UHGV virus genome: UHGV-0130052
Reading direction: 5' to 3' (one strand)
DNA length: 12,406 nt
DNA from: a virus
Part shown: one piece after another, positions 1 through 12,406 of the stretch
Layout of the letters: every line of letters starts with the position of its first letter
Position numbering within the stretch: the stretch's first letter is position 1
Notes under the pieces: generated by a model
Databases searched by the model: none
What the model was told of the DNA's origin: nothing
Seen by the model: the letters and a program-made list of their open reading frames with translations, nothing else
Program-made: the position numbers and the translations under genes

Positions 1-54
1 AGCAGCGCATTCGTAATGCGAAGGTCGTAGGTTCGACTCCTATTATCGGCACCA
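1..54 (+). tRNA. thrW: tRNA-Thr (anticodon CGU), 3' portion only; the 5' end lies upstream of the window
   Basis: Anticodon loop CATTCGTAATGCG (CGT at 13-15), T-arm GGTTCGACTCC, acceptor 3' strand TATCGGC, discriminator A and encoded CCA ending at 54. Matches the enterobacterial thrW sequence as I recall it; the symbol assumes an enterobacterial-type host. Confidence 0.85.
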
Positions 55-55
55 T
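36..55. repeat. attL core: tRNA 3'-end copy of the 20-bp direct repeat ACTCCTATTATCGGCACCAT
   Basis: Identical 20-mer recurs at 12321-12340 in the same orientation; overlaps the tRNA 3' end as expected for tRNA-targeted site-specific integration. Confidence 0.8.
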
Positions 56-660
56 CAAGAAAATCAATAACTTAGCTTAACTTCTCTAAGAAATTGTATC
101 TTCTGTTATCACTTACAAACGCCTATACGTTGTTATGGGCTTTTGGTAGTTTAACACGTATGGGCGAGTAGTTCCCAGGCTCAACCTCGTAACAAGTTCC
201 TTTGAAGCTGGAAGACGTGCCACCGTCTCTAAACCTTCTACCAAAACTCTTAGCAAGATGTTCCACACCTGGCGCGGTGTCCAATGATGCTACACGTCGT
301 GAGACGTTGCAGAGGATAAACAGGCTAAATGATGGGAAGAGTTTTAAGTGCAATAGTGGATTAAAGCCCACCTCTTCAAAACCTAACTTGATCGGGAAAG
401 AATCAAGCTCTAGCACGGTTTCGTCCACCGGAGTACAACGGGTGCCTGATAAGAGAAGAACTGCTAAGACTTCATAGCTTTTGTGAAAAAGCCCTTTTTA
501 GTGGATACGCCTACGGCGCTTATTTTTTGGTATAACCATCAAAGGCGCTTTATGGCTCCTATTGTCTTGAAAATGTATCTTTACTTGTATTGTGTTTTAT
601 GCGTAGTCTCCCTGTGTAGTATGTAACTTGTTAATTTTCATATGAATACAGAGGCACACG

Positions 661-813
661 ATGAAAAACATTGCAGCTATCAAACGTAATAACCGCAAGA
701 TTCACGCTCGTAAGTTCCTGTCTACGCCAGAAGGAAAAGCCTGGCTAGAGCGTAAACAGCGAGAGAACGAAGAAAGAAAACTCCTTAGTGAGTTGAAATG
801 GCTTAAGGATTGA
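661..813 (+). CDS. Small basic hypothetical protein (50 aa), MKNIAAIKRNNRKIHARKFLSTPEGKAWLERKQRENEERKLLSELKWLKD
   Basis: ORF below the track cutoff, translated by hand; GAGG upstream of ATG; followed by a hairpin at 824-865. No family recognised. Confidence 0.3.
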   Translation: MKNIAAIKRNNRKIHARKFLSTPEGKAWLERKQRENEERKLLSELKWLKD

Positions 814-823
814 ATCACCAGTA

Positions 824-865
824 GGCGCATAACACATCCAGCGATCAAAGATGTGTTTATGCGCC
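824..865 (+). terminator. Possible intrinsic terminator (imperfect 15-bp stem, 11-nt loop) after the 661-813 ORF
   Basis: GGCGCATAACACATC ... GATGTGTTTATGCGCC inverted repeat with one bulge; the T-rich run only follows after ~20 nt, so weak. Confidence 0.3.
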
Positions 866-958
866 TGATAGTGAAATTATTAAAGTTTTTTAGTTAATGT
901 AGCCATTGCATGAACGATGATCGCTAGTGAATCGATTTTATCTCGAGGGGTAAAATAG

Positions 959-1054
959 ATGAGGTATATGATGGTAACAATTACAGCTAAAGTAATTGTG
1001 GTTCTGCAGGTTTTTAAAATGGATGAGATAAAGCGCATAGATACCCCCTATTGA
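959..1054 (+). CDS. Small hydrophobic peptide (31 aa), MRYMMVTITAKVIVVLQVFKMDEIKRIDTPY
   Basis: GAGGGG Shine-Dalgarno 9 nt upstream of ATG; hydrophobic core; hand-translated, not in ORF track. Confidence 0.2.
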   Translation: MRYMMVTITAKVIVVLQVFKMDEIKRIDTPY

Positions 1055-1356
1055 TTTAACAATAGCAAAGTATCATTTATTTTTTATTGCGCGCAACATG
1101 CAAATTTTCACATATAATAGTTTACTATTCACTTTGTATGGTGTCAACAAGATGATGTGTTGTTTTGTTTGATTTGTTCAAGATAATGTTTCATTTTCTC
1201 ATCTATATAACTTGTGTTTTAGATAATTTCACTAATTGTAAAAGTTACGTATTGCTTAATAGCTACCTTTTTATCTGAAATCGGCGCAGACGTGATCAAT
1301 GTTTAACGCGAAGATCAGCGGCGTCAGGTCCACGCAGCGACAATTCTCAAATATCA

Positions 1357-1375
1357 AGGAGGCATTACGCCTCCT
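1357..1375 (-). terminator. Hairpin over the stop codon of the recombinase gene (possible terminator)
   Basis: AGGAGGC-ATTAC-GCCTCCT 7-bp GC-rich stem; downstream on the minus strand is UUGAUAUUUGA, only moderately U-rich. Confidence 0.25.
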
Positions 1376-1904
1376 CTTCTTCCTTCTTGATACGTTGCAC
1401 CGTTGAAGGAGCAACATTAAAGCTCTCGGCGGTTTTACGCACTGACAGGCCATCAGAAAGGGCTTTCTTTATACCTTCTCGATCCACTGCTTTTCCATTA
1501 CCACGTTTTGTAGGATTGACGGCTTGCGCTTCTCGTTTACGTTCTAACATCAGTTCACGTTCACACGTTGCAACTGCCGACAACATCGTAAGCATCATCT
1601 TTCCCATCGCGCTTGTAATGTCTGCAATGATTCCTTCTTTGTGAAATCGAACAATTACACCTCGATTATTAAGTTGTTCAACTAAAGCAAGGATGTCTAA
1701 GGTGTTACGTCCTAAACGGTCGAGAGAGTGCACGTGTAAGGTGTCGCCTTCTCTCAGATAGGCTAAACACGCTTGTAAGCCTGGGCGGTTAGTGTCTTTA
1801 CCAGACAGCTTATCTTCAAAGACTTTATCGAGAGTTACTCCTGCAAGCTGGCGATCAGTGTTCTGATCTACAGTGCTCACACGCTTATAACCGATATTGC
1901 TCAT
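1365..1904 (-). CDS. Serine recombinase, resolvase/invertase family (179 aa) with C-terminal HTH
   Basis: N-terminal GYKRVSTVDQNTDRQ catalytic-serine motif; SLDRLGRN and SAMGKMMLTMLSAVATCERELMLER segments resemble Tn3 TnpR/Hin as I recall them; C-terminal SVRKTAESFNVAPSTVQRI HTH; AAGAGGA Shine-Dalgarno before the start. Confidence 0.9.
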   Translation of the reverse strand: MSNIGYKRVSTVDQNTDRQLAGVTLDKVFEDKLSGKDTNRPGLQACLAYLREGDTLHVHSLDRLGRNTLDILALVEQLNNRGVIVRFHKEGIIADITSAMGKMMLTMLSAVATCERELMLERKREAQAVNPTKRGNGKAVDREGIKKALSDGLSVRKTAESFNVAPSTVQRIKKEEEEA

Positions 1905-1943
1905 AAAATCCTCTTAATGTGTCGATTTGGCACTACTTCAATG

Positions 1944-1979
1944 CAAATGAGTATACCGTATTCATTTGGTCTGTTTCAA
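1944..1979 (-). promoter_or_regulatory. Putative recombinase promoter (-35 TTGAAA, 18-bp spacer, -10 TATACT on minus strand) overlapping an imperfect dyad CAAATGAGTATAC-C-GTATTCATTTG (res site I candidate)
   Basis: Hexamers read directly on the minus strand at 1974-1979 and 1950-1955; the dyad spans 1944-1968 and overlaps the -10. Classic resolvase autoregulatory layout. Confidence 0.45.
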
Positions 1980-2026
1980 GCCTTATGGGTACGGAATATT
2001 ACACGATTTAGCTGTATTCATTTGGT
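1958..2026. repeat. Direct repeat GTATTCATTTGGT x2 (1958-1970, 2014-2026), candidate accessory resolvase subsites
   Basis: Exact 13-mer repeated 56 bp apart immediately upstream of the recombinase gene. Confidence 0.5.
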
Positions 2027-2047
2027 ATGCCTAATGGATACACAGGG

Positions 2048-2477
2048 GGATAGATTAAATGATGTTCTGTTTATACAGGTTTATTTGTTAGATCAACAAT
2101 TTGGCATTTCTAAACAGATGTTTGAACGTTGCCAAATGTCTTGACAACACAAGAAAAGGGCTTGCTATGCCACGCATTACACGAAATAAGGCTGTAAAAA
2201 CAAAATAAATTTTAAAATTTGCACAAACGAGAAAACTCGTTCAGAAACAAGCAGAACAATTTTTAGCCAACAATTTATGATGGTGCTTTGTAAGCCGCAT
2301 TACACAAGGCTTTGCGAAAGTGATGTAAAAGTGAAGAAAGTGAGAATTGCACTTTTAGCTACTTTTTCATTGAATTTTTAGTATGGAATTACACAGGGAA
2401 TAGAGAGCATTATTCTATGATTTACACAGGGAATATAGGGGGATTATGGCACACACATAGAAAGACATTACACAGAG
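2048..2477. repeat. Iteron-like family: TTACACAGGGAATA (2389-2402 and 2422-2435, exact), ATACACAGGGGGATAG (2048-2063), CGCATTACAC (2173-2182, 2296-2305), CATTACACAG (2466-2475)
   Basis: Exact and near-exact direct repeats seen in sequence; two perfect 14-mers are 33 bp apart. A degenerate copy ATTACATAAGGGAAT sits at ~3432-3446. Confidence 0.6.
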
Positions 2478-2520
2478 TGCTATGTGACAAATGGATGTAA
2501 CGGTAGGTCATAGTGAGCTA

Positions 2521-2609
2521 CCCCCACAGAATTCTGTTAATCTTAACTTTTAAAGAGATTTGTACCCTAACAAAATTCTGTTACCCCACCCCCACAGAAT
2601 TCTGTTACC
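2521..2609. repeat. Three ~20-bp iterons each containing a 12-bp palindrome: CCCCCACAGAATTCTGTTA (2521-2540, 2589-2608) and variant CCCTAACAAAATTCTGTTACCCC (2565-2587)
   Basis: ACAGAATTCTGT is a perfect palindrome; copies are direct repeats flanked by C-runs and are immediately followed by an AT-rich tract. Confidence 0.7.
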
Positions 2610-2670
2610 TATTAGATCATTTATTAAATTACTTATTAAATTATAATATTATATATTTATTTATATGATC
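2610..2670. other. AT-rich tract (almost pure A/T), candidate DNA-unwinding element of an origin
   Basis: TATTAGATCATTTATTAAATTACTTATTAAATTATAATATTATATATTTATTTATATGATC directly downstream of the palindromic iterons. Confidence 0.4.
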
Positions 2671-2840
2671 TTTTGCCTTCCGGCGTTAGCTTCACTCTCT
2701 GGCAAGCAGCCTTACTCCGCTACCTTTCGGGCTACGTTGGCTGGCCCGTTCCGCTCACACCGAAAGCAAAGCGTTACTTTCTTCGTGTAACTATCGTTGG
2801 CGGTAACGCCCACGAAGAAATACTATTGCGCTGTGCGCAG
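2671..2840. other. GC-rich, highly self-complementary island in an otherwise AT-rich non-coding region (candidate structured RNA or cis-acting DNA site; strand unknown)
   Basis: Perfect 10-bp stem TTTCTTCGTG (2778-2787) / CACGAAGAAA (2811-2820) enclosing a GGCG-GTAA-CGCC hairpin (2799-2810); CTTTCGG (2724-2730) / CCGAAAG (2760-2766); TGCGC-TGT-GCGCA hairpin (~2827-2839). The overlapping ORF 2673-2951 looks non-coding. Confidence 0.3.
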
Positions 2841-3476
2841 AAGAGTAATCACCTAACCAATCATACTGATTGCTTATGTGTTAACTCTATCTCTCTACTC
2901 TTAATTACCCTCCTACATTTAATAACTCTGTTATTCTCTGTAGTTGTGTAATTGTTTTCGGTGGAAAAGCCAGAGGCGACACCGAAAGAGAATTCTGATC
3001 TTATTAATCTTATCTATCTTAGTTAATCTTCTTACTTATCTTACTTACTTTATCTACTTTATTATTAATAATAGCTTTATAAGCTCTCTGCGTAGCTCTC
3101 TGACGCAAGAAACAGCATTCAGGAAGGGAATCACCTTAGAAAAGTGTTCTTTGCGTCATAATGTGTTTTATGAAGGATTCAGAGGTGTTTCATAACAGGA
3201 ATGTATAGAGGATACTTTAATTAATTAAAAATAAGGGGTCTAAATGCTTCTCTAACAGCATTAAGCAGGGTAGGGAATGGAAACGCATTGCCTACACATA
3301 TAAGCTCACTACAGGGCTTTACAGGGCGTTTTATAAAGTGACTCTCTATCTTATATCTACCATTACCTTTTCATATACCTAACAAATACAAAATAAGCCC
3401 CTTAAATAAGCCTCTGGCGAGCTAAACAGCCATTACATAAGGGAATGTATTGCTTTTATCAAAATCTCGTTATAAC

Positions 3477-3496
3477 GCGTTTTAGAGCGTTTTAGA
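3477..3496. repeat. Tandem direct repeat GCGTTTTAGA x2, candidate operator ~85 bp upstream of the 3581 promoter
   Basis: Exact 10-bp tandem duplication seen in sequence. Confidence 0.5.
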
Positions 3497-3580
3497 CAAT
3501 AATGAAGAATGGCACTACACAGAAGAGCACGAGTTGCTCGTAAGTGCATGAAAAAGATCGATTTTTTTCGGAAGGGGTAT

Positions 3581-3609
3581 TGACAAACGTCTCTTTCTGT
3601 GCAATAATA
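3581..3609 (+). promoter_or_regulatory. Sigma70-like promoter: -35 TTGACA (3581-3586), 17-bp spacer, -10 AATAAT (3604-3609), for the 3733-5986 operon
   Basis: Consensus -35 with optimal spacer; near-consensus -10; ~120 nt upstream of a gene with a strong AGGAGG ribosome-binding site. Confidence 0.5.
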
Positions 3610-3732
3610 GGAATTAGAGGGGACAGGAATAGATTCTTATCCTCTAAATAATTAAACCAATGCACCGCACTTTGAAGCCCAAGGCTTGCAAGGTGTTTTT
3701 TCTTTTAACCAAATAGAATAGGAGGTTAATTA

Positions 3733-3921
3733 GTGAAGTATTTCACTTCTCAAGATGTAGTTGAAGCCTGGAAACGTGGTGAGATCAACCGCTTTAAAGT
3801 AAGGATGTATAGAAACACCGCTCGCCGTTGTGGTTATCCAGAGCGTGAAAAATGTTTTGACGATGCACTGAAAATTATTGATGAACTGCGTAAAGCTGAG
3901 AAAGAAGCTGAGAAAGAATAA
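3733..3921 (+). CDS. Small hypothetical protein (62 aa), GTG start, charged C-terminal tail
   Basis: AGGAGG 7 nt upstream of GTG; first gene of the rightward operon. No family recognised. Confidence 0.55.
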   Translation: MKYFTSQDVVEAWKRGEINRFKVRMYRNTARRCGYPEREKCFDDALKIIDELRKAEKEAEKE

Positions 3922-3943
3922 TAGACAAGAGAAGGAGAAAACT

Positions 3944-4111
3944 ATGAGCGAAACTAAGAAACCAATTCCGCGCACTTACCTACACGTTGACCCTGAAATC
4001 TTCAAGGTTTTATTTGCTGAAGCCAAGAAAAGGCAAATTATGGTCAGTGATTTGATGTTAGAAATCATTACTGAAGCAGCAGAGAACATCAAACAAAAAA
4101 AGGGTAAGTGA
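3944..4111 (+). CDS. Putative ribbon-helix-helix (CopG/Arc-like) DNA-binding protein (55 aa)
   Basis: AGGAG 6 nt upstream of ATG 3944 (internal start of track ORF 3878-4111); N-terminal basic strand RTYLHV followed by two predicted helices, typical RHH layout. Judged by eye. Confidence 0.5.
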   Translation: MSETKKPIPRTYLHVDPEIFKVLFAEAKKRQIMVSDLMLEIITEAAENIKQKKGK

Positions 4112-4162
4112 TCCTCATTCACTTTAGTAGCGCATTAAGCGTGATTTATAAGGAGATTTTTA

Positions 4163-4816
4163 ATGATTAATGAAGAACAATTTGTAAAAGTTCCTATGTG
4201 GATTCTAAAAATAAGCCAAGTAAACGGGCATAAATTTACAGATAGTGCTAAAAACCTTTACTGCTATCTGAAAGGGTTTGATCGTGCATTTCCCTCTTAC
4301 GCTAAGATAGGCGATGTTTTTGGCATAACACCAAGAGCAGCAGAGGAAAGGGTTAAGAAATTGCTCGAAATGGGATTAATTATAAAAGATGCACGACCAG
4401 GAAGTTCTAATGTCTATCAAGTGGTAGATATTCCACAAGAAGAAGCTAGACAAGAAGCCAAGACACAACAAGAAGCTACTGTTAAAGCTGTTCCTGATCA
4501 GCTTCCGCCTACGGAAGATAATAAACAGCCTTCTTTTGATGTTCTTGATGATTGGGATACGCCTTTACCGTGGGAGACGGAAGAAACACCTGTTTCATCA
4601 AGTGAAAAGGTAGCTAATGATAATGAGGAGGATGTGTTAGAAAATTTTGCCTCTCTTATTATCAAGCAGAAGAATACCAGAACAGCAGGGGCATCATTTA
4701 TAGAATTTGCAAATTCACTAGCTTATAGACACGGGCTAAAACGACCAAATGGTATTGAGGCATATTTTGCTAAGAAACATCCCAAAGTATACGAAGACTT
4801 TGATATTCCATTTTAA
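4163..4816 (+). CDS. Putative replication initiator/replisome-organiser-like protein: N-terminal winged-HTH, acidic C-terminal region (217 aa)
   Basis: AAGGAG Shine-Dalgarno; N-terminal segment (YAKIGDVFGITPRAAEERVKKLLEMGLI) has the look of phage/plasmid initiator wHTH domains; acidic DDWDTPLPWETEETP stretch. Function is inferred, not demonstrated. Confidence 0.45.
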   Translation: MINEEQFVKVPMWILKISQVNGHKFTDSAKNLYCYLKGFDRAFPSYAKIGDVFGITPRAAEERVKKLLEMGLIIKDARPGSSNVYQVVDIPQEEARQEAKTQQEATVKAVPDQLPPTEDNKQPSFDVLDDWDTPLPWETEETPVSSSEKVANDNEEDVLENFASLIIKQKNTRTAGASFIEFANSLAYRHGLKRPNGIEAYFAKKHPKVYEDFDIPF

Positions 4817-4827
4817 TAAGGAGGGTT

Positions 4828-5103
4828 ATGATTCAATATTTAGTAAAAAATCAAGTAGACAGAATTCAGTGTAATGACACAGGAAAACGCATCTACGAAA
4901 CACTTGCTTACCTCTATAAAGGAAAGCCAACACCGCTAAAATATAGCGATGTGTTACACCGAGCAGGGTGCTCTGAAGATGGTTTAAAATTCTGGCTGAA
5001 ACAGCTATCAAACTTCGGTGTTATTGAGATTAAAGAATTATCTTTCTCTACATTCAATCTCAAAAGACTAGATAAAGAAATAGAATTCTATTCCACTCTC
5101 TAA
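4828..5103 (+). CDS. Hypothetical protein, possible small winged-HTH protein (91 aa)
   Basis: Strong AAGGAGGG ribosome-binding site; tightly packed behind the preceding gene; no family recognised. Confidence 0.55.
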   Translation: MIQYLVKNQVDRIQCNDTGKRIYETLAYLYKGKPTPLKYSDVLHRAGCSEDGLKFWLKQLSNFGVIEIKELSFSTFNLKRLDKEIEFYSTL

Positions 5104-5235
5104 AATCTCTCTATGTAATTAAAATATAAAAGGAAAACATTATTATGATAGTAGCTATGTATTGGTTATTGTTCTTTATCACGTTAGAAACATATTTCGG
5201 GGTGTTTTCCTTTAAAAGAAAAGGAAAAGTAAATA

Positions 5236-5646
5236 ATGGCAAAAAGAAAAAACAATGTTGTTAAGAAAATCGGGGATTCAGCTTCTCTTCTAAGTAAACC
5301 TAAATCTATTCTAAGACGCAAAGACTTTAAAGAGCTAGTTACGCTCACCAAGCATAATAGCGCCCCTGGCGAATGGAAAACAGAGATCATAGAACATTCT
5401 CCCTCTGTGCCTTGTGGAGATGAATTTAACGCATTACAAGAAATCTTATCTTCAACACCTGGCGTATTCTGGAAACCTAGAAAAAGAAAAGAGTATATTG
5501 TTGATAGCTCTGATTTACGCAAATACCAGATTTTAGGATTTGAAGACTATAACCACTACGTTGGTTATCTCGCCACCAATGGCCTAAATAATTTAGTTCC
5601 TGAATTCCAAATTTTAGATAATGCTGATCACTATGGAGACTTTTAA
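5236..5646 (+). CDS. Hypothetical protein with basic N-terminus (136 aa)
   Basis: Same strand and operon; AAGGA upstream; the antisense ORF 5184-5522 is rejected in its favour. Confidence 0.5.
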   Translation: MAKRKNNVVKKIGDSASLLSKPKSILRRKDFKELVTLTKHNSAPGEWKTEIIEHSPSVPCGDEFNALQEILSSTPGVFWKPRKRKEYIVDSSDLRKYQILGFEDYNHYVGYLATNGLNNLVPEFQILDNADHYGDF

Positions 5647-5647
5647 T

Positions 5648-5986
5648 ATGAACAAAAACACGTATGATACAATTTACTCACTAATTAATTATTATGAGGA
5701 TGATTACCTCCTGCCTTTAAACCGCGCTGAACTTGATGCATATAAAGAAAACACCCCAGCGGCACTAAATGAGGCGTTTAAACACTGGGATTTAGCTGTG
5801 AATGCCTTTGAGCACCTCTGTAAGCGTGTAGAGATGCTCTGTAAGCGTGAAAACGCATATCTGACAGCCGATCAGATATGGGAGCTATCAAACTGGATAG
5901 AAGATATTGAATCTGATGTTCGCTATGTAGGAGACGGCCTTGTTGAACTAGCTCAACGCTTAGGCGCTACTATCACAGAAGAATAA
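5648..5986 (+). CDS. Hypothetical protein (112 aa from ATG 5648; track ORF begins at 5621)
   Basis: ATG 5648 lies 1 nt after the upstream stop with GGAGAC 7 nt ahead; the 5621 start would overlap the previous gene by 26 nt. Confidence 0.5.
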   Translation: MNKNTYDTIYSLINYYEDDYLLPLNRAELDAYKENTPAALNEAFKHWDLAVNAFEHLCKRVEMLCKRENAYLTADQIWELSNWIEDIESDVRYVGDGLVELAQRLGATITEE

Positions 5987-6015
5987 AAAAAGCAACAAAA
6001 AAGTTGTAAAATATC

Positions 6016-6044
6016 TTGACATTTCATCTATTGTATGTTAATAT
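6016..6044 (+). promoter_or_regulatory. Sigma70-like promoter: -35 TTGACA (6016-6021), 17-bp spacer, -10 TAATAT (6039-6044), upstream of the capsid-containing operon
   Basis: Consensus -35, optimal spacer, near-consensus -10; a second -10-like hexamer (AATTAT/TATATA) follows immediately. Confidence 0.55.
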
Positions 6045-6181
6045 AATTATATAGGGTGATTATTTTTCCTTTATTGGTTCGATATTAAAAATTCTTCTTG
6101 TCGTTAAAGGGGAGTAAAATCTCCGCTCCCCGCTTCTCCTCCTTAAGTAAATACTGTGTCATTATTACCTCTTTTTTCCTT

Positions 6182-6214
6182 TGTTATGCATACATCTTGG
6201 AGTGTGCATAACAT
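6182..6214. promoter_or_regulatory. Inverted repeat TGTTATGCA-N14-TGCATAACA in the operon leader (candidate protein-binding site or RNA hairpin)
   Basis: 9-bp perfect arms seen in sequence. Confidence 0.4.
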
Positions 6215-6227
6215 AGGGTAATTACAA

Positions 6228-6257
6228 AGGCGGCTTTAAATGCTGCCTTTTATTTTG
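6228..6257 (+). terminator. Intrinsic terminator inside the leader, ~60 nt upstream of the first gene of the capsid operon
   Basis: AGGCGGC-TTTAAAT-GCTGCCT stem (7 bp, one G-U) followed by TTTATTTTG. Confidence 0.5.
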
Positions 6258-6264
6258 CCCGTTA

Positions 6265-6282
6265 TACAACTTAAAAGTTGTA
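6265..6282. promoter_or_regulatory. Perfect 18-bp palindrome TACAACTTAAAAGTTGTA between the leader terminator and the first operon gene
   Basis: Exact dyad symmetry seen in sequence, ~37 bp upstream of ATG 6319. Confidence 0.4.
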
Positions 6283-6318
6283 TTTCTTACTTTAAACAAG
6301 GTAACAAGGTTTATATAA

Positions 6319-6531
6319 ATGTTGTTTTTAAACGATAAAGAGCAAATCATCAAGTATAAAGATGAAATGCTGAAAATTAATCCACAAATTACCGAAATGG
6401 TAGCTAAATACGCTGGGTGTTCTGTAGAGGAAGTAGAAAGATGTGTTGAAAAATATTTTTCTCCTTCTTCTCCGTCTACACCTTCCCTTAATGAACTAAT
6501 CAAATTAAAAGCTAAGGAGATTACTAAATGA
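6319..6531 (+). CDS. Small hypothetical protein (70 aa)
   Basis: Stop overlaps the next start (ATGA), suggesting translational coupling; weak ribosome-binding site. Confidence 0.4.
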   Translation: MLFLNDKEQIIKYKDEMLKINPQITEMVAKYAGCSVEEVERCVEKYFSPSSPSTPSLNELIKLKAKEITK

Positions 6532-6890
6532 TTATTGATTTAGACACTCTTTTTCCAAGTCGAAAGACGTTTACAGATCTGGTGGCTTATTGTACTGATC
6601 CGTTTGCCTCTGTAGAAAACAAGGTTTTTGCTTCTCTTCCTGCTGATGTTGAATGCGGAGACTTGATCACCAGCACTGGCGCTAAATATGAATCAGGAGA
6701 TGATATCTATGTTGTTATGAGTGAATTTGTAACGGCTGGGGAAAACAAGCCTGTAGATGTGCTACGTAGCAATGCTGGCCTTGTGTGCATTAAAGCTGAT
6801 GCGCTGAATGCTGTAAGTGAAGCAGCAAAAACAGCATTAATTAAAAAAGGCTTCCAGCTTGAAGGCTTTAATACGGTTTTCACTTCTTAA
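6528..6890 (+). CDS. Hypothetical head-module protein (120 aa), positionally analogous to a decoration or scaffold protein
   Basis: AAGGAG Shine-Dalgarno; ATGA overlap with upstream gene; sits directly upstream of the capsid-like gene. I see no convincing similarity to lambda gpD, so the role is positional inference only. Confidence 0.5.
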   Translation: MIIDLDTLFPSRKTFTDLVAYCTDPFASVENKVFASLPADVECGDLITSTGAKYESGDDIYVVMSEFVTAGENKPVDVLRSNAGLVCIKADALNAVSEAAKTALIKKGFQLEGFNTVFTS

Positions 6891-6908
6891 TAAAAGGAAT
6901 AATAATAA

Positions 6909-7937
6909 ATGATTCTAGGTAATGATTACGTTGATTTGATCCCTCTGTTCCAGACACACAGCACGCGTAACTTCCTGCTCTCTACCCTTGATTTTACGGA
7001 TTCTGTAGGGGTTACATCTCATAAAGTAGCTGTTTCACAGCTTGTCGAAAGCAACGAATCTCTGTTCAACAAAGAAACCTCTCGTTTCTCTTCTGAACAC
7101 AACGTTACTAAGCGAGAACAAGGTAAAGAATGGCTGATTGAAATCCCTTACTTCCTACGTGAAGATGTGATCCGTCCTTCTGATGTTCAAGGCAAGCGTA
7201 AACCTGGCACTGATTTCCAGGAAACACTCACTGATATTTATGCTGAGTATGTTGCTAAACATCACGTAGCGTATCAGCGTACAAAAGAGAGCGTGTTGGC
7301 GGCTTCTTTGTTCTCTGGCAAAACTTACACGCCTAAAACTGATGATGTTCTTATCGAGTGGGGCAAGCTGTTTAACGTATCAGCTATGAAAGCCACTGTG
7401 AACGCTTCCAGCACTGACACCACGAAGATTTTTAAAGAATTTGATCAGATTGCTACTGACATTATCGAAAAAGCACAAAGCCAGGCGGCTGCTGTAGAGC
7501 GTATTGTTGTTTTCTGTAAGCCGGAAGCCTTCTCTGCAATTCGATTCTCTGCGGGTATGGCAAACGCATTCCAGTATGTAAGCCCACTGGAAGAAGGGAA
7601 CGTTGTGTATCAGCGTCGTGACCTGCTACCAGGAGTGACAGCGTTCACTATTCCAGGAACTAACATTGATGTTGTTAAACTGGTAGATCCGCTACACCTG
7701 GCACATATGACCGCAGACGCTGTAGCTGTGCCTAAATTCTCTAAGGGTAGCGGAATTTATACCAATATCTTCGGGGCTGCTTCCAGCACCTTTGAACTGA
7801 TTAATGCCGCTCCTGCTGAGGTGTATAGCTATAGCTATGAATCTTCTCGTGGTGATGCTGTTAACGTTGTTACAGAGAATAGCCAGATGGTTGTAAACCA
7901 CGGTGTAGGCTTCTCCGTTCAAATCACTGTTAAATAA
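6909..7937 (+). CDS. Putative major capsid protein, lambda gpE-like family (342 aa)
   Basis: Length close to lambda gpE (341 aa). Local similarities to gpE as I recall it: RIVVFCKPEAFSAIRFS vs IIVFDPKGWALFRSF, LFSGKTYTPKTDD vs VLKGKYTMTGE, C-terminal FSVQI vs VSVQLA, N-terminal DLIPLFQ vs FDPLFLR. Followed by a strong terminator. Not verified by search. Confidence 0.55.
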   Translation: MILGNDYVDLIPLFQTHSTRNFLLSTLDFTDSVGVTSHKVAVSQLVESNESLFNKETSRFSSEHNVTKREQGKEWLIEIPYFLREDVIRPSDVQGKRKPGTDFQETLTDIYAEYVAKHHVAYQRTKESVLAASLFSGKTYTPKTDDVLIEWGKLFNVSAMKATVNASSTDTTKIFKEFDQIATDIIEKAQSQAAAVERIVVFCKPEAFSAIRFSAGMANAFQYVSPLEEGNVVYQRRDLLPGVTAFTIPGTNIDVVKLVDPLHLAHMTADAVAVPKFSKGSGIYTNIFGAASSTFELINAAPAEVYSYSYESSRGDAVNVVTENSQMVVNHGVGFSVQITVK

Positions 7938-7955
7938 TATTTTAACGTGTAATAG

Positions 7956-7990
7956 AGGCGTGGCGTGAATAACACGCTTCGCCTTTTTTT
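7956..7990 (+). terminator. Strong intrinsic terminator after the capsid-like gene
   Basis: AGGCG/CGCCT outer and GCGTG/CACGC inner stem (loop AATAA) followed by seven Ts, then ATTTATTTTT. Confidence 0.75.
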
Positions 7991-8023
7991 ATTTATTTTT
8001 AAATTTTGAGAGGTGATTAAAAT

Positions 8024-8224
8024 ATGGAAGTGATTCTGAAATCAAAAAACGGTGTACACGTACATTTAGATGCTAATGATTCTAGAGGCTTGTTAAATCT
8101 GAAATATCTATGTTCTCTCTTAGATGTTCCATATGAAGGAGTAAAAGCCCGTATGTTCAGACTAAACGAGAGTATTGATCAGGCTCTACACCATTTCTTA
8201 AGCAAAGAAGGTGGTAAAAAATGA
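8024..8224 (+). CDS. Small hypothetical protein (66 aa)
   Basis: GAGGTGA upstream of ATG; same operon and strand. Confidence 0.45.
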   Translation: MEVILKSKNGVHVHLDANDSRGLLNLKYLCSLLDVPYEGVKARMFRLNESIDQALHHFLSKEGGKK

Positions 8225-8242
8225 TTAATAAGGGGATTTTAA

Positions 8243-10084
8243 ATGTTAGAAATTAACACTTCTAAAATTAAGAACACAGTAACATTTAGTGTAGATAAAG
8301 ACAGCTTGAAAAAAGCGAAAGACTCTATTACAGGCTTAAAGGAATTCGCAGAAAATATCAAGCCAGCTAAATTGAGATTTGATAATGTCACTAAAGGCTA
8401 TAAGAAAGCACAAAGTGAAGTAGACAAGATTACTCAACAGAAAGCTAAAACAGAAAAACAGAATCAAAGAGCACAAGCTGCCGCAGCAAGAGCACAGGCA
8501 AGGCAACAGGCACAAATAGCAGCACGTAAAGAGAAAGCAGAATTAAAACTTCTCGATGTGTCAAGCTCTATCAGTGCAATGCACCGCCTCTCTGTAGCGG
8601 AACAATACAAAGCTATTGCACAGGCTAGAGAGATAGCAAAACAATATGAGCAAGGGGCTATCTCGCTTGCACGTATGAATAGCCAGATGAAACGCCTACA
8701 ACAACAACAACGTAAGATTAATGGCAACAGAAAAACTCAATTAGCCCCCGTTAAGGGAGGATCAGGGAATTCCGCCACTATGGGCGCTCTGTTATTTGGA
8801 GGCGCTACGGCTGCTGCTGGCGTGATGGCTGTTAGCAAAGCGGCGGAGTTTGTTAGTAGCAGTTTCGCTAACGCAGAGACCCAAGGGGAGCTAATCCAAC
8901 GTGCCAAGCTGGGCGGTGTAGACGTTAACCAGATGTATAATATTACAGAATGGGCCTATAGACACGGGATCGATAGCCTCCAGGGAGATCAAGGGGCTAG
9001 GAAATACCTGGATCAGATGAAAGATGTTAGGGAACGTGCCGCAAAATCCTACAGTGAAGCTGAATTGGTGAAAGACAAGAAAACCGGAAAATCTGAATGG
9101 AAAGGCGGTGATAACGCTATTAATGAACTTCTAAACATCGGTGTTATTAACAAAAGCGACCTTAAAAAATTTGCTGATAATCCAGCCGGATTAATTTCTA
9201 AGGCTGTTAATGGAATGATGAAAAAAGGGTTTTCAGACTCCCAAATTGGACAACGTTTAGAAGACCTGGGCGATGATTTGATGCTTACATCAAAATATTG
9301 GCAACGTTCCGTTAAAGATGTACAAGAAAGTATTAATCAGCAAAAAGCCTCTGGAAAATGGCTAACAGAAACACAGCAAGAATCTATTGTTAAATTCAGA
9401 GAACTAAACAGACAGCTTTCACAGCTTTCTGATGCAAGACAAGTAGCATTTGTAGACGGCTTTATGAAATCTCTCGATCCAAAAGTAACGGAAGAGTTTA
9501 TGAAAAACCTTTCTAATCTCACTCCGTATTTTACGAAGCTGGGTGAAGCCGCAGGAAGTCTTTTTGACGCCATTATGAAGATTGTAAACTGGTTTAATCG
9601 TAATGATGATAAGACAGATGCTATTCAGAAAAATATGGGTGATGCACCGCCACTATCTAACGATGGAATGAAACAGAATCTTTCTAACCTCGTTCCTGAT
9701 AAATATAAAGGCGCTGGCACTGCAACAACTACACCTGATAATAGTCATTCCCTCTTTAACACAATTAAGGGATTGCTTTTCGATGATAAGTCTTCTGTGT
9801 CAGATGTAAAAATGTCAGTCAGCGAAGCACCGATAACCAATCTCAAACAGGGTGCTTTAAATAATCTTGCAATGACAACTCCGGCTTATAATTTATCTCC
9901 TGTGTTTAATCTGAATCCTACATTTGAAGTGGTAACAGAGGTTCCGCTTACTATTAATTCTGACACATCCAGATTAAGCGATTATGTGGATTTTACAGCG
10001 AGAGCAAGTCGGGATAGCTTCTTGAAATCATTAACATTAACCAGCTTGTCAGGACAATCCAACGGCGGGGAATTCCCGCCATAA
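8243..10084 (+). CDS. Large hypothetical protein (613 aa): N-terminal coiled-coil-like region rich in Q/A/K/R, Gly/Ala-rich hydrophobic segment, large C-terminal domain; tape-measure-like or scaffold-like
   Basis: AAGGGGA 6 nt upstream of ATG; residues ~60-170 are helical and low complexity (QRAQAAAARAQARQQAQIAARKEKAELKLL); hydrophobic TMGALLFGGATAAAGVMAV; no catalytic motif recognised. Confidence 0.6.
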   Translation: MLEINTSKIKNTVTFSVDKDSLKKAKDSITGLKEFAENIKPAKLRFDNVTKGYKKAQSEVDKITQQKAKTEKQNQRAQAAAARAQARQQAQIAARKEKAELKLLDVSSSISAMHRLSVAEQYKAIAQAREIAKQYEQGAISLARMNSQMKRLQQQQRKINGNRKTQLAPVKGGSGNSATMGALLFGGATAAAGVMAVSKAAEFVSSSFANAETQGELIQRAKLGGVDVNQMYNITEWAYRHGIDSLQGDQGARKYLDQMKDVRERAAKSYSEAELVKDKKTGKSEWKGGDNAINELLNIGVINKSDLKKFADNPAGLISKAVNGMMKKGFSDSQIGQRLEDLGDDLMLTSKYWQRSVKDVQESINQQKASGKWLTETQQESIVKFRELNRQLSQLSDARQVAFVDGFMKSLDPKVTEEFMKNLSNLTPYFTKLGEAAGSLFDAIMKIVNWFNRNDDKTDAIQKNMGDAPPLSNDGMKQNLSNLVPDKYKGAGTATTTPDNSHSLFNTIKGLLFDDKSSVSDVKMSVSEAPITNLKQGALNNLAMTTPAYNLSPVFNLNPTFEVVTEVPLTINSDTSRLSDYVDFTARASRDSFLKSLTLTSLSGQSNGGEFPP

Positions 10085-10105
10085 CATTACAAGGAAATTA
10101 TTATT

Positions 10106-10819
10106 ATGGCGACCGCCGGGATTTTAACCATACGATCAGCAAACTCCCCAGAACAACACGTTCAGGCTGTTTACAAAGCAGAACAAGATATAAACTCTAC
10201 AAAAAACACAAATAACTCTGCCTCTACTGTGAAAGGAGAGAATGGATTTGCTATTGTTACCAGTGGCTTGGCATCTTCTGGTAATGACGTTTATGAAAAT
10301 TATATGGCACTGGCCTTTGACAGTGTTGACGATGTGAACGTGAGACGTTCGGCAGATGTCACAAGCTACCCCGTAGAGAATGGTGCTACTGTGTCTGATC
10401 ACGTTCAAATTAAAAACAATAAGTTTTCTCTTAAAGGGCGTATCTCTGAAACACCGATTAAAAGCGATCCTGGCTTGTTAAAGAGTGCAGGGGTGAACGG
10501 GAACAGAAGATCATTAGCTATCGACTACCTGAATCAGATTATGGACAGTAGACAGCCTTTTCTTCTTGTTACAGAAAATAAAACTTTTGAGAACGTTGTT
10601 TTAACAGGCATCGAATACACAGAAGAGGCAAGCGAATCCCTGGTATTTGATCTTAGCTTTGAACAAATCAGATTAGTTTCTTATGGCACTGTAAACACTG
10701 TAGCTATCAAAACACAGCCATCTAAGAACATAGGGGCTAATATGAAAAAACGTGTTAACACTGAAAAAGCAAGTAGTGAAGGTGAAGACACTATTACTCC
10801 TGCCTTTAAACAGGAATAG
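10106..10819 (+). CDS. Hypothetical protein (237 aa), composition suggests beta-rich; possible virion or accessory protein
   Basis: AAGGA upstream of ATG; last gene of the operon, convergent with the integrase; no motif recognised. Confidence 0.55.
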   Translation: MATAGILTIRSANSPEQHVQAVYKAEQDINSTKNTNNSASTVKGENGFAIVTSGLASSGNDVYENYMALAFDSVDDVNVRRSADVTSYPVENGATVSDHVQIKNNKFSLKGRISETPIKSDPGLLKSAGVNGNRRSLAIDYLNQIMDSRQPFLLVTENKTFENVVLTGIEYTEEASESLVFDLSFEQIRLVSYGTVNTVAIKTQPSKNIGANMKKRVNTEKASSEGEDTITPAFKQE

Positions 10820-10860
10820 CCGTAAATGCCTCTAAAACGCTCTGTAACGATGTAATTATA

Positions 10861-10893
10861 AAAGAGGCTACCAATCTATGTTGAAGCCTCTTT
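10861..10893. terminator. Candidate bidirectional terminator between the convergent 10106-10819 gene and the integrase
   Basis: Perfect 9-bp stem AAAGAGGCT / AGCCTCTTT with A-run on one side and T-run on the other; the 15-nt loop is long, which lowers confidence. Confidence 0.45.
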
Positions 10894-10900
10894 ATTGCGT

Positions 10901-12265
10901 CTATGGTGTTGTTTTACGCCTTAAATTTGATTTTTTATTGATTGATAAGCCTTTCTCTATTTCAGGGTAGCGTAGAAGCTCAATATATTTTTTAAGCTCT
11001 ACTGGAGAAGCTGCATTCTTGCTATATGTGCGGAATGTCTCTGTATTGCCGCGTGTATGGCCCAGGAGAAGGGCGATCCTGTCTTCTGGAATTTGATTTC
11101 GATCAAGAAGCTGTGCTACTCCGTGTCTCAGAGAATGAAACACCTTCCTTTCTGTTCCCTTTTCCCCTAAAGCCTTTCGTTTAGCTCTTGTAAATCTCTG
11201 CGTGTGCCACGTAGAGCGTTTACCATCTACACGCTCTGTAATGCTGGCGTGATAGAACAAAAAGCCATTATGAGGCTTTTCACGCAGCGACAACACCAAC
11301 GGAGTGATAAGGCTGTGTACAGGCACAACACGTGCCGCAGCTTTCGTTTTTCCCTGTGTGATTTCAAAACACAGCACACCTTCGATCTCTTTCACATCGT
11401 CTATTGTGAGACTTGCTATCTCATTGATCCGCATACCTGTATATAAACCGATAAGACACAAAGCCATCATTTCTTTGTTTTCTGCTGAATTACCGGAAAA
11501 TACTTGCAACACCTGCAATAGCTCTTTGTTAGAAAATGCCTCGTAGCTCTCTCTACTTTGTGCCACATCAAGCCTATGCCCTCGCCAGGGGGAGAGCGCC
11601 CTTTCTGGCGCATCGTGGTAACGTGATGAAGCTAACTCCCATAGCTGGGCCATTGGGCTGATATAATTTGCAATTGATTGTTGTGAAAGGGTTTTTTGCA
11701 TGTGTTCAATCCAGCCTGTAACAGTGGTGCGGCTTACATCTTGCAATGCAATATCAGGCTTTTTACGGTAGGAGAGAAACATCTCTACCGCTTTTCTTGC
11801 CTTAGCTAAAGTGGCTGGCTTCTTCTTCGTGCTGTTAATTGTCAGGTAGATTTCAAGAATTTTAAGCAATGACGGACACGAAGACGCTGTATCTTGCATT
11901 CTGGTAGCTGTTTTGGCGTATTTAGCCTTACTGCGTAACAGCTCCAGCGTGTTCTCTATTGTGCTGTTTACAGGGGCGACACTCTCCCGTAGACAATGGT
12001 ATTCATCTGCAATCTGATCACGCTTTCTACGTGCAACACGAAGATTACTTGTGTGCAGACTCCTGACAAACGTCCTTTTTCCTTCAAAAAAGGGCTGCAT
12101 ATACACAGGCAACGTGATCCTCAAATAGTAGTTACCGTAAGAATCACAGATTATGTATTGATTGGGCTTGTATCTCATAAACTCCCCGGCTAAAGTGTCG
12201 GAGCGTTTGTAATGTGAAAATTGATTGTGACGCATAGAAAATGATGATTTTTCTATAAGATTCAA
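10901..12265 (-). CDS. int: Tyrosine site-specific integrase (454 aa)
   Basis: C-terminal catalytic-domain motifs HSLRHGVAQLL and LLGHTRGNTETFRTY (His/Arg/Tyr signature); start lies ~55 bp from the right-hand att repeat and the gene reads away from it. The ribosome-binding site is weak, so the exact start is uncertain. Confidence 0.9.
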   Translation of the reverse strand: MNLIEKSSFSMRHNQFSHYKRSDTLAGEFMRYKPNQYIICDSYGNYYLRITLPVYMQPFFEGKRTFVRSLHTSNLRVARRKRDQIADEYHCLRESVAPVNSTIENTLELLRSKAKYAKTATRMQDTASSCPSLLKILEIYLTINSTKKKPATLAKARKAVEMFLSYRKKPDIALQDVSRTTVTGWIEHMQKTLSQQSIANYISPMAQLWELASSRYHDAPERALSPWRGHRLDVAQSRESYEAFSNKELLQVLQVFSGNSAENKEMMALCLIGLYTGMRINEIASLTIDDVKEIEGVLCFEITQGKTKAAARVVPVHSLITPLVLSLREKPHNGFLFYHASITERVDGKRSTWHTQRFTRAKRKALGEKGTERKVFHSLRHGVAQLLDRNQIPEDRIALLLGHTRGNTETFRTYSKNAASPVELKKYIELLRYPEIEKGLSINKKSNLRRKTTP

Positions 12266-12320
12266 TCAATTAGTAATGGTCGTAGGTGATGGCATTAACA
12301 CGAGATTAATCGAGTGTTTT

Positions 12321-12340
12321 ACTCCTATTATCGGCACCAT
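12321..12340. repeat. attR core: second copy of the 20-bp direct repeat (duplicated tRNA 3' end)
   Basis: ACTCCTATTATCGGCACCAT identical to 36-55; not preceded by the rest of a tRNA, so it is a partial tRNA copy marking the element boundary. Confidence 0.8.
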
Positions 12341-12406
12341 TAAAATCAAAGAGTTACCCCATATTTAAATACACCACGTTTCCTCCTGTGCCGTATTTGT
12401 GCCATT

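Follow-up and report, generated by a model that had tools for sequence, protein, structure and literature searches.

The window (the whole stretch of DNA analysed, 12,406 nucleotides) contains a 12.3 kb island that is probably an integrative phage satellite from a hitherto undescribed family, parasitizing phi92-like virulent myoviruses; we put the probability of this reading at about 0.6. A helper-dependent element with its own capsid protein, as opposed to a decayed prophage, is the best-supported reading because the insertion is precise, the empty site is abundant, the genes are under purifying selection, the architecture is common to several genera and no full-length relative was found. The initial annotation had proposed either a satellite or a mini-prophage. 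The helper-dependent half of that proposal, with its own capsid protein, is retained on the grounds of insertion, selection and shared architecture, while a very small autonomous prophage is not supported, since portal, terminase, sheath, tube, baseplate and lysis genes are absent. The features of the window are as follows.

1–54, plus strand: 3' part of the tRNA-Thr(CGU) gene thrW (Rfam RF00005 at 1–51, 34.3 bits, 5'-cut)
36–55, no strand: attL core, 20-bp direct repeat (repeat search; copy comparison)
56–660, no strand: left arm with no convincing gene, 98–99% identical between copies, above the rest of the island
661–813, plus strand: hypothetical protein, 50 aa, annotated in RefSeq copies; family searches gave no match
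1365–1904, minus strand: small serine recombinase of the resolvase/invertase type, 179 aa (PF00239, E 7.5e-34; phrog_125 DNA invertase, E 1.3e-54)
2389–2672, no strand: origin-like region, with TTACACAGGGAATA twice and ACCCCCACAGAATTCTGTTA three times, then an AT-rich stretch
3580–3608, plus strand: P1, near-consensus sigma-70 promoter (TTGACA-17-AATAAT with TG; 11/12 matches, top score in the window)
3733–3921, plus strand: 62-aa protein, first early gene, conserved in the family
3941–4111, plus strand: 56-aa protein, 100% identical in amino acids to muut_153 of phage muut
4163–4816, plus strand: winged-helix replication-initiator-like protein, 217 aa (phrog_270, E 2.6e-10; phrog_391, E 6.7e-8)
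4828–5103, plus strand: 91-aa protein (pN/pS 0.13)
5236–5646, plus strand: 136-aa conserved protein with a Lys/Arg-rich disordered N-terminus (387 relatives, mainly in Klebsiella)
5648–5986, plus strand: 112-aa acidic protein, final early gene, helical as judged by eye only
6016–6044, plus strand: P2, strong sigma-70 promoter (TTGACA-17-TAATAT with TG; conserved in seven family loci)
6050–6258, plus strand: structured untranslated leader directly 5' of the structural operon (fold z-score −4.66)
6319–6531, plus strand: 70-aa protein, opening gene of the structural operon (pN/pS 0.06)
6528–6890, plus strand: capsid cement/decoration protein, 120 aa, beta-tulip fold
6909–7937, plus strand: major capsid protein, HK97 fold, gpE family, 342 aa (PF03864, E 9.4e-14)
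8024–8224, plus strand: 66-aa protein, present in all family members (pN/pS 0.02)
8243–10084, plus strand: tail tape measure protein, 613 aa (phrog_16051, E 7.7e-52; PDB 21vq_V, E 1.8e-38)
10106–10819, plus strand: Dit-like tail-tube initiator, 237 aa (PF21821, E 2.5e-29; PDB 21vq_N, E 7e-81)
10901–12178, minus strand: tyrosine integrase, 425 aa as annotated (PF00589, E 1.5e-17; RefSeq annotation)
12321–12340, no strand: attR core, 20-bp direct repeat (repeat search; copy comparison)

The ends of the island are an exact 20-bp direct repeat, ACTCCTATTATCGGCACCAT; by our own arithmetic, a 12.4 kb sequence would have about 7 × 10−5 such pairs by chance alone. Its left copy forms the 3' end of a tRNA-Thr gene with anticodon CGT, and the annotated tRNA-Thr of E. 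coli FHI_NMBU_11 stops at the base equal to window position 54. ARAGORN called no tRNA in the window because the window begins inside the gene and its 5' half lies outside. The initial description of a tRNA-Thr element bounded by perfect repeats is therefore borne out, as is its pairing of an integrase with a resolvase, both recovered by profile matches. Of 5426 complete E. coli genomes, 2613 have the empty site, recognized at 100% identity over 121 nt as a fusion of the tRNA end with the right flank; this indicates a precise insertion and not a conserved chromosomal locus. At least 80% of the island is present in 229 of the same 5426. The island-side end sequence is constant in all copies despite differing neighbouring DNA. 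The unit is a true, discrete insertion at thrW, made by the tyrosine integrase. This enzyme is encoded at the right end, facing outward and with no adjacent regulator; its N-terminal domain is DUF6538 (PF20172, E 4.8e-9) and its reading frame runs on to 12265, beyond the annotated start. Weighing against the satellite reading, searches of metagenome, viral-contig and genome collections did not turn up a 40-nt attP junction, and the IMG/VR matches, judged by the form of their identifiers, are all proviruses from isolate genomes and not virome contigs. Other cryptic elements sit in tandem at the same tRNA hot spot.

The structural operon encodes the cement protein, the major capsid protein, a small HTH-like protein, the tape measure and the tube initiator. 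The capsid gene had been recognized from the outset; the cement gene beside it had been missed, and the statement that the island has no tail genes is overturned by the tape measure and tube initiator. Ahead of the operon, the leader following P2 ends in the top-scoring intrinsic terminator of the window (stem 6226–6250 plus a T tract), and direct reading of the sequences shows this promoter–leader–terminator layout in all seven family loci. The tape measure is a homologue of phi92 gp134, with both termini conserved and the middle diverged, and the tube initiator is a homologue of gp135 (62% identity; tblastn and PDB match). In phi92 the C-terminus of the tape measure (residues 631–656) is located within the baseplate (PMC13450770). 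The capsid protein is more distant, matching PDB entry 9zbi (Pakpunavirus P7-1 capsid protein) with E 1e-11 and phi92 gp124 with E 3e-5 and 22% identity across its full length; the nearest phage capsid protein is about 25% identical, and among 1.84 billion representatives the matching clusters number only 80. The cement protein resembles phi92 gp123 in fold only. Four genes of the phi92 structural module (gp123, gp124, gp134 and gp135) have homologues on the island in the same relative order (PMC13450770), whereas about 20 phage genes between and around them are missing, the capsid is strongly diverged and the cement is alike only in fold.

Tape measures from three island types each match the same 134 of 50,697 phage records; the matches listed are Stephanstirmvirinae-type genomes of about 130–153 kb. 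On the basis of the tape measure and tube initiator, phi92-like Stephanstirmvirinae (Justusliebigvirus and Phapecoctavirus) are the probable helper, an assignment made by homology. Patches of island DNA are 99.6%, 95.5%, 86% and 69% identical to phage muut, the first of these at 3932–4170.

This patch covers part of the early operon, in which P1 precedes small regulators, the initiator and three unknown proteins. The N-terminal domain of the initiator-like protein is 40% identical to muut_154, and the full protein matches PF13730 at E 6.6e-4, short of Pfam's own cut-off. The neighbouring 56-aa protein looks by eye like a ribbon-helix-helix protein; Pfam and PDB searches returned no match to that fold. 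Three 20-mer iterons lie at 2520–2607 and further ones at 2389–2435, and relatives carry their own iteron sets at the equivalent position. The iteron origin and initiator-like protein suggested earlier are both identifiable. No helicase, primase or polymerase was found on the island, and the initiator has no primase or helicase domain in Pfam or PHROGs.

The core order of a ∼70-aa protein, cement, capsid, a ∼63-aa protein and tape measure recurs in Klebsiella, Enterobacter, Serratia, Sodalis and a second E. coli type, with the integrase adjoining the end of the core in all of these loci except that of Sodalis. Klebsiella and Enterobacter islands with this core are 12–14 kb long and lie at other tRNA genes; relatives in tRNA-Gly(CCC) and tRNA-Leu(CAA) have their own repeats and span 13.4–14.2 kb. 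The tube initiator is missing from most relatives and is therefore not essential to the family. It is about an even wager that a widespread family of enterobacterial satellites has its founding member in this island; such satellites would make their own shell, replace the inner tail core of large virulent phi92-like myoviruses (the tape measure and sometimes the tube initiator) and steal the rest.

In such a cycle, infection by a phi92-like phage would lead the island to excise and replicate as a circle, perhaps using its helper-like initiator to borrow the replisome of the helper. The leader would no longer stop transcription, the structural genes would be expressed, and the island capsid and cement proteins would form a small shell, a 12–14 kb genome being suited to about T=3–4 compared with T=13 for the helper. 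Portal, scaffold, terminase, neck, tube, sheath, baseplate, fibres and lysis proteins would come from the helper, although use of its portal and scaffold is uncertain given that the two capsid proteins are only 22% identical. The island tape measure and tube initiator, retaining phage-like ends that could dock in the baseplate hub, would enter helper-made tails, tailoring satellite tails, spoiling helper tails or both. The island would be transferred and the helper yield probably lowered.

Retained docking ends and homology to specific helper parts would also suit an assembly-decoy defence island, in which the capsid homologue, tape measure and tube initiator mainly poison phi92-like virion assembly, protecting the bacterial population without packaging of the island itself, which would move by another route. 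We consider this rather unlikely. Between island types the tape measure is only 25–31% identical compared with 55–76% for the capsid proteins, a rapid divergence expected in an arms race, and satellites and prophages that block tail assembly are documented (PMC11364771). Moreover, the island yielded no packaging-specificity factor (TerS or Rpp-like). Neither an excisionase nor a repressor was recognized on it, which, like the missing packaging factor, counts against the satellite reading. TerS had no match among the island ORFs; two small conserved proteins, at 6319–6531 and 8024–8224, are without assignment. The latter shows helix-turn-helix signals, all weak, and is a candidate DNA-binding factor that might act in packaging specificity, excision or regulation. 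However, a decoy needs no matching cement protein, no iteron origin with an initiator and no tightly conserved size of 12–14 kb, and the island matched no known defence-system model. Interference is also compatible with satellite transfer, known satellites doing both.

The satellite reading is further distinguished from decay by the pattern of selection. All island genes are under purifying selection, with pN/pS of 0.02–0.20 for every gene measured in 12–13 diverged E. coli copies, and the genes are intact in all but two copies, in which the tape measure gene carries an insertion. An integrase together with phage structural genes, located at a tRNA hot spot that also has cryptic elements in tandem, could be a remnant of a formerly complete prophage whose remaining genes are intact by chance, but this selection makes such an origin very improbable, as does the repetition of the reduced gene set and order in five genera and at three tRNA sites. 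Neither the 51 homologues nor the phage collection included a larger relative with the capsid gene, and a full-length phage relative did not emerge. The nearest relatives of the tail genes are virulent phages, with no annotated integrase in the records inspected.

Searches of the island ORFs against Pfam, PHROGs and NCBIfam gave no portal, terminase, protease, sheath, tube, baseplate or lysis gene, in agreement with the initial annotation for terminase, portal, prohead protease and lysis, and the ORFs without assignment are all too short for a portal or TerL. A self-sufficient miniature phage, or a helper-free particle maker resembling a gene-transfer agent or encapsulin, would account for the capsid, cement and replication origin but is hardly credible with these genes absent and with a tape measure and tube initiator that would have no role without a tail.

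In its make-up the island has attributes of a phage satellite: it is integrative, has an incomplete virion gene set and carries genes that interface with a specific phage. Comparison with P4-like elements, PICI, cfPICI and PLE had been suggested initially; the gene content of the island fits none of the four SatelliteFinder family definitions, and PLE is set apart by host as well as gene content. The tape measure and tube initiator themselves separate it from all these classes. Like cfPICIs such as EcCIEDL933, it is integrative, of a size near 12–15 kb, enterobacterial and equipped with its own HK97-fold capsid protein, and must obtain other virion parts from a helper. In contrast, cfPICIs lack tail genes but possess all the genes for head formation and packaging, along with a primase-replicase and an alpA-type regulator (PMC10085698), whereas the island has only cement and capsid plus two tail genes. 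Scans of every ORF with Pfam, PHROG and NCBIfam found none of the cfPICI set (portal, prohead protease, head–tail adaptor, connector, TerS, TerL and HNH). The PICI hallmarks are likewise lacking, with no profile match to an alpA/merR/stl-type regulator beside the integrase and only the winged-helix initiator in place of a primase-replicase module. Tail profiles are `forbidden' under the SatelliteFinder cfPICI rule (PMC10085698), which the two tail genes break; satellite finders reject such islands because tail genes are treated as disqualifying, exposing a blind spot in detection rules that exclude elements with tail genes.

SaPIbov5, a cos-type SaPI, is also a satellite without its own portal; its Ccm protein, homologous to the major capsid protein of the helper but diverged from it, takes pentamer positions to give a small T=4 shell (PMC8569155). 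It differs in host phylum and in having no tail genes, and a sequence relation to the island was not detected. The dedicated cement gene beside the island capsid gene suggests a whole shell and not pentons alone, as in Ccm. PLE of Vibrio cholerae, which also acts in defence, is an integrative satellite of a strictly virulent myovirus, ICP1, and its origin-binding initiator depends on the helper replisome, as that of the island may. However, its scaffold TcaP remodels stolen ICP1 coat protein, and it has no capsid or tape measure gene (PMC10002752). PHROG and Pfam scans of the island gave no PLE-like match, and the libraries used revealed no sequence relation. P4-like elements share the ∼11–12 kb size, tRNA-gene integration and enterobacterial hosts, but have sid/psu/delta, alpA, epsilon and the alpha primase and use the P2 capsid protein; none of the P4-like set (psu-delta-sid operon, alpA, epsilon, alpha primase) was found by Pfam or PHROG families. 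Expression in P4 is controlled through transcription termination in the leader, to which the island leader–terminator can be likened. Counting against the satellite reading, we know of no capsid-encoding satellite without its own portal, unless the protein only decorates or caps the helper shell. The literature searched gave no description of such an island family.

Satellites shape phage success, gene transfer and bacterial immunity, and to our knowledge every described satellite family of Enterobacteriaceae relies on temperate helpers. If the satellite reading is correct, strictly lytic phages would for the first time have a satellite in E. coli/Klebsiella, and a tape measure gene would for the first time be known from a satellite. 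Such a family would partly explain strain-level resistance to broad-host-range lytic phi92-like and Phapecoctavirus phages, which several papers consider as candidates for therapy or biocontrol, and through it therapeutic phages would have a way to mobilize chromosomal DNA. A shell without a portal raises the question of how heterologous capsid proteins work with a portal and scaffold of foreign origin. For a tape measure that comes without a tail, the question is what it contributes besides length.

Pfam found no match among the ORFs of the left arm, the RNA folding of which is not unusual (z −0.45); this region may possibly hold arm-type recombinase sites. The nearby serine recombinase gene falls in a patch that is variable among copies, and its position in relatives is occupied by a tyrosine recombinase of 183–205 aa.

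The island is integrated at thrW, the tRNA-Thr(CGU) gene of Escherichia coli. This gene is cut by the window start: an Rfam tRNA model matches positions 1–51 as a 5'-truncated tRNA, and RefSeq annotation of E. coli FHI_NMBU_11 places the 3' end of the tRNA at window position 54, with proA upstream. ARAGORN found no tRNA in the window because the gene is truncated there, and the identity of the tRNA was decided by Rfam and the RefSeq annotation. The direct repeat ACTCCTATTATCGGCACCAT at 36–55 comprises the last 19 tRNA bases and one further base and recurs exactly at 12321–12340, in agreement with the perfect 20-bp repeats that the initial annotation had placed around the unit. A synthetic 121-nt empty-site query, in which the tRNA end is fused to the right flank, matched 2613 of 5426 complete E. 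coli genomes at up to 100% identity, upholding the proposal of an insertion rather than a conserved chromosomal locus; the island itself is present at ≥80% coverage in 229 of these genomes. The island-side ends are the same in all copies, even where tandem elements lie on either flank. The exact repeats, common empty site and constant ends thus define a precise, polymorphic insertion. The left arm (window 56–1000) is 98–99% identical among copies, against 93–96% elsewhere in the island, and the left kilobase on its own occurs in 510 genomes, about twice the number with a near-complete island. A 40-mer spanning the attP junction was absent from three public collections (metagenome, viral-contig and genome), and the identifiers of the IMG/VR matches to the island are interpreted as proviruses in isolate genomes. 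The thrW locus is also a hot spot of tandem insertion (left junctions of island copies L007, L008, L011 and L015; right flanks of L005–L015): a partial tRNA copy from another element precedes the island in several genomes, and at least three different sequences were seen 3' of attR.

Pfam and PHROGs searches corroborated four assignments made initially from the sequence (integrase, resolvase, initiator-like protein and gpE-like capsid protein), and the putative iteron origin is borne out by two iteron blocks and an AT-rich stretch. The principal features are as follows.

1365–1904, minus strand: small serine recombinase (Pfam, PHROGs)
2389–2435 and 2520–2607: iterons, followed by an AT-rich stretch
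4163–4816: winged-helix initiator-like protein (Pfam, PHROGs)
6226–6250: strongest intrinsic terminator of the window, at the leader end, ~70 nt 5' of the first structural gene
6528–6890: cement protein (120 aa)
6909–7937: gpE-family major capsid protein (Pfam, PHROGs)
8243–10084: tape measure protein (phrog_16051, E 8e-52; phi92 gp134 in PDB 21vq, E 2e-38)
10106–10819: tail-tube initiator with Dit-like domain PF21821 (62% identity to phi92 gp135)
10901–12178, minus strand: tyrosine integrase with a DUF6538 N-terminal domain (Pfam, PHROGs)

Four of these genes encode homologues of virion proteins of the virulent myovirus phi92, in the relative order of the phage: cement (gp123), capsid (gp124), tape measure (gp134) and tube initiator (gp135), the last being a hexameric tail-tube initiator of solved structure (PMC13450770). 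Portal, terminase, protease, neck, tube, sheath, baseplate and lysis proteins were not found among the island ORFs by Pfam, PHROGs or NCBIfam, and every unassigned ORF is too short for a portal or large terminase. The reported absence of terminase, portal, protease and lysis genes therefore stands, and that of tail genes does not, given the tape measure and tube initiator. None of the island genes could be assigned to a packaging-specificity protein, excisionase or repressor, the small ORFs had no match in PADLOC or NCBIfam, and BLASTP of the 120-aa and 66-aa (8024–8224) proteins against phi92 gp123 and gp133 detected no similarity.

The tail genes connect the island to phi92-like phages. The tape measures of the thrW E. 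coli type, a second E. coli type and the Klebsiella type each matched 134 phage records, and the matches listed are genomes of ~130–153 kb of the Stephanstirmvirinae type (Justusliebigvirus, Phapecoctavirus and relatives). Between island types, tape measures are 25–31% identical, as opposed to 55–76% for the capsid proteins, and phage motifs are kept at both tape measure ends (N-terminal MLE(I/L)N(T/V)SK...VTF.VDK and C-terminal ...SLTL...SGQS(S/T)TGG); in phi92, C-terminal residues 631–656 form a trimer lodged in the baseplate interior (PMC13450770). Four patches of DNA resemble the related phage muut (Justusliebigvirus): 3932–4170 (99.6% identity), 4450–4516 (95.5%), 8244–8330 (86%) and 10137–10686 (69%). 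The 56-aa protein encoded at 3941–4111 is identical to muut_153, and the winged-helix domain of the initiator is 40% identical to the product of the adjoining phage gene, muut_154. The 4000–4500 patch is limited to some island copies, and the 3932–4516 segment to some phages (muut, inny, Mt1B1_P17 and BI-EHEC); the latter appears to be a regulator/initiator cassette that was exchanged recently. Near-identity confined to some island copies points to recent recombination and thus to a time when island and phage shared a host cell. When family HMMs for eight small ORFs were searched against six-frame ORFs of muut, the only matches were the identical 56-aa protein and a marginal one for the ORF at 5236–5646 (E 0.005); the iterons and the palindrome at 6265–6282 of the island are absent from the muut genome. 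Three records of 146–151 kb labelled Campylobacter phage A150/A145/B15 (MG065639, MG065645 and MG065650) match the island tail genes as E. coli phi92-like phages do, with 89% DNA identity over window 10137–10265, and are probably mislabelled or were grown on a contaminant host.

The island is classed as a new family of phage satellite, and we assign a probability of roughly 0.6 to its being a satellite of phi92-like phages. Infection by such a phage would induce excision and replication of the island, and a small capsid would be assembled from the island shell proteins. Volume scaling from the T=13 head of phi92, which holds 148.6 kb, predicts a shell of about T=3–4 for a genome of 12–14 kb. 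Portal, scaffold, terminase, neck and tail would be supplied by the helper, and the island tape measure and tube initiator would be incorporated into helper tails. The island tape measure has 613 residues compared with 659 in phi92, so, if length scales with residues, such tails would lack about two of the 24 tube rings of phi92. The island tail proteins could serve to tailor tails for the satellite, to sabotage those of the helper, or both. The main rival is a defence island that acts as a non-transducing 'assembly decoy'. This reading leaves the cement protein, the origin and the size constraint unexplained, and we consider it less likely than the satellite.

As a satellite, the island differs from the families already described. 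SatelliteFinder defines PICI by an alpA/merR/stl regulator, a primase-replicase and TerS, cfPICI by eleven components including portal, adaptor, connector, TerS, TerL and HNH, and P4-like elements by psu/delta/sid, alpA, epsilon and alpha (PMC10085698); none of these named components was detected in the island. Tail genes are moreover 'forbidden' for PICI and cfPICI (PMC10085698), so that the island family would be rejected by design. Like the island as proposed here, PLE exploits a virulent myovirus; however, PLE has no gene for a capsid protein or a tape measure (PMC10002752), whereas the island encodes both. A precedent for a satellite that has a capsid-protein homologue and no portal is SaPIbov5, the Ccm of which takes up the penton positions in a T=4 shell (PMC8569155); the island also has a cement protein of its own, which points to a shell that is more complete. 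A helper-dependent element with its own shell protein, as first suggested, is consistent with the capsid and cement genes and the missing portal, terminase and lysis genes, though that description did not foresee tail genes. The literature searched contained no account of an island of this kind.

Homologues of the capsid protein (37–96% identity) occur in Escherichia, Klebsiella, Enterobacter, Citrobacter, Cronobacter, Dryocola, Serratia and Sodalis, and homologues of cement and the ORF at 5236–5646 extend the family to Leclercia, Kluyvera, Pluralibacter and Raoultella. Every locus inspected has a compact core (a protein of ~70 aa, cement, capsid, a protein of ~63 aa and a tape measure of 613–650 aa), followed in all except Sodalis by an outward-facing integrase. 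To the left lie a small recombinase, an iteron-bearing non-coding stretch of ~1.5 kb and the early operon. Relatives are inserted at tRNA-Gly(CCC) (Klebsiella and Enterobacter) or tRNA-Leu(CAA) (Enterobacter), with their own repeats of 27–44 nt and a span of 13.4–14.2 kb. The replication module and the slot 3' of the tape measure are variable, and the tube initiator is restricted to the thrW type and Sodalis. In loci L018, L024, L025 and L016 this slot, between tape measure and integrase, holds unrelated small genes instead (42, 92 and Cys-rich 155 aa), none of which matches phi92 or muut, and in L022 a protein of 111 aa whose hydrophobic N-terminus resembles a signal peptide; the slot looks like a hot spot for accessory genes.

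In a set of 13 diverged E. coli copies, all genes measured have a pN/pS of 0.02–0.20, and all genes are intact except the tape measure (tblastn; 11 of 13 intact, two interrupted). No phage capsid protein more than ~25% identical was found among 50,697 phage genomes, and the capsid protein matches just 80 clusters among 1.84 billion representative proteins. The recurrent core, low pN/pS, intact genes and lack of a close phage capsid argue against a decayed prophage, as the initial annotation had held, and against an ordinary fragment of a known phage. A prophage remnant is poorly supported, as is an autonomous mini-phage, given that no portal, terminase or lysis gene was found. The interrupted genes (L004 and L014) are split by an insertion of ~1.3 kb, and many RefSeq copies carry IS elements inside the island (IS3, IS5, IS30, IS66 and IS481).

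The island has two operons, and the best two plus-strand sigma-70 promoter matches lie at 3580–3608 (P1), before the early genes, and 6016–6044 (P2), before the structural genes. The ~200-nt leader after P2 is far more strongly folded than shuffled sequences (z −4.66) and ends in the terminator at 6226–6250. In all seven of the family loci, read directly, a consensus promoter precedes a long structured leader that closes with a hairpin and T tract; about 290–850 nt separate the promoter from the first gene. The seven leaders share this layout and yielded no alignable RNA element or definable common hairpin; the promoter-leader-terminator units match no Rfam family. By analogy with lambda PR'-tR' and P4 immunity, which are controlled by termination and anti-termination, we infer that the structural operon is gated in this way. 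An early island product or a helper factor are candidates for the anti-terminator; the ORF at 5236–5646, with a Lys/Arg-rich disordered N-terminus, is an example of the former, and a lambda N-like or Q-like antiterminator for this operon is conjecture. The leaders (6050–6258 and equivalents in L016–L027) contain repeated CU-rich (CCUC) runs and, just 3' of the promoter, a −10-like TATAGGGT, which together may be signs of a regulatory RNA or of sigma-dependent pausing. The perfect palindrome TACAACTTAAAAGTTGTA at 6265–6282, between the terminator and the first structural gene, is operator-like in appearance, and its half-site AAGTTGTA occurs at 6001, just 5' of P2. A weak terminator-like hairpin (7962–7978) directly 3' of the capsid gene could lower tape measure expression relative to the capsid protein.

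The non-coding region 1905–3732 showed no similarity to phages and gave only two distant matches in a plasmid collection. Positions 40181–40588 of the 166-kb E. coli plasmid NZ_CP126938.1 are 82% identical to window 3313–3715, the P1 region, and this plasmid may carry a related element or a fragment of one. An unannotated hydrophobic 52-aa ORF at 880–1038 on the minus strand, with a sigma-70-like promoter at 1147–1119, adjoins and partly overlaps a patch that varies between island copies and may encode a type I toxin-like peptide.

Follow-up and report, generated by a model that had tools for sequence, protein, structure and literature searches.

We suggest that the serine recombinase gene of a 12.3-kb mobile element of Escherichia coli and the putative res region directly upstream of it form a resolution system of the Tn3/gamma-delta type, which would convert multimers of the excised and replicating element into monomers. 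From the sequence features described below we give this reading a probability of roughly 0.6. The element itself looks like a phage satellite. The arguments concern the protein, the arrangement of its putative binding sites, the co-variation of these sites with the recombinase allele, and the fit with what is published on related recombination systems.

The element carrying the recombinase

The window, that is the whole stretch of 12,406 nucleotides which was analysed, corresponds to an integrative element which is complete, measures about 12.3 kb and has a 28-nt direct repeat as its ends. Its main features are the following.

31-58, plus strand: attL, 3' end of tRNA-Thr (direct repeat D8; Rfam tRNA match at 1-51)
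1365-1904, minus strand: serine recombinase, ORF of 179 aa, PF00239
2042-3730: stretch of 1.7 kb without annotated genes
2520-2607, plus strand: iteron-like direct repeats ACCCCCACAGAATTCTGTTA, three copies (0.01 copies expected)
4163-4816, plus strand: O-like replication initiator with an N-terminal winged helix-turn-helix; phrog_270 (2.6e-10) and phrog_391 (6.7e-08), both replication initiation in PHROGs, and a weak match to Pfam HTH_36
6909-7937: major capsid protein, lambda-E-type
8243-10084: tape-measure protein, 613 aa, longest ORF of the window
10106-10819: Dit-like tail protein
10901-12265, minus strand: tyrosine integrase (Pfam Phage_integrase 1.5e-17, DUF6538, Phage_int_SAM_5)
12316-12343, plus strand: attR, copy of the tRNA-Thr 3' end, 89% identical to 31-58

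Annotated E. coli genomes have this element at the tRNA-Thr gene adjoining proA, and at least 80% of the window is present in 229 of the 5,426 complete E. coli genomes. An Rfam scan of the whole window returned the tRNA fragment as the sole match, and the PADLOC defence-system models matched neither the recombinase nor the small neighbouring ORFs. The element family has short near-identical stretches in common with virulent coliphages of ~146–151 kb.

The structural genes for the capsid, tape-measure and Dit-like proteins point to a phage as the helper of the element. The iteron-like repeats, whose copy number differs from element to element, are followed by an AT-rich stretch (2605-2670), and both together are a candidate replication origin inside the non-coding region 2042-3730. 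The O-like initiator and the iterons make a replicating episome plausible.

The recombinase belongs to the resolvase/invertase superfamily

The recombinase matches the Pfam family Resolvase (PF00239) with 117 bits (cut-off 23.3, E 7.5e-34) and can be aligned over nearly its full length with gamma-delta resolvase (E 4e-29), Tn3 resolvase (4.5e-28) and the Gin invertase (4e-26). The alignment with gamma-delta resolvase reaches residue 175 of the 179 residues and covers the C-terminal helix-turn-helix domain; the Pfam matches in this part (HTH_7, HTH_38 and HTH_23) are all under the curated cut-offs, and NCBIfam yielded no match for the recombinase above its cut-offs. Relative to gamma-delta resolvase five residues are absent after position 20. 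The catalytic residues are all present, namely Y6, R8, the nucleophile S10, D31, R40, D54, D62, R63, R66, E121 and R122, which are aligned with Y6, R8, S10, D36, R45, D59, D67, R68, R71, E124 and R125 of gamma-delta resolvase. They are kept in 24 relatives, and the protein is presumably an active recombinase. Among close alleles pN/pS ranges from 0.03 to 0.11, thus the gene is kept by purifying selection.

As the similarity scores do not distinguish a resolvase from an invertase, the sites must decide between both. In fact the similarity to Gin almost equals the similarity to gamma-delta resolvase, and PHROGs labels the family as 'DNA invertase' (phrog_125); these two points speak for an invertase, but the PHROGs label is a catch-all.

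The recombinase also differs from the Tn3 resolvase in a part which matters for synapsis. In the Tn3 synaptosome the protein subunits are held together by the residues R2, R32, K54 and E56 of the R (2-3') interface (bioRxiv 10.1101/2021.12.07.471667). In the alignment with the gamma-delta and Tn3 proteins these positions are occupied by S2, K27, Y49 and R51. Thus, the recombinase is not a close functional copy of the Tn3 resolvase and any synaptosome would need other contacts.

Architecture of the putative res region

The putative half-sites upstream of the recombinase gene span 123 bp (1919-2041) and end 15 bp from the ATG. We arrange them in three subsites, which are listed here together with two further features of the same region.

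2014-2041: putative res site I (crossover), GTATTCATTTGGT-AT-GCCTAATGGATAC; inverted half-sites of 13+2+13 bp, 10/13, with the central AT at 2027-2028
1958-1992: putative res site II (accessory), GTATTCATTTGGT, 9-bp spacer, GCCTTATGGGTAC
1919-1954: putative res site III (accessory, weaker), left half GTGTCGATTTGGC at 1919-1931, 10-bp spacer, degenerate right half TGCAAATGAGTAT at 1942-1954
1944-1968: imperfect dyad of the first-pass annotation; here the right half of site III meets the left half of site II back to back, with adjacent outer ends
1950-1979, minus strand: promoter-like match for the recombinase gene, -35 TTGAAA at 1979-1974, 18-nt spacer, -10 TATACT at 1955-1950

Sites I and II have a common left half type GTATTCATTTGGT and a common right half type GCCTWATGGRTAC. 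Site I is distal to the gene, with its centre 123 bp upstream of the ATG. The linker between sites I and II is 21 bp long, and the centres of both sites are 52.5 bp apart, which corresponds to 5 helical turns. The res region of Tn3 is ~120 bp long and has three subsites upstream of the gene, with sites I and II also about 5 turns apart (PMC12217951). The spacer of site II is 7 bp longer than the spacer of site I; the published values for Tn3 are a difference of 6 bp and a linker of 22 bp.

The existence of a 13-bp direct repeat, already reported in the first-pass annotation, is borne out: the 13-mer GTATTCATTTGGT occurs as two exact copies in the window (1958-1970 and 2014-2026, 56 bp apart). 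When a matrix built from the half-sites was scanned over the whole 12.4-kb window, the four top matches were all located within 1958-2041. The half-sites of site II score 18.4 and 17.5 bits, and the best match outside the region reaches 11.7 bits. Site III is less well defined, as its left half (11.4 bits) is at the level of the best background matches and its right half (5.8 bits) is not significant alone. Dyads of the quality of site I are not rare, since the window contains eight dyads with 10/13 matches versus 2.3 in shuffles; therefore the case rests on the repeats, the co-variation and the family-wide position and not on the dyad symmetry.

The first-pass annotation had proposed a res site upstream of a stand-alone resolvase and had centred it on the dyad CAAATGAGTATACCGTATTCATTTG at 1944-1968. 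A stand-alone resolvase gene with a res-like region is indeed what we find, and the dyad exists as described, with a single occurrence in the window compared to 0 expected from shuffles. Nevertheless, this dyad is not a binding unit, and the likely crossover site is the one at 2014-2041. The left arm of the dyad is missing from a divergent recombinase allele of 63% identity, and its centre (1953-1957) comprises the most variable positions among close alleles. The interval 1365-2030 previously assigned to gene and site cuts through the 28-bp dyad 2014-2041, and the fragment 1940-2030, previously proposed as substrate for a resolution test, is too short at either end, as sites I and III are each cut, and would probably not work in such a test.

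A near-consensus promoter overlapping the dyad region had also been described, and a match at 10 of 12 positions is present there on the strand of the gene. Its -35 hexamer is located in the spacer of site II and its -10 hexamer overlaps the right half of site III. A promoter scan of the region gave 5 promoter-like sites versus 10.6 in shuffles, that is fewer than in shuffles, and among the alleles the -10 hexamer reads TATACT, TGTACT or TACACT. With a scan below the shuffles and a variable -10 hexamer, the promoter match adds little weight by itself, and the assignment of the promoter is tentative.

Conservation and co-variation of the sites

Among seven close alleles the region 1958-2047 is invariant with the exception of one base, which lies in site II; site I is invariant. 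The recombinase gene has a synonymous divergence of 8–15% in close alleles, so that the res region is more conserved than the synonymous sites.

Related elements at other tRNA genes have the 63%-identical recombinase allele at the same position. At the position aligned to site I this divergent allele has a different 28-bp dyad, GTGGTGATTTAGC-CT-GCTTTATCACTAC, and it is accompanied by accessory half-sites of its own new type. For the left half of site III the alignment with the divergent allele shows a matching half-site as well. In these alignments site I co-varies with the recombinase allele.

The layout is also found at a larger scale. Of 50 homologue loci, 25 have their best 13-2-13 dyad 105–150 bp upstream of the ATG, where about 20% would be expected (binomial p 1.6e-6). 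A few of the 25 loci are closely related to one another; if the four window-type alleles are counted as one, and likewise the two loci with the divergent allele, ~21/46 remain. In the 25 loci we counted 66 copies of the locus' own half-sites between dyad and gene, compared to 12 in a segment of the same length on the other side of the dyad; with half-sites taken from other loci the count was 20.7. Having accessory half-sites on the gene side of site I is a feature of resolvases.

An invertible segment is not apparent

If the recombinase were a DNA invertase of the Hin/Gin type flipping a segment, which besides the family label and the similarity to Gin could be suspected from two short motifs with mirror-image copies at 607-651 and 2012-2050, then one candidate for the invertible segment would be the 1.36-kb stretch, recombinase gene included, that reaches from an inverted copy of the half-site at 639-651 to 2012-2024. 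However, the left mirror copy is not a dyad and the spacing of its motifs is off by 6 bp. As the first-pass annotation had named inverted crossover sites as the finding that would speak for an invertase, we looked for them. Neither the half-site matrix nor a full-site scan revealed a second full crossover site in the window, and an inverted form was not found either. The modelled inverted junction was covered to at least 80% in none of the 5,426 complete E. coli genomes, although 559 of them hold one or the other half. In addition, all full-length relatives are collinear, and in 156 of 156 genomes carrying this allele it is present at full length in one aligned piece; one carrier strain, E. 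coli 2013C-3342, matches the module at 100%. Finally, the presence of accessory half-sites in the stretch from site I to the gene is typical of a resolvase. We therefore reject an invertase switch, for which both the inverted partner site and the inverted junction are absent, and regard this function as extremely improbable.

The recombinase is unlikely to be a remnant of a transposon

The closest solved relatives of the recombinase are transposon resolvases, many related elements are without the module, and the protein database contains truncated copies (P0005, P0006, P0041). These observations could be taken to mean that the gene was left behind by a Tn3-family transposon or a plasmid ancestor and now has no function in the element. 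Tn3-family transposons encode a DDE transposase of about 1000 aa and have terminal inverted repeats of about 38 bp. In agreement with the first-pass annotation, which had pointed out that a Tn3-type transposase is missing, none of the ORFs of the window has a transposase domain, the longest of them being the tape-measure gene, and there is no long transposase ORF near the recombinase. A check for an adjacent transposon remnant gave neither terminal inverted repeats bracketing the module nor transposon-like flanks: the flanking regions 800-1370 and 2042-3730 had no transposon-like matches in 72,556 plasmids. Among 50,697 phage records no similarity to the module was found.

A functionless leftover would also be difficult to reconcile with the strong purifying selection on the recombinase gene, with the conservation of the res region beyond that of synonymous sites, and with the divergent elements at other tRNA genes, which have the 63%-identical allele in the same position together with co-varied sites. 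Thus, with no transposase, no bracketing repeats, no transposon-like matches of the flanks in the plasmids and no similarity of the module to the phage records, we reject the remnant as a very unlikely explanation.

The contexts in which the relatives occur also point away from transposons. Relatives of 54–58% identity are encoded on circular Klebsiella plasmids of ~5.7 and ~10.2 kb, which have a Rep gene and no transposase. One relative is located at the far end of a Stutzerimonas island with a large serine integrase, a primase-like protein and a protein with a tape-measure domain, and another one in a Rahnella locus with a capsid homologue. These contexts suggest that the module travels with small replicons and satellite-like islands and not with transposons.

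Proposed role in multimer resolution

The resolution of multimers of the excised replicon is most likely the role of the module. We imagine that the tyrosine integrase excises the element and that the resulting circle replicates from the iteron region with the help of the O-like initiator. Dimers and higher multimers arising from this circle would carry at least two direct copies of res and would be converted to monomers by the resolvase. Strand exchange is predicted to take place at the central AT of site I (2014-2041), whereas sites II and III would bind further dimers, giving a synaptic complex which restricts the reaction to direct repeats on one molecule. As sites II and III lie over the promoter-like -35 and -10 hexamers, resolvase bound there would probably repress the gene that encodes it. 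A single integrated copy would have no partner site, and no reaction would follow. We infer episomal replication, and multimers as the substrate, from the genes and repeats of the element.

The attP junction was searched for among metagenome contigs with two patterns and among viral contigs with one, and none of these patterns was matched. Matches to recombinase and capsid in IMG/VR appear to come from integrated copies, as judged from their UViG identifiers, and so are not evidence of packaging. A Xer/cer-type site was found neither in the window nor in a relative without the recombinase.

It could also be that resolvase and res are functional and that the selected role is something other than monomerising a replicating element. 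The module could resolve tandem or cointegrated satellites, it could act mainly as a repressor beside the origin region, or it could serve as a recombination hot spot for the exchange of modules at the border of the cargo region. The surroundings of the module lend some weight to this idea. The module sits between variable cargo (812-1341, which differs even in close relatives) and the conserved non-coding region, and it is optional in the element family: O26/O111-type elements without the recombinase carry ~800 nt of unrelated sequence instead of 812-2031. These elements lose similarity to the window at ~2032, that is inside site I. Nevertheless, the breakpoint at ~2032 represents one shared event and not several independent ones, the replacement sequence is without a hybrid site, and the boundary of the divergent allele is near 2200 and away from site I. 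We have therefore set aside the mosaic breakpoint at site I as a sign of res-mediated exchange. In addition, the Tn3-type systems which have been tested on plasmids and on SGI1 resolve multimers (PMC12217951). A different selected role thus appears unlikely, and we prefer multimer resolution.

Comparison with known systems

The mechanism closest to the system proposed here is resolution by Tn3 and gamma-delta. In both cases the protein has ~180 aa, with the catalytic domain at the N-terminus and a helix-turn-helix at the C-terminus, and can be aligned over its full length. Directly upstream of the gene there is a res region of ~120 bp, putative here, with sites overlapping the promoter region. 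The putative crossover site is, as in Tn3, a distal 28-bp dyad with a central AT, the putative accessory sites, of which site II is clear and site III weak, are proximal to the gene and have longer spacers, and the linker between sites I and II and the distance of their centres are nearly the same. On the other hand, the element described here has no transposase and no terminal inverted repeats, its site III is ~36 bp long and weakly defined in comparison to 25 bp, and the residues at the R interface are different.

The closest biological analogue is SGI1. This helper-dependent integrative island encodes a tyrosine integrase and the Tn3-like resolvase S027 and has a replication module of its own; its res region has three subsites upstream of the resolvase gene, and the system has been shown to remove island multimers rapidly (PMC12217951). 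Multimer control of SGI1 was found to affect transfer. We liken both elements by their arrangement, as each combines a tyrosine integrase, a replication module and a serine resolvase with res on one integrative element. They differ in the helper, which is an IncA/IncC conjugative plasmid for SGI1, whereas the structural genes point to a phage here. The first-pass annotation had singled out the presence of a tyrosine integrase and a serine resolvase within 12 kb. Both are present, but the combination is not unprecedented, as SGI1 is a published precedent (PMC12217951).

For the resolvases of small plasmids, such as the Klebsiella relatives, the same role is expected; unlike a plasmid, the element is normally chromosomal and would need the function only after excision. 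Hin, Gin, Cin and Pin belong to the same superfamily, have the same size and have a recombination dyad upstream of the gene. In contrast to these invertases, the system has accessory half-sites, and an inverted partner site or an inverted form was not seen in the 5,426 genomes.

Significance

The module appears as a textbook resolution system, and its mechanism will not surprise specialists. Its value is that of a marker. A dedicated function for multimer resolution argues that the 12.3-kb island exists at times as a replicating circle, in line with the O-like initiator and the iterons. In the satellite literature that was searched, resolvases are mentioned in a passing note in PMC10111431 and not in PMC10085698. 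The corrected coordinates of res (1919-2041) permit a clean resolution assay and give a handle on the relation between multimer control and satellite transfer. The host element may perhaps be more interesting than the resolvase module.

A further-reaching view would be that resolvase and res function in the life cycle of an undescribed family of E. coli phage satellites which encode their own capsid, tape-measure and distal-tail proteins. We hold this view only tentatively and, judged by the sequences, consider it rather improbable. If it is true, the members with the resolvase could be maintained as stable multicopy episomes, or would have to be reduced to monomers to be transferred efficiently, and the members without the recombinase would follow another strategy, for example a tolerance of multimers as reported for SGI1.

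Organization of the island and its relatives

The complete 12.3-kb island (31–12343 of the window) is situated at a tRNA-Thr gene, and relatives occupy tRNA-Gly and tRNA-Leu sites. At least 80% of the island is present in 229 of 5,426 E. coli genomes. Its structural genes encode a capsid protein of the lambda-E type, along with a tape-measure protein and a Dit-like tail protein. Family matching detected neither a portal nor a terminase among the ORFs of the island, several of which have no family match. The island looks like a phage satellite, and no description of such a satellite type was found in the searchable literature.

A 166-kb IncF conjugative plasmid from an avian pathogenic E. coli hosts a related element (locus L128, NZ_CP126938.1, 28000–50000), which carries the divergent allele of the recombinase together with three IS3 insertions and adjoins sopAB. 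In Stutzerimonas (loci L094–L096, 1445–10543) an island of ∼9 kb encodes a small recombinase of 57% identity at its far end as well as a large serine integrase, a VapE/DUF5906 primase-like protein and a protein with a tape-measure domain. The arrangement parallels that in E. coli, whereas the type of integrase differs. The recombinase clade as a whole lacks five residues which gamma-delta resolvase has after position 20 (between residues 20 and 21 of the recombinase), and the residues of the Tn3 R interface (positions 2, 27, 49 and 51 of the recombinase) are not conserved in it.

A swap zone beside a long non-coding region

Between the small ORF at the left end and the non-coding region lies a zone (812–2031) whose content is exchanged among related elements, and its part 812–1341 is variable even between close relatives. 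In O26/O111-type elements the zone is replaced by ∼800 nt (3184–4000 in locus L003 and 3192–4000 in locus L004) carrying an unannotated ORF of 127 aa, and other relatives have Abi, DUF262 or HNH genes on the left side of the zone. The 52-aa hydrophobic ORF within the zone may code for a small membrane toxin; the annotation of the O104:H4 element has an equally long ORF at the corresponding position, and PADLOC gave no match for the 52-aa ORF. The adjoining 1.7 kb (2042–3730) are devoid of annotated genes, and at least part of this region occurs in 727 E. coli genomes. No Rfam match was obtained within it. The stretch is probably an origin or has a regulatory role.

Features of the swap zone and the non-coding region
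880–1038, minus strand: hydrophobic ORF of 52 aa, with a promoter-like match (10/12) upstream at 1147–1119
2039, 2390 and 2424: recurring TACACAGGG-type motifs
2520–2607: three ACCCCCACAGAATTCTGTTA repeats, the copy number differing from element to element
2605–2670: AT-rich block

Inverted and mirror-image repeats

The entire 7.3-kb block of replication and structural genes is flanked by a 42-nt inverted repeat whose left arm contains two tandem copies of GCGTTTTAGA. This repeat has no relationship to the res half-sites.

3453–3494 and 10823–10864: arms of the 42-nt inverted repeat, 74% complementary (19-nt core, 89%)

No inverted form of the block was seen among the collinear relatives. Mirror-image copies of a TACACAGGGRGA motif and of a res half-site are present at 607–651 and 2012–2050. 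An inversion between these copies was considered and rejected, the modelled product being found in none of the 5,426 genomes. The left copy, which is located upstream of a conserved ORF of 50 aa (661–813), may serve as a promoter or as a binding site of another kind.

Links to virulent coliphages

Short stretches within 3932–4516 and 10137–10265 are 89–98% identical to virulent coliphages of ∼146–151 kb, namely Mt1B1_P17, muut, inny and several rV5-like phages. These stretches span the starts of the O-like initiator gene and of the Dit-like gene. We consider these phages as candidate helpers or candidate donors of genes.

Follow-up and report, generated by a model that had tools for sequence, protein, structure and literature searches.

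Short direct repeats in non-coding DNA, set beside an A+T-rich stretch and near the gene of an O-like initiator, characterise the iteron origins of phage lambda (ori/O), of the SaPI and PICI islands (ori) and of P4 (ori and crr). Auxiliary cis elements may lie beside such iteron origins, among them DnaA, IHF and Fis sites and the gyrase-binding par locus of pSC101. Head-to-tail repeats also occur as operator arrays bound by small phage regulators, such as the Cox boxes of P2 and the X1-X2 sites of lambda Xis. In packaging, the SRL and SRR arrays of short repeats flank the terminal repeat of T7, while R1-R3 of lambda cosB and the pac boxes of SPP1 are sites for the small subunit of the terminase. 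Here we compare with these systems a family of repeats built on the word TTACAC, located in the UHGV virus genome UHGV-0130052.

The window, by which we mean the whole stretch of 12,406 nt that was analysed, is, to judge from its two ends, a complete integrated island of ~12.3 kb. At its start is the 3′ portion of a tRNA gene (Rfam match at 1-51), which we take to be thrW of E. coli, and the 18-nt end of this tRNA (38-55) recurs at 12322-12339, beside a tyrosine integrase gene (10901-12265, minus strand). A small left arm leads to a homologue of serine recombinases and DNA invertases (1365-1904, minus strand), followed by a gene-free stretch of 1.83 kb (1905-3732) and by an early operon that encodes a 62-aa protein, a 55-aa protein which reads as ribbon-helix-helix-like, and Rep, with several small orphan genes behind it. 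The structural genes comprise a major capsid protein (PF03864), a tape-measure homologue (phrog_16051) and a Dit-like protein (PF21821), and neither a terminase nor a portal was found among the island proteins scanned against Pfam and PHROGs. Three of these proteins have counterparts in the phi92-like phage muut: gp095 matches the 55-aa protein at 100% identity, and gp017 and gp018 share 30-62% with the tape-measure and Dit homologues. Gene content and homology together suggest that the island is a satellite-like element of the Stephanstirmvirinae, the phi92-like virulent phages. Homologues of the non-coding stretch are present in 725 of 5,426 complete E. coli genomes, relatives of the island occur also in Klebsiella, Enterobacter and Raoultella, and no description of the family was found in the searchable literature. 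We regard this widespread and apparently undescribed satellite-like family as a more interesting result than the repeats, which are a modest variant of origin-proximal repeat arrays. The features referred to below are as follows (DTR, the direct terminal repeat of the phage).

1300 to 1361, + strand: degenerate copy, by sequence comparison, of positions ~69-131 of the phi92-type DTR
2038 to 2052, + strand: degenerate repeat copy ATACACAGGGGGATA, where the conserved non-coding module of one Escherichia subgroup begins on the left; subgroup 1 only
2089 to 2138, + strand: weak likeness to the second half of the DTR, with the inverted repeat TTGGCA...TCTAAACA...TGCCAAATG
2173 to 2186, + strand: repeat copy CGCATTACACGAAA; subgroup 1 only
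2215 to 2402, no strand assigned: block A, non-coding, ~190 bp, found in all Escherichia relatives
2292 to 2312, + strand: hairpin-like inverted repeat AAGCC/GGCTT, whose 11-nt loop holds a CATTACAC copy
2389 to 2402, + strand: exact 14-mer TTACACAGGGAATA, copy 1, at the right end of the universal core
2422 to 2435, + strand: exact 14-mer TTACACAGGGAATA, copy 2, part of a 33-bp tandem duplication
2466 to 2477, + strand: repeat copy CATTACACAGAG, which is CATTGCACAGAT in the other subgroup
2520 to 2607, no strand assigned: three palindromic iterons ACCCCCACAGAATTCTGTTA (at 2520, 2564 and 2588), the probable Rep-binding sites of the origin
2608 to 2671, no strand assigned: A+T-rich stretch flanked by GATC sites, the probable unwinding region of the origin
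3431 to 3446, + strand: repeat copy CATTACATAAGGGAAT, in block B, ~150 bp upstream of the early promoter
3580 to 3608, + strand: strong predicted sigma-70-type promoter of the early operon, TTGACA-17-AATAAT (11/12 matches, TG present), conserved in relatives
3614 to 3706, + strand: leader of the first early gene (3733-3921), folding into two hairpins (-26.2 kcal/mol, z -2.8), of which the second has a U run behind it and looks like a terminator (3667-3706); kept in relatives
4163 to 4816, + strand: Rep, an O-like winged-helix initiator (phrog_270, phrog_391)

The best-defined member of the family is the 14-mer TTACACAGGGAATA, whose two exact copies on the + strand, 33 bp apart from start to start, had been pointed out in a first-pass annotation of this DNA and are indeed improbable by chance, since first-order Markov simulation of the window, run 1000 times, gave an exact direct repeat of at least 14 nt within 100 bp in 4 runs. 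Both copies lie inside a diverged 33-bp tandem duplication in which 18 of the 20 positions around the motif match, against roughly half elsewhere; by a hand calculation, such a motif-focused skew has a chance of ~0.1 when all window positions are allowed. Beyond the pair, CGCATTACAC is exact at 2173-2182 and again at 2296-2305, the latter in the hairpin-loop copy CGCATTACACAAGG (2296-2309), and CATTACAC has a third + strand copy at 2466-2473, which with one minus-strand copy makes four in total where 0.34 are expected. Within the 475 bp from 1999 to 2473, the + strand has six copies of TTACAC itself. A cluster of six was produced by none of 1000 simulations for TTACAC itself and by 9 of 200 (4.5%) for some hexamer, and the cluster is therefore marginal once the look-elsewhere effect over all hexamers is counted. 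The degenerate copies reported by the annotation do repeat a core, ATTACAYARGG, of which just 6-11 nt are common to them, all on the + strand, and a search of 2048-2477 for the 14-mer at up to 3 mismatches gave no further copy. With at most one mismatch this consensus, which is post hoc and was derived after looking at the copies, has ten matches in comparison with 0.9 expected, five of the ten lying on the + strand at 2299, 2388, 2421, 2467 and 3432.

The annotation had also called the array too regular to be chance, which is apt for the improbable pair but overstates the regularity, because neighbouring copies are spaced unevenly, by 123, 89, 33 and 46 bp, and without helical phasing. Its view that these repeats form a family of their own beside the palindromic iterons, and that no coding feature accounts for them, is supported: the region is non-coding and holds no conserved ORF. 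In short, the 14-mer pair is solid, and the wider repeat family is real but loose. Between the copies and the A+T-rich stretch, which is 85-350 bp to their right, stand the palindromic iterons.

Relatives of the island were taken from seven annotated E. coli loci and from ~70 loci found with an 18-mer of the block in scans of IMG/VR and metagenomes, and the resulting Escherichia set numbers 58-64 distinct sequences. IMG/VR contigs of ~9-13 kb that matched the 18-mer probe were unrelated chance matches, and a capsid-based scan of genome contigs returned just one close relative. Two non-coding blocks are common to all of these sequences, namely block A (~2215-2402) and block B (~3400-3710), which contains the promoter and the leader. 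The core of block A (2259-2402), whose right end is exactly the first 14-mer, is 88-93% identical in most of the divergent relatives, of which the capsid and tape-measure genes are ~70% identical, and ~79-85% identical in the most distant ones. The repeats mark the most conserved non-coding block of the island family.

Just two or three copies are conserved family-wide. Those at 2300 (CATTACACAAGG) and 2389 (GGAATTACAYARGGA) are near-universal among ~60 distinct Escherichia relatives, and at copy 2 (2422) ~36 of the 64 distinct relatives have the core TTTACACAGG and ~30 the full 14-mer, the copy being invariant wherever it is present. The further copy that the annotation had placed near 3432-3446 does sit in a conserved block, but in relatives its TTACA part is variable (CATTACAT, CTCTACAT, CATTAGAT) and it is ATAAGGGAATGTATTG that is kept. 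Seen across relatives, the copy in block B matches the word only loosely, and about half of them have copy 2 as an exact 14-mer.

Identity is about equally high throughout block A and is not sharper over the motif copies, so that the repeats may not be the functional units. One of the two main rivals to a binding-site interpretation starts from here: the 14-mer pair would be the residue of the 33-bp duplication, and the CATTACAC copies would have arisen by chance or by hitch-hiking in a block conserved for some other cause, be it bent DNA, a site for another factor, or a linker for recombination between modules. Consistent with such a relic, the 33-bp duplication is still recognisable though diverged, the second 14-mer is subgroup-specific, the hexamer cluster is marginal after correction for all hexamers, and block A borders a variable cargo slot. 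Immediately left of the first 14-mer, T-tracts in phase (2353, 2363 and 2375) indicate intrinsic bending and would supply one of the alternative causes of conservation. A pure relic does not readily explain why the 14-mer stayed intact in the duplicated unit while its flanks diverged, why copy 2 does not vary among the relatives that have it, or why one strand carries the core five times, with a further occurrence in block B. We consider it an unlikely account of the repeats, although one that has to be taken seriously.

A different question is whether the repeats serve the initiator, as the annotation had proposed among its candidates. The N-terminal domain of Rep was typed for each locus, and the most repeated 10-mers to the right of block A were listed. 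Loci with the Rep N-domain type of the window (at least 91% identical) have iterons of the ACCCCCACAG... or ACCCCCACAGAATTCTGTTA type, with a single exception (L064), and loci with another Rep or no homologous Rep have ACCCCTATCAA, GGTAGGTCAC, CGTTACAT, TAGGAAATGA, CTACCCCCTA or TATACGCTCA as iterons. The word TTACAYARGGA is found in nearly all loci, whatever the Rep type, and block A lies directly to the left of the iteron array in relatives with any type of iteron or Rep. This co-variation of iteron and Rep N-domain beside a constant TTACAC word indicates that the palindromic iterons are the Rep sites and that the TTACAC family is not. Secondary Rep sites, in the manner of P4 crr or of a handcuffing array, would fit direct repeats near an origin whose Rep is an O-like winged-helix protein, but the repeats stay unchanged across at least six Rep/iteron types, including relatives without a detectable Rep homologue; the co-variation appears largely to refute the proposal, and we now hold it to be highly improbable. 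The TTACAC copies also differ from the lambda, SaPI, PICI and P4 iterons in being few, degenerate, irregularly spaced and without co-variation with the initiator.

The annotation's other two candidates, accessory recombinase sites and a partition-like centromere, fare no better. The recombinase gene is close by, which speaks for the former, yet the serine recombinase is absent from at least nine relatives (L021, L029, L034, L064, L065, L066, L102, L136 and L155), all of which keep the repeats. The recombinase is dispensable cargo in a variable slot (811-2032): its module ends at ~2032, and the relatives that lack it have other DNA in the slot and regain similarity to the window at 2032-2035, repeats included. 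Arm sites of the tyrosine integrase were rejected as well, seeing that one relative (L001) has an integrase only 32% identical and a tRNA-Gly site yet carries the same copies, and the repeats are ~2.2 kb away from the att repeats (38-55 and 12322-12339). As for partition, no Par-type family, and no ParA- or ParB-like protein, was found among the 16 proteins of the island scanned against Pfam and PHROGs, and the element is integrated. Judged by the presence and absence of these genes, recombinase, integrase and partition sites appear refuted, and the chance that any of them is right is in our view negligible. We take this as a clean negative, in which the true initiator sites would be the palindromic iterons, and the TTACAC copies would be there neither for Rep nor for the recombinase. 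By the same comparisons, block A is the constant part around which the replication module, the cargo and the integrase are exchanged, and it would be an obvious place for sensing of the helper or for coupling of replication to packaging.

What kind of element block A is can be narrowed down further. RNAalifold on 58 block A sequences gave a consensus of -5.4 kcal/mol, with any double change in 3 of 23 pairs, and the repeat region has no match in Rfam; with so weak a consensus fold and almost no compensatory change, a structured RNA was rejected. A small ORF (2277-2378, 33 codons) was rejected too, the frame ending after 8 to more than 41 codons in relatives, and the indels and substitutions of block A fall at all codon positions. 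No sigma-70 promoter was called on either strand in 2040-2480. Being neither structured RNA, ORF nor sigma-70 promoter, block A is left as a site that acts at the DNA level.

The missing sigma-70 call also weighs on the proposal that the repeats are helper-dependent promoter or start elements, in which the motif would follow -10-like hexamers and rightward transcripts would activate the origin. Copy 2 is indeed immediately preceded by TATGAT, TAGTAT precedes copy 1 at a distance of 4 nt, and ATATAGGGGGATTAT (2433-2447) matches the start region of a promoter at ~6016-6045 in 14 of 15 positions, a marginal likeness reached by 7 of 300 shuffles. In 12 relatives, however, TAGTAT is TACGTA; the likeness to the leader of the promoter at 3580 is not significant (98 of 300 shuffles); and none of the motifs over-represented in muut is found in block A. 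We rate such start elements as very unlikely.

A protein of the host might bind block A instead, and sites for DnaA, IHF, Fis or a similar conserved factor would help to open the origin, since the iterons and the A+T-rich stretch adjoin. By our reading, ATTTACACA departs from the DnaA-box consensus TTWTNCACA at a single position. A match to the Fis consensus at 2254-2268 still fits in all three of its sequence variants, but with ~0.7 chance matches expected by our estimate it has no statistical weight. The search of 1905-3732 for exact DnaA (TTWTNCACA), IHF (WATCAR-N4-TTR) and CRP consensus sites gave none. The likeness to the auxiliary elements of other origins (DnaA, IHF and Fis sites, pSC101 par) lies in having a conserved, initiator-independent block beside specific iterons, with phased T-tracts and a possible Fis site in it; block A differs in having no recognisable host-factor boxes and in a motif that is specific to one genus.

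This last point comes from the relatives in Klebsiella and Enterobacter, which were reached through homologues of a 136-aa protein and have the same gene order and a non-coding stretch of 1.56 kb. ATTACAYARGG is absent from those examined, so that conservation in homologous elements, on which the annotation had made its proposal depend, is found for the best copies within Escherichia and is missing for the motif in the other two genera. The skeleton of block A is partly kept there (AAACTCGTTCA.., AGCC-N10-GGCTTT and AAAGTGAGAA), and a Klebsiella island has, at the position of the 14-mer pair, a pair of its own, TTATTGCATGAAT(A/T)A, 57 nt apart. Because the host factors of these genera are nearly identical and the motif is genus-specific, a host-factor binder is disfavoured, and we think it improbable, if slightly less so than promoter elements.

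The second main rival concerns packaging. Since the island has neither terminase nor portal, it needs a packaging signal in cis, and the repeats could be a packaging-related array, belonging to a mimic of the genome terminus in the satellite and helping the terminase of the helper, or of an adaptor, to recognise or process concatemers. Phages of the phi92 type have direct terminal repeats of ~340-415 bp, that of BME3 being 342 bp (PMC12210895), and in the phi92 record the left terminal repeat is annotated. An exact 29-mer of the phage DTR is present in 23 of 61 Escherichia relatives, 587-1037 nt to the left of block A, and the left part of the Klebsiella and Enterobacter islands aligns to the whole phage DTR (0 of 200 shuffles). 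In the window, 2089-2138 is 74% identical over 50 nt to the second half of the DTR (~230-285; E 0.023) and 76% identical over 38 nt to muut 64486-64523, and the local alignment of 2075-2294 with the DTR region has a score matched by 4 of 200 shuffles. A third, colinear island of similarity joins 3223-3244 to muut 65592-65613 (E 9e-5), with a spacing of 1122 versus 1106 bp by our own arithmetic. These alignments suggest that the island family does copy parts of a helper-type phage terminus.

After its DTR, the phage has direct repeats of its own, CAACAAATAGG, units of which occur once in the block A consensus (not in the window) and three times in a Klebsiella relative. The TTACAC copies begin just downstream of 2089-2138, where the phage has these CAACAAATAGG repeats, and thus resemble SRL and SRR of T7, lambda cosB and the pac of SPP1 as one-stranded direct repeats just inside a terminal-repeat-like segment; a genus-specific motif would also fit a genus-specific terminase. 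The differences from those terminase sites are equally plain. The TTACAC word is absent from the complete muut genome, from the DTR of BME3 with its flanks and from the terminal region of Phapecoctavirus phiWec188, that is, from the candidate helper genome and termini examined. When the muut genome was scanned for the word, for shared k-mers and for over-represented k-mers, none of relevance fell in block A, and in phage Mt1B1_P17 neither the palindromic iterons nor the TTACAC word occurs near the Rep-like gene. A blastn search of 50,697 phage records with the non-coding region gave no match of relevance, its sole hit (46 nt, E 1e-3) being to an unrelated Klebsiella phage near 3452-3497, outside the repeat region. 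The similarity of window and DTR is weak (E ~0.02), and, unlike the arrangement of SRL and SRR, the family places its strong DTR mimic at some distance (~590-1040 nt to the left) and can do without it, most relatives that keep block A having none. On sequence comparison, 1300-1361 would be a better candidate for the packaging signal than the TTACAC array. We accordingly rate a role of the repeats in packaging as unlikely, though slightly less so than a relic.

A bolder version, which we consider rather improbable, takes the whole 1.8-kb non-coding stretch as a diverged but functional copy of the helper terminus, laid out in the order direct terminal repeat, post-DTR direct repeats, origin. The TTACAC array would then be the satellite's own version of the post-DTR repeats, read by an adaptor of the satellite (for example the 62-aa product of the first gene) that would redirect a DTR-type terminase, bringing the enzyme of a 146-kb virulent myophage onto a 12-kb island. 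If true, this would be the first described packaging-hijack signal in a satellite of a DTR-packaging virulent coliphage.

We tentatively prefer, at somewhat less than even chance, to see the repeats as binding sites for a factor that is specific to the Escherichia clade and is not the initiator, in a control block close to both origin and terminus. The copies of TTACAC(A)GGGAATA and CATTACAC would be sequence-specific protein sites in a conserved cis-acting control block, made up of block A (2215-2402) with subgroup-specific extensions to ~2480, and set between the helper-terminus-like segment and the swappable origin module. Head-to-tail sites near the origin, together with the one ~150 bp upstream of the early promoter, would assemble a nucleoprotein complex that may set the activity of the origin and of the early-promoter region after helper infection. 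What the comparisons establish is that the repeats exist, are conserved and do not depend on Rep, recombinase or integrase; that a protein binds, which protein it is, and what its binding does, we infer. The independence of the repeats from Rep, recombinase and integrase removes the obvious island proteins as binders, and a binder common to the Escherichia members and different in Klebsiella and Enterobacter would be encoded by the satellite or the helper and not be a conserved host protein.

The only candidate binder identified, and a weak one, is the product of the first early gene (3733-3921, 62 aa). All relatives that have enough flanking sequence carry this gene, and no other island gene is found in all of them. 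By sequence search its product is found only in Escherichia, where its C-terminal half is invariant, and the homologues at the same position in Klebsiella and Enterobacter are 32-36% identical. The protein is small and basic, and AlphaFold predicts a three-helix bundle (pLDDT 86.5), for which Foldseek against the PDB returned nothing with E below 1, DNA-binding fold or other. Two allele types of its N-terminus exist, and both are found in combination with every allele type of block A. The ribbon-helix-helix protein (3944-4111) was rejected as binder, its gene being absent from relatives that keep block A, and muut, which has the protein, having no TTACAC sites.

Operator arrays of the P2 Cox and lambda Xis type offer a parallel to the binding sites we prefer, with several direct copies of a 9-14-nt word, a small, basic, helical protein made from the first early gene, and a related copy upstream of the promoter of that gene. 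In contrast to those regulators, no Cox, Xis or HTH fold could be detected in the candidate protein, and distances of 1.1-1.3 kb and 2.2 kb separate the TTACAC sites from the promoter and from att, respectively.

A minor observation concerns the loop of the hairpin-like repeat at 2292-2312. In one Escherichia relative (L148) the loop is inverted, and in Enterobacter the arms are kept and the loop is replaced by GCACGGCGCA, the E. coli loop being CATTACACA and the Enterobacter loop CACGGCGCA.

The integrated island, about 12.3 kb long, fills the window, with att repeats at 38-55 and 12322-12339, and we take its integration site to be thrW. The following genes of phage type are found in it:

6909-7937, major capsid gene
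8243-10084, tape-measure homologue
10106-10819, Dit-like protein

Neither a terminase nor a portal was found among the island's proteins, and protein comparison reveals a kinship to the phi92-like virulent phage muut, at 30-53% for the tape-measure protein (TMP) and 62% for Dit. When 5,426 complete genomes of E. coli were compared, 725 had homologues of the non-coding stretch, and further relatives of the island occur in Klebsiella, Enterobacter and Raoultella; we found no description of this island family in the searchable literature.

Mimics of the direct terminal repeat (DTR) of the helper type of phage are present in the window (1300-1361) and in the related loci L126 (1188-1266), L066 (2327-2423), L180 (4290-4770) and L182 (4363-4706), each in its own coordinates. 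The copy in the window is a degenerate remnant, an exact DTR 29-mer, GGTGCTTAACGCGATTTTCAGCGCCCCCC, is carried by 23 of the 61 Escherichia relatives, and the Klebsiella and Enterobacter relatives hold the entire DTR as a diverged copy. These mimics likely serve the islands as a packaging signal. The non-coding DNA of the window matches the terminal non-coding region of muut in three colinear stretches:

1300-1361, first stretch of similarity, to muut 64295-64373
2101-2138, second stretch, to muut 64486-64523
3223-3244, third stretch, to muut 65592-65613

The gap between the second and third measures 1122 bp in the window vs. 1106 bp in muut, and this near-equal spacing, together with the colinearity, suggests that the whole non-coding stretch may be derived from a helper terminus or imitate one. 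A 13-nt sequence, AGGGCGTTTTATA (window 3323-3335), also matches the sequence just outside the DTR end of BME3, another phi92-like phage. Among the early genes, 3944-4111 encodes a 55-aa ribbon-helix-helix-like protein with 100% amino acid identity to muut gp095, and the nucleotide identity to muut over this gene and its ribosome-binding region (3932-4170) reaches 99.6%, values which indicate that the gene was exchanged recently with a virulent phage.

Across relatives, the palindromic iterons at 2520-2607 co-vary with the N-terminal domain (4163-4516) of Rep, the O-like winged-helix initiator, despite the roughly 1.6 kb that separates them from the gene; the C-terminal domain is exchanged independently. 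Upstream of the first early gene lies a further element that is kept in relatives:

3580-3706, near-consensus sigma-70 promoter (TTGACA-17-AATAAT) with its leader

The leader forms two hairpins, the last being terminator-like with a U run, and this layout resembles lambda pR'/tR' and suggests that the early genes may be induced by antitermination.

The region 811-2032 is a variable cargo slot, occupied here by a serine recombinase. In relatives it contains a 63% identical recombinase or none, or adjoins GmrSD/HNH/HTH genes; the equivalent slot in Klebsiella and Enterobacter holds a small tyrosine-recombinase-like gene. Immediately upstream of the recombinase gene, over its predicted promoter (1979-1950, minus strand), a repeat occurs in two copies 56 bp apart:

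1958-1973 and 2014-2029, GTATTCATTTGGT(C/A)TG

These copies are candidate recombinase sites that would travel with the recombinase module.

The region 2680-3000 is G+C-richer and contains several hairpins, e.g., at 2778-2820 and GCGCTGTGCGC at 2826-2836, as well as minus-strand ATTACAC copies at 2785 and 2946; its TGCGCTGTGCGC is shared with the other Escherichia subgroup and with the Klebsiella relative, and the region is possibly a single-strand initiation site. In one relative (L148 15-207, corresponding to window 2292-2312), the 11-nt loop of an AAGCC/GGCTT inverted repeat is flipped, GTGTGTAATGC replacing GCATTACACAA, a quasi-palindrome change of the template-switch type. A tandem repeat in the conserved block around the early promoter (block B) also has an inverted copy between the Dit-like and integrase genes:

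3477-3496, GCGTTTTAGA tandem repeat
10826-10845, minus strand, inverted copy, GAGCGTTTTAGAGG

Follow-up and report, generated by a model that had tools for sequence, protein, structure and literature searches.

What is a GC-rich, strongly self-complementary island doing inside an AT-rich, non-coding part of a viral genome, and does it act as a protein gene, as an RNA or as a piece of folded DNA? The question is raised by the virus genome UHGV-0130052, of which we analysed a stretch of 12,406 nucleotides (hereafter the window). The initial annotation had placed such an island at 2671-3200 and had offered three functions for it, namely a structured non-coding RNA, a cos/pac packaging signal and a single-strand initiation site. 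We found that the feature is more extensive than first noted, since the island is only the 5′ third of a conserved non-coding array of hairpins of ~650 nt that lies directly beside a replication origin. Of the limits given to the island the start was right, but the end was set too early, as the conserved unit extends to ~3335.

The window opens with the 3′ part of a tRNA, which is followed by an integrated element of ~12.3 kb with the following organization:

1365-1904, minus strand: Hin-like serine recombinase
1905-3732: gene-free stretch of 1.8 kb, with small ORFs beyond
4163-4816: O-like replication initiator, matching the PHROG 'replication initiation O-like' families
6909-7937: major capsid protein of the lambda E type
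8243-10084: tape-measure-like protein of 613 aa
10106-10819: Dit-like tail protein
10901-12265, minus strand: tyrosine integrase

Judged by its capsid and tail-related genes, the element looks like a phage satellite. The relatives of the 613-aa protein are gp134 of phage phi92 and the tape-measure proteins of ~134 phage records, mostly from E. coli phages and including Justusliebigvirus and Phapecoctavirus, with genomes of ~130-150 kb. Among 5,426 complete E. coli genomes, the 1-kb stretch 2400-3400 is present in 518 and the island itself in 438, nearly always on the chromosome and with a median of one and a maximum of three copies per carrier genome. The annotated copies adjoin tRNA-Gly or tRNA-Thr and bear no annotation over the hairpin region. 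The cargo of this island family is variable, with TIR and AIPR genes among it. Literature searches did not find the family, which is apparently undescribed so far. The PIME elements, which carry traJ, trbJ and trbL (10.64898/2026.01.12.698999), were considered as the same family and rejected as a different one.

Both ORFs that were called over the island (2673-2951 and 2944-3195) are open on the + strand, as small protein genes would be. However, 1-nt indels inside ORF 2673-2951 separate copies that are at least 97% identical (GTTGGCTGG vs GTGGCTGG; TTTCGGGCT vs TTTGGGCT), no Pfam family was found for either ORF, and the two reading frames are not kept in relatives, where whole segments have been replaced or deleted. 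For these reasons the two ORFs are not genes, as had been suspected from their appearance, and a protein-coding reading of them is effectively excluded.

The composition of the region follows the initial description of a GC-rich island after an AT-rich stretch, with a GC content of 0.325 at 2501-2700, 0.49 at 2701-2900 and 0.315 at 2901-3100. Folding of the island (2665-2850) gave z-scores of −2.1 on the + strand and −2.9 on the minus strand. Together with alignments of divergent copies, which define the whole module, the following parts were delimited:

2671..3335 (end approximate), + strand: whole conserved non-coding hairpin module
2691..2757, + strand: domain 1, consisting of helix P1, a 27-nt interior and CGTTCCGCTCA
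2701-2703/2744-2746 and 2707-2711/2739-2743: helix P1, pairing GGC with GCC and CAGCC with GGCTG
2747-2757: CGTTCCGCTCA, nearly invariant, directly after P1
2778..2820, + strand: three-way junction, with a closing stem (2778-2787/2811-2820) around hairpins A and B
2789-2798, + strand: junction hairpin A, AAC-TATC-GTT
2799-2810, + strand: junction hairpin B, GGCG-GTAA-CGCC
2828..2838, + strand: palindromic block GCGC-TGT-GCGC, nearly invariant in all families (one has GCGCTATGCGC)
2858..2872, + strand: hairpin CAATCA-TAC-TGATTG
2921..2935, + strand: hairpin AATAAC-TCT-GTTATT, which in other families is GATAAC-TACC-GTTATC (an A-T to G-C exchange)
2955..2988, + strand: hairpin of 8-9 bp, already noted initially, in which 2955/2956-2963 pairs with 2980-2988
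3101..3158, + strand: imperfect inverted repeat of 14 nt, TGACGCAAGAAACA / TGTTCTTTGCGTCA, in the window family only (z −1.8 to −3.1)
3266..3333, + strand: 3′ conserved block CAGGGTAGGGAATG ... TTACAGGGCGTTTTA

The 10-bp stem enclosing a GNRA-type (GTAA) hairpin, which had drawn attention to the locus, is a perfect inverted repeat (2778-2787/2811-2820) and closes the three-way junction, the predicted fold of the 49 nt at 2775-2823. As DNA this segment folds at −13.7 kcal/mol on the + strand (z −5.7) and at −14.5 on the minus strand (z −6.4), while the RNA value is −17.6 for either strand, with z-scores of −4.4 and −3.9. In 200 shuffles no sequence folded as well, so the stem is part of a far better fold than expected from its composition. 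The further hairpin, initially placed at 2955-2987, was recovered at 2955-2988 with z-scores of −2.8 to −4.1 overall (on the + strand, −3.4 as DNA and −4.1 as RNA). Its loop holds a conserved GCCAGAGG motif, and its stem is restricted to the window family. The 5′ 230 nt of the module outperforms its shuffles in folding on the + and the minus strand alike (mean z over 32 variants, −2.3 and −3.0), and the number of perfect Watson-Crick hairpins per 600 nt is 6.4, against 2.5 in shuffled sequence, a 2.5-fold excess.

The module was recovered in 55 loci, by scanning viral, genome and metagenome collections for sequence patterns and adding divergent E. coli loci, and these represent 32 distinct versions at 97% identity from Escherichia, Enterobacter, Citrobacter and metagenomes. 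The conserved unit measures ~550-650 nt across copies and has a mosaic structure, in which short and nearly invariant blocks alternate with hairpins. In diverged relatives the hairpin sequence between blocks has been swapped wholesale for an unrelated one, and yet the hairpin is kept. The conserved blocks are GGCAAG, CGTTCCGCTCA, GCGCTGTGCGC, CCAACCA...TGATTG, GGCTAAGGCT, TAAGTGCCAGAGG and TACAGnnnGTTTT, and the block at 3266-3333 is homologous to the one that ends the module in other families. The palindromic GCGC-TGT-GCGC block can alternatively pair with GCAAAGCG at 2766-2773. The counterparts of the 2858-2872 hairpin in other families are CAACCATC-TAAC-GATGATTG and CAACCAAC-TACC-GTTGATTG, with a T-A to A-T exchange and a C.A mismatch. 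Relative to the window, most relatives carry an indel of ~87 nt at ~2953; this sub-domain is absent from the window copy and from L017, and is kept in the other window-family copies compared and in other families. The loss corresponds to a deletion between two copies of CTGTAGT(T/C)GTGTAATT, and since the window copy has lost this sub-domain, part of the module is not essential.

That the element is folded, as was first proposed from a single sequence, could be put to the test of covariation across relatives, and both P1 and the three-way junction covary. For this we relied on two hand-curated, N-padded alignments, one of domain 1 (26 distinct sequences) and one of the junction (16 distinct sequences), used instead of a MAFFT and RNAalifold analysis of domain 1 in which the inner helix was mis-aligned and only 5 pairs were recovered. 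Among the 26 sequences of domain 1, five pairs of P1 are changed on both sides (26 cells) and none shows a one-sided (wobble) change. Its covariation score of 0.161 was not reached in any of 500 shuffles, which gave 0.088, and slid registers gave at most 0.05. In other families P1 is formed by TGACC/GGTCA, TGTCC/GGACA or TC[TC]ACC/GGT[TC]GA. The outer helix of this domain, P0, is weak, with 59% of cells paired. An alternative domain-1 helix of GGGC with GCCC, obtained by single-sequence folding, was rejected because column 61 covaries with column 14 and not with column 47. The covariance model of domain 1 (R1) finds 2691-2757 at 53.4 bits, gives one match per element scanned, added five copies that text patterns had missed and had no other match in 305 kb.

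In the junction, 10 of the 22 pairs are changed on both sides (66 cells) over 16 distinct sequence versions, with a covariation of 0.405 vs 0.124 when shuffled (again 0 of 500 reaching the observed value) and at most 0.08 in slid registers. As the junction arms were located by searching for Watson-Crick helices, part of their 100% pairing, and of the absence of wobble, follows from the method itself; the independent result is that 16 sequences found at one place are each able to form the same three helices. Similar exchanges can be seen by eye in CAACCATC/GATGATTG vs CAACCAAC/GTTGATTG, in GATAAC/GTTATC vs AATAAC/GTTATT, and in TTGCC/GGCAA vs ATGCC/GGCAT vs TACGCC/GGCGTA.

Immediately upstream of the module lies the origin of the element:

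2520..2607, + strand: three iterons (ACCCCCACAGAATTCTGTTA and one variant) of the element's replication origin
2608..2670: putative AT-rich unwinding region, with GATC at 2615-2618 and 2667-2670, ending at GATC(T/A)TTTGC, a conserved left boundary

The direct repeats with their AT-rich region, and a cognate initiator that covaries with the iterons, are the marks of an iteron-type origin. Each version carries 2-5 iterons (3-5 in 30 of 32), whose relative position does not vary among the 32 variants and which end ~150-170 nt before the CCGCTC anchor; their sequences fall into at least 12 types unrelated to each other. A segment of 40 nt located ~130 nt upstream of this anchor (roughly 2620-2660) is 97% A+T, and in the 32 variants the maximal A+T fraction over 40 nt of the stretch before the module ranges from 0.68 to 0.97, the module beginning a few bases after it. 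The GATC sites of the 32 variants cluster in two 50-nt bins between −150 and −51 from the anchor, where 56 were counted (at −148 to −66), compared with 0-7 per 50-nt bin in the rest of the upstream flank and in the module. In every version checked the order is iterons, AT-rich stretch, GATC cluster, module, promoter, small ORF and initiator. The promoter is a near-consensus sigma-70 one (3580-3608 in the window; mean of 14.3 bits, in 31 of the 31 variants tested), and a short leader and the conserved small ORF separate it from the initiator gene.

The module varies independently of the initiator and the iterons. Identities within the window family are 37-96% for the initiator protein and 90.8-98.1% for the aligned parts of the module, with values of 88-96% for the capsid gene and 98% for the invertase. 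Initiator and iteron type change in concert around a conserved module, and the initiators of relatives can even be unrelated, such as the DUF6945 protein of L003. The module is therefore the constant piece between two exchangeable specificity parts. A small recombinase gene is always found a few hundred bases to the left of the module; its class varies (serine in the window, L004 and L021, tyrosine in L003) and the module is kept.

We also considered whether the folded form is the DNA or an RNA copy, and on which strand, with promoter and terminator scans that modelled sigma-70 and intrinsic terminators only. No conserved sigma-70 promoter reads into the module: the best scores, on average 7.6 bits on the + strand upstream and 8.1 bits on the minus strand from the right, occur at non-conserved positions and are at the level of background, the internal control averaging 6.4 bits. 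As no + strand terminator was found in the window, L003 or L004, including at the 3′ end of the module, nothing marks the 3′ end of a + strand module transcript. Among 95 single mismatches flanked by Watson-Crick pairs, 10 are G.T and 15 are A.C, and permitting the one or the other adds hairpins about equally. Several helices repeatedly show A.C mismatches, equivalent to G.U on the minus strand; on the + strand there are a few G.U-compatible changes, including a U.G in a 3-bp inner helix in 18 of the 26 sequences. In 29 of 32 versions the minus strand folds at the lower energy, a difference also shown by its shuffles. Independently replaced versions of junction hairpin B are capped by GTAA, by GAAA (or a GAA triloop), by GTGA or by GAGA; two copies of the window family have ATAA at this place, and L057 has TTC, the exact inversion. 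Over all hairpins found, GNRA tetraloops number eight on the + strand and one on the minus strand, whereas hairpins further 3′ have G..A loops on the minus strand instead. The four strand tests (energy, mismatch type, G.T/A.C hairpin counts and loop type) favour neither strand consistently. Several unpaired stretches, namely CGTTCCGCTCA, TAAGTGCCAGAGG and GGCTAAGGCT, are conserved in sequence. Structured RNAs normally use G.U pairs freely. A Watson-Crick-only fold that is equal on both strands and has no promoter of its own looks more like DNA hairpins than an RNA gene, and we infer that the module acts as DNA and not through an RNA copy.

Searches for known relatives gave little. With Rfam 15 (4,227 models), at gathering and permissive thresholds, no family was found for the module in the window and 11 relatives, the only matches being flanking tRNAs and TPP riboswitches. 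Comparison of the island and of a relative's module by blastn in 'distant' mode and megablast with 50,697 phage records returned nothing meaningful (one borderline match of 46 nt), and the same programs returned no match in 72,556 plasmid records, nor any oriT similarity. In the same phage and plasmid collections, blastn in 'distant' mode detected no relatedness to the initiation signals of G4, R1/R100, F, R6K or the ColE1 type. The blastn results argue against a mimic of plasmid oriT or of the cos/pac site of a helper, and also against any homology to the known signals for single-strand initiation.

Of the functions first offered, a single-strand initiation site at the origin fits best, because the module abuts the origin, pairs by Watson-Crick rules only and has no conserved sigma-70 promoter; the packaging signal found no support, and a structured RNA would be one devoid of promoter, terminator and Rfam relative. 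We thus tentatively regard the module as a folded single-strand DNA accessory of the satellite origin, similar to a single-strand initiation or replisome-loading site, a reading that we consider plausible though short of probable. Its activity would presumably be priming or helicase loading. In such a scheme the initiator would bind the iterons and melt the adjacent AT-rich, GATC-rich stretch, unwinding would spread into the module, and the separated strands would snap into defined hairpins and branched structures. Strands folded in this way would be poor substrates for single-strand-binding protein and good ones for structure-specific replisome loaders or primases, candidates being host PriA or DnaG and a loader or primase of the helper phage, and the placement of the first primer or helicase would be fixed whichever initiator opened the origin. 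Against this reading, the single-strand initiation signals characterised so far are all several-fold smaller than the module, and its conserved unpaired stretches and recurrent + strand GNRA-type loops are typical of structured RNAs.

Those same features could mean that the module is a large (~500-650 nt) structured non-coding RNA, or the structured part of a longer transcript, which could serve as a pre-primer or origin-activating transcript, or as a regulator or sensor of helper-phage infection. Its size, its many hairpins, the three-way junction, the conserved unpaired motifs and the covariation of P1 and of the junction would all suit an RNA, as would the GNRA/GNA loops that recur on the + strand of independently replaced junction hairpins and the few G.U-compatible changes, including the U.G in 18 of 26 sequences. 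Transcription could be supplied by a helper-phage promoter or by upstream read-through, given that the scan covered sigma-70 only. We nevertheless find this rather unlikely: neither side of the module has a conserved sigma-70 promoter reading into it, although every variant has a near-consensus promoter next downstream, the + strand terminator is lacking in the three elements scanned, wobble pairs show no strand-specific signal and A.C mismatches recur, the GNRA loop is not fixed (ATAA and TTC replace it in the copies mentioned above), and the window and its 11 relatives have no Rfam family.

Two further explanations were considered. A pac or cos site recognised by a helper-phage terminase would be in keeping with a satellite-like element that has a capsid gene and tail-related genes, and in which the module is the largest conserved non-coding block and follows the backbone (the capsid lineage) rather than the initiator. 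Yet this seems improbable, as the 50,697 phage records hold no similarity beyond the 46-nt borderline match, the domain-1 covariance model has no match in bases 1-50,000 of phi92 (one third of the genome, terminal repeat included), known cos/pac sites are duplex protein-binding sites and are not known to have nested compensatory hairpins, and the fixed abutment to the origin would be left unexplained. It is equally improbable that the inverted repeats never fold and are duplex-DNA operators or resolution/recombination sites for element proteins such as the neighbouring small recombinase, even though a small recombinase gene is a constant neighbour and palindromes can persist when a dimeric binder changes specificity. 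The recombinase switches between the serine and tyrosine classes and the module is kept; moreover, the nested arrangement of a closing stem around two hairpins survives complete sequence replacement, a signature of folding and not of half-sites. Finally, it is possible, if doubtful, that the module belongs to a class of cis-acting element or RNA not described before, in satellites that probably exploit large virulent phi92-like myoviruses. It may then be a structured RNA of ~600 nt with a role in priming or licensing the replication of the satellite or in sensing its helper, or it may be a branched-DNA landing platform on which any initiator could pass the origin on to the replisome of the helper.

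If the module is indeed a folded accessory of the origin, this origin would be split into an exchangeable specificity part, made of iterons and initiator, and a constant part encoded in structure, the latter being ten times larger than the single-strand initiation signals of the classical kind. This would explain how a satellite stays connected to one replication machinery, of the host or of the helper, while its initiator is freely exchanged. If the module is transcribed instead, it would be a large structured RNA absent from Rfam. In either case the analysis flags apparently undescribed satellite-like islands with a capsid gene, a phi92-type tape-measure-like gene and variable cargo.

Several known systems resemble the module in part. 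Like GOLLD, ROOL, HEARO and STAXI of Rfam, it has several hundred nucleotides and many helices and is carried by mobile elements, but it matches no Rfam 15 model. The terminal hairpins of parvoviruses and AAV are formed by single-stranded DNA and used in replication. In architecture, their T-shaped ITRs seem to share with the junction a closing stem around two hairpins with loops of 3-4 nt; however, they stand at the ends of linear single-stranded genomes and serve a nicking HUH Rep, whereas the module lies within an integrated, double-stranded element whose initiator is unrelated. The ColE1 RNA II pre-primer also consists of ~550 nt of conserved stem-loops adjoining an origin. Unlike the module, RNA II has a strong promoter of its own and an antisense partner and needs neither initiator nor iterons, while here initiator and iterons are present and in the sigma-70 scan no promoter is directed toward or away from the origin.

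In lambdoid origins, iterons are followed by an AT-rich region and then by a block of dyad symmetry, and the lambda origin sits inside the O gene with a dyad block of ~28 bp. The same order is seen here, with 2-5 direct repeats, an AT-rich stretch and GC-rich dyad symmetry, and the initiator of the window is O-like. The differences are that the origin lies ~1.5 kb upstream of the initiator gene (iterons at 2520-2607, initiator at 4163-4816), that the dyad block is replaced by a ~650-nt array with covarying nested hairpins, about twenty times larger, and that relatives of this element use unrelated initiators (the DUF6945 protein of L003).

Single-strand initiation hairpins beside a melted region occur in plasmids R1 (the G-site) and RSF1010 (ssiA/ssiB), and the characterised signals have ~40-150 nt and one to three hairpins. 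The module differs from the G4-type, the phiX174-type PriA and the RSF1010 ssiA/ssiB sites by its ~650 nt, its dozen or more hairpins, the absence of any clear preference for one strand and its lack of sequence similarity. As candidate likenesses, TAAGTGCCAGAGG may resemble the nick region of RSF1010, and GCGCTGTGCGC a primase CTG start site, where L016 has CTA instead of CTG. With these sites the module shares hairpin DNA placed just past the melted part of an iteron origin, the precedence of structure over sequence, and independence of the initiator that opens the origin. By this analogy, single-strand initiation or primosome-assembly sites appear to be its closest functional counterparts.

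The iterons that form the origin direct repeats (2520-2607) and the gene for the O-like initiator (4163-4816) swap jointly among otherwise near-identical elements, namely the window and the related copies L011, L014, L017 and L025. Across these elements the initiator retains 37-96% identity, compared with 88-96% for the capsid and 98% for the invertase, and conserved DNA longer than 1.5 kb lies between the iterons and the initiator gene.

In the hairpin array beside this origin, a sub-domain of about 87 nt, in which GGCTAA...AGCC closes a variable hairpin, is missing from the window copy and from L017 (window ~2937-2953 compared with L001 9622-9741), while it is kept in the other window-family copies compared and in the other families. 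It was lost through a deletion between a pair of CTGTAGT(T/C)GTGTAATT copies. The stretch at window ~3000-3077, pyrimidine-rich and G-poor with TTATCT and TTACTT units, is found in the window family only; at its position L011 carries TTATCCACT, one base off a DnaA box. Six of the 32 variants compared, none of them from the window family, have a perfect TTATCCACA box 660-730 nt past the conserved CCGCTC anchor. In hairpin B of the three-way junction, a metagenome contig, L057, has CCGT-TTC-ACGG, so that the usual CCGT-GAA-ACGG is exactly inverted; this looks like a hairpin flip of the kind that template switching at a palindrome produces.

The following features were located in the window and in related copies.

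Window 1-51: tRNA gene, truncated by the window edge to its 3′ part (34.3 bits to Rfam tRNA)
Window 1365-1904; L003 2429-2989; L004 1-975; L021 2183-3205: small recombinase and cargo
Window 2226-2241; L003 3481-3500: conserved hairpin AACGAG-AAAA-CTCGTT, with the recombinase gene on one side and the iterons on the other
Window 3580-3705: near-consensus sigma-70 promoter (TTGACA-17-AATAAT), then a leader
E. coli B strain C2566, 2,818,723-2,819,248: truncated relative L020

The promoter is followed by a leader of about 90 nt whose 3′ end is a hairpin and T-run (about 3663-3701), directly 5′ of the GTG start of a conserved 62-amino acid ORF (3733-3921). This arrangement resembles an early leader subject to termination or attenuation, and an equivalent strong promoter was present in all 31 variants tested. 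The motif TACAGnnnGTTTT(A/G), sometimes in tandem, recurs at window 3319-3333 and 3470-3494 and is present at the 3′ end of the array in all families; it could be a binding site. On the minus strand, the AACGAG-AAAA-CTCGTT hairpin has a terminator-like score in L003.

The tRNA 3′ part marks the left junction of the integrated element; tRNA-Gly adjoins the related copies L001 and L071, and tRNA-Thr adjoins L002. The small recombinase adjoining the non-coding region belongs to the serine class in some relatives; another has a tyrosine recombinase of ~186 amino acids in this place. To the left of the recombinase lies variable cargo, and the TIR-domain and AIPR-family genes within it are possible defence genes. 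Truncated relatives next to thiM (L020, L004 and L021) comprise the origin, the hairpin array, small ORFs, the initiator and a DUF6998 gene, and IS1 interrupts the element copy in the E. coli B laboratory lineage.

Homologues of the 613-amino acid protein at window 8243-10084, at ~35% identity, are phi92 gp134 and the tape-measure proteins in about 134 phage records; most of these come from E. coli phages, Justusliebigvirus and Phapecoctavirus among them. This homology suggests phi92-like virulent phages as helper candidates for the satellite-like island.

Follow-up and report, generated by a model that had tools for sequence, protein, structure and literature searches.

A leader terminator as candidate control of the early operon of a thrW satellite-like island in Escherichia coli

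What keeps an integrated element silent when no repressor can be recognised in it, and what opens it? The question is raised by a group of small genes (3477-5986) in a 12,406-nt stretch of DNA (UHGV virus genome UHGV-0130052, hereafter the window), which corresponds to a ca. 12.3 kb E. coli chromosomal island integrated at tRNA-Thr (thrW). Its attL site (31..58, plus strand; direct repeat D8) is the 3' end of this tRNA gene, matched as a tRNA by Rfam at 1-51 with the 5' end cut off, and is directly repeated at attR (12316-12343). The regulatory region of the island was present in 706 of 5426 complete E. coli genomes, and in two relatives (L001 and L003) the island likewise lies beside a tRNA-Thr gene. 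The thrW locus of O157 Sakai was considered as a documented copy and rejected, Sp1/Sp2 being found there instead. As a family, these islands occupy at least three attachment sites (thrW, tRNA-Gly and the thiM leader), with a separate integrase at each, and a capsid-protein scan of genome contigs gave a species range of Escherichia plus one MAG, probably contaminated. Structural genes in the island comprise only MCP (Phage_cap_E), TMP and a Dit-like gene; profile scans found no terminase, portal, sheath, tube or lysis genes, and the island is therefore not autonomous. It also has a variable cargo region, which holds GmrSD in one relative (L005). Searchable literature, in which few subscription journals are included, offered no description of thrW islands of this type and nothing relevant on a satellite of Stephanstirmvirinae, Phapecoctavirus, Justusliebigvirus or rV5-like phages. 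Our main reading, with a probability of roughly 0.55, takes 3477-5986 as an early operon for replication and takeover in a thrW satellite-like island, an operon that is held back by attenuation in its leader and opened by a helper phage.

The six tightly packed genes recognised in the preliminary description (g1 to g6, 3733-5986, plus strand) are real ORFs, the same six being annotated by RefSeq in L001 and L003, whose regulatory regions are 96% and 78% identical, respectively. They are separated by 22, 51, 11, 132 and 1 nt. Between islands, g1-g3 are hypervariable (49-62% amino-acid identity) and g4-g6 are 97-100% identical; in the latter, 25 synonymous and 5 non-synonymous codon changes separate the window from L003, a sign of purifying selection. 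None of g1, g2, g4, g5 and g6 matched a family in Pfam, PHROGs, NCBIfam, PADLOC or a PDB sequence search. The g1 product (3733..3921; 62 aa) is predicted to form a three-helix bundle, a model whose structure matches are only generic helical, and is confined to Escherichia; a word search of 5.8 billion proteins returned only Escherichia orphans for both g1 and g2. The same outcome was obtained for g4 (4828..5103; 91 aa), an orphan that is 100% identical in L003 and possibly a wHTH protein, with a full HMMER scan of 1.84 billion representatives. Neither g5 (5236..5646; 136 aa) nor g6 (5648..5986; 112 aa, acidic and helical) has a family or a phage homologue. For g6, the preliminary description had used a longer reading of 121 aa from 5621.

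The g2 gene (3944..4111; 55 aa) had been taken for an RHH-like regulator. A strand-helix-turn-helix pattern is present in its sequence, but profile searches and modelling gave no confirmation: no RHH family of Pfam, NCBIfam or PHROGs was matched, hhalign against Arc gave a non-significant probability of 0.5%, the only PDB profile hit, to an antitoxin, had E = 0.62, and the AlphaFold monomer model consists of a disordered N-terminus and one long helix (residues 17-54, pLDDT 86). A G-x-S/T turn motif occurs in g2 relatives (ARGLTVQE in L035, AEGKSIP in the type II ORF). Other islands have this unannotated type II ORF where g2 lies here, and it matched RHH proteins alone, never significantly (FitA-like_RHH in Pfam, E = 0.13; AvtR in the PDB, E = 0.58). 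In every island examined, a small RHH-patterned ORF lies directly upstream of the initiator gene. That g2 adopts an RHH fold is plausible, if unproven, and its probable role, paired with the initiator, is that of a small RHH-type protein for copy control or autoregulation.

That initiator is predicted to be the product of g3 (4163..4816), an iteron-type replication protein (phage O-like/HTH_36 wHTH). The initiator-like wHTH protein suspected earlier was supported by matches to the replication-initiator families PHROG 270 (E = 2.6e-10) and PHROG 391 (E = 6.7e-8), and by allele-specific iterons. The Pfam HTH_36 score of g3 is below cutoff (19.9 vs 25 bits) and above it in phage proteins with the same domain. 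The wHTH occupies the N-terminal part (about residues 1-118) and is the predicted iteron-binding domain; phage homologues are lacking for the C-terminal half. Iteron arrays are located ca. 1.1 kb upstream, and include ACCCCCACAGAATTCTGTTA at 2520..2607 (plus strand; three copies and a degenerate fourth at 2981-3000), the presumed g3-bound origin. Across about 40 islands, the type of core co-varies with the g3 allele: each of five allele groups has its own iteron core in the 2 kb upstream, with ACAGAAnnCTGTTA for alleles W and P, TATCAAnnnTGATA for M1, AGGAAn5TTCC for M2 and GGTCAnnGTGAnCTA for X. Exceptions to this association are L010, without any scored core, and some islands that carry several arrays.

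Upstream of g1 is a near-consensus sigma-70 promoter (3580..3608, plus strand), with TTGACA at 3580-3585, a 17-nt spacer and an extended -10, TGcAATAAT (TG at 3600-3601, -10 at 3603-3608). With a score of 11/12, it is the top site of the window. Promoter-like sites number only 21 in the window, against 31.5 +/- 6.4 in its shuffles, so that resemblance to the consensus says little by itself, and genuine support comes from conservation among relatives: 46 related loci yielded 35 distinct leader variants, in all of which the -35 TTGACAAA is unchanged, and the -10 sequence changes with TG-n-TAnnnT kept at constant spacing. The strong, consensus-like promoter first ascribed to this early-type operon is thus conserved across the family. 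Directly upstream, a non-coding block (3395..3579, plus strand; MAFFT alignment of 13 loci) is kept even where the island flanks cannot be aligned; it holds a tandem repeat, discussed below, and an A/T-rich stretch directly 5' of the -35.

The early leader is ca. 95 nt long, with an intrinsic terminator at its end (3667..3706, plus strand). This element, between the promoter and g1, had escaped the preliminary description. It is a stable G+C-containing hairpin with an adjoining U-tract, on the transcribed strand and 3' of the promoter, made of a 13-bp stem with one bulge, a variable loop and then TTTTTTCTTTT; it lies ca. 50 nt past the predicted start and ends 26 nt before the g1 start codon. 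In 35 of 35 distinct leaders (46 loci) the stem is identical, the sole change being a paired A/T co-deletion, and around it the loop, the spacer or linker, g1 and a first leader hairpin all vary. Most variants of this hairpin 1 (3614..3647, plus strand) fold using different arms, and in L031 and L035, the two loci that diverge most, it is weak or missing. Because the terminator stem never varies by substitution, covariation affords no proof of it: 10 of 10 predicted pairs are invariant in 18 sequences, and covariation support is limited to the one A/T co-deletion. The conserved candidate control element of the early operon is the leader terminator, not the tandem repeat. Some sequence-specific function different from termination could also explain why it is invariant, and the terminator may simply fix a low constitutive level instead of acting as a switch.

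Concurring with the statement that no cI-type repressor, Cro, excisionase or AlpA could be identified in the element, profile searches found none of these in the annotated genes (Pfam, NCBIfam, PHROGs, PADLOC) or in additional, mechanically called ORFs (Pfam only, E <= 0.1). The sensitive searches that had been recommended for Xis/AlpA, RHH and repressor families thus recovered none of the three, and assigned g3 to initiator families. Q, N and other antiterminator families also had no match in the ORFs scanned (Pfam, PHROGs, NCBIfam).

A different kind of lead came from lytic Stephanstirmvirinae, with which the island shares genes, a relationship overlooked at first reading. The g2 product and gp153 of phage muut have 100% amino-acid identity, and the island Dit and TMP are 62% and 30-53% identical to muut proteins; the 5' end of the Dit gene is 89-90% nucleotide-identical to the tail-tube-initiator genes of many Stephanstirmvirinae. 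In a few of these phages (muut gp154, Mt1B1_P17 QNJ49226), two-wHTH proteins are fused to a GIY-YIG-type domain, and each wHTH is 84-100% identical to a different island g3 allele. The domains of these chimeras are two HTH_36 and one MUG113/T5orf172, MUG113 scoring 22.5 bits in muut (cutoff 22.3) and 21.2 in P17, and T5orf172 being sub-threshold at 15 bits. With their Odn-like architecture (see below), muut gp154 and QNJ49226 look like anti-satellite nucleases, and phages appear to have copied the DNA-binding domains of island g3 proteins into nuclease-like chimeras. Gene exchange between islands and lytic phages has been recent and repeated, in early and late modules. As far as sequence comparison can tell, the island looks like a satellite or parasite of large lytic Stephanstirmvirinae myophages, its putative helpers being virulent phages of ca. 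146-151 kb; the helper relationship, induction, excision and packaging proposed here are deduced on the same grounds. Genes held in common with lytic phages turn the question from which repressor silences the operon to what opens its terminator on infection.

We propose that, in uninfected cells, most early transcripts would end at the leader terminator, so that the element would be quiet without a cI-type repressor. On helper infection the polymerase would pass the terminator, owing to an antitermination activity that the phage makes or induces or to feedback from a small early protein, and read-through would switch on g3-driven replication. An early product would then open the late capsid and tail operon, which has the same layout: a promoter (6016-6044), a structured leader and an intrinsic terminator (6226-6250) are found at 6016..6250 (plus strand), with a late leader folding z of -5.3. 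A divergent island (L004) has an analogous, non-homologous late architecture. In this scheme the GCGTTTTAGA repeat would be part of the conserved upstream block and not the main switch.

Promoter and terminator might instead delimit a small-RNA gene of ca. 95 nt whose transcript is the real product in the lysogen-like state, with g1-g6 expressed by leak-through; such an RNA might confer immunity, as the P4 CI RNA does, or be directed as an sRNA against phages or at the host. Short RNA is expected to be abundant when a strong terminator comes after a strong promoter of constitutive type, the invariance of the stem sequence exceeds folding needs, and P4, whose early operon is controlled by a leader-derived RNA, provides a precedent. 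We consider this reading unlikely, however, as hairpin 1 and the linker vary freely, Rfam has no match in the window beyond the tRNA end (and none in the non-coding regions of L004), and over >=9 nt the leader is complementary to other parts of the window only as a low-complexity U-run against an A-run. Phage muut, moreover, has no target, and the early leader sequence is absent from its whole genome.

A classical operator was the other candidate, suggested by the tandem repeat, which does exist as two exact copies of GCGTTTTAGA at 3477..3496 (plus strand) and belongs to a 20-nt motif, CGTTAnnnnGCGTTTTAGAG (3468-3487). A two-copy 10-mer is not unusual here, TRF listing several comparable two-copy repeats in the window. 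Two other roles for the repeats were rejected: hix-like sites for the island invertase (1365-1904), because L001 and L003, which have no invertase, retain both motif copies, and integrase arm sites, which would be too distant (ca. 3.4 kb from attL and 1.5 kb from attR). As an operator, the GCGTTTTAGA repeats would be bound by g2 (as an RHH protein) or g1, repressing the promoter until that protein is inactivated. RHH proteins usually bind short tandem or inverted repeats, g2 retains the RHH-like pattern, the repeat falls within a strongly conserved block and its unit is over-represented in the window (6 matches with <=1 mismatch vs 1.1 expected; 0 of 200 shuffles reach 6). The 20-nt version also recurs, exact and inverted, at 10830..10849 (minus strand), between the Dit stop codon and the late/int terminator, where it is conserved in L003, L024 and L028. 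The way the repeat behaves among relatives speaks against this role. Copy number is 1, 2 or 3, with the second unit absent in L008, L009 and L013 and degenerate in L004 and L006, and with three units in one locus; the site, ca. 115-135 bp upstream of the transcription start (about -115 to -135), is beyond the usual repression range. Nor does the repeat co-vary with g2 type or g3 allele, the same motif being present despite very different g2 types (I vs II) and g3 alleles, and promoter and leader types assort independently of g2 type. The operator function first suggested for it is therefore not supported, and we give repression through these repeats little credence. With the leader and the repeat motif both missing from the whole muut genome, there is no shared cis-signal for phage and island transcription; a TTGACAAA-type promoter is also missing from that genome.

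Finally, a decaying prophage remnant, with promoter, ORFs and repeats as leftovers without coordinated regulation, might explain why most virion, packaging and lysis genes are missing and why 5 of the 6 early proteins are orphans, but is highly improbable given an identical gene order, its ORFs intact, across hundreds of genomes and several attachment sites with their own integrases, the purifying selection on g4-g6, non-coding control regions that are better conserved than genes among islands, Rep alleles that co-vary with iterons, and the recent exchange with living lytic phages.

Control by a leader terminator has parallels in well-known systems. In lambda late control, PR' is followed by the 6S leader and tR', which is opened by the antiterminator Q. 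The island resembles it in having a constitutive-type promoter, a short leader and an intrinsic terminator before a long operon, and in that the last early gene, g6, directly adjoins the late promoter; it differs in having no Q-family protein or known Q-binding element, and in that its early operon, too, has the promoter-leader-terminator layout. Immunity of the satellite P4 relies on premature termination in the early-operon leader, directed by the leader-derived CI RNA. Both would be satellites without a protein repressor, in which leader termination would control a constitutively initiated early operon, but the island has no seqA/seqC-type complementary repeats and no Rfam match for its leader, and the P4 genes alpha (primase-helicase), sid, psu, delta and epsilon were not found in Pfam/PHROG scans of the island. 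The plasmid pMV158 combines an RHH repressor and an initiator in one operon, the copG-repB copy-control cassette, which is reminiscent of the small RHH-patterned ORF just upstream of the island initiator gene, although the initiator family differs, the island RHH fold is unproven and the island shows no recognisable antisense RNA or operator. E. coli PICIs and cf-PICIs are similarly integrase-bounded elements of 10-15 kb with a replication module and variable cargo, and cf-PICIs also with a capsid gene; unlike them, the island is devoid of AlpA, pri-rep, TerS, portal, protease and head-tail connector genes, and, in contrast to PICIs, its putative helpers are virulent and not temperate.

A further comparison is with PLE of Vibrio cholerae and its helper phage ICP1. 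No sequence homology was seen between island and PLE genes, the island initiator is HTH_36/phage-O-like and not RepA_N, its integrase is a tyrosine recombinase whereas PLE uses a serine recombinase, and the island has MCP, tape-measure and Dit homologues of its own. In both, the element is small, integrated and linked to a virulent myophage, initiators of the iteron-binding type come in alleles with cognate origins in a long non-coding region, and no repressor or Xis of the element's own is recognisable. They also share a phage-encoded chimera: ICP1 Odn joins the DNA-binding domain of the PLE initiator RepA to a T5orf172/GIY-YIG-type domain (PMC8263062). The putative chimeric nucleases described here have two different Rep-derived domains instead of one. 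A first PLE-like system in E. coli, a reading that we hold tentatively and at slightly less than even odds, would consist of widespread, related ca. 12 kb islands that parasitise Stephanstirmvirinae and have their own capsid, tape-measure and tail-tube-initiator genes, with both operons silenced by leader terminators and opened by infection; its hypervariable Rep/iteron modules would be chased by dual-specificity, origin-directed phage nucleases built from two captured Rep domains. If this is true, large lytic phages have a satellite in roughly one of every eight complete E. coli genomes, and its putative helpers include genera with a use in phage therapy (Phapecoctavirus, Justusliebigvirus). 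Repressor-less silencing by leader termination, and the sensing of a virulent helper by a satellite, would then become testable at the early operon in a tractable host, as would the diversification of a replicon by an Odn-type arms race, to which the contrast between g1-g3 and g4-g6 would correspond. With the two-domain chimeras, ICP1 Odn would no longer be the only known example and an unrelated second system would join it, which would suggest that phages in general counter a parasite by capturing its initiator domain.

An integrated element makes up the 12.4 kb window; the two copies of its bounding 28-nt direct repeat, at 31-58 and at 12316-12343, correspond to the 3' end of tRNA-Thr. From left to right, it comprises a short cargo region, where a serine invertase is encoded on the minus strand (1365-1904), a gene-free stretch of ca. 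1.8 kb with repeat arrays, the six-gene operon, a second promoter, late genes encoding a Phage_cap_E major capsid protein (MCP), a tape-measure protein (TMP) and a Dit-like protein, and a tyrosine integrase gene on the minus strand. Since terminase, portal, sheath, tube and lysis genes are absent from the gene content of the window, the element is not an autonomous phage. Of 5426 complete E. coli genomes, 706 contain its regulatory region (3300-3950), with 60-99% identity, and at least three attachment sites are used across the island family (thrW, a tRNA-Gly and the thiM riboswitch region); beyond Escherichia, essentially no island was found. Strains BEN2908 and NGF-1 are among the carriers of an island. 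Cargo varies in the region extending from attL (or int) to the non-coding origin, which holds the serine invertase in the window (slot 59-1904), GmrSD, an HTH protein and an invertase in the related island L005 (4364-7952), and three unknown genes and a short tyrosine recombinase in the island L004 (5432-7872). We found no description of the island family or of the phage chimeras discussed below in the literature searched, coverage of which was incomplete.

The early promoter (3580-3608; TTGACA, 17 nt, TGcAATAAT) is the top consensus match in the window. Because such matches are not enriched there, the argument for a promoter is carried by conservation: across 35 distinct variants (46 loci), the -35 element TTGACAAA is unchanged, and the -10 sequence differs (AATAAT, TAAAGT, TATTGT or TAGAAT) with its position and the upstream TG kept. 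The six ORFs have an identical annotation in relatives. The first three genes, g1 to g3, are hypervariable (49-62% identity) and adjoin nearly identical g4 to g6, in which 25 synonymous and 5 non-synonymous codon differences separate the window from the island L003. The promoter, the six ORFs and the exact tandem GCGTTTTAGA x2 upstream of the promoter, all reported in the preliminary description, are thus present, and its reading of an early-type operon is right. A single sizeable gap interrupts the operon (132 nt, 5104-5235); it contains a weak promoter-like site (5119-5146), and a hydrophobic/basic ORF of 39 aa (MIVAMYWLLFFITLETYFGVFSFKRKGKVNNGKKKKQCC, 5145-5264) runs from this gap into the start of g5, which it overlaps.

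The operator function proposed earlier for the tandem repeat is probably wrong. In an alignment of 13 loci, one GCGTTTTAGA unit is universal; three loci lack the second altogether, and two have it in degenerate form. Over 46 loci, the exact copy number ranges from 0-1 to 3, a spread that marks slippage in a tolerant sequence. The repeat also has its centre ca. 125 bp ahead of the predicted start site and shows no co-variation with g2 type or g3 allele, which makes it a poor operator candidate. The conserved unit is a larger block (3395-3579) rather than the repeat itself. Inside this block lies a 20-nt motif, CGTTAnnnnGCGTTTTAGAG. Its exact inverted copy, at 10830-10849, follows the Dit stop codon and precedes the late/int terminator, and is kept in other thrW islands. 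This motif forms the core of a 42-nt inverted match (74%; 10823-10864 versus 3453-3494) that brackets the entire early-plus-late module, its distal copy being part of the late operon's 3' untranslated end.

The conserved control feature of the early operon is a predicted leader terminator, not the tandem repeat. The early leader spans ca. 95 nt between the promoter and g1, and contains a first hairpin (3614-3647), whose arms differ between sub-families with folding usually retained, and a canonical intrinsic terminator (stem 3667-3696, T-run to 3706) ending 26 nt before g1. The terminator stem is identical in all variants, except for one A and its partner T that were lost together, while the loop, the flanks and g1 vary. 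Being invariant, this stem offers no proof by covariation; its invariance may reflect a sequence-specific ligand. The early design of promoter, leader, terminator and first gene recurs in the late operon: a second TG-extended promoter (6016-6044) lies between the two operons, followed by a very structured leader that folds far better than shuffled sequences (z = -5.3) and by a terminator (6226-6250) ahead of the first late gene at 6319. With 91-99% conservation, the intergenic region (5987-6318) surpasses most genes. In the divergent island L004, the sequence found there is unrelated, yet it has its own promoter, a leader of ca. 800 nt and a terminator before the late genes. Termination itself is well supported. 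As had been noted previously, no homologue of cI, Cro or AlpA was found in the window, an absence that would be explained by leader terminators stopping both operons.

Among the early products, g1 is a three-helix protein with uninformative structural neighbours. Its N-terminal half is variable and its C-terminal half nearly invariant, even in nucleotides (3826-3900, GYPEREKCFDDALKIIDELRK), where a promoter-like site on the minus strand (3902-3874) overlaps the gene. The 55-aa g2 product was previously regarded as a ribbon-helix-helix (RHH)-like regulator. It does have an RHH sequence rhythm, with a G-x-T/S turn seen in relatives; because profile searches gave no significant match and AlphaFold modelled the monomer as a single helix, this assignment is a reasonable guess and unproven. 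An RHH fold requires a dimer. A small RHH-patterned ORF (MNINFDSATYNALLNRAKAEGKSIPKLVNELL...) overlapping the g3 start occupies the g2 position in islands where RefSeq annotates nothing (L004 10083-10230, L008 3122-3270 and L010), and its only hits are RHH proteins below significance. Finally, g4, g5 and g6 are orphans, with no homologue of g5 or g6 among 50,697 phage records.

The designation of g3 as an initiator was correct, and this predicted role is well supported by matches to phage replication-initiator PHROGs and by allele-specific iterons. At least five g3 allele groups can be distinguished by their N-terminal domain, each accompanied by a particular iteron core within the upstream 2 kb: ACAGAAnnCTGTTA for the window and P17-like alleles (W and P), TATCAAnnnTGATA for the muut-N-like allele (M1), AGGAAn5TTCC for the muut-middle-like allele (M2) and GGTCAnnGTGAnCTA for the L003-like allele (X). 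This comparative evidence points to g3 binding the iterons at 2520-2607. Some islands (L001, L003, L026 and L042) carry two to four different iteron arrays in upstream non-coding sequence and one g3 allele each; these arrays may be left over from module swaps, or may serve as origins for the initiators of other islands. A second repeat family (GAATTACACAGGGAATA and relatives, ca. 5 copies, 2386-2475) adjoins the iterons. These repeats probably bind something other than g3, since they are unchanged in L005 (M1), the sole other allele group considered, and since their surrounding block can still be aligned, at 75-78%, in divergent islands.

Lytic Stephanstirmvirinae phages of ca. 146-151 kb share parts of the operon. 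The g2 product is 100% identical to gp153 of phage muut, and the match continues through the intergenic region downstream into the first codons of the gene that follows. That gene encodes gp154 (L002 4232-5230), with two HTH_36 winged-helix domains and a C-terminal MUG113/T5orf172-type domain (GIY-YIG clan), an architecture shared by its homologue QNJ49226 in phage Mt1B1_P17 (L051 1581-2567). Each winged-helix domain is almost a copy of the one at the N-terminus of a distinct island g3 allele (84-100% identity). At the amino-acid level, the muut N-terminal domain matches the L005/L014 allele (99%), the muut middle domain, nearly identical in P17, matches the L004/L008/L010 group (84-93%), and the P17 N-terminal domain matches the L011/L013/L020 group (99-100%) and the window g3 (82-83%). 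Such g3-like domains occur in only ca. 4 distinct phage genomes among the 50,697 records, some of which are duplicated entries. Likeness extends to the late genes, with 62% identity between the island and muut Dit and 30-53% between their TMPs. The 5' end of the Dit-like gene (10137-10265) shares 89-90% nucleotide identity with tail-tube-initiator genes of many Stephanstirmvirinae (Phapecoctavirus and Justusliebigvirus), against 62% amino-acid identity for the remainder, which suggests a recently exchanged interaction surface. The MCPs are only 18% identical between islands of the same architecture (window 6909-7937 versus L004 14115-15149), the window MCP having its closest matches in the phage collection among capsids of the Pseudomonas Pakpunavirus type (23-25%) and being ca. 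20% identical to that of muut. Taken together, early-operon sharing, phage chimeras and late-gene likeness make a satellite-helper relationship with Stephanstirmvirinae the best reading.

The chimeras share the architecture of ICP1 Odn, an origin-directed nuclease combining a PLE RepA-like domain with a T5orf172 domain (PMC8263062), and, known here from sequence alone, look like dual-specificity versions of it, differing in their two captured specificities. They would attack the initiator-iteron specificity of the islands, which fits the hypervariability of g1 to g3 beside g4 to g6. In the most likely mechanism, the early operon is a replication/takeover operon of a satellite, which leader attenuation keeps off and helper infection would open, a trigger that we infer. 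In the PR'-tR'/Q logic of lambda, a strong sigma-70-type promoter is followed by a terminator ahead of the first gene, and P4 immunity applies the same promoter-then-terminator logic in a satellite. Like both systems, the island would initiate from a strong promoter and stop before the first gene, and would do so in two operons.

Follow-up and report, generated by a model that had tools for sequence, protein, structure and literature searches.

The late switch of phage lambda (pR'-qut-tR') consists of a strong constitutive promoter giving rise to a terminated RNA of about 200 nt (the 6S RNA of lambda is 194 nt long), followed by head genes lacking a promoter of their own and by further terminators located inside the late operon. 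Satellite P4 owes its immunity to the CI RNA and to a PLE transcript that terminates prematurely, a constitutive transcript being thereby silenced in its untranslated leader. To our knowledge, the silencing and timing of structural genes in the satellites of virulent phages are documented in very few systems. In Gifsy-1, the isrK promoter makes a short terminated RNA, and some transcripts read through the intrinsic terminator into the downstream genes (PMC4825925). The short form, which is encoded downstream of the Q-like antQ, is a functional small RNA and controls an anti-repressor (PMC4825925).

The locus under study is a non-coding gap of 332 bp (5987-6318) that separates the early genes of an integrative island from its late genes; the window is the whole stretch of DNA analyzed, which is 12,406 nucleotides long. 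We interpret this gap, with a probability of about 0.5, as a termination gate, past which the late genes would be expressed only by regulated read-through. An earlier note on this DNA had pointed out the resemblance with the lambdoid late promoter and terminator, and a promoter (6016-6044), a terminator within about 200 nt (6226-6256) and late genes without a promoter of their own were found in the window in this order. The resemblance holds in the case of the promoter, the leader and the terminator preceding the capsid operon, but it does not extend to a Q- or N-like protein or to the position of the -10-like hexamers, which overlap the predicted start. As in lambda, a strong and presumably constitutive promoter, a terminated RNA of about 200 nt, promoterless head genes and additional terminators within the late operon are predicted. 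Contrary to lambda, the island has no Q homolog, a sigma-dependent pause element is not clearly recognizable past +1, its likely helpers are phi92/phAPEC8-type myophages, and its early operon appears to be gated likewise. Since there is no Q protein, the gate is an analog of pR'-tR' and not a member of this class.

The gate would also resemble the P4 control in that a constitutive transcript would be silenced by premature termination in an untranslated leader, yet it does not seem to belong to the P4 type, since complementary repeats of the seqA/B/C kind were not found; the island carries no P4 genes, and its terminator looks like a canonical intrinsic one. With isrK it shares an element-borne promoter and a short terminated RNA placed before downstream genes, from which it differs by the absence of a Q-like gene, by the structural nature of the downstream genes and by the fact that no pairing in trans was detected.

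Gene content and carriers of the island

The left end of the island corresponds to the 3' part of a tRNA-Thr (1-51), which was seen via an Rfam match only, the tRNA/tmRNA scan of the window having yielded none. Positions 36-55 and 12321-12340 carry a 20-nt direct repeat, ACTCCTATTATCGGCACCAT, and a tyrosine integrase is encoded on the minus strand (10901-12265). The rightward genes (+ strand) start with small ORFs (3733-4111), followed by an O-like replication initiator (Rep, 4163-4816) and by three small ORFs, the last of which closes the early side at position 5986. On the other side of the gap, the late genes begin with a 70-aa ORF (6319-6531, ATG at 6319) and a 120-aa ORF (6528-6890), both on the + strand. 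The N-terminus of the 70-aa protein aligns with its relatives from residue 1 onward, and a profile search against the PDB gave only spurious matches with designed repeats for this protein. The major capsid protein gene (6909-7937, + strand; Phage_cap_E, E = 9e-14) comes next, followed by a 66-aa ORF and by the genes encoding a 613-aa tape-measure-like protein (phrog_16051, E = 8e-52) and a Dit-like protein (E = 2.5e-29). Apart from the integrase, the O-like Rep, the major capsid, the tape-measure-like and the Dit-like proteins, no island protein was recognized in the Pfam, PHROGs and NCBIfam scans, and no terminase, portal or protease was detected among the island proteins in domain and profile scans.

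Of the 5426 complete E. coli genomes, 229 contain at least 80% of the island and 307 contain the gap. E. coli O26:H11 11368 (NC_013361.1) is one of the carriers, with the predicted RNA at about 327579-327802. The island family is carried by hundreds of E. coli genomes, as well as by Klebsiella, Enterobacter, Citrobacter, Cronobacter, and Serratia, and the relatives of the capsid protein are confined to Enterobacterales. This protein is about 25% identical to phage capsids, the matches listed being those of Pseudomonas myophages of 90-99 kb, and it also matches 41 E. coli phage records. Virulent phi92/phAPEC8-type myophages share short stretches with the island at 90-99% identity: positions 3932-4516 correspond to gp095/gp094 of phage muut, and positions 10137-10265 to a tail gene. 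The fact that the island has capsid and tail genes of its own without any terminase, portal or protease, together with these phage-like stretches, makes it look like an integrative phage satellite, the helpers of which are likely to be virulent phi92/phAPEC8-type myophages and not lambdoid phages.

Known satellite families are recognized by marker genes such as psu, delta, sid, and alpha in P4, the portal, protease, terminase, and connector genes in cfPICI, and alpA and pri-rep in PICI. When this list was compared with the island proteins, no marker genes of the P4-like, PICI/cfPICI, PLE or PICMI families were found. A literature search for the island family or its relation with a helper returned no description, which does not in itself prove that none exists, and the family appears to be undescribed. 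It combines capsid, tape-measure-like and Dit-like genes of its own with DNA exchanged with phages of the phi92/phAPEC8 type, a type employed in phage therapy collections.

No Q-, N-, Psu-like or other known antiterminator domain was identified in any of the island proteins (Pfam, PHROGs, NCBIfam), and we know of no antiterminator in phi92/phAPEC8-type phages. The gene at 5621-5986, which occupies the position of Q, was considered as a Q-like candidate and rejected: its product is rich in acidic residues and helical-looking by sequence, has no known domain, and belongs to a family of its own, the members of which are about 100-127 aa long and contain many acidic residues.

Predicted promoter, leader RNA and terminator of the gap

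The near-consensus promoter TTGACA-N17-TAATAT previously noticed is located at 6016-6044 on the + strand and comprises TTGACA (6016-6021), a 17-nt spacer, the TG of an extended -10 (6036-6037) and TAATAT (6039-6044), which is the arrangement expected in a sigma70 extended -10 promoter (TTGACA, 17 bp, TGnTATAAT-like). With a score of 10/12 plus the TG, it is one of the four + strand sites scoring at least 10/12 in the 12.4-kb window. Since promoter-like sites are no commoner in the window than in shuffled sequences (21 vs. 31.5), the motif alone provides little proof. The region upstream of the promoter is A-rich. The tandem -10-like hexamers were found as well (TATAAT at 6042-6047 and TATATA at 6048-6053), in an overlapping array which covers the predicted start and is not placed inside the initial transcribed region; GATTAT, at +8 to +13, is a weak candidate for a sigma70-dependent promoter-proximal pause element. 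The predicted transcription start region, TATAGGGT (6050-6057, + strand), lies 7 nt past the -10, and the 5' end of the leader RNA is probably (A)GGGU, with a start near 6051-6054.

Transcription from this promoter is predicted to give a terminated, untranslated leader RNA of about 205 nt (6051-6257, + strand). Folding of the leader, which had been proposed as a check, gave a stable structure with a minimum free energy (MFE) of -56.8 kcal/mol (z = -5.4, 200 shuffles), the opposite strand showing a weaker value (z = -3.2). No conserved ORF was found in the leader on either strand: a 25-aa ORF on the minus strand (from the ATG at 6157 down to about 6080, with the Shine-Dalgarno sequence AAGAGG) was rejected as a gene because alleles ECONIH1 and 2014C-3061 have it in a frameshifted or truncated form. 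No covariance model of Rfam 15 matched the gap in the window or in four relatives, even at a permissive threshold (E <= 1). A boxA search (UGCUCUUUAACAA-like) on the + strand of 5987-6318 gave no match with up to three mismatches, and boxA-like matches with two mismatches occur only in some of the long-type relatives. A C-rich, rut-like composition was also considered and discarded, the C/G ratio being just 0.9-1.3.

The GGGGAG/CTCCCC hairpin is present as claimed at 6109-6131 (GGGGAGU...GCUCCCC, arms 6109-6114 and 6126-6131) in both the MFE and the centroid folds. Its stem is unchanged in 15 distinct E. coli alleles, one of which has a 1-nt deletion in the loop. It is followed by a CU-rich tract complementary to the Shine-Dalgarno sequence, GCUUCUCCUCCUUA (6132-6145), which is unpaired in the folds and varies in length between alleles through indels of 3-9 nt. 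The dyad previously described as 9 bp long (6182-6214) is real, but its size had been understated: in this second hairpin (6178-6217), 6178-6193 pairs with 6202-6217 over 16 positions, of which one is mismatched, around an 8-nt loop, AUCUUGGA. The sole substitution observed in its stem among the alleles, G6204A, turns a U-G into a U-A pair and therefore preserves pairing on the + strand only.

An intrinsic terminator had been placed at 6228-6257, and a GC-rich stem-loop lying directly 5' of a U-tract is indeed predicted there (6226-6256). The core of the stem is formed by GGCGGC (6229-6234) and GCUGCC (6242-6247) with a 7-nt loop and can be extended to 9 bp (6226-6250), including 5 GC pairs; the U-tract is UUUUAUUUU (6248-6256). 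This terminator (6226-6257, + strand) ranked first among those of the window in the scan.

The terminator is separated from the first late gene by 62 nt. As no sigma70-like site scoring at least 9/12 was found on the + strand of 6257-6318, read-through would be the simplest route to the expression of the late operon. The spacer contains two tandem copies of AACAAGGT (6295-6310, + strand), including the Shine-Dalgarno sequence AAGG (6306-6309), and these are followed by the ATG at 6319. The T4-type late promoter motif TATAAATA is not enriched (28 matches vs. 25.2 expected), and the ATG of the first late gene falls within TATAAATG (6314-6321); an rV5-like motif is on record (PMC3606486). A helper-specific promoter may be present within the 62-nt spacer, which would count against the gate proposed here. 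In relative L020, a sigma70-like site (GTCACA-16-TATAAT) was found past the terminator.

The idea put forward in the earlier note that the terminated transcript of about 200 nt could be a small RNA finds an experimental precedent, by analogy, in Gifsy-1, where the read-through form of IsrK is the target in trans of the terminated one (PMC4825925). The gap would then be a self-contained small-RNA gene, the product of which (about 205 nt) would act in trans, for instance by pairing of its CU-rich anti-Shine-Dalgarno tract with helper or island mRNAs. The terminator would merely end the small RNA and the early operon, and the late operon would depend on a helper-dependent promoter in the short spacer, unless the short RNA acts on the read-through transcripts as IsrK does. 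This reading, which we consider possible though rather unlikely, is in line with the presence of a strong promoter and a strong terminator proper to the unit, with the stable fold and the purifying selection, and with the rapid evolution of the leaders between lineages, as would befit an RNA involved in an arms race. CCUCC motifs are moreover recurrent in the leaders of the relatives (in a hairpin loop of most of the long-type ones), and UUACCU (6165-6170) can pair with the AGGUA of the spacer. It is at odds with the results of a duplex scan of the leader against the + strand transcripts of the island (3601-10900), where the best value, -40.0 kcal/mol, did not exceed that of shuffled sequences (mean -39.1, sd 2.5), and with the comparison between the gap DNA (window type and long type) and 50,697 phage records, which showed no meaningful similarity. 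The lack of a promoter motif and of T4-type enrichment in the spacer also argues against it, and the fixed distance of 42-82 nt observed between terminator and start codon suggests a tie with the downstream gene.

An RNA immunity of the P4 type, in which a processed piece of the leader would pair with the nascent leader and itself cause premature termination, would follow the logic of P4 (constitutive promoter, untranslated leader, premature termination) and would suit the presence of a gate on both operons. A comparison of the leader with the other transcribed portions of the island revealed no repeated complementary boxes above chance, however, and since the island has neither P4-like genes nor any Rfam match, we regard this explanation as highly improbable.

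Layout, selection and proposed serial termination in related islands

The gap was compared in 16 relatives belonging to about ten enterobacterial genera, the syntenic loci originating from Escherichia, Buttiauxella, Kluyvera, Scandinavium, Citrobacter, Klebsiella, Sodalis, Serratia, Dryocola, Enterobacter, and Cronobacter. In all the relatives, a non-coding gap of 330-990 nt precedes the homolog of the 70-aa ORF, that of the window being among the shortest, and the late genes (70-aa ORF, 120-aa ORF, major capsid) are syntenic. A TTGACA-17-(TG)-TAnnnT promoter occurs at the start of the gap (13-93 nt in) in 14 of the 16 relatives, and the motif (T)A(T)AGGG(T) is present 7-10 nt past the -10 in nearly all of them, as well as at the early promoters. 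An intrinsic terminator precedes the first late gene in 14 of the 16 cases, at 42-82 nt from the start codon in 13 of these and at 136 nt in L020. These terminators are canonical and strong (GC stems, UUCG loops in several cases, 5-8 U), their stems are unrelated in sequence between lineages, and the bodies of the leaders cannot be aligned between subgroups. As the positions of promoter and terminator recur while the leaders and stems differ, it is the layout that is conserved and not the sequence. The same layout is found in additional IMG/VR loci, and the proposed order of promoter, structured untranslated leader and terminator before the capsid/tail operon is conserved across the family. 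The 205-nt leader of the window was not retained as a homolog of the leaders of about 560 nt found in some relatives, the alignment being limited to the promoter and the start.

Among seven E. coli alleles, 14 of the 319 sites of the gap are variable (4.4%), and 4.6% of those of the leader (6051-6257), as compared with 10/71 to 24/111 (14-22%) at the third codon positions of the flanking genes. The gap, the variability of which is 3-5 times lower than that of the neighboring third codon positions, is under purifying selection. In the 15 distinct E. coli alleles, the three stems are all paired, and the indels and nearly all the substitutions fall in linkers and loops.

The leader type of about 560 nt is common to seven relatives and does not align with the leader of the window; its consensus fold has 98 pairs. 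In this fold, which was derived from the very seven sequences scored for covariation, compensatory double changes occur at 31 of the 98 pairs (vs. 21.3 +/- 2.5 in the control), 92.7% of the cells are paired (vs. 83.7% in shuffled sequences and 42-53% when the partners are slid), and the covariation score amounts to 0.378 (vs. 0.233). The leaders of these relatives are structured RNAs. By analogy with HK022 put and EAR, a structured RNA located between promoter and terminators could modify its own polymerase; the leaders of the island family differ from these elements in that they show no sequence or Rfam similarity with them, are far longer (205-800 nt) and vary between lineages. A more speculative reading, which we hold to be doubtful, is that the leaders are undescribed long cis-acting RNAs sensing infection by phi92/phAPEC8-type phages and making the polymerase resistant to terminators, the terminated RNA doubling as an anti-Shine-Dalgarno small RNA. 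The signal would come from a protein of the phage or from an alteration of the RNA polymerase that the phage induces, and the early, capsid and tail genes would be unlocked in series, in a satellite family present in about 4-6% of the complete E. coli genomes.

The early operon shows the same design as the late gap (promoter, hairpin, terminator). Its promoter, TTGACA-17-TGcAATAAT (3580-3608, score at least 10/12), is followed by a 5' hairpin (3614-3647), by a terminator (3667-3706) composed of a 13-bp hairpin (3667-3695) and U6CU4 (3696-3706), and by the Shine-Dalgarno sequence AGGAGG and the GTG at 3733 with which the operon starts, all on the + strand. The unit 3580-3706 is kept, with compensated stems, in L001, L002, L003, L004, L008, L009, and L016. 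A third intrinsic terminator (7954-7994, + strand) lies directly 3' of the capsid gene and 5' of the tape-measure-like and Dit-like genes. Nearly all the relatives examined have a large hairpin with a U-tract behind the capsid gene, the U-run being weak in L019, and the apical loop A(A/G)GC(G/A)AAAT is conserved in several of them. Sigma70-like sites of at least 10/12 were located on the + strand only at 3580 and 6016, and three terminators thus intervene between two promoters and the genes to be served.

Since this layout recurs in the related islands of about ten genera, the capsid genes are probably held off until the polymerase passes. Under the gate model, the sigma70 extended -10 promoter at 6016 would fire constitutively in the uninfected cell, giving a stable folded RNA of about 205 nt that would end at the strong terminator 62 nt before the first gene of the capsid module; the same terminator (6226-6257) would also halt the transcripts coming from the early operon. 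As no promoter is recognizable past the terminator, the capsid and tail genes would be switched on only when the polymerase is made to read through. The design of the early operon and the third terminator suggest that the island might be silenced by serial premature termination and released by processive antitermination. This activity would most likely arise upon helper infection, or else the leader RNA would be its cis-acting loading site, and the signal for read-through could come from a protein of the helper, from some property of the leader RNA, or from a protein bound at the dyads O1 and O2 described below. It is from the sequence that we infer promoter activity, termination, regulated read-through and the role of the helper as the trigger.

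The gate model is weakened by the absence of any antiterminator candidate in the island and by the divergence of the leaders, which is so great that, apart from the start motif (A)GGG, no RNA element recognizable in all of them stands out. It is also weakened by the fact that many phages have a terminator after a capsid gene, where its function may be no more than the setting of protein ratios. The first and the last of these points can be taken to favor a passive insulator, in which the terminator would end the early operon, which is not closed by any terminator before the 6016 promoter, and would set a fixed low level of read-through without any regulated antitermination, an internal promoter topping up late transcription. 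The canonical and strong character of the terminators speaks against such an insulator, which would not require 200-990 nt of conserved structured RNA and would not explain why the early operon is preceded by a similar gate; we therefore consider it unlikely. If it were true, the finding would be an ordinary one. A gate, being made of host-type promoters and terminators only, would constitute a directly testable switch and could lead to an antitermination factor, or to a class of regulatory RNA, not described before.

The dyads O1 and O2

Two dyads are present in the gap, one on either side of the transcription unit. The upstream one, O1 (CAAC-AAAAAA-GTTG, 5993-6006), lies about 10 bp upstream of the -35, its center being about 51 bp upstream of the predicted start. 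The downstream one, O2 (ATACAACTT-AA-AAGTTGTAT, 6264-6283, with the core CAAC-N6-GTTG at 6267-6280), is located 16 nt past the U-tract, and 274 bp separate the two dyads. A perfect 18-bp palindrome had been announced at 6265-6282: the dyad does exist, but it is composed of two perfect 9-nt arms (6264-6272 and 6275-6283) split by AA, and it is imperfect in most of the alleles. Since an outer arm position is G instead of A in most of the E. coli alleles, only the core of O2 is conserved. O1 and O2 form a 16-nt repeat with 88% identity, and the 12.4 kb contain no other exact CAAC-N6-GTTG site, the number expected by chance being estimated at about 0.2 (0.19).

These dyads raise the question whether the gap might be mainly a DNA site, either for packaging (pac/cos) or as a replication origin, where O1 and O2 would bind a protein and transcription would activate the site. 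Two specific dyads 274 bp apart, the AT-rich composition of the gap (30% GC) and its position adjoining the head genes on the upstream side, which is that of cos in lambda, are consistent with this explanation, and the island, having no terminase, must offer some site to the packaging machinery of its helper. At the DNA level the gap resembles none of the phages of the collection, however, and a DNA site would leave the terminators with compensated stems and the RNA covariation unexplained, which makes this possibility very unlikely in our view. That O1 and O2 might be iterons of Rep was also considered: the dyads are identical in the window and in L001, the Reps of which share just 57% identity, and this weakens the iteron reading. 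Candidate iterons are located instead inside the rep gene.

As O1 lies outside the leader transcript, the binding of a protein is likelier there than an RNA hairpin, and O1 and O2 are probably the sites of a dimeric protein modulating the unit. A 91-aa ArsR/SmtB-like winged-helix protein (PDB profile, E = 7e-4) is unlikely to be this binder, since the Klebsiella relatives L016 and L017 have one leader in common and differing versions of the ArsR-like gene. Dyads with altered half-sites occupy the O1 position in L004, L006, and L025. At the O2 position, dyads are found past the terminator in most of the relatives: TAAC-N6-GTTA in L004, L009, L024, and L025, TCACATTTTAAAATGTGA in L019, and GTTAC-N9-GTAAC in L022. 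The half-sites of O1 and O2 vary together in the relatives, as in L004, where TAAC-N6-GTTA is present at both sites.

Boundaries, gene content and distribution of the island

The 12.3-kb island is bounded at tRNA-Thr by 20-nt direct repeats (36-55 and 12321-12340), and in E. coli O26:H11 11368 this site adjoins proA. Its genes specify an integrase, an O-like Rep and capsid, tape-measure-like and Dit-like proteins; neither terminase nor portal genes were detected. The island was identified in 229-307 of the 5426 complete E. coli genomes, and appears to represent a satellite family not yet described. Besides the tyrosine integrase, it encodes a second recombinase, a resolvase/invertase-like serine recombinase of 179 aa (1365-1904, minus strand). 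Neither a convincing ORF nor a RefSeq gene annotation was found between about 1917 and 3580 (about 1.6 kb) or in the 3-kb counterpart of this stretch in the O26:H11 island (L001, 2700-5706), the conservation of which amounts to 80-94% between islands.

Probable exchange with virulent myophages and modularity of the rep region

Two patches match virulent myophages of the phi92/phAPEC8 type: the segment 3932-4516 is 98.7% identical to gp095/gp094 of one of these phages, muut, and the segment 10137-10265 shows a match of about 90% with a tail gene. These near-identical patches point to a recent exchange between the island and phages of this type, which are the probable helpers of the island. In the linker-coding portion of the rep gene, the 15-nt sequence CACAA(G/C)AAGAAGCTA occurs twice, 30 bp apart (4434-4478); these repeats are candidate origin iterons comparable to those of lambda O. 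When the Klebsiella loci L016 and L017 were compared, the C-terminal portion of Rep, together with the next gene, of the ArsR-like 91-aa type, was found to have been exchanged as a single module (1293-1756), whereas outside this module the two loci are 98.5% identical.

Promoters, leaders and terminators

The early operon carries its own promoter, a 5' hairpin and an intrinsic terminator (3580-3706), all ahead of the first gene (GTG 3733); this design, which is kept in relatives, is the same as that of the late gate, the non-coding gap preceding the capsid genes. The gene directly 5' of this gap (5621-5986) belongs to a conserved family of proteins of about 100-127 aa, which are rich in acidic residues by sequence reading and show no known domain; its true start is probably M10, in agreement with the RefSeq annotation.

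In the late gate, the start-site sequence ATAGGGTGATTA (6046-6062) is repeated as ATAGGGTAATTA (6208-6224) directly 5' of the terminator, and a third ATAGGTA copy is present in the alleles with a 17-nt insertion. In L013, the locus of E. coli MLI104K2 (1-600), the upstream dyad O1 and the promoter have been replaced by an IS3-family element and the leader is retained only from GGGTGATT on; this is therefore a natural promoter knockout allele.

Other relatives (L004, 5770-6335; L006, 5783-6345; L007, L009, L022, L024, L025 and L045-L055) carry a leader of about 560 nt with 15 predicted helices and numerous compensatory changes. This leader, which matched neither Rfam nor phage sequences, can be regarded as a candidate for a new, large structured RNA.

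The capsid gene is followed by a strong terminator (7954-7994), the apical loop of which shows a conserved A(A/G)GC(G/A)AAAT motif on co-varying stems in many relatives (L004, L006, L007, L016, L021, L024, L026 and L027). This hairpin may be a protein-binding one.

Follow-up and report, generated by a model that had tools for sequence, protein, structure and literature searches.

A gene for a phage major capsid protein in a small genomic island, accompanied by neither a portal nor a terminase gene, raises the question of which element it belongs to and what its product might be used for. The DNA analysed here (the window), 12,406 nucleotides of the UHGV virus genome UHGV-0130052, contains such a gene. 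A preceding sequence-only reading had described it as a lambda gpE-family capsid gene of the kind carried by capsid-encoding satellites. The features of the window to which the analysis refers are the following:

1–58, plus strand: 3′ part of tRNA-Thr (thrW) with attL, 20-bp core ACTCCTATTATCGGCACCAT at 36–55
1365–1904, minus strand: serine recombinase/DNA-invertase-like protein, 179 aa, cargo or accessory (Pfam Resolvase, E 7.5e-34)
1999–2607, plus strand: iteron-like repeat arrays (repeat search) within a 1.8-kb ORF-free stretch, 1905–3732
3580–3608, plus strand: sigma-70-like promoter of the early/replication operon (TTGACA-17-AATAAT, 11/12 matches, TG extension)
3944–4111, plus strand: 55-aa gene, product identical to that of early gene muut_153 of Justusliebigvirus muut
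4163–4816, plus strand: HTH_36 DNA-binding protein, 217 aa, putative replication initiator (PHROGs, Pfam, phage homology)
5236–5986, plus strand: two family-conserved genes, 136 aa (5236–5646) and ~112–121 aa (5621–5986)
6016–6262, plus strand: promoter-like site (6016–6044), structured leader and intrinsic terminator (6226–6250), just 5′ of the structural operon
6319–6531, plus strand: opening gene of the structural operon, 70 aa, of constant size and position in all family members examined
6528–6890, plus strand: 120-aa protein, probable divergent head-decoration (cement) protein (position, size, weak and transitive homology)
6909–7937, plus strand: major capsid protein homologue, 342 aa (matches in Pfam, PHROGs, PDB profile and fold searches; dN/dS)
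7954–7992, plus strand: intrinsic terminator 3′ of the capsid gene (13-bp interrupted stem and seven T)
8024–8224, plus strand: 66-aa gene immediately 5′ of the tape-measure gene
8243–10084, plus strand: tape-measure protein homologue, 613 aa (phrog_16051, E 7.7e-52)
10106–10819, plus strand: tail-tube-initiator (Dit-like) homologue, 237 aa (Pfam Dit_like, E 2.5e-29)
10901–12265, minus strand: tyrosine integrase, longest ORF 454 aa (Phage_integrase E 1.5e-17, DUF6538, Phage_int_SAM_5, phrog_1)
12316–12343, plus strand: attR copy of the tRNA 3′ end (direct repeat D6, sequence read)

The capsid gene and its relatives

The capsid ORF begins with an ATG, 8 nt upstream of which an AAGGA ribosome-binding site is found. 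Membership of its product in the gpE/HK97 capsid family, as proposed by the sequence-only reading, was borne out by profile and fold comparisons. The protein matched the Pfam family PF03864 (Phage_cap_E) with an E-value of 9.4e-14 and 51.6 bits, against a curated gathering threshold of 22.9, and the match runs nearly end to end (residues 22–341 of the protein, positions 17–329 of the 329 profile positions). Scanning of PHROGs assigned it to phrog_29, “major head protein” (E 1.2e-15), and in a PDB profile search the profile of the island capsid family aligned over its full length with the solved phi92 capsid protein gp124 (21uy_N; E 2.4e-18), which is its closest solved relative. In pairwise comparison with the equivalent protein of phage alia, 21% of the residues were identical end to end (E 3e-7), and in single-sequence tblastn searches certain Pseudomonas myovirus capsids scored slightly above the capsid of the candidate helper.

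The AlphaFold2 model of the capsid protein is of modest confidence (pLDDT 56, pTM 0.60). A Foldseek search of the PDB with this model returned HK97-fold phage capsid proteins as all of its best 12 matches (E 1.5e-8 to 1.2e-5), including those of ICP1, phiTE, Bas63 and Sf14, with the ICP1 capsid (8g1r) ranking at the top. Lambda gpE (7sj5), to whose fold a comparison had been suggested, was also recovered at E 3e-3, behind the myovirus capsids, and weak fold matches to encapsulins were seen at E ~0.1. The HK97 fold is independently supported by the full-length sequence-profile match to phi92 gp124. Lambda as the nearest relative was considered and rejected, as the family profile misses lambda gpE at E ≤ 1 in the PDB sequence search and the fold match ranks lower; given the missing profile match, the local motifs said to be shared with lambda gpE are not supported as such. 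The tie to lambda gpE is the common Pfam family and fold, and nothing beyond.

All capsid regions are aligned in the island protein, which is of full length without truncation, and the dN/dS of its gene is 0.09–0.16. The region 6909–7937 is a genuine, intact capsid-protein gene of the gpE/HK97 family, and the lineage of the island capsid is old and separate from that of the phages. The terminator that follows the gene (stem 7954–7986, then seven T; −20.0 kcal/mol, z −5.0) is by folding energy indeed the strongest in the window, as had been stated, the next best being at −15.7 and −12.6 kcal/mol. A terminator directly 3′ of the capsid gene is also present in phage alia.

The island in thrW and its structural operon

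The window as a whole represents a single island of ~12.3 kb in the E. coli tRNA-Thr gene thrW. Rfam matched a tRNA at 1–51, with its 5′ end cut off, and found no other non-coding RNA in the window. The direct repeat 31–58/12316–12343 is identical at 25 of 28 positions, and in an annotated copy of the island the tRNA-Thr lies downstream of proBA. The integrase is annotated elsewhere as a protein of 425–444 aa. In certain strains, a P4-like element is located in tandem at thrW, and Ogr_Delta and Psu are confined to this neighbour.

The product of 1365–1904 additionally matched phrog_125, DNA invertase (E 1.3e-54), and this recombinase was the only one among the island proteins to be named by NCBIfam. 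Next to it, the stretch 1905–3732, for which RefSeq copies annotate no CDS, holds seven same-strand copies of the TTACAC(A/G) type at 1999–2480 and three copies of ACCCCCACAGAATTCTGTTA at 2520–2607; these arrays may represent a candidate origin or packaging region. The TTACACAG repeat array showed no clustering in phage muut.

The replication-type module contains DNA nearly identical to that of phages. The 55-aa gene shares 100% amino acid identity with muut_153 and 99.6% nucleotide identity over 3932–4170. For the 217-aa HTH protein, replication-initiator PHROGs were matched at E 2.6e-10 and weaker, and the match to Pfam HTH_36 was weak and under the curated cut-off; its N-terminal domain is common to muut_154 (40% amino acid identity), and its gene is 89–95% identical at the nucleotide level to phages Mt1B1_P17 and BI-EHEC. 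The two genes at 5236–5986 keep their position in islands of E. coli, Klebsiella, Buttiauxella, Kluyvera, Citrobacter and Scandinavium and yielded no match in Pfam, PHROGs or PADLOC. A concatenated tblastn search of the small island ORFs and the 120-aa ORF against 50,697 phage genomes likewise yielded no match. PADLOC detected no defense system in the island apart from one weak coiled-coil-type match of the tape measure to JetC.

The leader in front of the structural operon is strongly structured (region 6016–6262: MFE −60.4, z −5.6) and ends in the terminator at 6226–6250 (−15.7 kcal/mol). The layout of promoter, leader and terminator is common to distant relatives, with differing sequence. 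No late-promoter motif common to island and phage emerged, the phage late region having ordinary sigma-70-like promoters and terminators.

The capsid gene had been read as standing alone. It does not, but belongs to a structural operon with a probable decoration gene upstream and tape-measure and tube-initiator genes downstream. The first gene of this operon, encoding 70 aa, has a dN/dS of 0.00–0.13 among close E. coli copies. The second, at 6528–6890, probably encodes a divergent head-decoration (cement) protein, an assignment drawn from position and remote homology: in alia and phi92, a cement gene of the same size occupies the same position directly upstream of the capsid gene, and two distant relatives of the 120-aa protein (P0147 and P0148), recovered by an exhaustive profile search, matched phrog_2680, “head decoration” (E 1.7e-5 and 7e-4), the family to which alia gp004 belongs (E 3e-39). 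A profile of the 120-aa protein gave a weak collinear match to alia gp004 in hhalign (E 0.008, low probability) and weak matches to the decoration proteins of Bas63 and Sf14 in the PDB (E 0.19 and 0.98). The direct scan of this ORF against PHROGs gave no match, and BLASTP, narrow-profile hhalign and PDB profile searches against the phage cement protein were all negative. Its AlphaFold2 model (pLDDT 51) was too poor for a meaningful fold search. The dN/dS of the gene is 0.03–0.28.

Downstream of the capsid gene, a gene of 62–67 aa occupies the position before the tape measure in all family members; the 66-aa version found here has no Pfam or PHROGs family match. With alia gp014 (659 aa), the tape-measure protein shares 55% identity in the first 66 aa, falling to 28% across the C-terminal 440 aa; at 613 aa, it is 46 aa shorter than this counterpart. 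At the nucleotide level, 8244–8330 is 86% identical to muut, and the dN/dS of the gene is 0.11–0.17. The tube initiator shares 62% amino acid identity with alia gp015, which corresponds to gp135, the tube initiator of phi92, and ~90% nucleotide identity with Justusliebigvirus-type phages over 10137–10265 (dN/dS 0.08–0.19). Homologues of these two genes were found only in Stephanstirmvirinae-type phages, and alia gp014 and gp015 are adjacent, in the same order as their island counterparts.

Missing genes, distribution and the satellite model

ORFs of at least 50 aa were taken as genes, and all of them were scanned against Pfam and/or PHROGs. These scans, together with tblastn searches against muut, confirmed that the island lacks portal and terminase genes, as had been noted, and revealed no protease or scaffold gene either. 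Genes for neck, sheath, tube, baseplate and fibers are likewise absent from the island. When every island protein was compared by tblastn with the 146-kb muut genome, only five matched: besides the capsid, the tape measure and the tube initiator, these were the HTH protein and the product of the 55-aa gene. No pseudogenised portal or terminase fragments matching this genome were found in the island. Neither a small-terminase-like or packaging-redirection gene nor a recognizable pac or cos site was identified. Pfam and PHROGs contained no match in the island for the AlpA or primase families, its replication-type gene being that of the HTH_36 protein, and Pfam gave no match inside the island for Psu, Sid, Delta/Ogr or the alpha primase.

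The same reduced gene order occurs at differing integration sites in Escherichia, Klebsiella, Serratia, Buttiauxella, Kluyvera, Citrobacter and Scandinavium. Portal, protease, connector and small terminase genes, as known from capsid-forming PICIs (cf-PICIs), are absent in the relatives from these seven genera, whose large extra ORFs are DEAD/ResIII helicase-like. Enterobacter likewise has relatives of the island. Island-bearing E. coli are represented by strain FHI_NMBU_11 (NZ_CP045712) and by 229 genomes recovered in a search. The pair of 120-aa and capsid genes was found in 396 of 5426 complete E. coli genomes (~7%), with up to three copies, and in every family member the capsid gene is linked to a tape-measure gene. 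Overall, the structural genes have dN/dS values of 0.03–0.28, indicating purifying selection. The conserved gene order across genera, the low dN/dS and the frequency in E. coli therefore imply that the island is not a decaying remnant. Low-power searches for an excised or packaged form were empty: the predicted attP CGAGATTAATCGAGTG-TTTTACTCCTATTATCGGCACCAT-CAAGAAAATCAATAACTTAGC gave 0 exact matches in metagenome and viral contigs, and no circular or terminally redundant contigs were present among 80 metagenome loci. Matches in IMG/VR all lie in larger, integrated contexts. No description of this island family was found in the openly searchable literature, including that on satellites of Justusliebigvirus, Phapecoctavirus, Stephanstirmvirinae and phi92.

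Several observations connect the island to phi92-like phages, which are virulent, have genomes of ~145–150 kb and show no integrase in their records. Patches of island DNA are 86–99.6% identical to phages muut, inny, Mt1B1_P17 and BI-EHEC. All 134 phage matches of the island tape measure are Stephanstirmvirinae-type records. Three types of island tape measure exist, with 24–35% mutual identity, and each of them matched 134 phage records of the Stephanstirmvirinae type with an identical genus breakdown; the Klebsiella type is 40–42% identical to Phapecoctavirus tape measures.

The window contains att repeats, an integrase, a replication-type module with phage-near-identical DNA and four recognizable virion genes, and a complete virion and packaging set is absent. 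The satellite nature suggested by the sequence-only reading is the best explanation for this combination. We consider it probable that the window is a complete integrative satellite in thrW, whose helpers are phi92-like myoviruses (Justusliebigvirus and Phapecoctavirus of the Stephanstirmvirinae). It may further be, with a likelihood somewhat short of even, that the island represents undescribed, widespread Enterobacterales satellites of these phages with doubly chimeric virions, of which the capsid, the cement, the tape measure and possibly the tube initiator would be their own, while portal, scaffold, protease, terminase, neck, sheath, tube, baseplate and fibers would be stolen. In the probable satellite model, infection by the helper would lead to excision and replication of the island. 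Its capsid protein and cement would assemble on the portal and scaffold of the helper into a shell of island size instead of one suited to 148 kb; when the T=13 head of phi92 is scaled by volume, ~16 kb results for T=3 and ~25 kb for T=4. In phi92 the portal is gp120, and the homologue of alia gp003 is the scaffold candidate. The helper terminase would pack this shell, and the island tape measure and tube initiator would substitute those of the helper in an otherwise helper-made contractile tail, predicted to be about one tube ring shorter (613 vs 659 aa). Diversion of helper parts into satellite particles would be expected to lower the helper yield. The terminator behind the capsid gene would fit the stoichiometry, with hundreds of capsid copies as opposed to three tape-measure and six initiator copies. 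That the island protein builds or resizes capsids is suggested by the gene content and by published precedents. The capsid identity of 21%, the higher-scoring Pseudomonas capsids and the empty searches for attP and circular forms count against the helper model, and the first two of these call the use of helper portal, scaffold and protease into question.

In an alternative modeled on the Ccm protein of SaPIbov5, the island capsid would co-assemble with that of the helper, for instance at the pentons, and alter only the curvature or size of the shell. Ccm, a penton protein with 24% identity to the capsid of its helper, is a direct precedent; the divergence is similar here, and the island has neither scaffold nor protease of its own. 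Yet its probable cement gene is kept under purifying selection, whereas a penton-only capsid would need no cement partner, and the capsid of the island belongs to an old lineage distinct from that of the phages, so that we regard this role as unlikely. Distinctly less plausible is a defense island that is not packaged and whose virion homologues serve as dominant-negative decoys against phi92-like assembly. Such a function would fit the fact that every recognizable virion homologue targets assembly of one phage subfamily and that the searches found no packaged form, and interference with tail assembly is an established defense strategy (PMC11364771), with Rta as an example (PMC12987554). However, PADLOC was empty apart from the weak JetC match, the capsid is of full length with all its regions aligned, and the integrase, intact att repeats, replication-type module and several integration sites across genera fit horizontal spread. 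Furthermore, known satellites pair interference with their own transfer, and the two functions are thus not exclusive.

Phage structural genes next to an integrase could also be what is left of a prophage or integrated myovirus that was formerly complete and has since shed the bulk of its genes, and RefSeq indeed annotates scattered phage genes in such regions, which IMG/VR pipelines label as proviral. This origin is very improbable, given that phi92-like phages are virulent, measure ~146–150 kb and have no integrase in their records, that the same minimal gene set and order occurs in at least seven genera with dN/dS values of 0.03–0.28 in every structural gene tested, and that comparison with the phage genome uncovered no pseudogenised remains of a portal or terminase. 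Hardly any probability is likewise left for an origin with no relation to phi92-like phages, whether as a reduced cf-PICI or as the gene of an encapsulin-like nanocompartment. The HK97 fold is common to encapsulins and cf-PICI capsids, and weak encapsulin fold matches were obtained (E ~0.1); but the hallmark portal, protease, connectors, small terminase and AlpA are all absent, the best relatives in sequence and fold are capsids of lytic myoviruses, and linkage to a tape-measure gene is seen throughout the family.

Phi92-like and phAPEC8-like phages are lytic phages of broad host range, infecting E. coli and Klebsiella, and have been characterized as candidates for phage therapy. If the satellite reading is true, the island would be the first satellite of this therapeutic phage group in E. 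coli and Klebsiella, and the first known to bring its own shell while lacking portal and packaging genes; gene transfer driven by virulent phages would thereby gain a further route. If it hijacks or sabotages assembly, it would be an unrecognized phage-resistance determinant in ~7% of complete E. coli genomes. It would moreover offer a tractable E. coli model for studying a 21%-identical capsid on a foreign portal and scaffold and for asking why satellites replace the tape measure.

Comparison with known systems

In SaPIbov5, the capsid homologue Ccm, 24% identical to that of the helper phi12, takes up the penton positions of small capsids with T=4 (PMC8569155). Both elements lack portal and terminase and encode an HK97-fold capsid homologue with low identity to that of the helper (24% there, 21% here). 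Ccm serves to make small, satellite-sized capsids (PMC8569155). SaPIbov5 is a cos-type staphylococcal island with a temperate siphovirus helper, in contrast to the large virulent myovirus assumed here; host and backbone differ as well, and it is without the cement gene (probable in the E. coli island) and the two tail genes.

The PLEs, integrative satellites of the virulent Vibrio cholerae myovirus ICP1, resemble the island in gene content. They bring a tape measure, a chaperone and a baseplate hub of their own, with 20, 20 and 41% identity to ICP1, and their chimeric tails are 10 nm shorter (PMC12987554). A tape measure and a baseplate- or tube-proximal protein homologous to those of the helper, which is a presumed one for the island, are present in both, and the ICP1 capsid (8g1r) is the top fold match of the island capsid. 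PLEs use the helper capsid protein, which is reshaped by the external scaffold TcaP (PMC10945586). They have no capsid gene of their own, whereas the E. coli island has one and is without a recognizable TcaP-like gene. Host and helper differ as well, and membership in the PLE family is not claimed.

The cf-PICIs encode a full head and packaging set (portal, protease, connectors and small terminase) and steal tails only (bioRxiv 10.1101/2022.09.08.507074); putative tape-measure genes occur in some of them (PMC12987554, Extended Data Fig. 10). They share with the island the Enterobacterales host range and an HK97-fold capsid protein of their own, but the island lacks portal, protease, connectors and small terminase. 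Satellites of the P4 type and classical Gram-negative PICIs are similar in size (~10–12 kb), tRNA site, tyrosine integrase and helper dependence, the latter being presumed for the island. Unlike the island, they are without a capsid or tape-measure homologue, and the island in turn is without their Psu, Sid, Delta, alpha-primase and AlpA.

With phi92 itself, the four structural genes of the island correspond one to one to gp123, gp124, gp134 and gp135 (cement, capsid, tape measure and initiator), and the relative order is kept, with cement and capsid followed by tape measure and initiator. The differences to phi92-like phages lie in the ~ten phage genes that are missing between the two pairs and in an uneven divergence, ranging from 62% identity for the initiator over 28–55% for the tape measure and 21% for the capsid to a cement protein that is undetectable in pairwise comparison. 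Taken together, the island is best read as a new satellite family with a Ccm-like capsid protein and a PLE-like tail core of its own, which, if true, would unite two features so far known only from separate systems.

The capsid protein homologue and its operon

The 342-aa product of the open reading frame at 6909-7937 (plus strand), located exactly where the sequence-only reading had placed a capsid gene, is a capsid protein by each available test. The Pfam model Phage_cap_E matches it over 313 of 329 profile positions (E 9.4e-14; 51.6 bits, cut-off 22.9), as does phrog_29, "major head protein" (E 1.2e-15), and phi92 gp124, a solved capsid protein of a virulent myovirus, is a full-length match to the 22-member family profile (E 2.4e-18). 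For an AlphaFold2 model of modest quality (pLDDT 56, pTM 0.60), all 12 best fold matches in the PDB are HK97-fold capsid proteins of the lytic myoviruses ICP1, phiTE, Bas63 and Sf14. Lambda gpE ranks after these (E 3e-3). The proposed membership of the gpE family thus holds for Pfam family and for fold, but lambda is out as a close relative, being missed by the family sequence profile at E <= 1.

Features of the structural operon (window coordinates)
6016-6262: promoter-leader-terminator, directly ahead of the operon
6909-7937, plus: major capsid protein homologue, 342 aa; ATG start, AAGGA ribosome-binding site upstream
7954-7986, plus: stem of the intrinsic terminator after the capsid gene, then seven T; -20.0 kcal/mol
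8243-10084: tape-measure homologue, 613 aa; phrog_16051, E 8e-52
After the tape-measure gene: Dit-like protein (tube initiator), 237 aa; Pfam E 2.5e-29

The capsid gene had been described as standing alone. It instead shares an operon with the tape-measure and Dit-like genes and a probable cement gene, in the order 70-aa gene, 120-aa gene, capsid gene, terminator, 66-aa gene, tape measure, Dit-like gene. That packaging genes are missing was borne out, as no island ORF matches a portal or terminase family in Pfam or PHROGs; the same applies to protease, scaffold, neck, sheath, tube and baseplate families. The terminator 3′ of the capsid gene, predicted to be the strongest in the window, is indeed its most stable terminator-like site. 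Its strength fits the need for far more capsid than tail-core protein, and the capsid gene of the phi92-like phage alia has a terminator at the equivalent place.

The promoter ahead of the operon is strong and sigma-70-like (TTGACA-17-TAATAT with TG) and is followed by a highly structured leader of about 200 nt (MFE -60.4 kcal/mol, z -5.6), with an intrinsic terminator (6226-6250, -15.7 kcal/mol) at its end. This layout recurs in Klebsiella and in a second E. coli island type, where the sequence is not conserved, and suggests antitermination control of the structural operon; the region may act as an antitermination switch or give rise to a small RNA.

The 120-aa gene matches the phage cement gene in size and place. 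Pairwise and narrow-profile comparisons of its product with the phage cement protein were negative, its structure model was too weak for use, and an exhaustive profile search turned up only 24 relatives among 1.8 billion representatives. Two distant relatives match phrog_2680, "head decoration" (E 1.7e-5 and 7e-4), of which the alia cement protein is a member (E 3e-39). With a widened profile, matches that were weak but collinear and nearly full-length were obtained for the alia protein (E 0.008) and for the solved decoration proteins from Bas63 (E 0.19) and Sf14 (E 0.98), two phages whose capsid proteins are also among the best matches of the island capsid protein. Judged by these comparisons, the 120-aa protein is probably a divergent cement protein, although the assignment is soft.

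Extent of the island and its early genes

The window is one complete island. It starts inside a tRNA (Rfam, 1-51), the end bases of which are repeated at 12316-12343 (25/28 identical, 20-bp core ACTCCTATTATCGGCACCAT) beside the integrase gene. In annotated E. coli genomes the element lies at tRNA-Thr (thrW), with proBA on one side and the pao genes on the other; at least 80% of the window is carried by 229 of 5426 complete E. coli genomes.

Features of the arms and the early operon (window coordinates)
1365-1904, minus: serine recombinase in the left arm, Hin/Gin-type, DNA invertase family; phrog_125, E 1e-54
1905-3732: 1.8-kb stretch with iteron-like repeats and no credible ORF, likewise unannotated in RefSeq copies
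3580-3608: sigma-70-like promoter ahead of the early operon
3944-4111: 55-aa ORF; protein 100% and DNA 99.6% identical to early gene muut_153 of Justusliebigvirus muut
4163-4816: HTH_36 protein; N-terminal HTH_36 domain common to phage protein muut_154
10901-12265, minus: tyrosine integrase, adjoining the repeated tRNA end

No inverted repeats marking an invertible segment were found flanking the serine recombinase. In the ORF-free stretch, TTACAC(A/G)-type repeats occur seven times on the same strand (1999-2480) and ACCCCCACAGAATTCTGTTA three times (2520-2607). The stretch may serve as a replication origin or as a packaging site; its repeat motif shows no clustering in phage muut. Repeats of the GCGTTTTA type lie upstream of the early promoter (3319-3333 and 3470-3494), with an inverted copy between the ends of the tube-initiator and integrase genes (10831-10849), and 3453-3494 and 10823-10864 form an imperfect inverted repeat of 42 nt. 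The GCGTTTTA-type repeats may be operator or recombination-directionality sites. The tRNA segment GGTCGTAGGT (24-33) has a second short copy at 12279-12288, about 30 nt left of attR, which may have been left behind by an earlier integration or belong to the attP arm.

The thrW locus is a hotspot for tandem arrays. Some strains carry, directly right of the island, a P4-like element (loci L123, 15595-21029, and L129, 7758-13192) encoding an integrase, two reverse-transcriptase defence genes, Ogr/Delta and Psu; in another (L127, 1-2704) a defence cluster with methyltransferase, GmrSD and HEPN genes lies to the left.

The early operon encodes the 55-aa protein, the HTH_36 protein, which has replication-initiator PHROG matches, and small conserved genes. 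The C-terminal domain of muut_154 differs from that of the island protein in being T5orf172/MUG113-like. The identical 55-aa protein and the common N-terminal domain suggest, from sequence, a DNA-binding specificity or regulation common to satellite and phage.

Related phages and the island family

Homologues of the tape measure and the Dit-like protein were found in the phage collection essentially only in Stephanstirmvirinae-type records. These phages, namely phi92-like Justusliebigvirus, Phapecoctavirus and relatives, are virulent myoviruses of 145-150 kb. In alia, tape measure and initiator (gp014, gp015) are adjacent and ordered as in the island; the initiators are 62% identical, the tape measures 55% over the first 66 aa and 28% over the last 440 aa. 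The capsid proteins of island and alia align end to end at 21% identity (pairwise E 3e-7); the island protein is very distant from that of the candidate helper. The phi92 counterparts are gp134 (tape measure) and gp135 (tube initiator); encoded upstream are the cement protein gp123, whose beta-tulip fold resembles that of lambda gpD, and the capsid protein gp124, both part of a T=13 head (PMC13450770). A tblastn search of all island proteins against whole muut found only five in common (55-aa, HTH, capsid, tape measure, initiator). At the DNA level, identity reaches 99.6% to muut at 3932-4170, 89-95% to Mt1B1_P17 and BI-EHEC at 4124-4516, 86% to muut at 8244-8330 and about 90% to many Justusliebigvirus-type phages at 10137-10265. 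Such near-identical patches point to recent recombination, for which island and phage must be present together in one cell.

All capsid homologues (37-96% identity) lie in islands on Enterobacterales chromosomes, in E. coli, E. albertii, Klebsiella, Enterobacter, Citrobacter, Cronobacter, Kluyvera, Buttiauxella, Scandinavium, Leclercia, Serratia and Sodalis. Wherever context was available, one gene order was observed: a replication-type module (HTH_36 or DEAD/ResIII helicase-like protein), a conserved 136-aa gene, genes of about 70 and 120 aa, then those for the capsid protein, a product of about 63 aa and a 610-638-aa tape measure, followed in only some lineages (the E. coli thrW type and Buttiauxella) by a tube initiator, and lastly an integrase. 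Integration sites differ, and portal and terminase genes are missing from every member. Of 5426 complete E. coli genomes, 396 have the 120-aa and capsid genes as a pair, always chromosomally and in at most three copies per genome.

Three island tape measures (L012, 7199-9040; L003, 11332-13182; window, 8243-10084) are 24-35% identical to each other, the capsid genes of these lineages 55-76%. Each tape-measure type retrieves 134 phage records with an identical genus breakdown, of the Stephanstirmvirinae type only, so the association with this subfamily holds family-wide; the Klebsiella type is 40-42% identical to Phapecoctavirus tape measures. The divergence of the tape measures and the occurrence of the tube initiator in only some lineages suggest that the tail module was repeatedly exchanged with helpers. 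In unsaturated comparisons, dN/dS was 0.09-0.16 for the capsid, 0.11-0.17 for the tape-measure, 0.08-0.19 for the initiator and 0.03-0.28 for the 120-aa gene. The islands are a family, not debris.

A probable phage satellite and its precedents

Gene content, homologies, recombination patches, conservation and selection are established, and from them we infer a satellite life cycle. The satellite reading made from the sequence remains the best supported, with the changes that the nearest relatives are capsid proteins of lytic myoviruses rather than of lambda and that the capsid gene has structural neighbours. Upon infection by a phi92-like helper, the island would excise and replicate, and its structural operon would be expressed. 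The shell made of island capsid protein, and locked by the island's cement protein, would be too small to take the 148-kb genome of the helper; when head volume is scaled down from T=13, a T=3 head has room for about 16 kb and a T=4 head for about 25 kb, the island being 12.3 kb. For portal, scaffold, protease and terminase the island would rely on the helper (the alia counterparts are gp001, the scaffold candidate gp003 and the protease-like gp002). In a tail otherwise built by the helper, the tape measure, and the initiator for islands that have one, would be supplied by the island in place of the helper's own. We consider this mechanism, as stated, somewhat favoured, and are more confident that the island is a satellite-type hitcher of Stephanstirmvirinae. 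No packaging-redirection gene or pac site was recognised in the island, and low-power searches found no attP junction pattern in metagenome or viral contigs and no circular contigs among metagenome loci.

A decayed prophage would also combine an integrase with a few structural genes, but the minimal gene set is conserved and under purifying selection, and the related phages are virulent and integrase-less, all of which contradicts this reading. Pure defence, with the structural homologues as dominant-negative decoys, is improbable: it could coexist with transfer, but by itself leaves the integrase, att repeats, replication-type module and spread over genera and sites unexplained. Within the satellite reading, the capsid protein possibly has a penton-only role like that of Ccm, the SaPIbov5 capsid homologue, which fits poorly with a conserved cement partner. 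Membership of the cf-PICIs was rejected on all of their defining head and packaging genes.

Both halves of the scheme have experimental precedent. SaPIbov5 encodes Ccm, a homologue of the helper capsid protein (24% identity) located at the penton positions of small T=4 capsids (PMC8569155). The PLEs, which are satellites of ICP1, a lytic myovirus, encode a tape measure, a chaperone and a baseplate hub of their own (20, 20 and 41% identity), and the chimeric tails that they make are 10 nm shorter (PMC12987554). By the same reasoning, the 46-aa tape-measure difference here predicts a tail about one tube ring shorter. No description of the island family was found in open-access text or bioRxiv. 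Phage satellites are a known category, within which these islands appear to form a new family that combines traits known separately from SaPIbov5 and PLE.

Follow-up and report, generated by a model that had tools for sequence, protein, structure and literature searches.

A satellite-like chromosomal island of Escherichia coli carries a gene for a predicted phi92 gp134-type tail tape measure protein

The window analysed here, the whole 12,406-nucleotide stretch of the UHGV virus genome UHGV-0130052, contains an integrated element bounded by direct repeats. The 28-nt attL (31-58) corresponds to the 3' end of tRNA-Thr(CGT) and is repeated as attR (12316-12343), an imperfect copy of the tRNA 3' end with 89% identity. 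A partial tRNA match was found at window positions 1-51, and tRNA-Thr is present in L002. The minus strand encodes a tyrosine integrase (10901-12265; PF00589, E 1.5e-17); on the plus strand are a replication-initiator-like HTH protein, hereafter Rep-like (4163-4816; phrog_270, E 2.6e-10), and a major capsid protein of the lambda-E / phi92 gp124 type (6909-7937; PF03864, E 9.4e-14), which is 22% identical to phi92 gp124 (E 2e-8). The island is a 12.3-kb E. coli chromosomal element integrated at tRNA-Thr. Downstream of the capsid gene, a consensus scan detected a terminator-like hairpin (7962-7978, plus strand), tentatively regarded as a putative attenuator. It separates the capsid gene from a module of plus-strand genes comprising a 66-aa ORF (8024-8224), the 613-aa ORF under study (8243-10084) and a tail tube initiator gene (10106-10819). 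A 120-aa ORF (6528-6890) was considered as a counterpart of the phi92 decoration/cement protein gp123 and rejected, since BLASTP revealed no similarity.

The 613-aa ORF starts with an ATG codon located 3' of an AAGGGG Shine-Dalgarno-like motif. An earlier note on this DNA had described it as the largest gene of the element; indeed, no other ORF in the window is as long, the 454-aa integrase ORF being second, and it is conserved and intact. We identified 923 homologues (the largest cluster having 1,944 member sequences), the ORF was uninterrupted in 10/10 other complete copies examined, and the median dN/dS was 0.17 (55 pairs; dS up to 0.47). The gene is therefore real and does not correspond to a chance ORF. 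Considering the protein by parts, dN/dS was 0.10 at the N-terminus (aa 1-60) and 0.07 for aa 541-613. The gene, including its conserved core, is under purifying selection. Protein length is kept at 608-616 aa among the island copies, and in one of them (P0073) a block (aa 64-95) has been swapped, leaving the overall length unchanged.

Similarity searches consistently pointed to a tail component. The protein matched phrog_16051, annotated as 'tail length tape measure protein', over aa 127-609 (E 7.7e-52), phi92 gp134 by BLASTP (E 3e-34, approximately 27% identity overall), the tape measure protein (TMP) of phage phiWec188 over its full length (aa 1-607, 27% identity, E 9e-55) and the PDB chain 21vq_V, Phi92_gp134 (E 1.8e-38). 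Because of these matches, the assignment of the 613-aa protein as a phi92 gp134-type tail TMP is strongly supported by homology. The role, which the earlier note had given as unknown, can be specified accordingly, and the tape measure was the one of its suggestions that was borne out. No family match and no catalytic domain were detected in Pfam and NCBIfam, in agreement with the previous observation that no catalytic motif was visible, and no clear homology to a housekeeping or unrelated protein family emerged. The TMP family comprises 73 clusters among 1.84 billion proteins and was found only in phi92-like phages (134 phage records) and islands.

Two other roles had been put forward for this ORF. 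As a capsid scaffold or size determinant, it would redirect assembly to a small shell, like P4 Sid or TcaP from the Vibrio cholerae PLEs. The position of the gene 3' of the capsid gene and its predicted long helical region would suit this role, which is nonetheless extremely improbable: the homology extends over the full length of a structurally located tail protein, the C-terminal motif aligns to the segment located inside the phi92 baseplate, a tube initiator gene accompanies the TMP gene, and no similarity was found to the phi92 scaffold gp122 region. Placing the gene in a capsid operon was correct insofar as it lies after the capsid gene; functionally, however, it is partnered with the tail-tube initiator gene downstream. 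The proposal of a defence effector received no direct support, and a known anti-phage defence protein was rejected; PADLOC only reported JetC (E 0.0019) on the coiled-coil aa 51-175, a compositional match.

The TMP is organised into distinct regions, all encoded on the plus strand. The N-terminal module (aa 1-60; 8243-8422) is the part closest to phage TMPs, with 55% identity to phi92 gp134 aa 1-65; relative to the phage clade, identity amounts to 0.61 at aa 1-20 and 0.47 at aa 21-40. It is followed by a Q/A/K/R-rich, predicted long-helix region (aa 61-165; 8423-8737) made of 19% A, 17% Q, 11% K and 10% R, and by a Gly/Ala-rich hydrophobic segment (aa 176-205; 8768-8857) defined by hydropathy and by alignment with the hydrophobic segment of gp134. 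Hydropathy peaks at aa 179-197 (TMGALLFGGATAAAGVMAV; KD19 = 1.6), and aa 166-205 contain 25% A and 17% G. Both regions had been recognised in the earlier note, and composition and hydropathy agree with that description. The Gly/Ala segment occupies the same position throughout the TMP family and is predicted to be membrane-active or lumen-packing. The C-terminal domain of about 400 residues described previously exists as a region, but not as one domain. It consists of a conserved core (aa 206-460; 8858-9622) of ~250 aa that is predicted to be mostly helical and measures ~240 aa in all family members, with D257, K260, D261, G288, G289, P314, E340 and G434 as invariant residues, followed by ~150 poorly conserved residues and then a conserved C-terminal motif (aa 579-609; 9977-10069).

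This motif aligns to the baseplate-resolved part of phi92 gp134. Residues 631-656 of gp134 are the segment resolved in the baseplate interior (PMC13450770), and island TMP aa 582-607 are identical to this segment at 11 of 26 positions. Its conservation suggests that the motif may represent the part docking in the baseplate hub. The two ends of the TMP that would have to contact helper parts are its most conserved and most constrained regions. An AF2 model was built from 10 near-identical sequences (at least 94% identity); its secondary structure was mostly helical, with a continuous helix at residues 19-115 (97 residues), but the model has low confidence, with a mean pLDDT of 37.9 and values of 55-74 only at aa 270-340.

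Comparison of island and phage TMPs indicated a difference in length. Island TMPs have a median of 621 aa (599-636) and phage-clade TMPs a median of 646 aa (634-659; Mann-Whitney p = 1e-4, on sets in which cognate helper-island pairs are not established). The protein described here has 613 aa, whereas phiWec188 and phi92, both E. coli phages, have TMPs of 651-659 aa. It is in the N-terminal third that the lengths diverge, in the helical and Gly/Ala regions: the region corresponding to aa 61-165 is 105 aa long in the island TMP versus 126-138 aa in the phage clade, and the one corresponding to aa 166-205 is 41 aa long versus ~79 aa in most phage-clade TMPs. The ranges touch, two island TMPs reaching 632 and 636 aa and a phage TMP measuring 634 aa, which rules out an absolute rule of short islands and long phages; the sequences indicate a tendency of island TMPs to be shorter. 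In phi92, the tail contains 24 rings with a rise of 38.63 Å (PMC13450770), corresponding to ~1.4 Å per residue over 659 aa.

The touching length ranges weaken a rationale purely based on length and lend some weight to an alternative in which the private TMP serves entry. In this case, the ejected TMP with its Gly/Ala segment would form a DNA conduit, and a satellite TMP would escape immunity against the helper TMP or suit the ejection of a 12-kb genome. The Gly/Ala segment has a conserved position across the family and, along with one other region, is remodelled in islands; defences targeting TMPs also exist, for example Rta and the Tai systems (PMC11364771). An entry function would leave the duplicated tube initiator of this lineage, which is not ejected, unexplained, and we consider it decidedly unlikely as the main role.

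Directly 3' of the TMP gene, the tube initiator gene encodes a Dit_like protein (PF21821, E 2.5e-29) with 62% identity to phi92 gp135. It matched PDB 21vq_N (E 7e-81) and 9cuy_K, described as 'tube initiator' (E 8e-13). In the cryo-EM structure, phi92 gp135 is a hexameric tube initiator (PMC13450770). The order of the two island genes matches gp134-gp135. This pairing is not universal, the tube initiator being missing from several other island lineages; the capsid gene co-occurs with the TMP gene in most of them.

On the 5' side, the 66-aa ORF is weakly HTH-like and always paired with the TMP gene in relatives, where it was found in L005-L008, L023-L028 and L030. In phi92 and ICP1, a Phage_TAC_15 gene precedes the TMP gene. 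Comparison of the 66-aa family with gp133 and with the tail assembly chaperone (TAC) gave a hhalign probability of 0.2% for each. Sigma70_r4_2 weakly matched 3/7 members (best E 0.032), and a Foldseek search using a model with a pLDDT of 77 returned no match. The ORF was therefore rejected as a TAC or gp133 homologue, BLASTP, hhalign, Pfam, PHROGs, PDB sequence search and Foldseek all being negative for these two proteins. The TAC family (PF21822, Phage_TAC_15) had no match in the 17 island ORFs scanned. In an island with no recognisable chaperone, the TAC of the helper would therefore have to serve.

Matches to the sampled phi92-type head-tail-baseplate blocks of ~20 kb were limited to the capsid protein, the TMP and the tube initiator. 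Portal, terminase, sheath and tube families had no match among the scanned island ORFs (Pfam, PHROG), nor did protease and head-tail connectors, and tblastn with the phi92 portal-to-terminator genes did not detect any match in the island. The description of the element as satellite-like agrees with its att repeats, integrase, Rep-like gene and incomplete virion gene set. The island looks like a satellite of phi92-like virulent myophages (Stephanstirmvirinae).

TMP genes were present in every island lineage examined, and these TMPs form a clade that is spread across the Enterobacteriaceae. Out of 5,426 complete E. coli genomes, 229 (~4%) carry at least 80% of the island, many more carry relatives, and a circular 14-kb relative also exists. 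Strains 1919D3 and JNEC-KY174 are among the E. coli carrying the island. Viral contigs scanned with P0123 and P0128 gave no match. All IMG/VR matches were prophage-style calls from isolate genomes and were discarded as uninformative regarding encapsidation. Copies of the TMP gene cut by IS elements and truncated were found on IncHI1A plasmids and in L028, as would be expected from a decaying remnant of a phi92-like prophage or a random capture devoid of current function. This origin is very improbable for the island: phi92-like phages are virulent and have 145-150 kb genomes, whereas the island is a discrete 12.3-kb unit between att sites that carries an integrase and a Rep-like gene of its own. 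The intact ORF with its dN/dS of 0.17 at dS values up to 0.47, the synteny kept across genera and the 229 complete genomes with at least 80% of the island also argue against decay.

We propose that the island protein is probably a satellite TMP on which chimeric contractile tails are nucleated, using parts of the helper. During helper infection, the island TMP would be made along with the island tube initiator. The C-terminal motif of the TMP would dock in the helper baseplate hub, and the island tube-initiator hexamer would then sit on top. Helper tube and sheath subunits would polymerise around the island TMP using the helper chaperone; polymerisation would halt at the conserved N-terminal end of the TMP, and the helper terminator would cap the tail. 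The island TMP is ~40-50 residues short in its N-terminal helical and Gly/Ala regions; a shorter tail is therefore predicted, the chimeric tail lacking ~1.5-2 tube/sheath rings (5-7 nm) as compared to the 24-ring tail of the helper. Such tails would have ~22-23 rings and be joined to small capsids. On infection, the TMP would be ejected before the island DNA. We infer expression on infection, particle incorporation, the shorter tail and the identity of the helper at the genus level. Myophage heads and tails assemble separately; the matching of a satellite tail to a satellite head, or the benefit gained, is therefore hard to explain, and this also applies to PLE.

The closest parallel to the proposed tail building is found in PLE. 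In PLE virions, its own TMP and the Dit_like protein BhuB replace those of ICP1; PLE tails are ~11 nm shorter, and deletion of tmp cuts transduction by ~99.9%. PLE and the island are alike in being small, integrated and confronted with a large virulent myophage, and in having a private TMP that is only distantly similar to that of the helper: the PLE TMP is ~20% identical to that of ICP1 (19-41% range) and the island TMP 27% identical overall. The element TMP is the shorter one in both cases (582 versus 677 aa for PLE, 613 versus 651-659 aa for the island). A Dit_like protein is also present in both (ICP1 Gp78 (BhuB): PF21821, E 1.2e-17), and ICP1 and phi92 share their tail gene order. The two systems differ in several respects. 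PLE encodes a TAC, whereas none was recognisable in the island; a major capsid protein is among the island's own products, whereas the ICP1 coat is remodelled by PLE with the scaffold TcaP; and the island has a tyrosine integrase at tRNA-Thr, another host family and another helper subfamily. Incorporation of the TMP and its requirement were demonstrated in PLE and are predicted for the island. BLASTP revealed no similarity of ICP1 gp79 (TMP C-terminal exon) or gp78 to either the TMP or the tube initiator of the island. This comparison, made via ICP1 gp78/gp79, suggests that the island and PLE resemble each other in design and are not members of one family.

In phi92 as in the island, the tube-initiator gene directly follows the TMP gene, and gp134 shares the N-terminal module, the hydrophobic segment, the ~240-aa core and the C-terminal baseplate motif. 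The island TMP is 46 aa shorter than gp134, all in the N-terminal third, its gene lies on a 12.3-kb chromosomal island instead of a 148-kb phage, and neither the TAC gp132 nor gp133 has a counterpart upstream of it. The cf-PICIs resemble the island in being enterobacterial and having their own capsid protein, and some of them have a predicted TMP. They reportedly encode a full head and packaging set including portal, protease, terminase and connectors (Alqurainy et al. 2023). By contrast, this set was not detectable in the island; the helpers of cf-PICIs are also of the temperate siphophage type, not phi92-like myophages.

Analysis of the putative helper side pointed to an antagonism with the island. 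Some phi92-like phages encode a nuclease with an island-Rep-like DNA-binding domain. The nuclease gp094 of phage muut has an N-terminus that is 40% identical to the DNA-binding region of the island Rep-like protein (E 4e-18) and a C-terminal MUG113/T5orf172 nuclease domain. The phages ICP1 and muut both carry a chimeric Rep-like + T5orf172/MUG113 nuclease. In ICP1, this is Odn (Gp88), which likewise joins an element-Rep-like DNA-binding domain to a T5orf172 nuclease. Odn is an origin-directed anti-PLE nuclease with a DNA-binding domain 42% identical to PLE RepA_N (Barth et al., eLife 2021, PMC8263062). The DNA-binding parts differ, with a DUF6945/RepA_N fold in Odn versus HTH_36 x2 in muut gp094, and no significant similarity between the two proteins was found outside the nuclease motif. 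Based on this domain composition, the phages appear to fight back at the island with a predicted Odn-like nuclease. The iteron region of the island is located at about 2520-2607 and 2998-3065.

Island gene order is kept across genera. Between genera, the TMP shows 35% identity versus 53-65% for the capsid protein, tube initiator and integrase, and is among the fastest-diverging island genes. Fast divergence fits an arms race, and the nuclease suggests a counter-attack by the phages; both would also be expected if the TMP, with the tube initiator, mainly acted as a dominant-negative decoy leading to short, unstable or non-infectious helper tails. The selected role would then be the protection of the bacterial population, not the building of island particles. 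Predicted docking ends that are conserved, together with a middle that has diverged, suit a competitive inhibitor, and satellites often pair hijacking with interference, PLE11 restricting ICP1 tail assembly. Nevertheless, the fixed length of 608-616 aa, kept across the block replacement, and the purifying selection on the whole protein, core included, fit a working ruler better. In PLE, interference is carried out by a separate protein, Rta, and the TMP is needed for transduction; PADLOC returned no defence-family match for the island protein. We therefore regard a decoy as its main function as unlikely, though worth bearing in mind. Some interference with the helper may occur as a side-effect and is compatible with the island TMP building chimeric tails.

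Satellite-encoded tape measures were first demonstrated in 2025-26 in the V. cholerae PLEs, which were presented as the first known case of satellites manipulating the assembly of tails; tail building with a satellite TMP has so far been demonstrated experimentally only for PLE. Quite possibly, although we put this forward tentatively, the islands form a widespread, undescribed enterobacterial satellite family that re-specifies the head size and tail length of its helpers, in a PLE/ICP1-like arms race with phage Odn-like nucleases aimed at the island replication origin. On this reading, the family would occur both integrated and as circular episomes in E. coli, Klebsiella, Kluyvera, Pantoea, Buttiauxella and other genera, and its defining cargo would be a private capsid protein and a private TMP. 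Literature searches returned no account of this island family; their coverage leaves out most subscription-journal papers, which makes an earlier description possible. If true, this would be a second, independent satellite family rebuilding phage tails, and the first in the genetically tractable E. coli; tail remodelling would then represent a recurrent satellite strategy. The combination of a core TMP gene, a near-atomic phi92 tail structure and an E. coli host provides a tractable system that could address why a private ruler is needed by a satellite and by what means it is selectively incorporated. Phages of the phi92-like, Phapecoctavirus and Justusliebigvirus groups are often considered for phage therapy and biocontrol, and such islands could lower phage efficacy or spread through treatment.

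DNA has been exchanged between the island and phi92-like phages. The plus-strand segment 3932-4170 is shared with phage muut (blastn, 238/239 nt, 99.6% identity); it covers the beginning of the Rep-like gene and a 55-aa gene (3944-4111) with an RHH-like sequence pattern, whose product has the same sequence as muut gp095. The 5' ends of both the TMP gene and the tube-initiator gene show 86-90% identity to phi92 DNA, the initial 87 nt of the TMP gene being at 86%. Recent recombination was considered at these ends; the claim was dropped because a hand count gave ~6 synonymous differences in 29 codons as compared to phi92, and constraint or old gene conversion fits equally well. A non-coding stretch of 35 nt (1322-1356) exactly matches phage ZCKP1. 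In every listed phage of this hit class (up to ~64 phi92-like phages), the ~80 nt around it show 81.5% identity.

The gene at 8243..10084 on the plus strand is the longest ORF of the window; it has an ATG start, is preceded by a Shine-Dalgarno-like AAGGGG and encodes 613 residues. The architecture described in the earlier note was recovered: residues 61-165 are rich in A/Q/K/R, and hydropathy reaches its maximum in a Gly/Ala segment at 179-197 (Kyte-Doolittle mean of 1.6 over 19 residues). Only one point required correction, since the C-terminal part of ~400 residues is not a single domain. No domain was found in Pfam or NCBIfam, and confidence in the predicted structure was too low for use (pLDDT 37.9). 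The tape-measure-like role, one of several the note had offered, was borne out by a match to phrog_16051 'tail length tape measure protein' (E 7.7e-52) in PHROGs. BLASTP aligned the protein with phi92 gp134 (E 3e-34), identity being 55% over residues 1-66 and 27% over residues 150-609, and the tape measure protein (TMP) of phage phiWec188 gave a full-length alignment (E 9e-55). The best PDB match was again phi92 gp134 (21vq chain V, E 1.8e-38), which a 2026 cryo-EM study describes as a trimeric TMP with residues 631-656 resolved inside the baseplate (PMC13450770). Island residues 582-607 align with this segment in the BLASTP alignment and match it at 11 of 26 positions. A tblastn search of 50,697 phage genomes returned matches in 134 phages only, with genomes of ~130-154 kb in every match listed; those with checked taxonomy were all Stephanstirmvirinae (phi92, Phapecoctavirus, Justusliebigvirus). 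It is near certain that the island protein is a TMP homologue. The earlier finding was real and can be defined more closely than reading the sequence alone allowed: this is a TMP carried by a satellite-like island.

Downstream of the TMP gene lies a Dit_like gene (10106-10819; PF21821, E 2.5e-29); its product shares 62% identity with gp135, which forms the hexameric tube initiator of phi92 (PMC13450770). Upstream, a lambda-E type major capsid protein (6909-7937) is 22% identical to phi92 gp124. When all island ORFs were compared by tblastn with the ~20-kb head-tail-baseplate blocks of phi92 and phiWec188, only the capsid protein, the TMP and the tube initiator matched. Shared with a capsid gene as this region is, we find it hardly credible that a protein with these tail matches is a capsid scaffold. 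Among the 17 island ORFs scanned, none matched a tail assembly chaperone (TAC) family, and portal, terminase, sheath and tube families were likewise without a match in scanned ORFs. A 66-aa ORF (8024-8224), directly 5' of the TMP gene, stands where phi92 has gp133; it is related neither to gp133 nor to the TAC gp132 (Phage_TAC_15), with an hhalign probability of 0.2% each. It has a weak sigma-70 region-4/HTH signal, its model is a beta-hairpin with two helices (pLDDT 77), and a fold search with it was empty. ORFs of 60-76 aa precede the TMP gene in loci L005-L008, L023-L028 and L030, and none was called in L029, so that a small ORF 5' of the TMP gene is kept in all island loci examined bar one, including an IS-truncated plasmid remnant.

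The window constitutes a discrete island, delimited by imperfect 28-nt direct repeats (31-58 and 12316-12343) that correspond to the 3' end of tRNA-Thr(CGT). It lies between the proA and pao genes in strain JNEC-KY174, and is present over at least 80% of its length in 229 of 5,426 complete E. coli genomes. It encodes a tyrosine integrase, a replication-initiator-like HTH protein and a Hin/Gin-type DNA invertase (1365-1904, minus strand; Resolvase PF00239, E 7.5e-34; phrog_125, E 1.3e-54). Positions 1905-3700 form a long stretch without credible genes, in which iteron-like repeats (2520-2607 and 2998-3065) comprise three copies of the 20-nt repeat ACCCCCACAGAATTCTGTTA and 13/26-nt tandem repeats; this region is probably a replication origin or a regulatory region. 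A consensus scan identified a sigma-70-like promoter at 6016-6044 (TTGACA-17-TAATAT, extended TG), followed by a terminator-like hairpin at 6226-6250, ahead of the structural genes, and by a second hairpin at 7962-7978, between the capsid gene and the TMP module. These elements may provide antitermination or attenuation control. A stop-RBS-start motif (TAAGGAGATTTTTAA then TG) recurs at four junctions (4149-4163, 5632-5646, 6513-6527 and 8229-8243), which suggests translational coupling along the operon, TMP start included.

Related islands were found in other hosts. Buttiauxella has the same order of small ORFs, capsid protein (65% identity), 66-aa ORF (54%), TMP (35%), tube initiator (53%) and integrase (55%), and the order is partly kept in Citrobacter, Phytobacter and Kluyvera. 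In a Pantoea-type relative (L023; Logan SRR7500800, 14,065 bp), the ends of the contig overlap by 30 bp and a 279-aa ORF runs through the join, which shows it to be a circular molecule of ~14 kb. Besides the capsid gene, a small ORF and the TMP gene, it has a Dit_like gene and genes for a ParA-like ATPase and a short tyrosine recombinase. Contigs of 14.05-14.18 kb were seen again in several samples. The island family thus includes episomes in addition to integrated elements. In other lineages, a ~120-aa ORF, the capsid protein, a small ORF and the TMP make up the invariant core; only some of these lineages have a tube initiator as well. Because of the att repeats, the integrase and Rep-like genes, the missing virion genes and this recurring core, we read the family as satellite-like, with capsid protein and TMP as its signature cargo. 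It is a widespread enterobacterial family and apparently an undescribed one, no description having been found in the searchable literature. Some lineages encode a PhiTE-type head-tail adaptor (PF26075; L029 6965-7300, L030 10889-11392), so different lineages duplicate different subsets of helper virion parts; PF26075 also matches the adaptor-position gene of phage contig L031. On large conjugative plasmids, beside a BREX system, lies a truncated remnant cut by IS6 and IS3 (IncHI1A plasmid NZ_AP027830, L024 8808-12437) that comprises the small ORF, a 619-aa TMP and the integrase. In a second E. coli lineage (L025 9001-10866), the 621-aa TMP, with 174 cluster members (P0126), is misnamed 'cell envelope integrity protein TolA' in NCBI annotation, probably on account of its helical region rich in A/Q/K.

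The TMP ORF is intact in 11/11 complete E. coli copies despite dS of up to 0.47, one further copy running past its contig end. The median dN/dS of the complete copies is 0.17, with minima at both ends of the protein (0.10 for aa 1-60, 0.07 for aa 541-613), and it is very improbable that such a gene is a decaying remnant. Copies are 608-616 aa long, and in variant P0073 residues 64-95 differ wholly in sequence at unchanged length. Searched exhaustively, 1.84 billion representative proteins contained only 73 clusters of the family. In a separate homologue search, TMP clusters had up to 1,944 member sequences. Full-length members split into two clades. Those of the phage clade lie on contigs that reach 135-155 kb and hold complete structural modules; those of the island clade lie either in chromosomes, the largest of 5.5 Mb, or in small integrase-bearing elements. 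Island TMPs are shorter (median 621 aa, range 599-636, versus 646 aa, range 634-659; Mann-Whitney p = 1e-4), a strong tendency rather than a rule because the ranges touch (islands of 632 and 636 aa, one phage of 634 aa). The window TMP has 613 aa, compared with 651 aa in phiWec188 and 659 aa in phi92, both E. coli phages. The difference is limited to the N-terminal helical region (90-115 aa in islands, 126-138 in the phage clade) and the Gly/Ala region (41-69 versus about 79 aa); the ~240-aa core and the C-terminal part have the same size in both clades.

Unexpected matches emerged when the remaining island DNA was compared with phages. Window positions 3932-4170 are 99.6% identical (238/239 nt) to the virulent phage Justusliebigvirus muut (NC_052657; L032 3001-3600), and 4450-4516 (67 nt) are 95.5% identical to it. 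The longer segment holds an entire 55-aa gene (3944-4111), the product of which has an RHH-like sequence pattern and is identical to muut gp095, together with the beginning of the gene that follows; the segment is present as well, at 86-96% identity, in phages inny, BI-EHEC and Mt1B1_P17. A 35-nt non-coding sequence (1322-1356) matches phage ZCKP1 exactly. The ~80 nt in which it lies (1278-1356; L033 1501-1581 in ZCKP1), just past the terminator-like hairpin of the invertase gene, have a counterpart of 81.5% identity in all phages listed for this class of hits, which number up to about 64 phi92-like records. With no Rfam or tRNA match and no overlapping phage ORF >54 aa, this segment may be a common regulatory or packaging signal. 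As sequence comparisons, these data indicate very recent DNA exchange with the same phage group whose TMP the island mimics, and are independent evidence of contact between the two. Adjoining the shared segment, muut gp094 (L032 3232-4230; 332 aa, two HTH_36 domains) is 40% identical in its N-terminal region to the island Rep-like protein (4163-4816; E 4e-18) and ends in an endonuclease domain of the MUG113/T5orf172 type (phrog_681, E 2.2e-18). ICP1 Odn, an origin-directed nuclease against PLE, is built in the same way, with an N-terminus 42% identical to PLE RepA_N fused to a T5orf172 nuclease (PMC8263062). By analogy, gp094 is a candidate anti-island weapon of phi92-like phages, which suggests an arms race; the Rep-like protein and the phage nuclease would both naturally be expected to target region 1905-3700.

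The nearest known system is the tail module of PLE, the Vibrio cholerae satellite of ICP1, and the satellite TMP of the island is a variant of this recently discovered kind of system. The PLE set (TAC, TMP and BhuB) is 19-41% identical to its ICP1 counterparts. In PLE virions the 582-aa TMP (677 aa in ICP1) and BhuB stand in for the phage proteins and tails measure 94.5 nm against 105.9 nm in ICP1; tmp deletion lowers transduction by about 99.9%. Tail gene order is the same in ICP1 and phi92, and BhuB (ICP1 Gp78) and the island gene at 10106-10819 are both Dit_like. Despite this resemblance in design the island is not a PLE: it lacks a recognisable TAC, it encodes a capsid protein of its own where PLE uses a scaffold to remodel the coat of the helper, it has a tyrosine recombinase as integrase, and BLASTP detected no similarity of the island TMP or tube initiator to ICP1 gp79 or gp78. 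Other tmp carriers named in the Nature PLE paper are Vibrio PLE-like elements and some cf-PICIs only; the island, without portal, protease or terminase, is not a cf-PICI.

We consider it probable, from sequence and from the PLE precedent, that the TMP would act as ruler and scaffold of chimeric tails, built with helper parts for the island's own particles. This reading is based on conservation of the two presumed docking ends and of protein length, on the partnership with a tube initiator and on purifying selection, together with the satellite-like context and the DNA exchange with phages. It is weakened by the absence of a chaperone gene, by a tube initiator that is not universal and by the touching length ranges. 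That the TMP is mainly an interfering decoy is unlikely, and a specialisation for delivery or immune evasion has a slimmer chance; both are compatible with a ruler. The tail of phi92 is built of 24 tube/sheath rings at a rise of 38.63 Å (PMC13450770), about 927 Å per 659 residues or about 1.4 Å per residue. On this scale, a ruler shorter by 38-49 residues predicts a tail shorter by 53-74 Å, or 1.4-1.9 rings.
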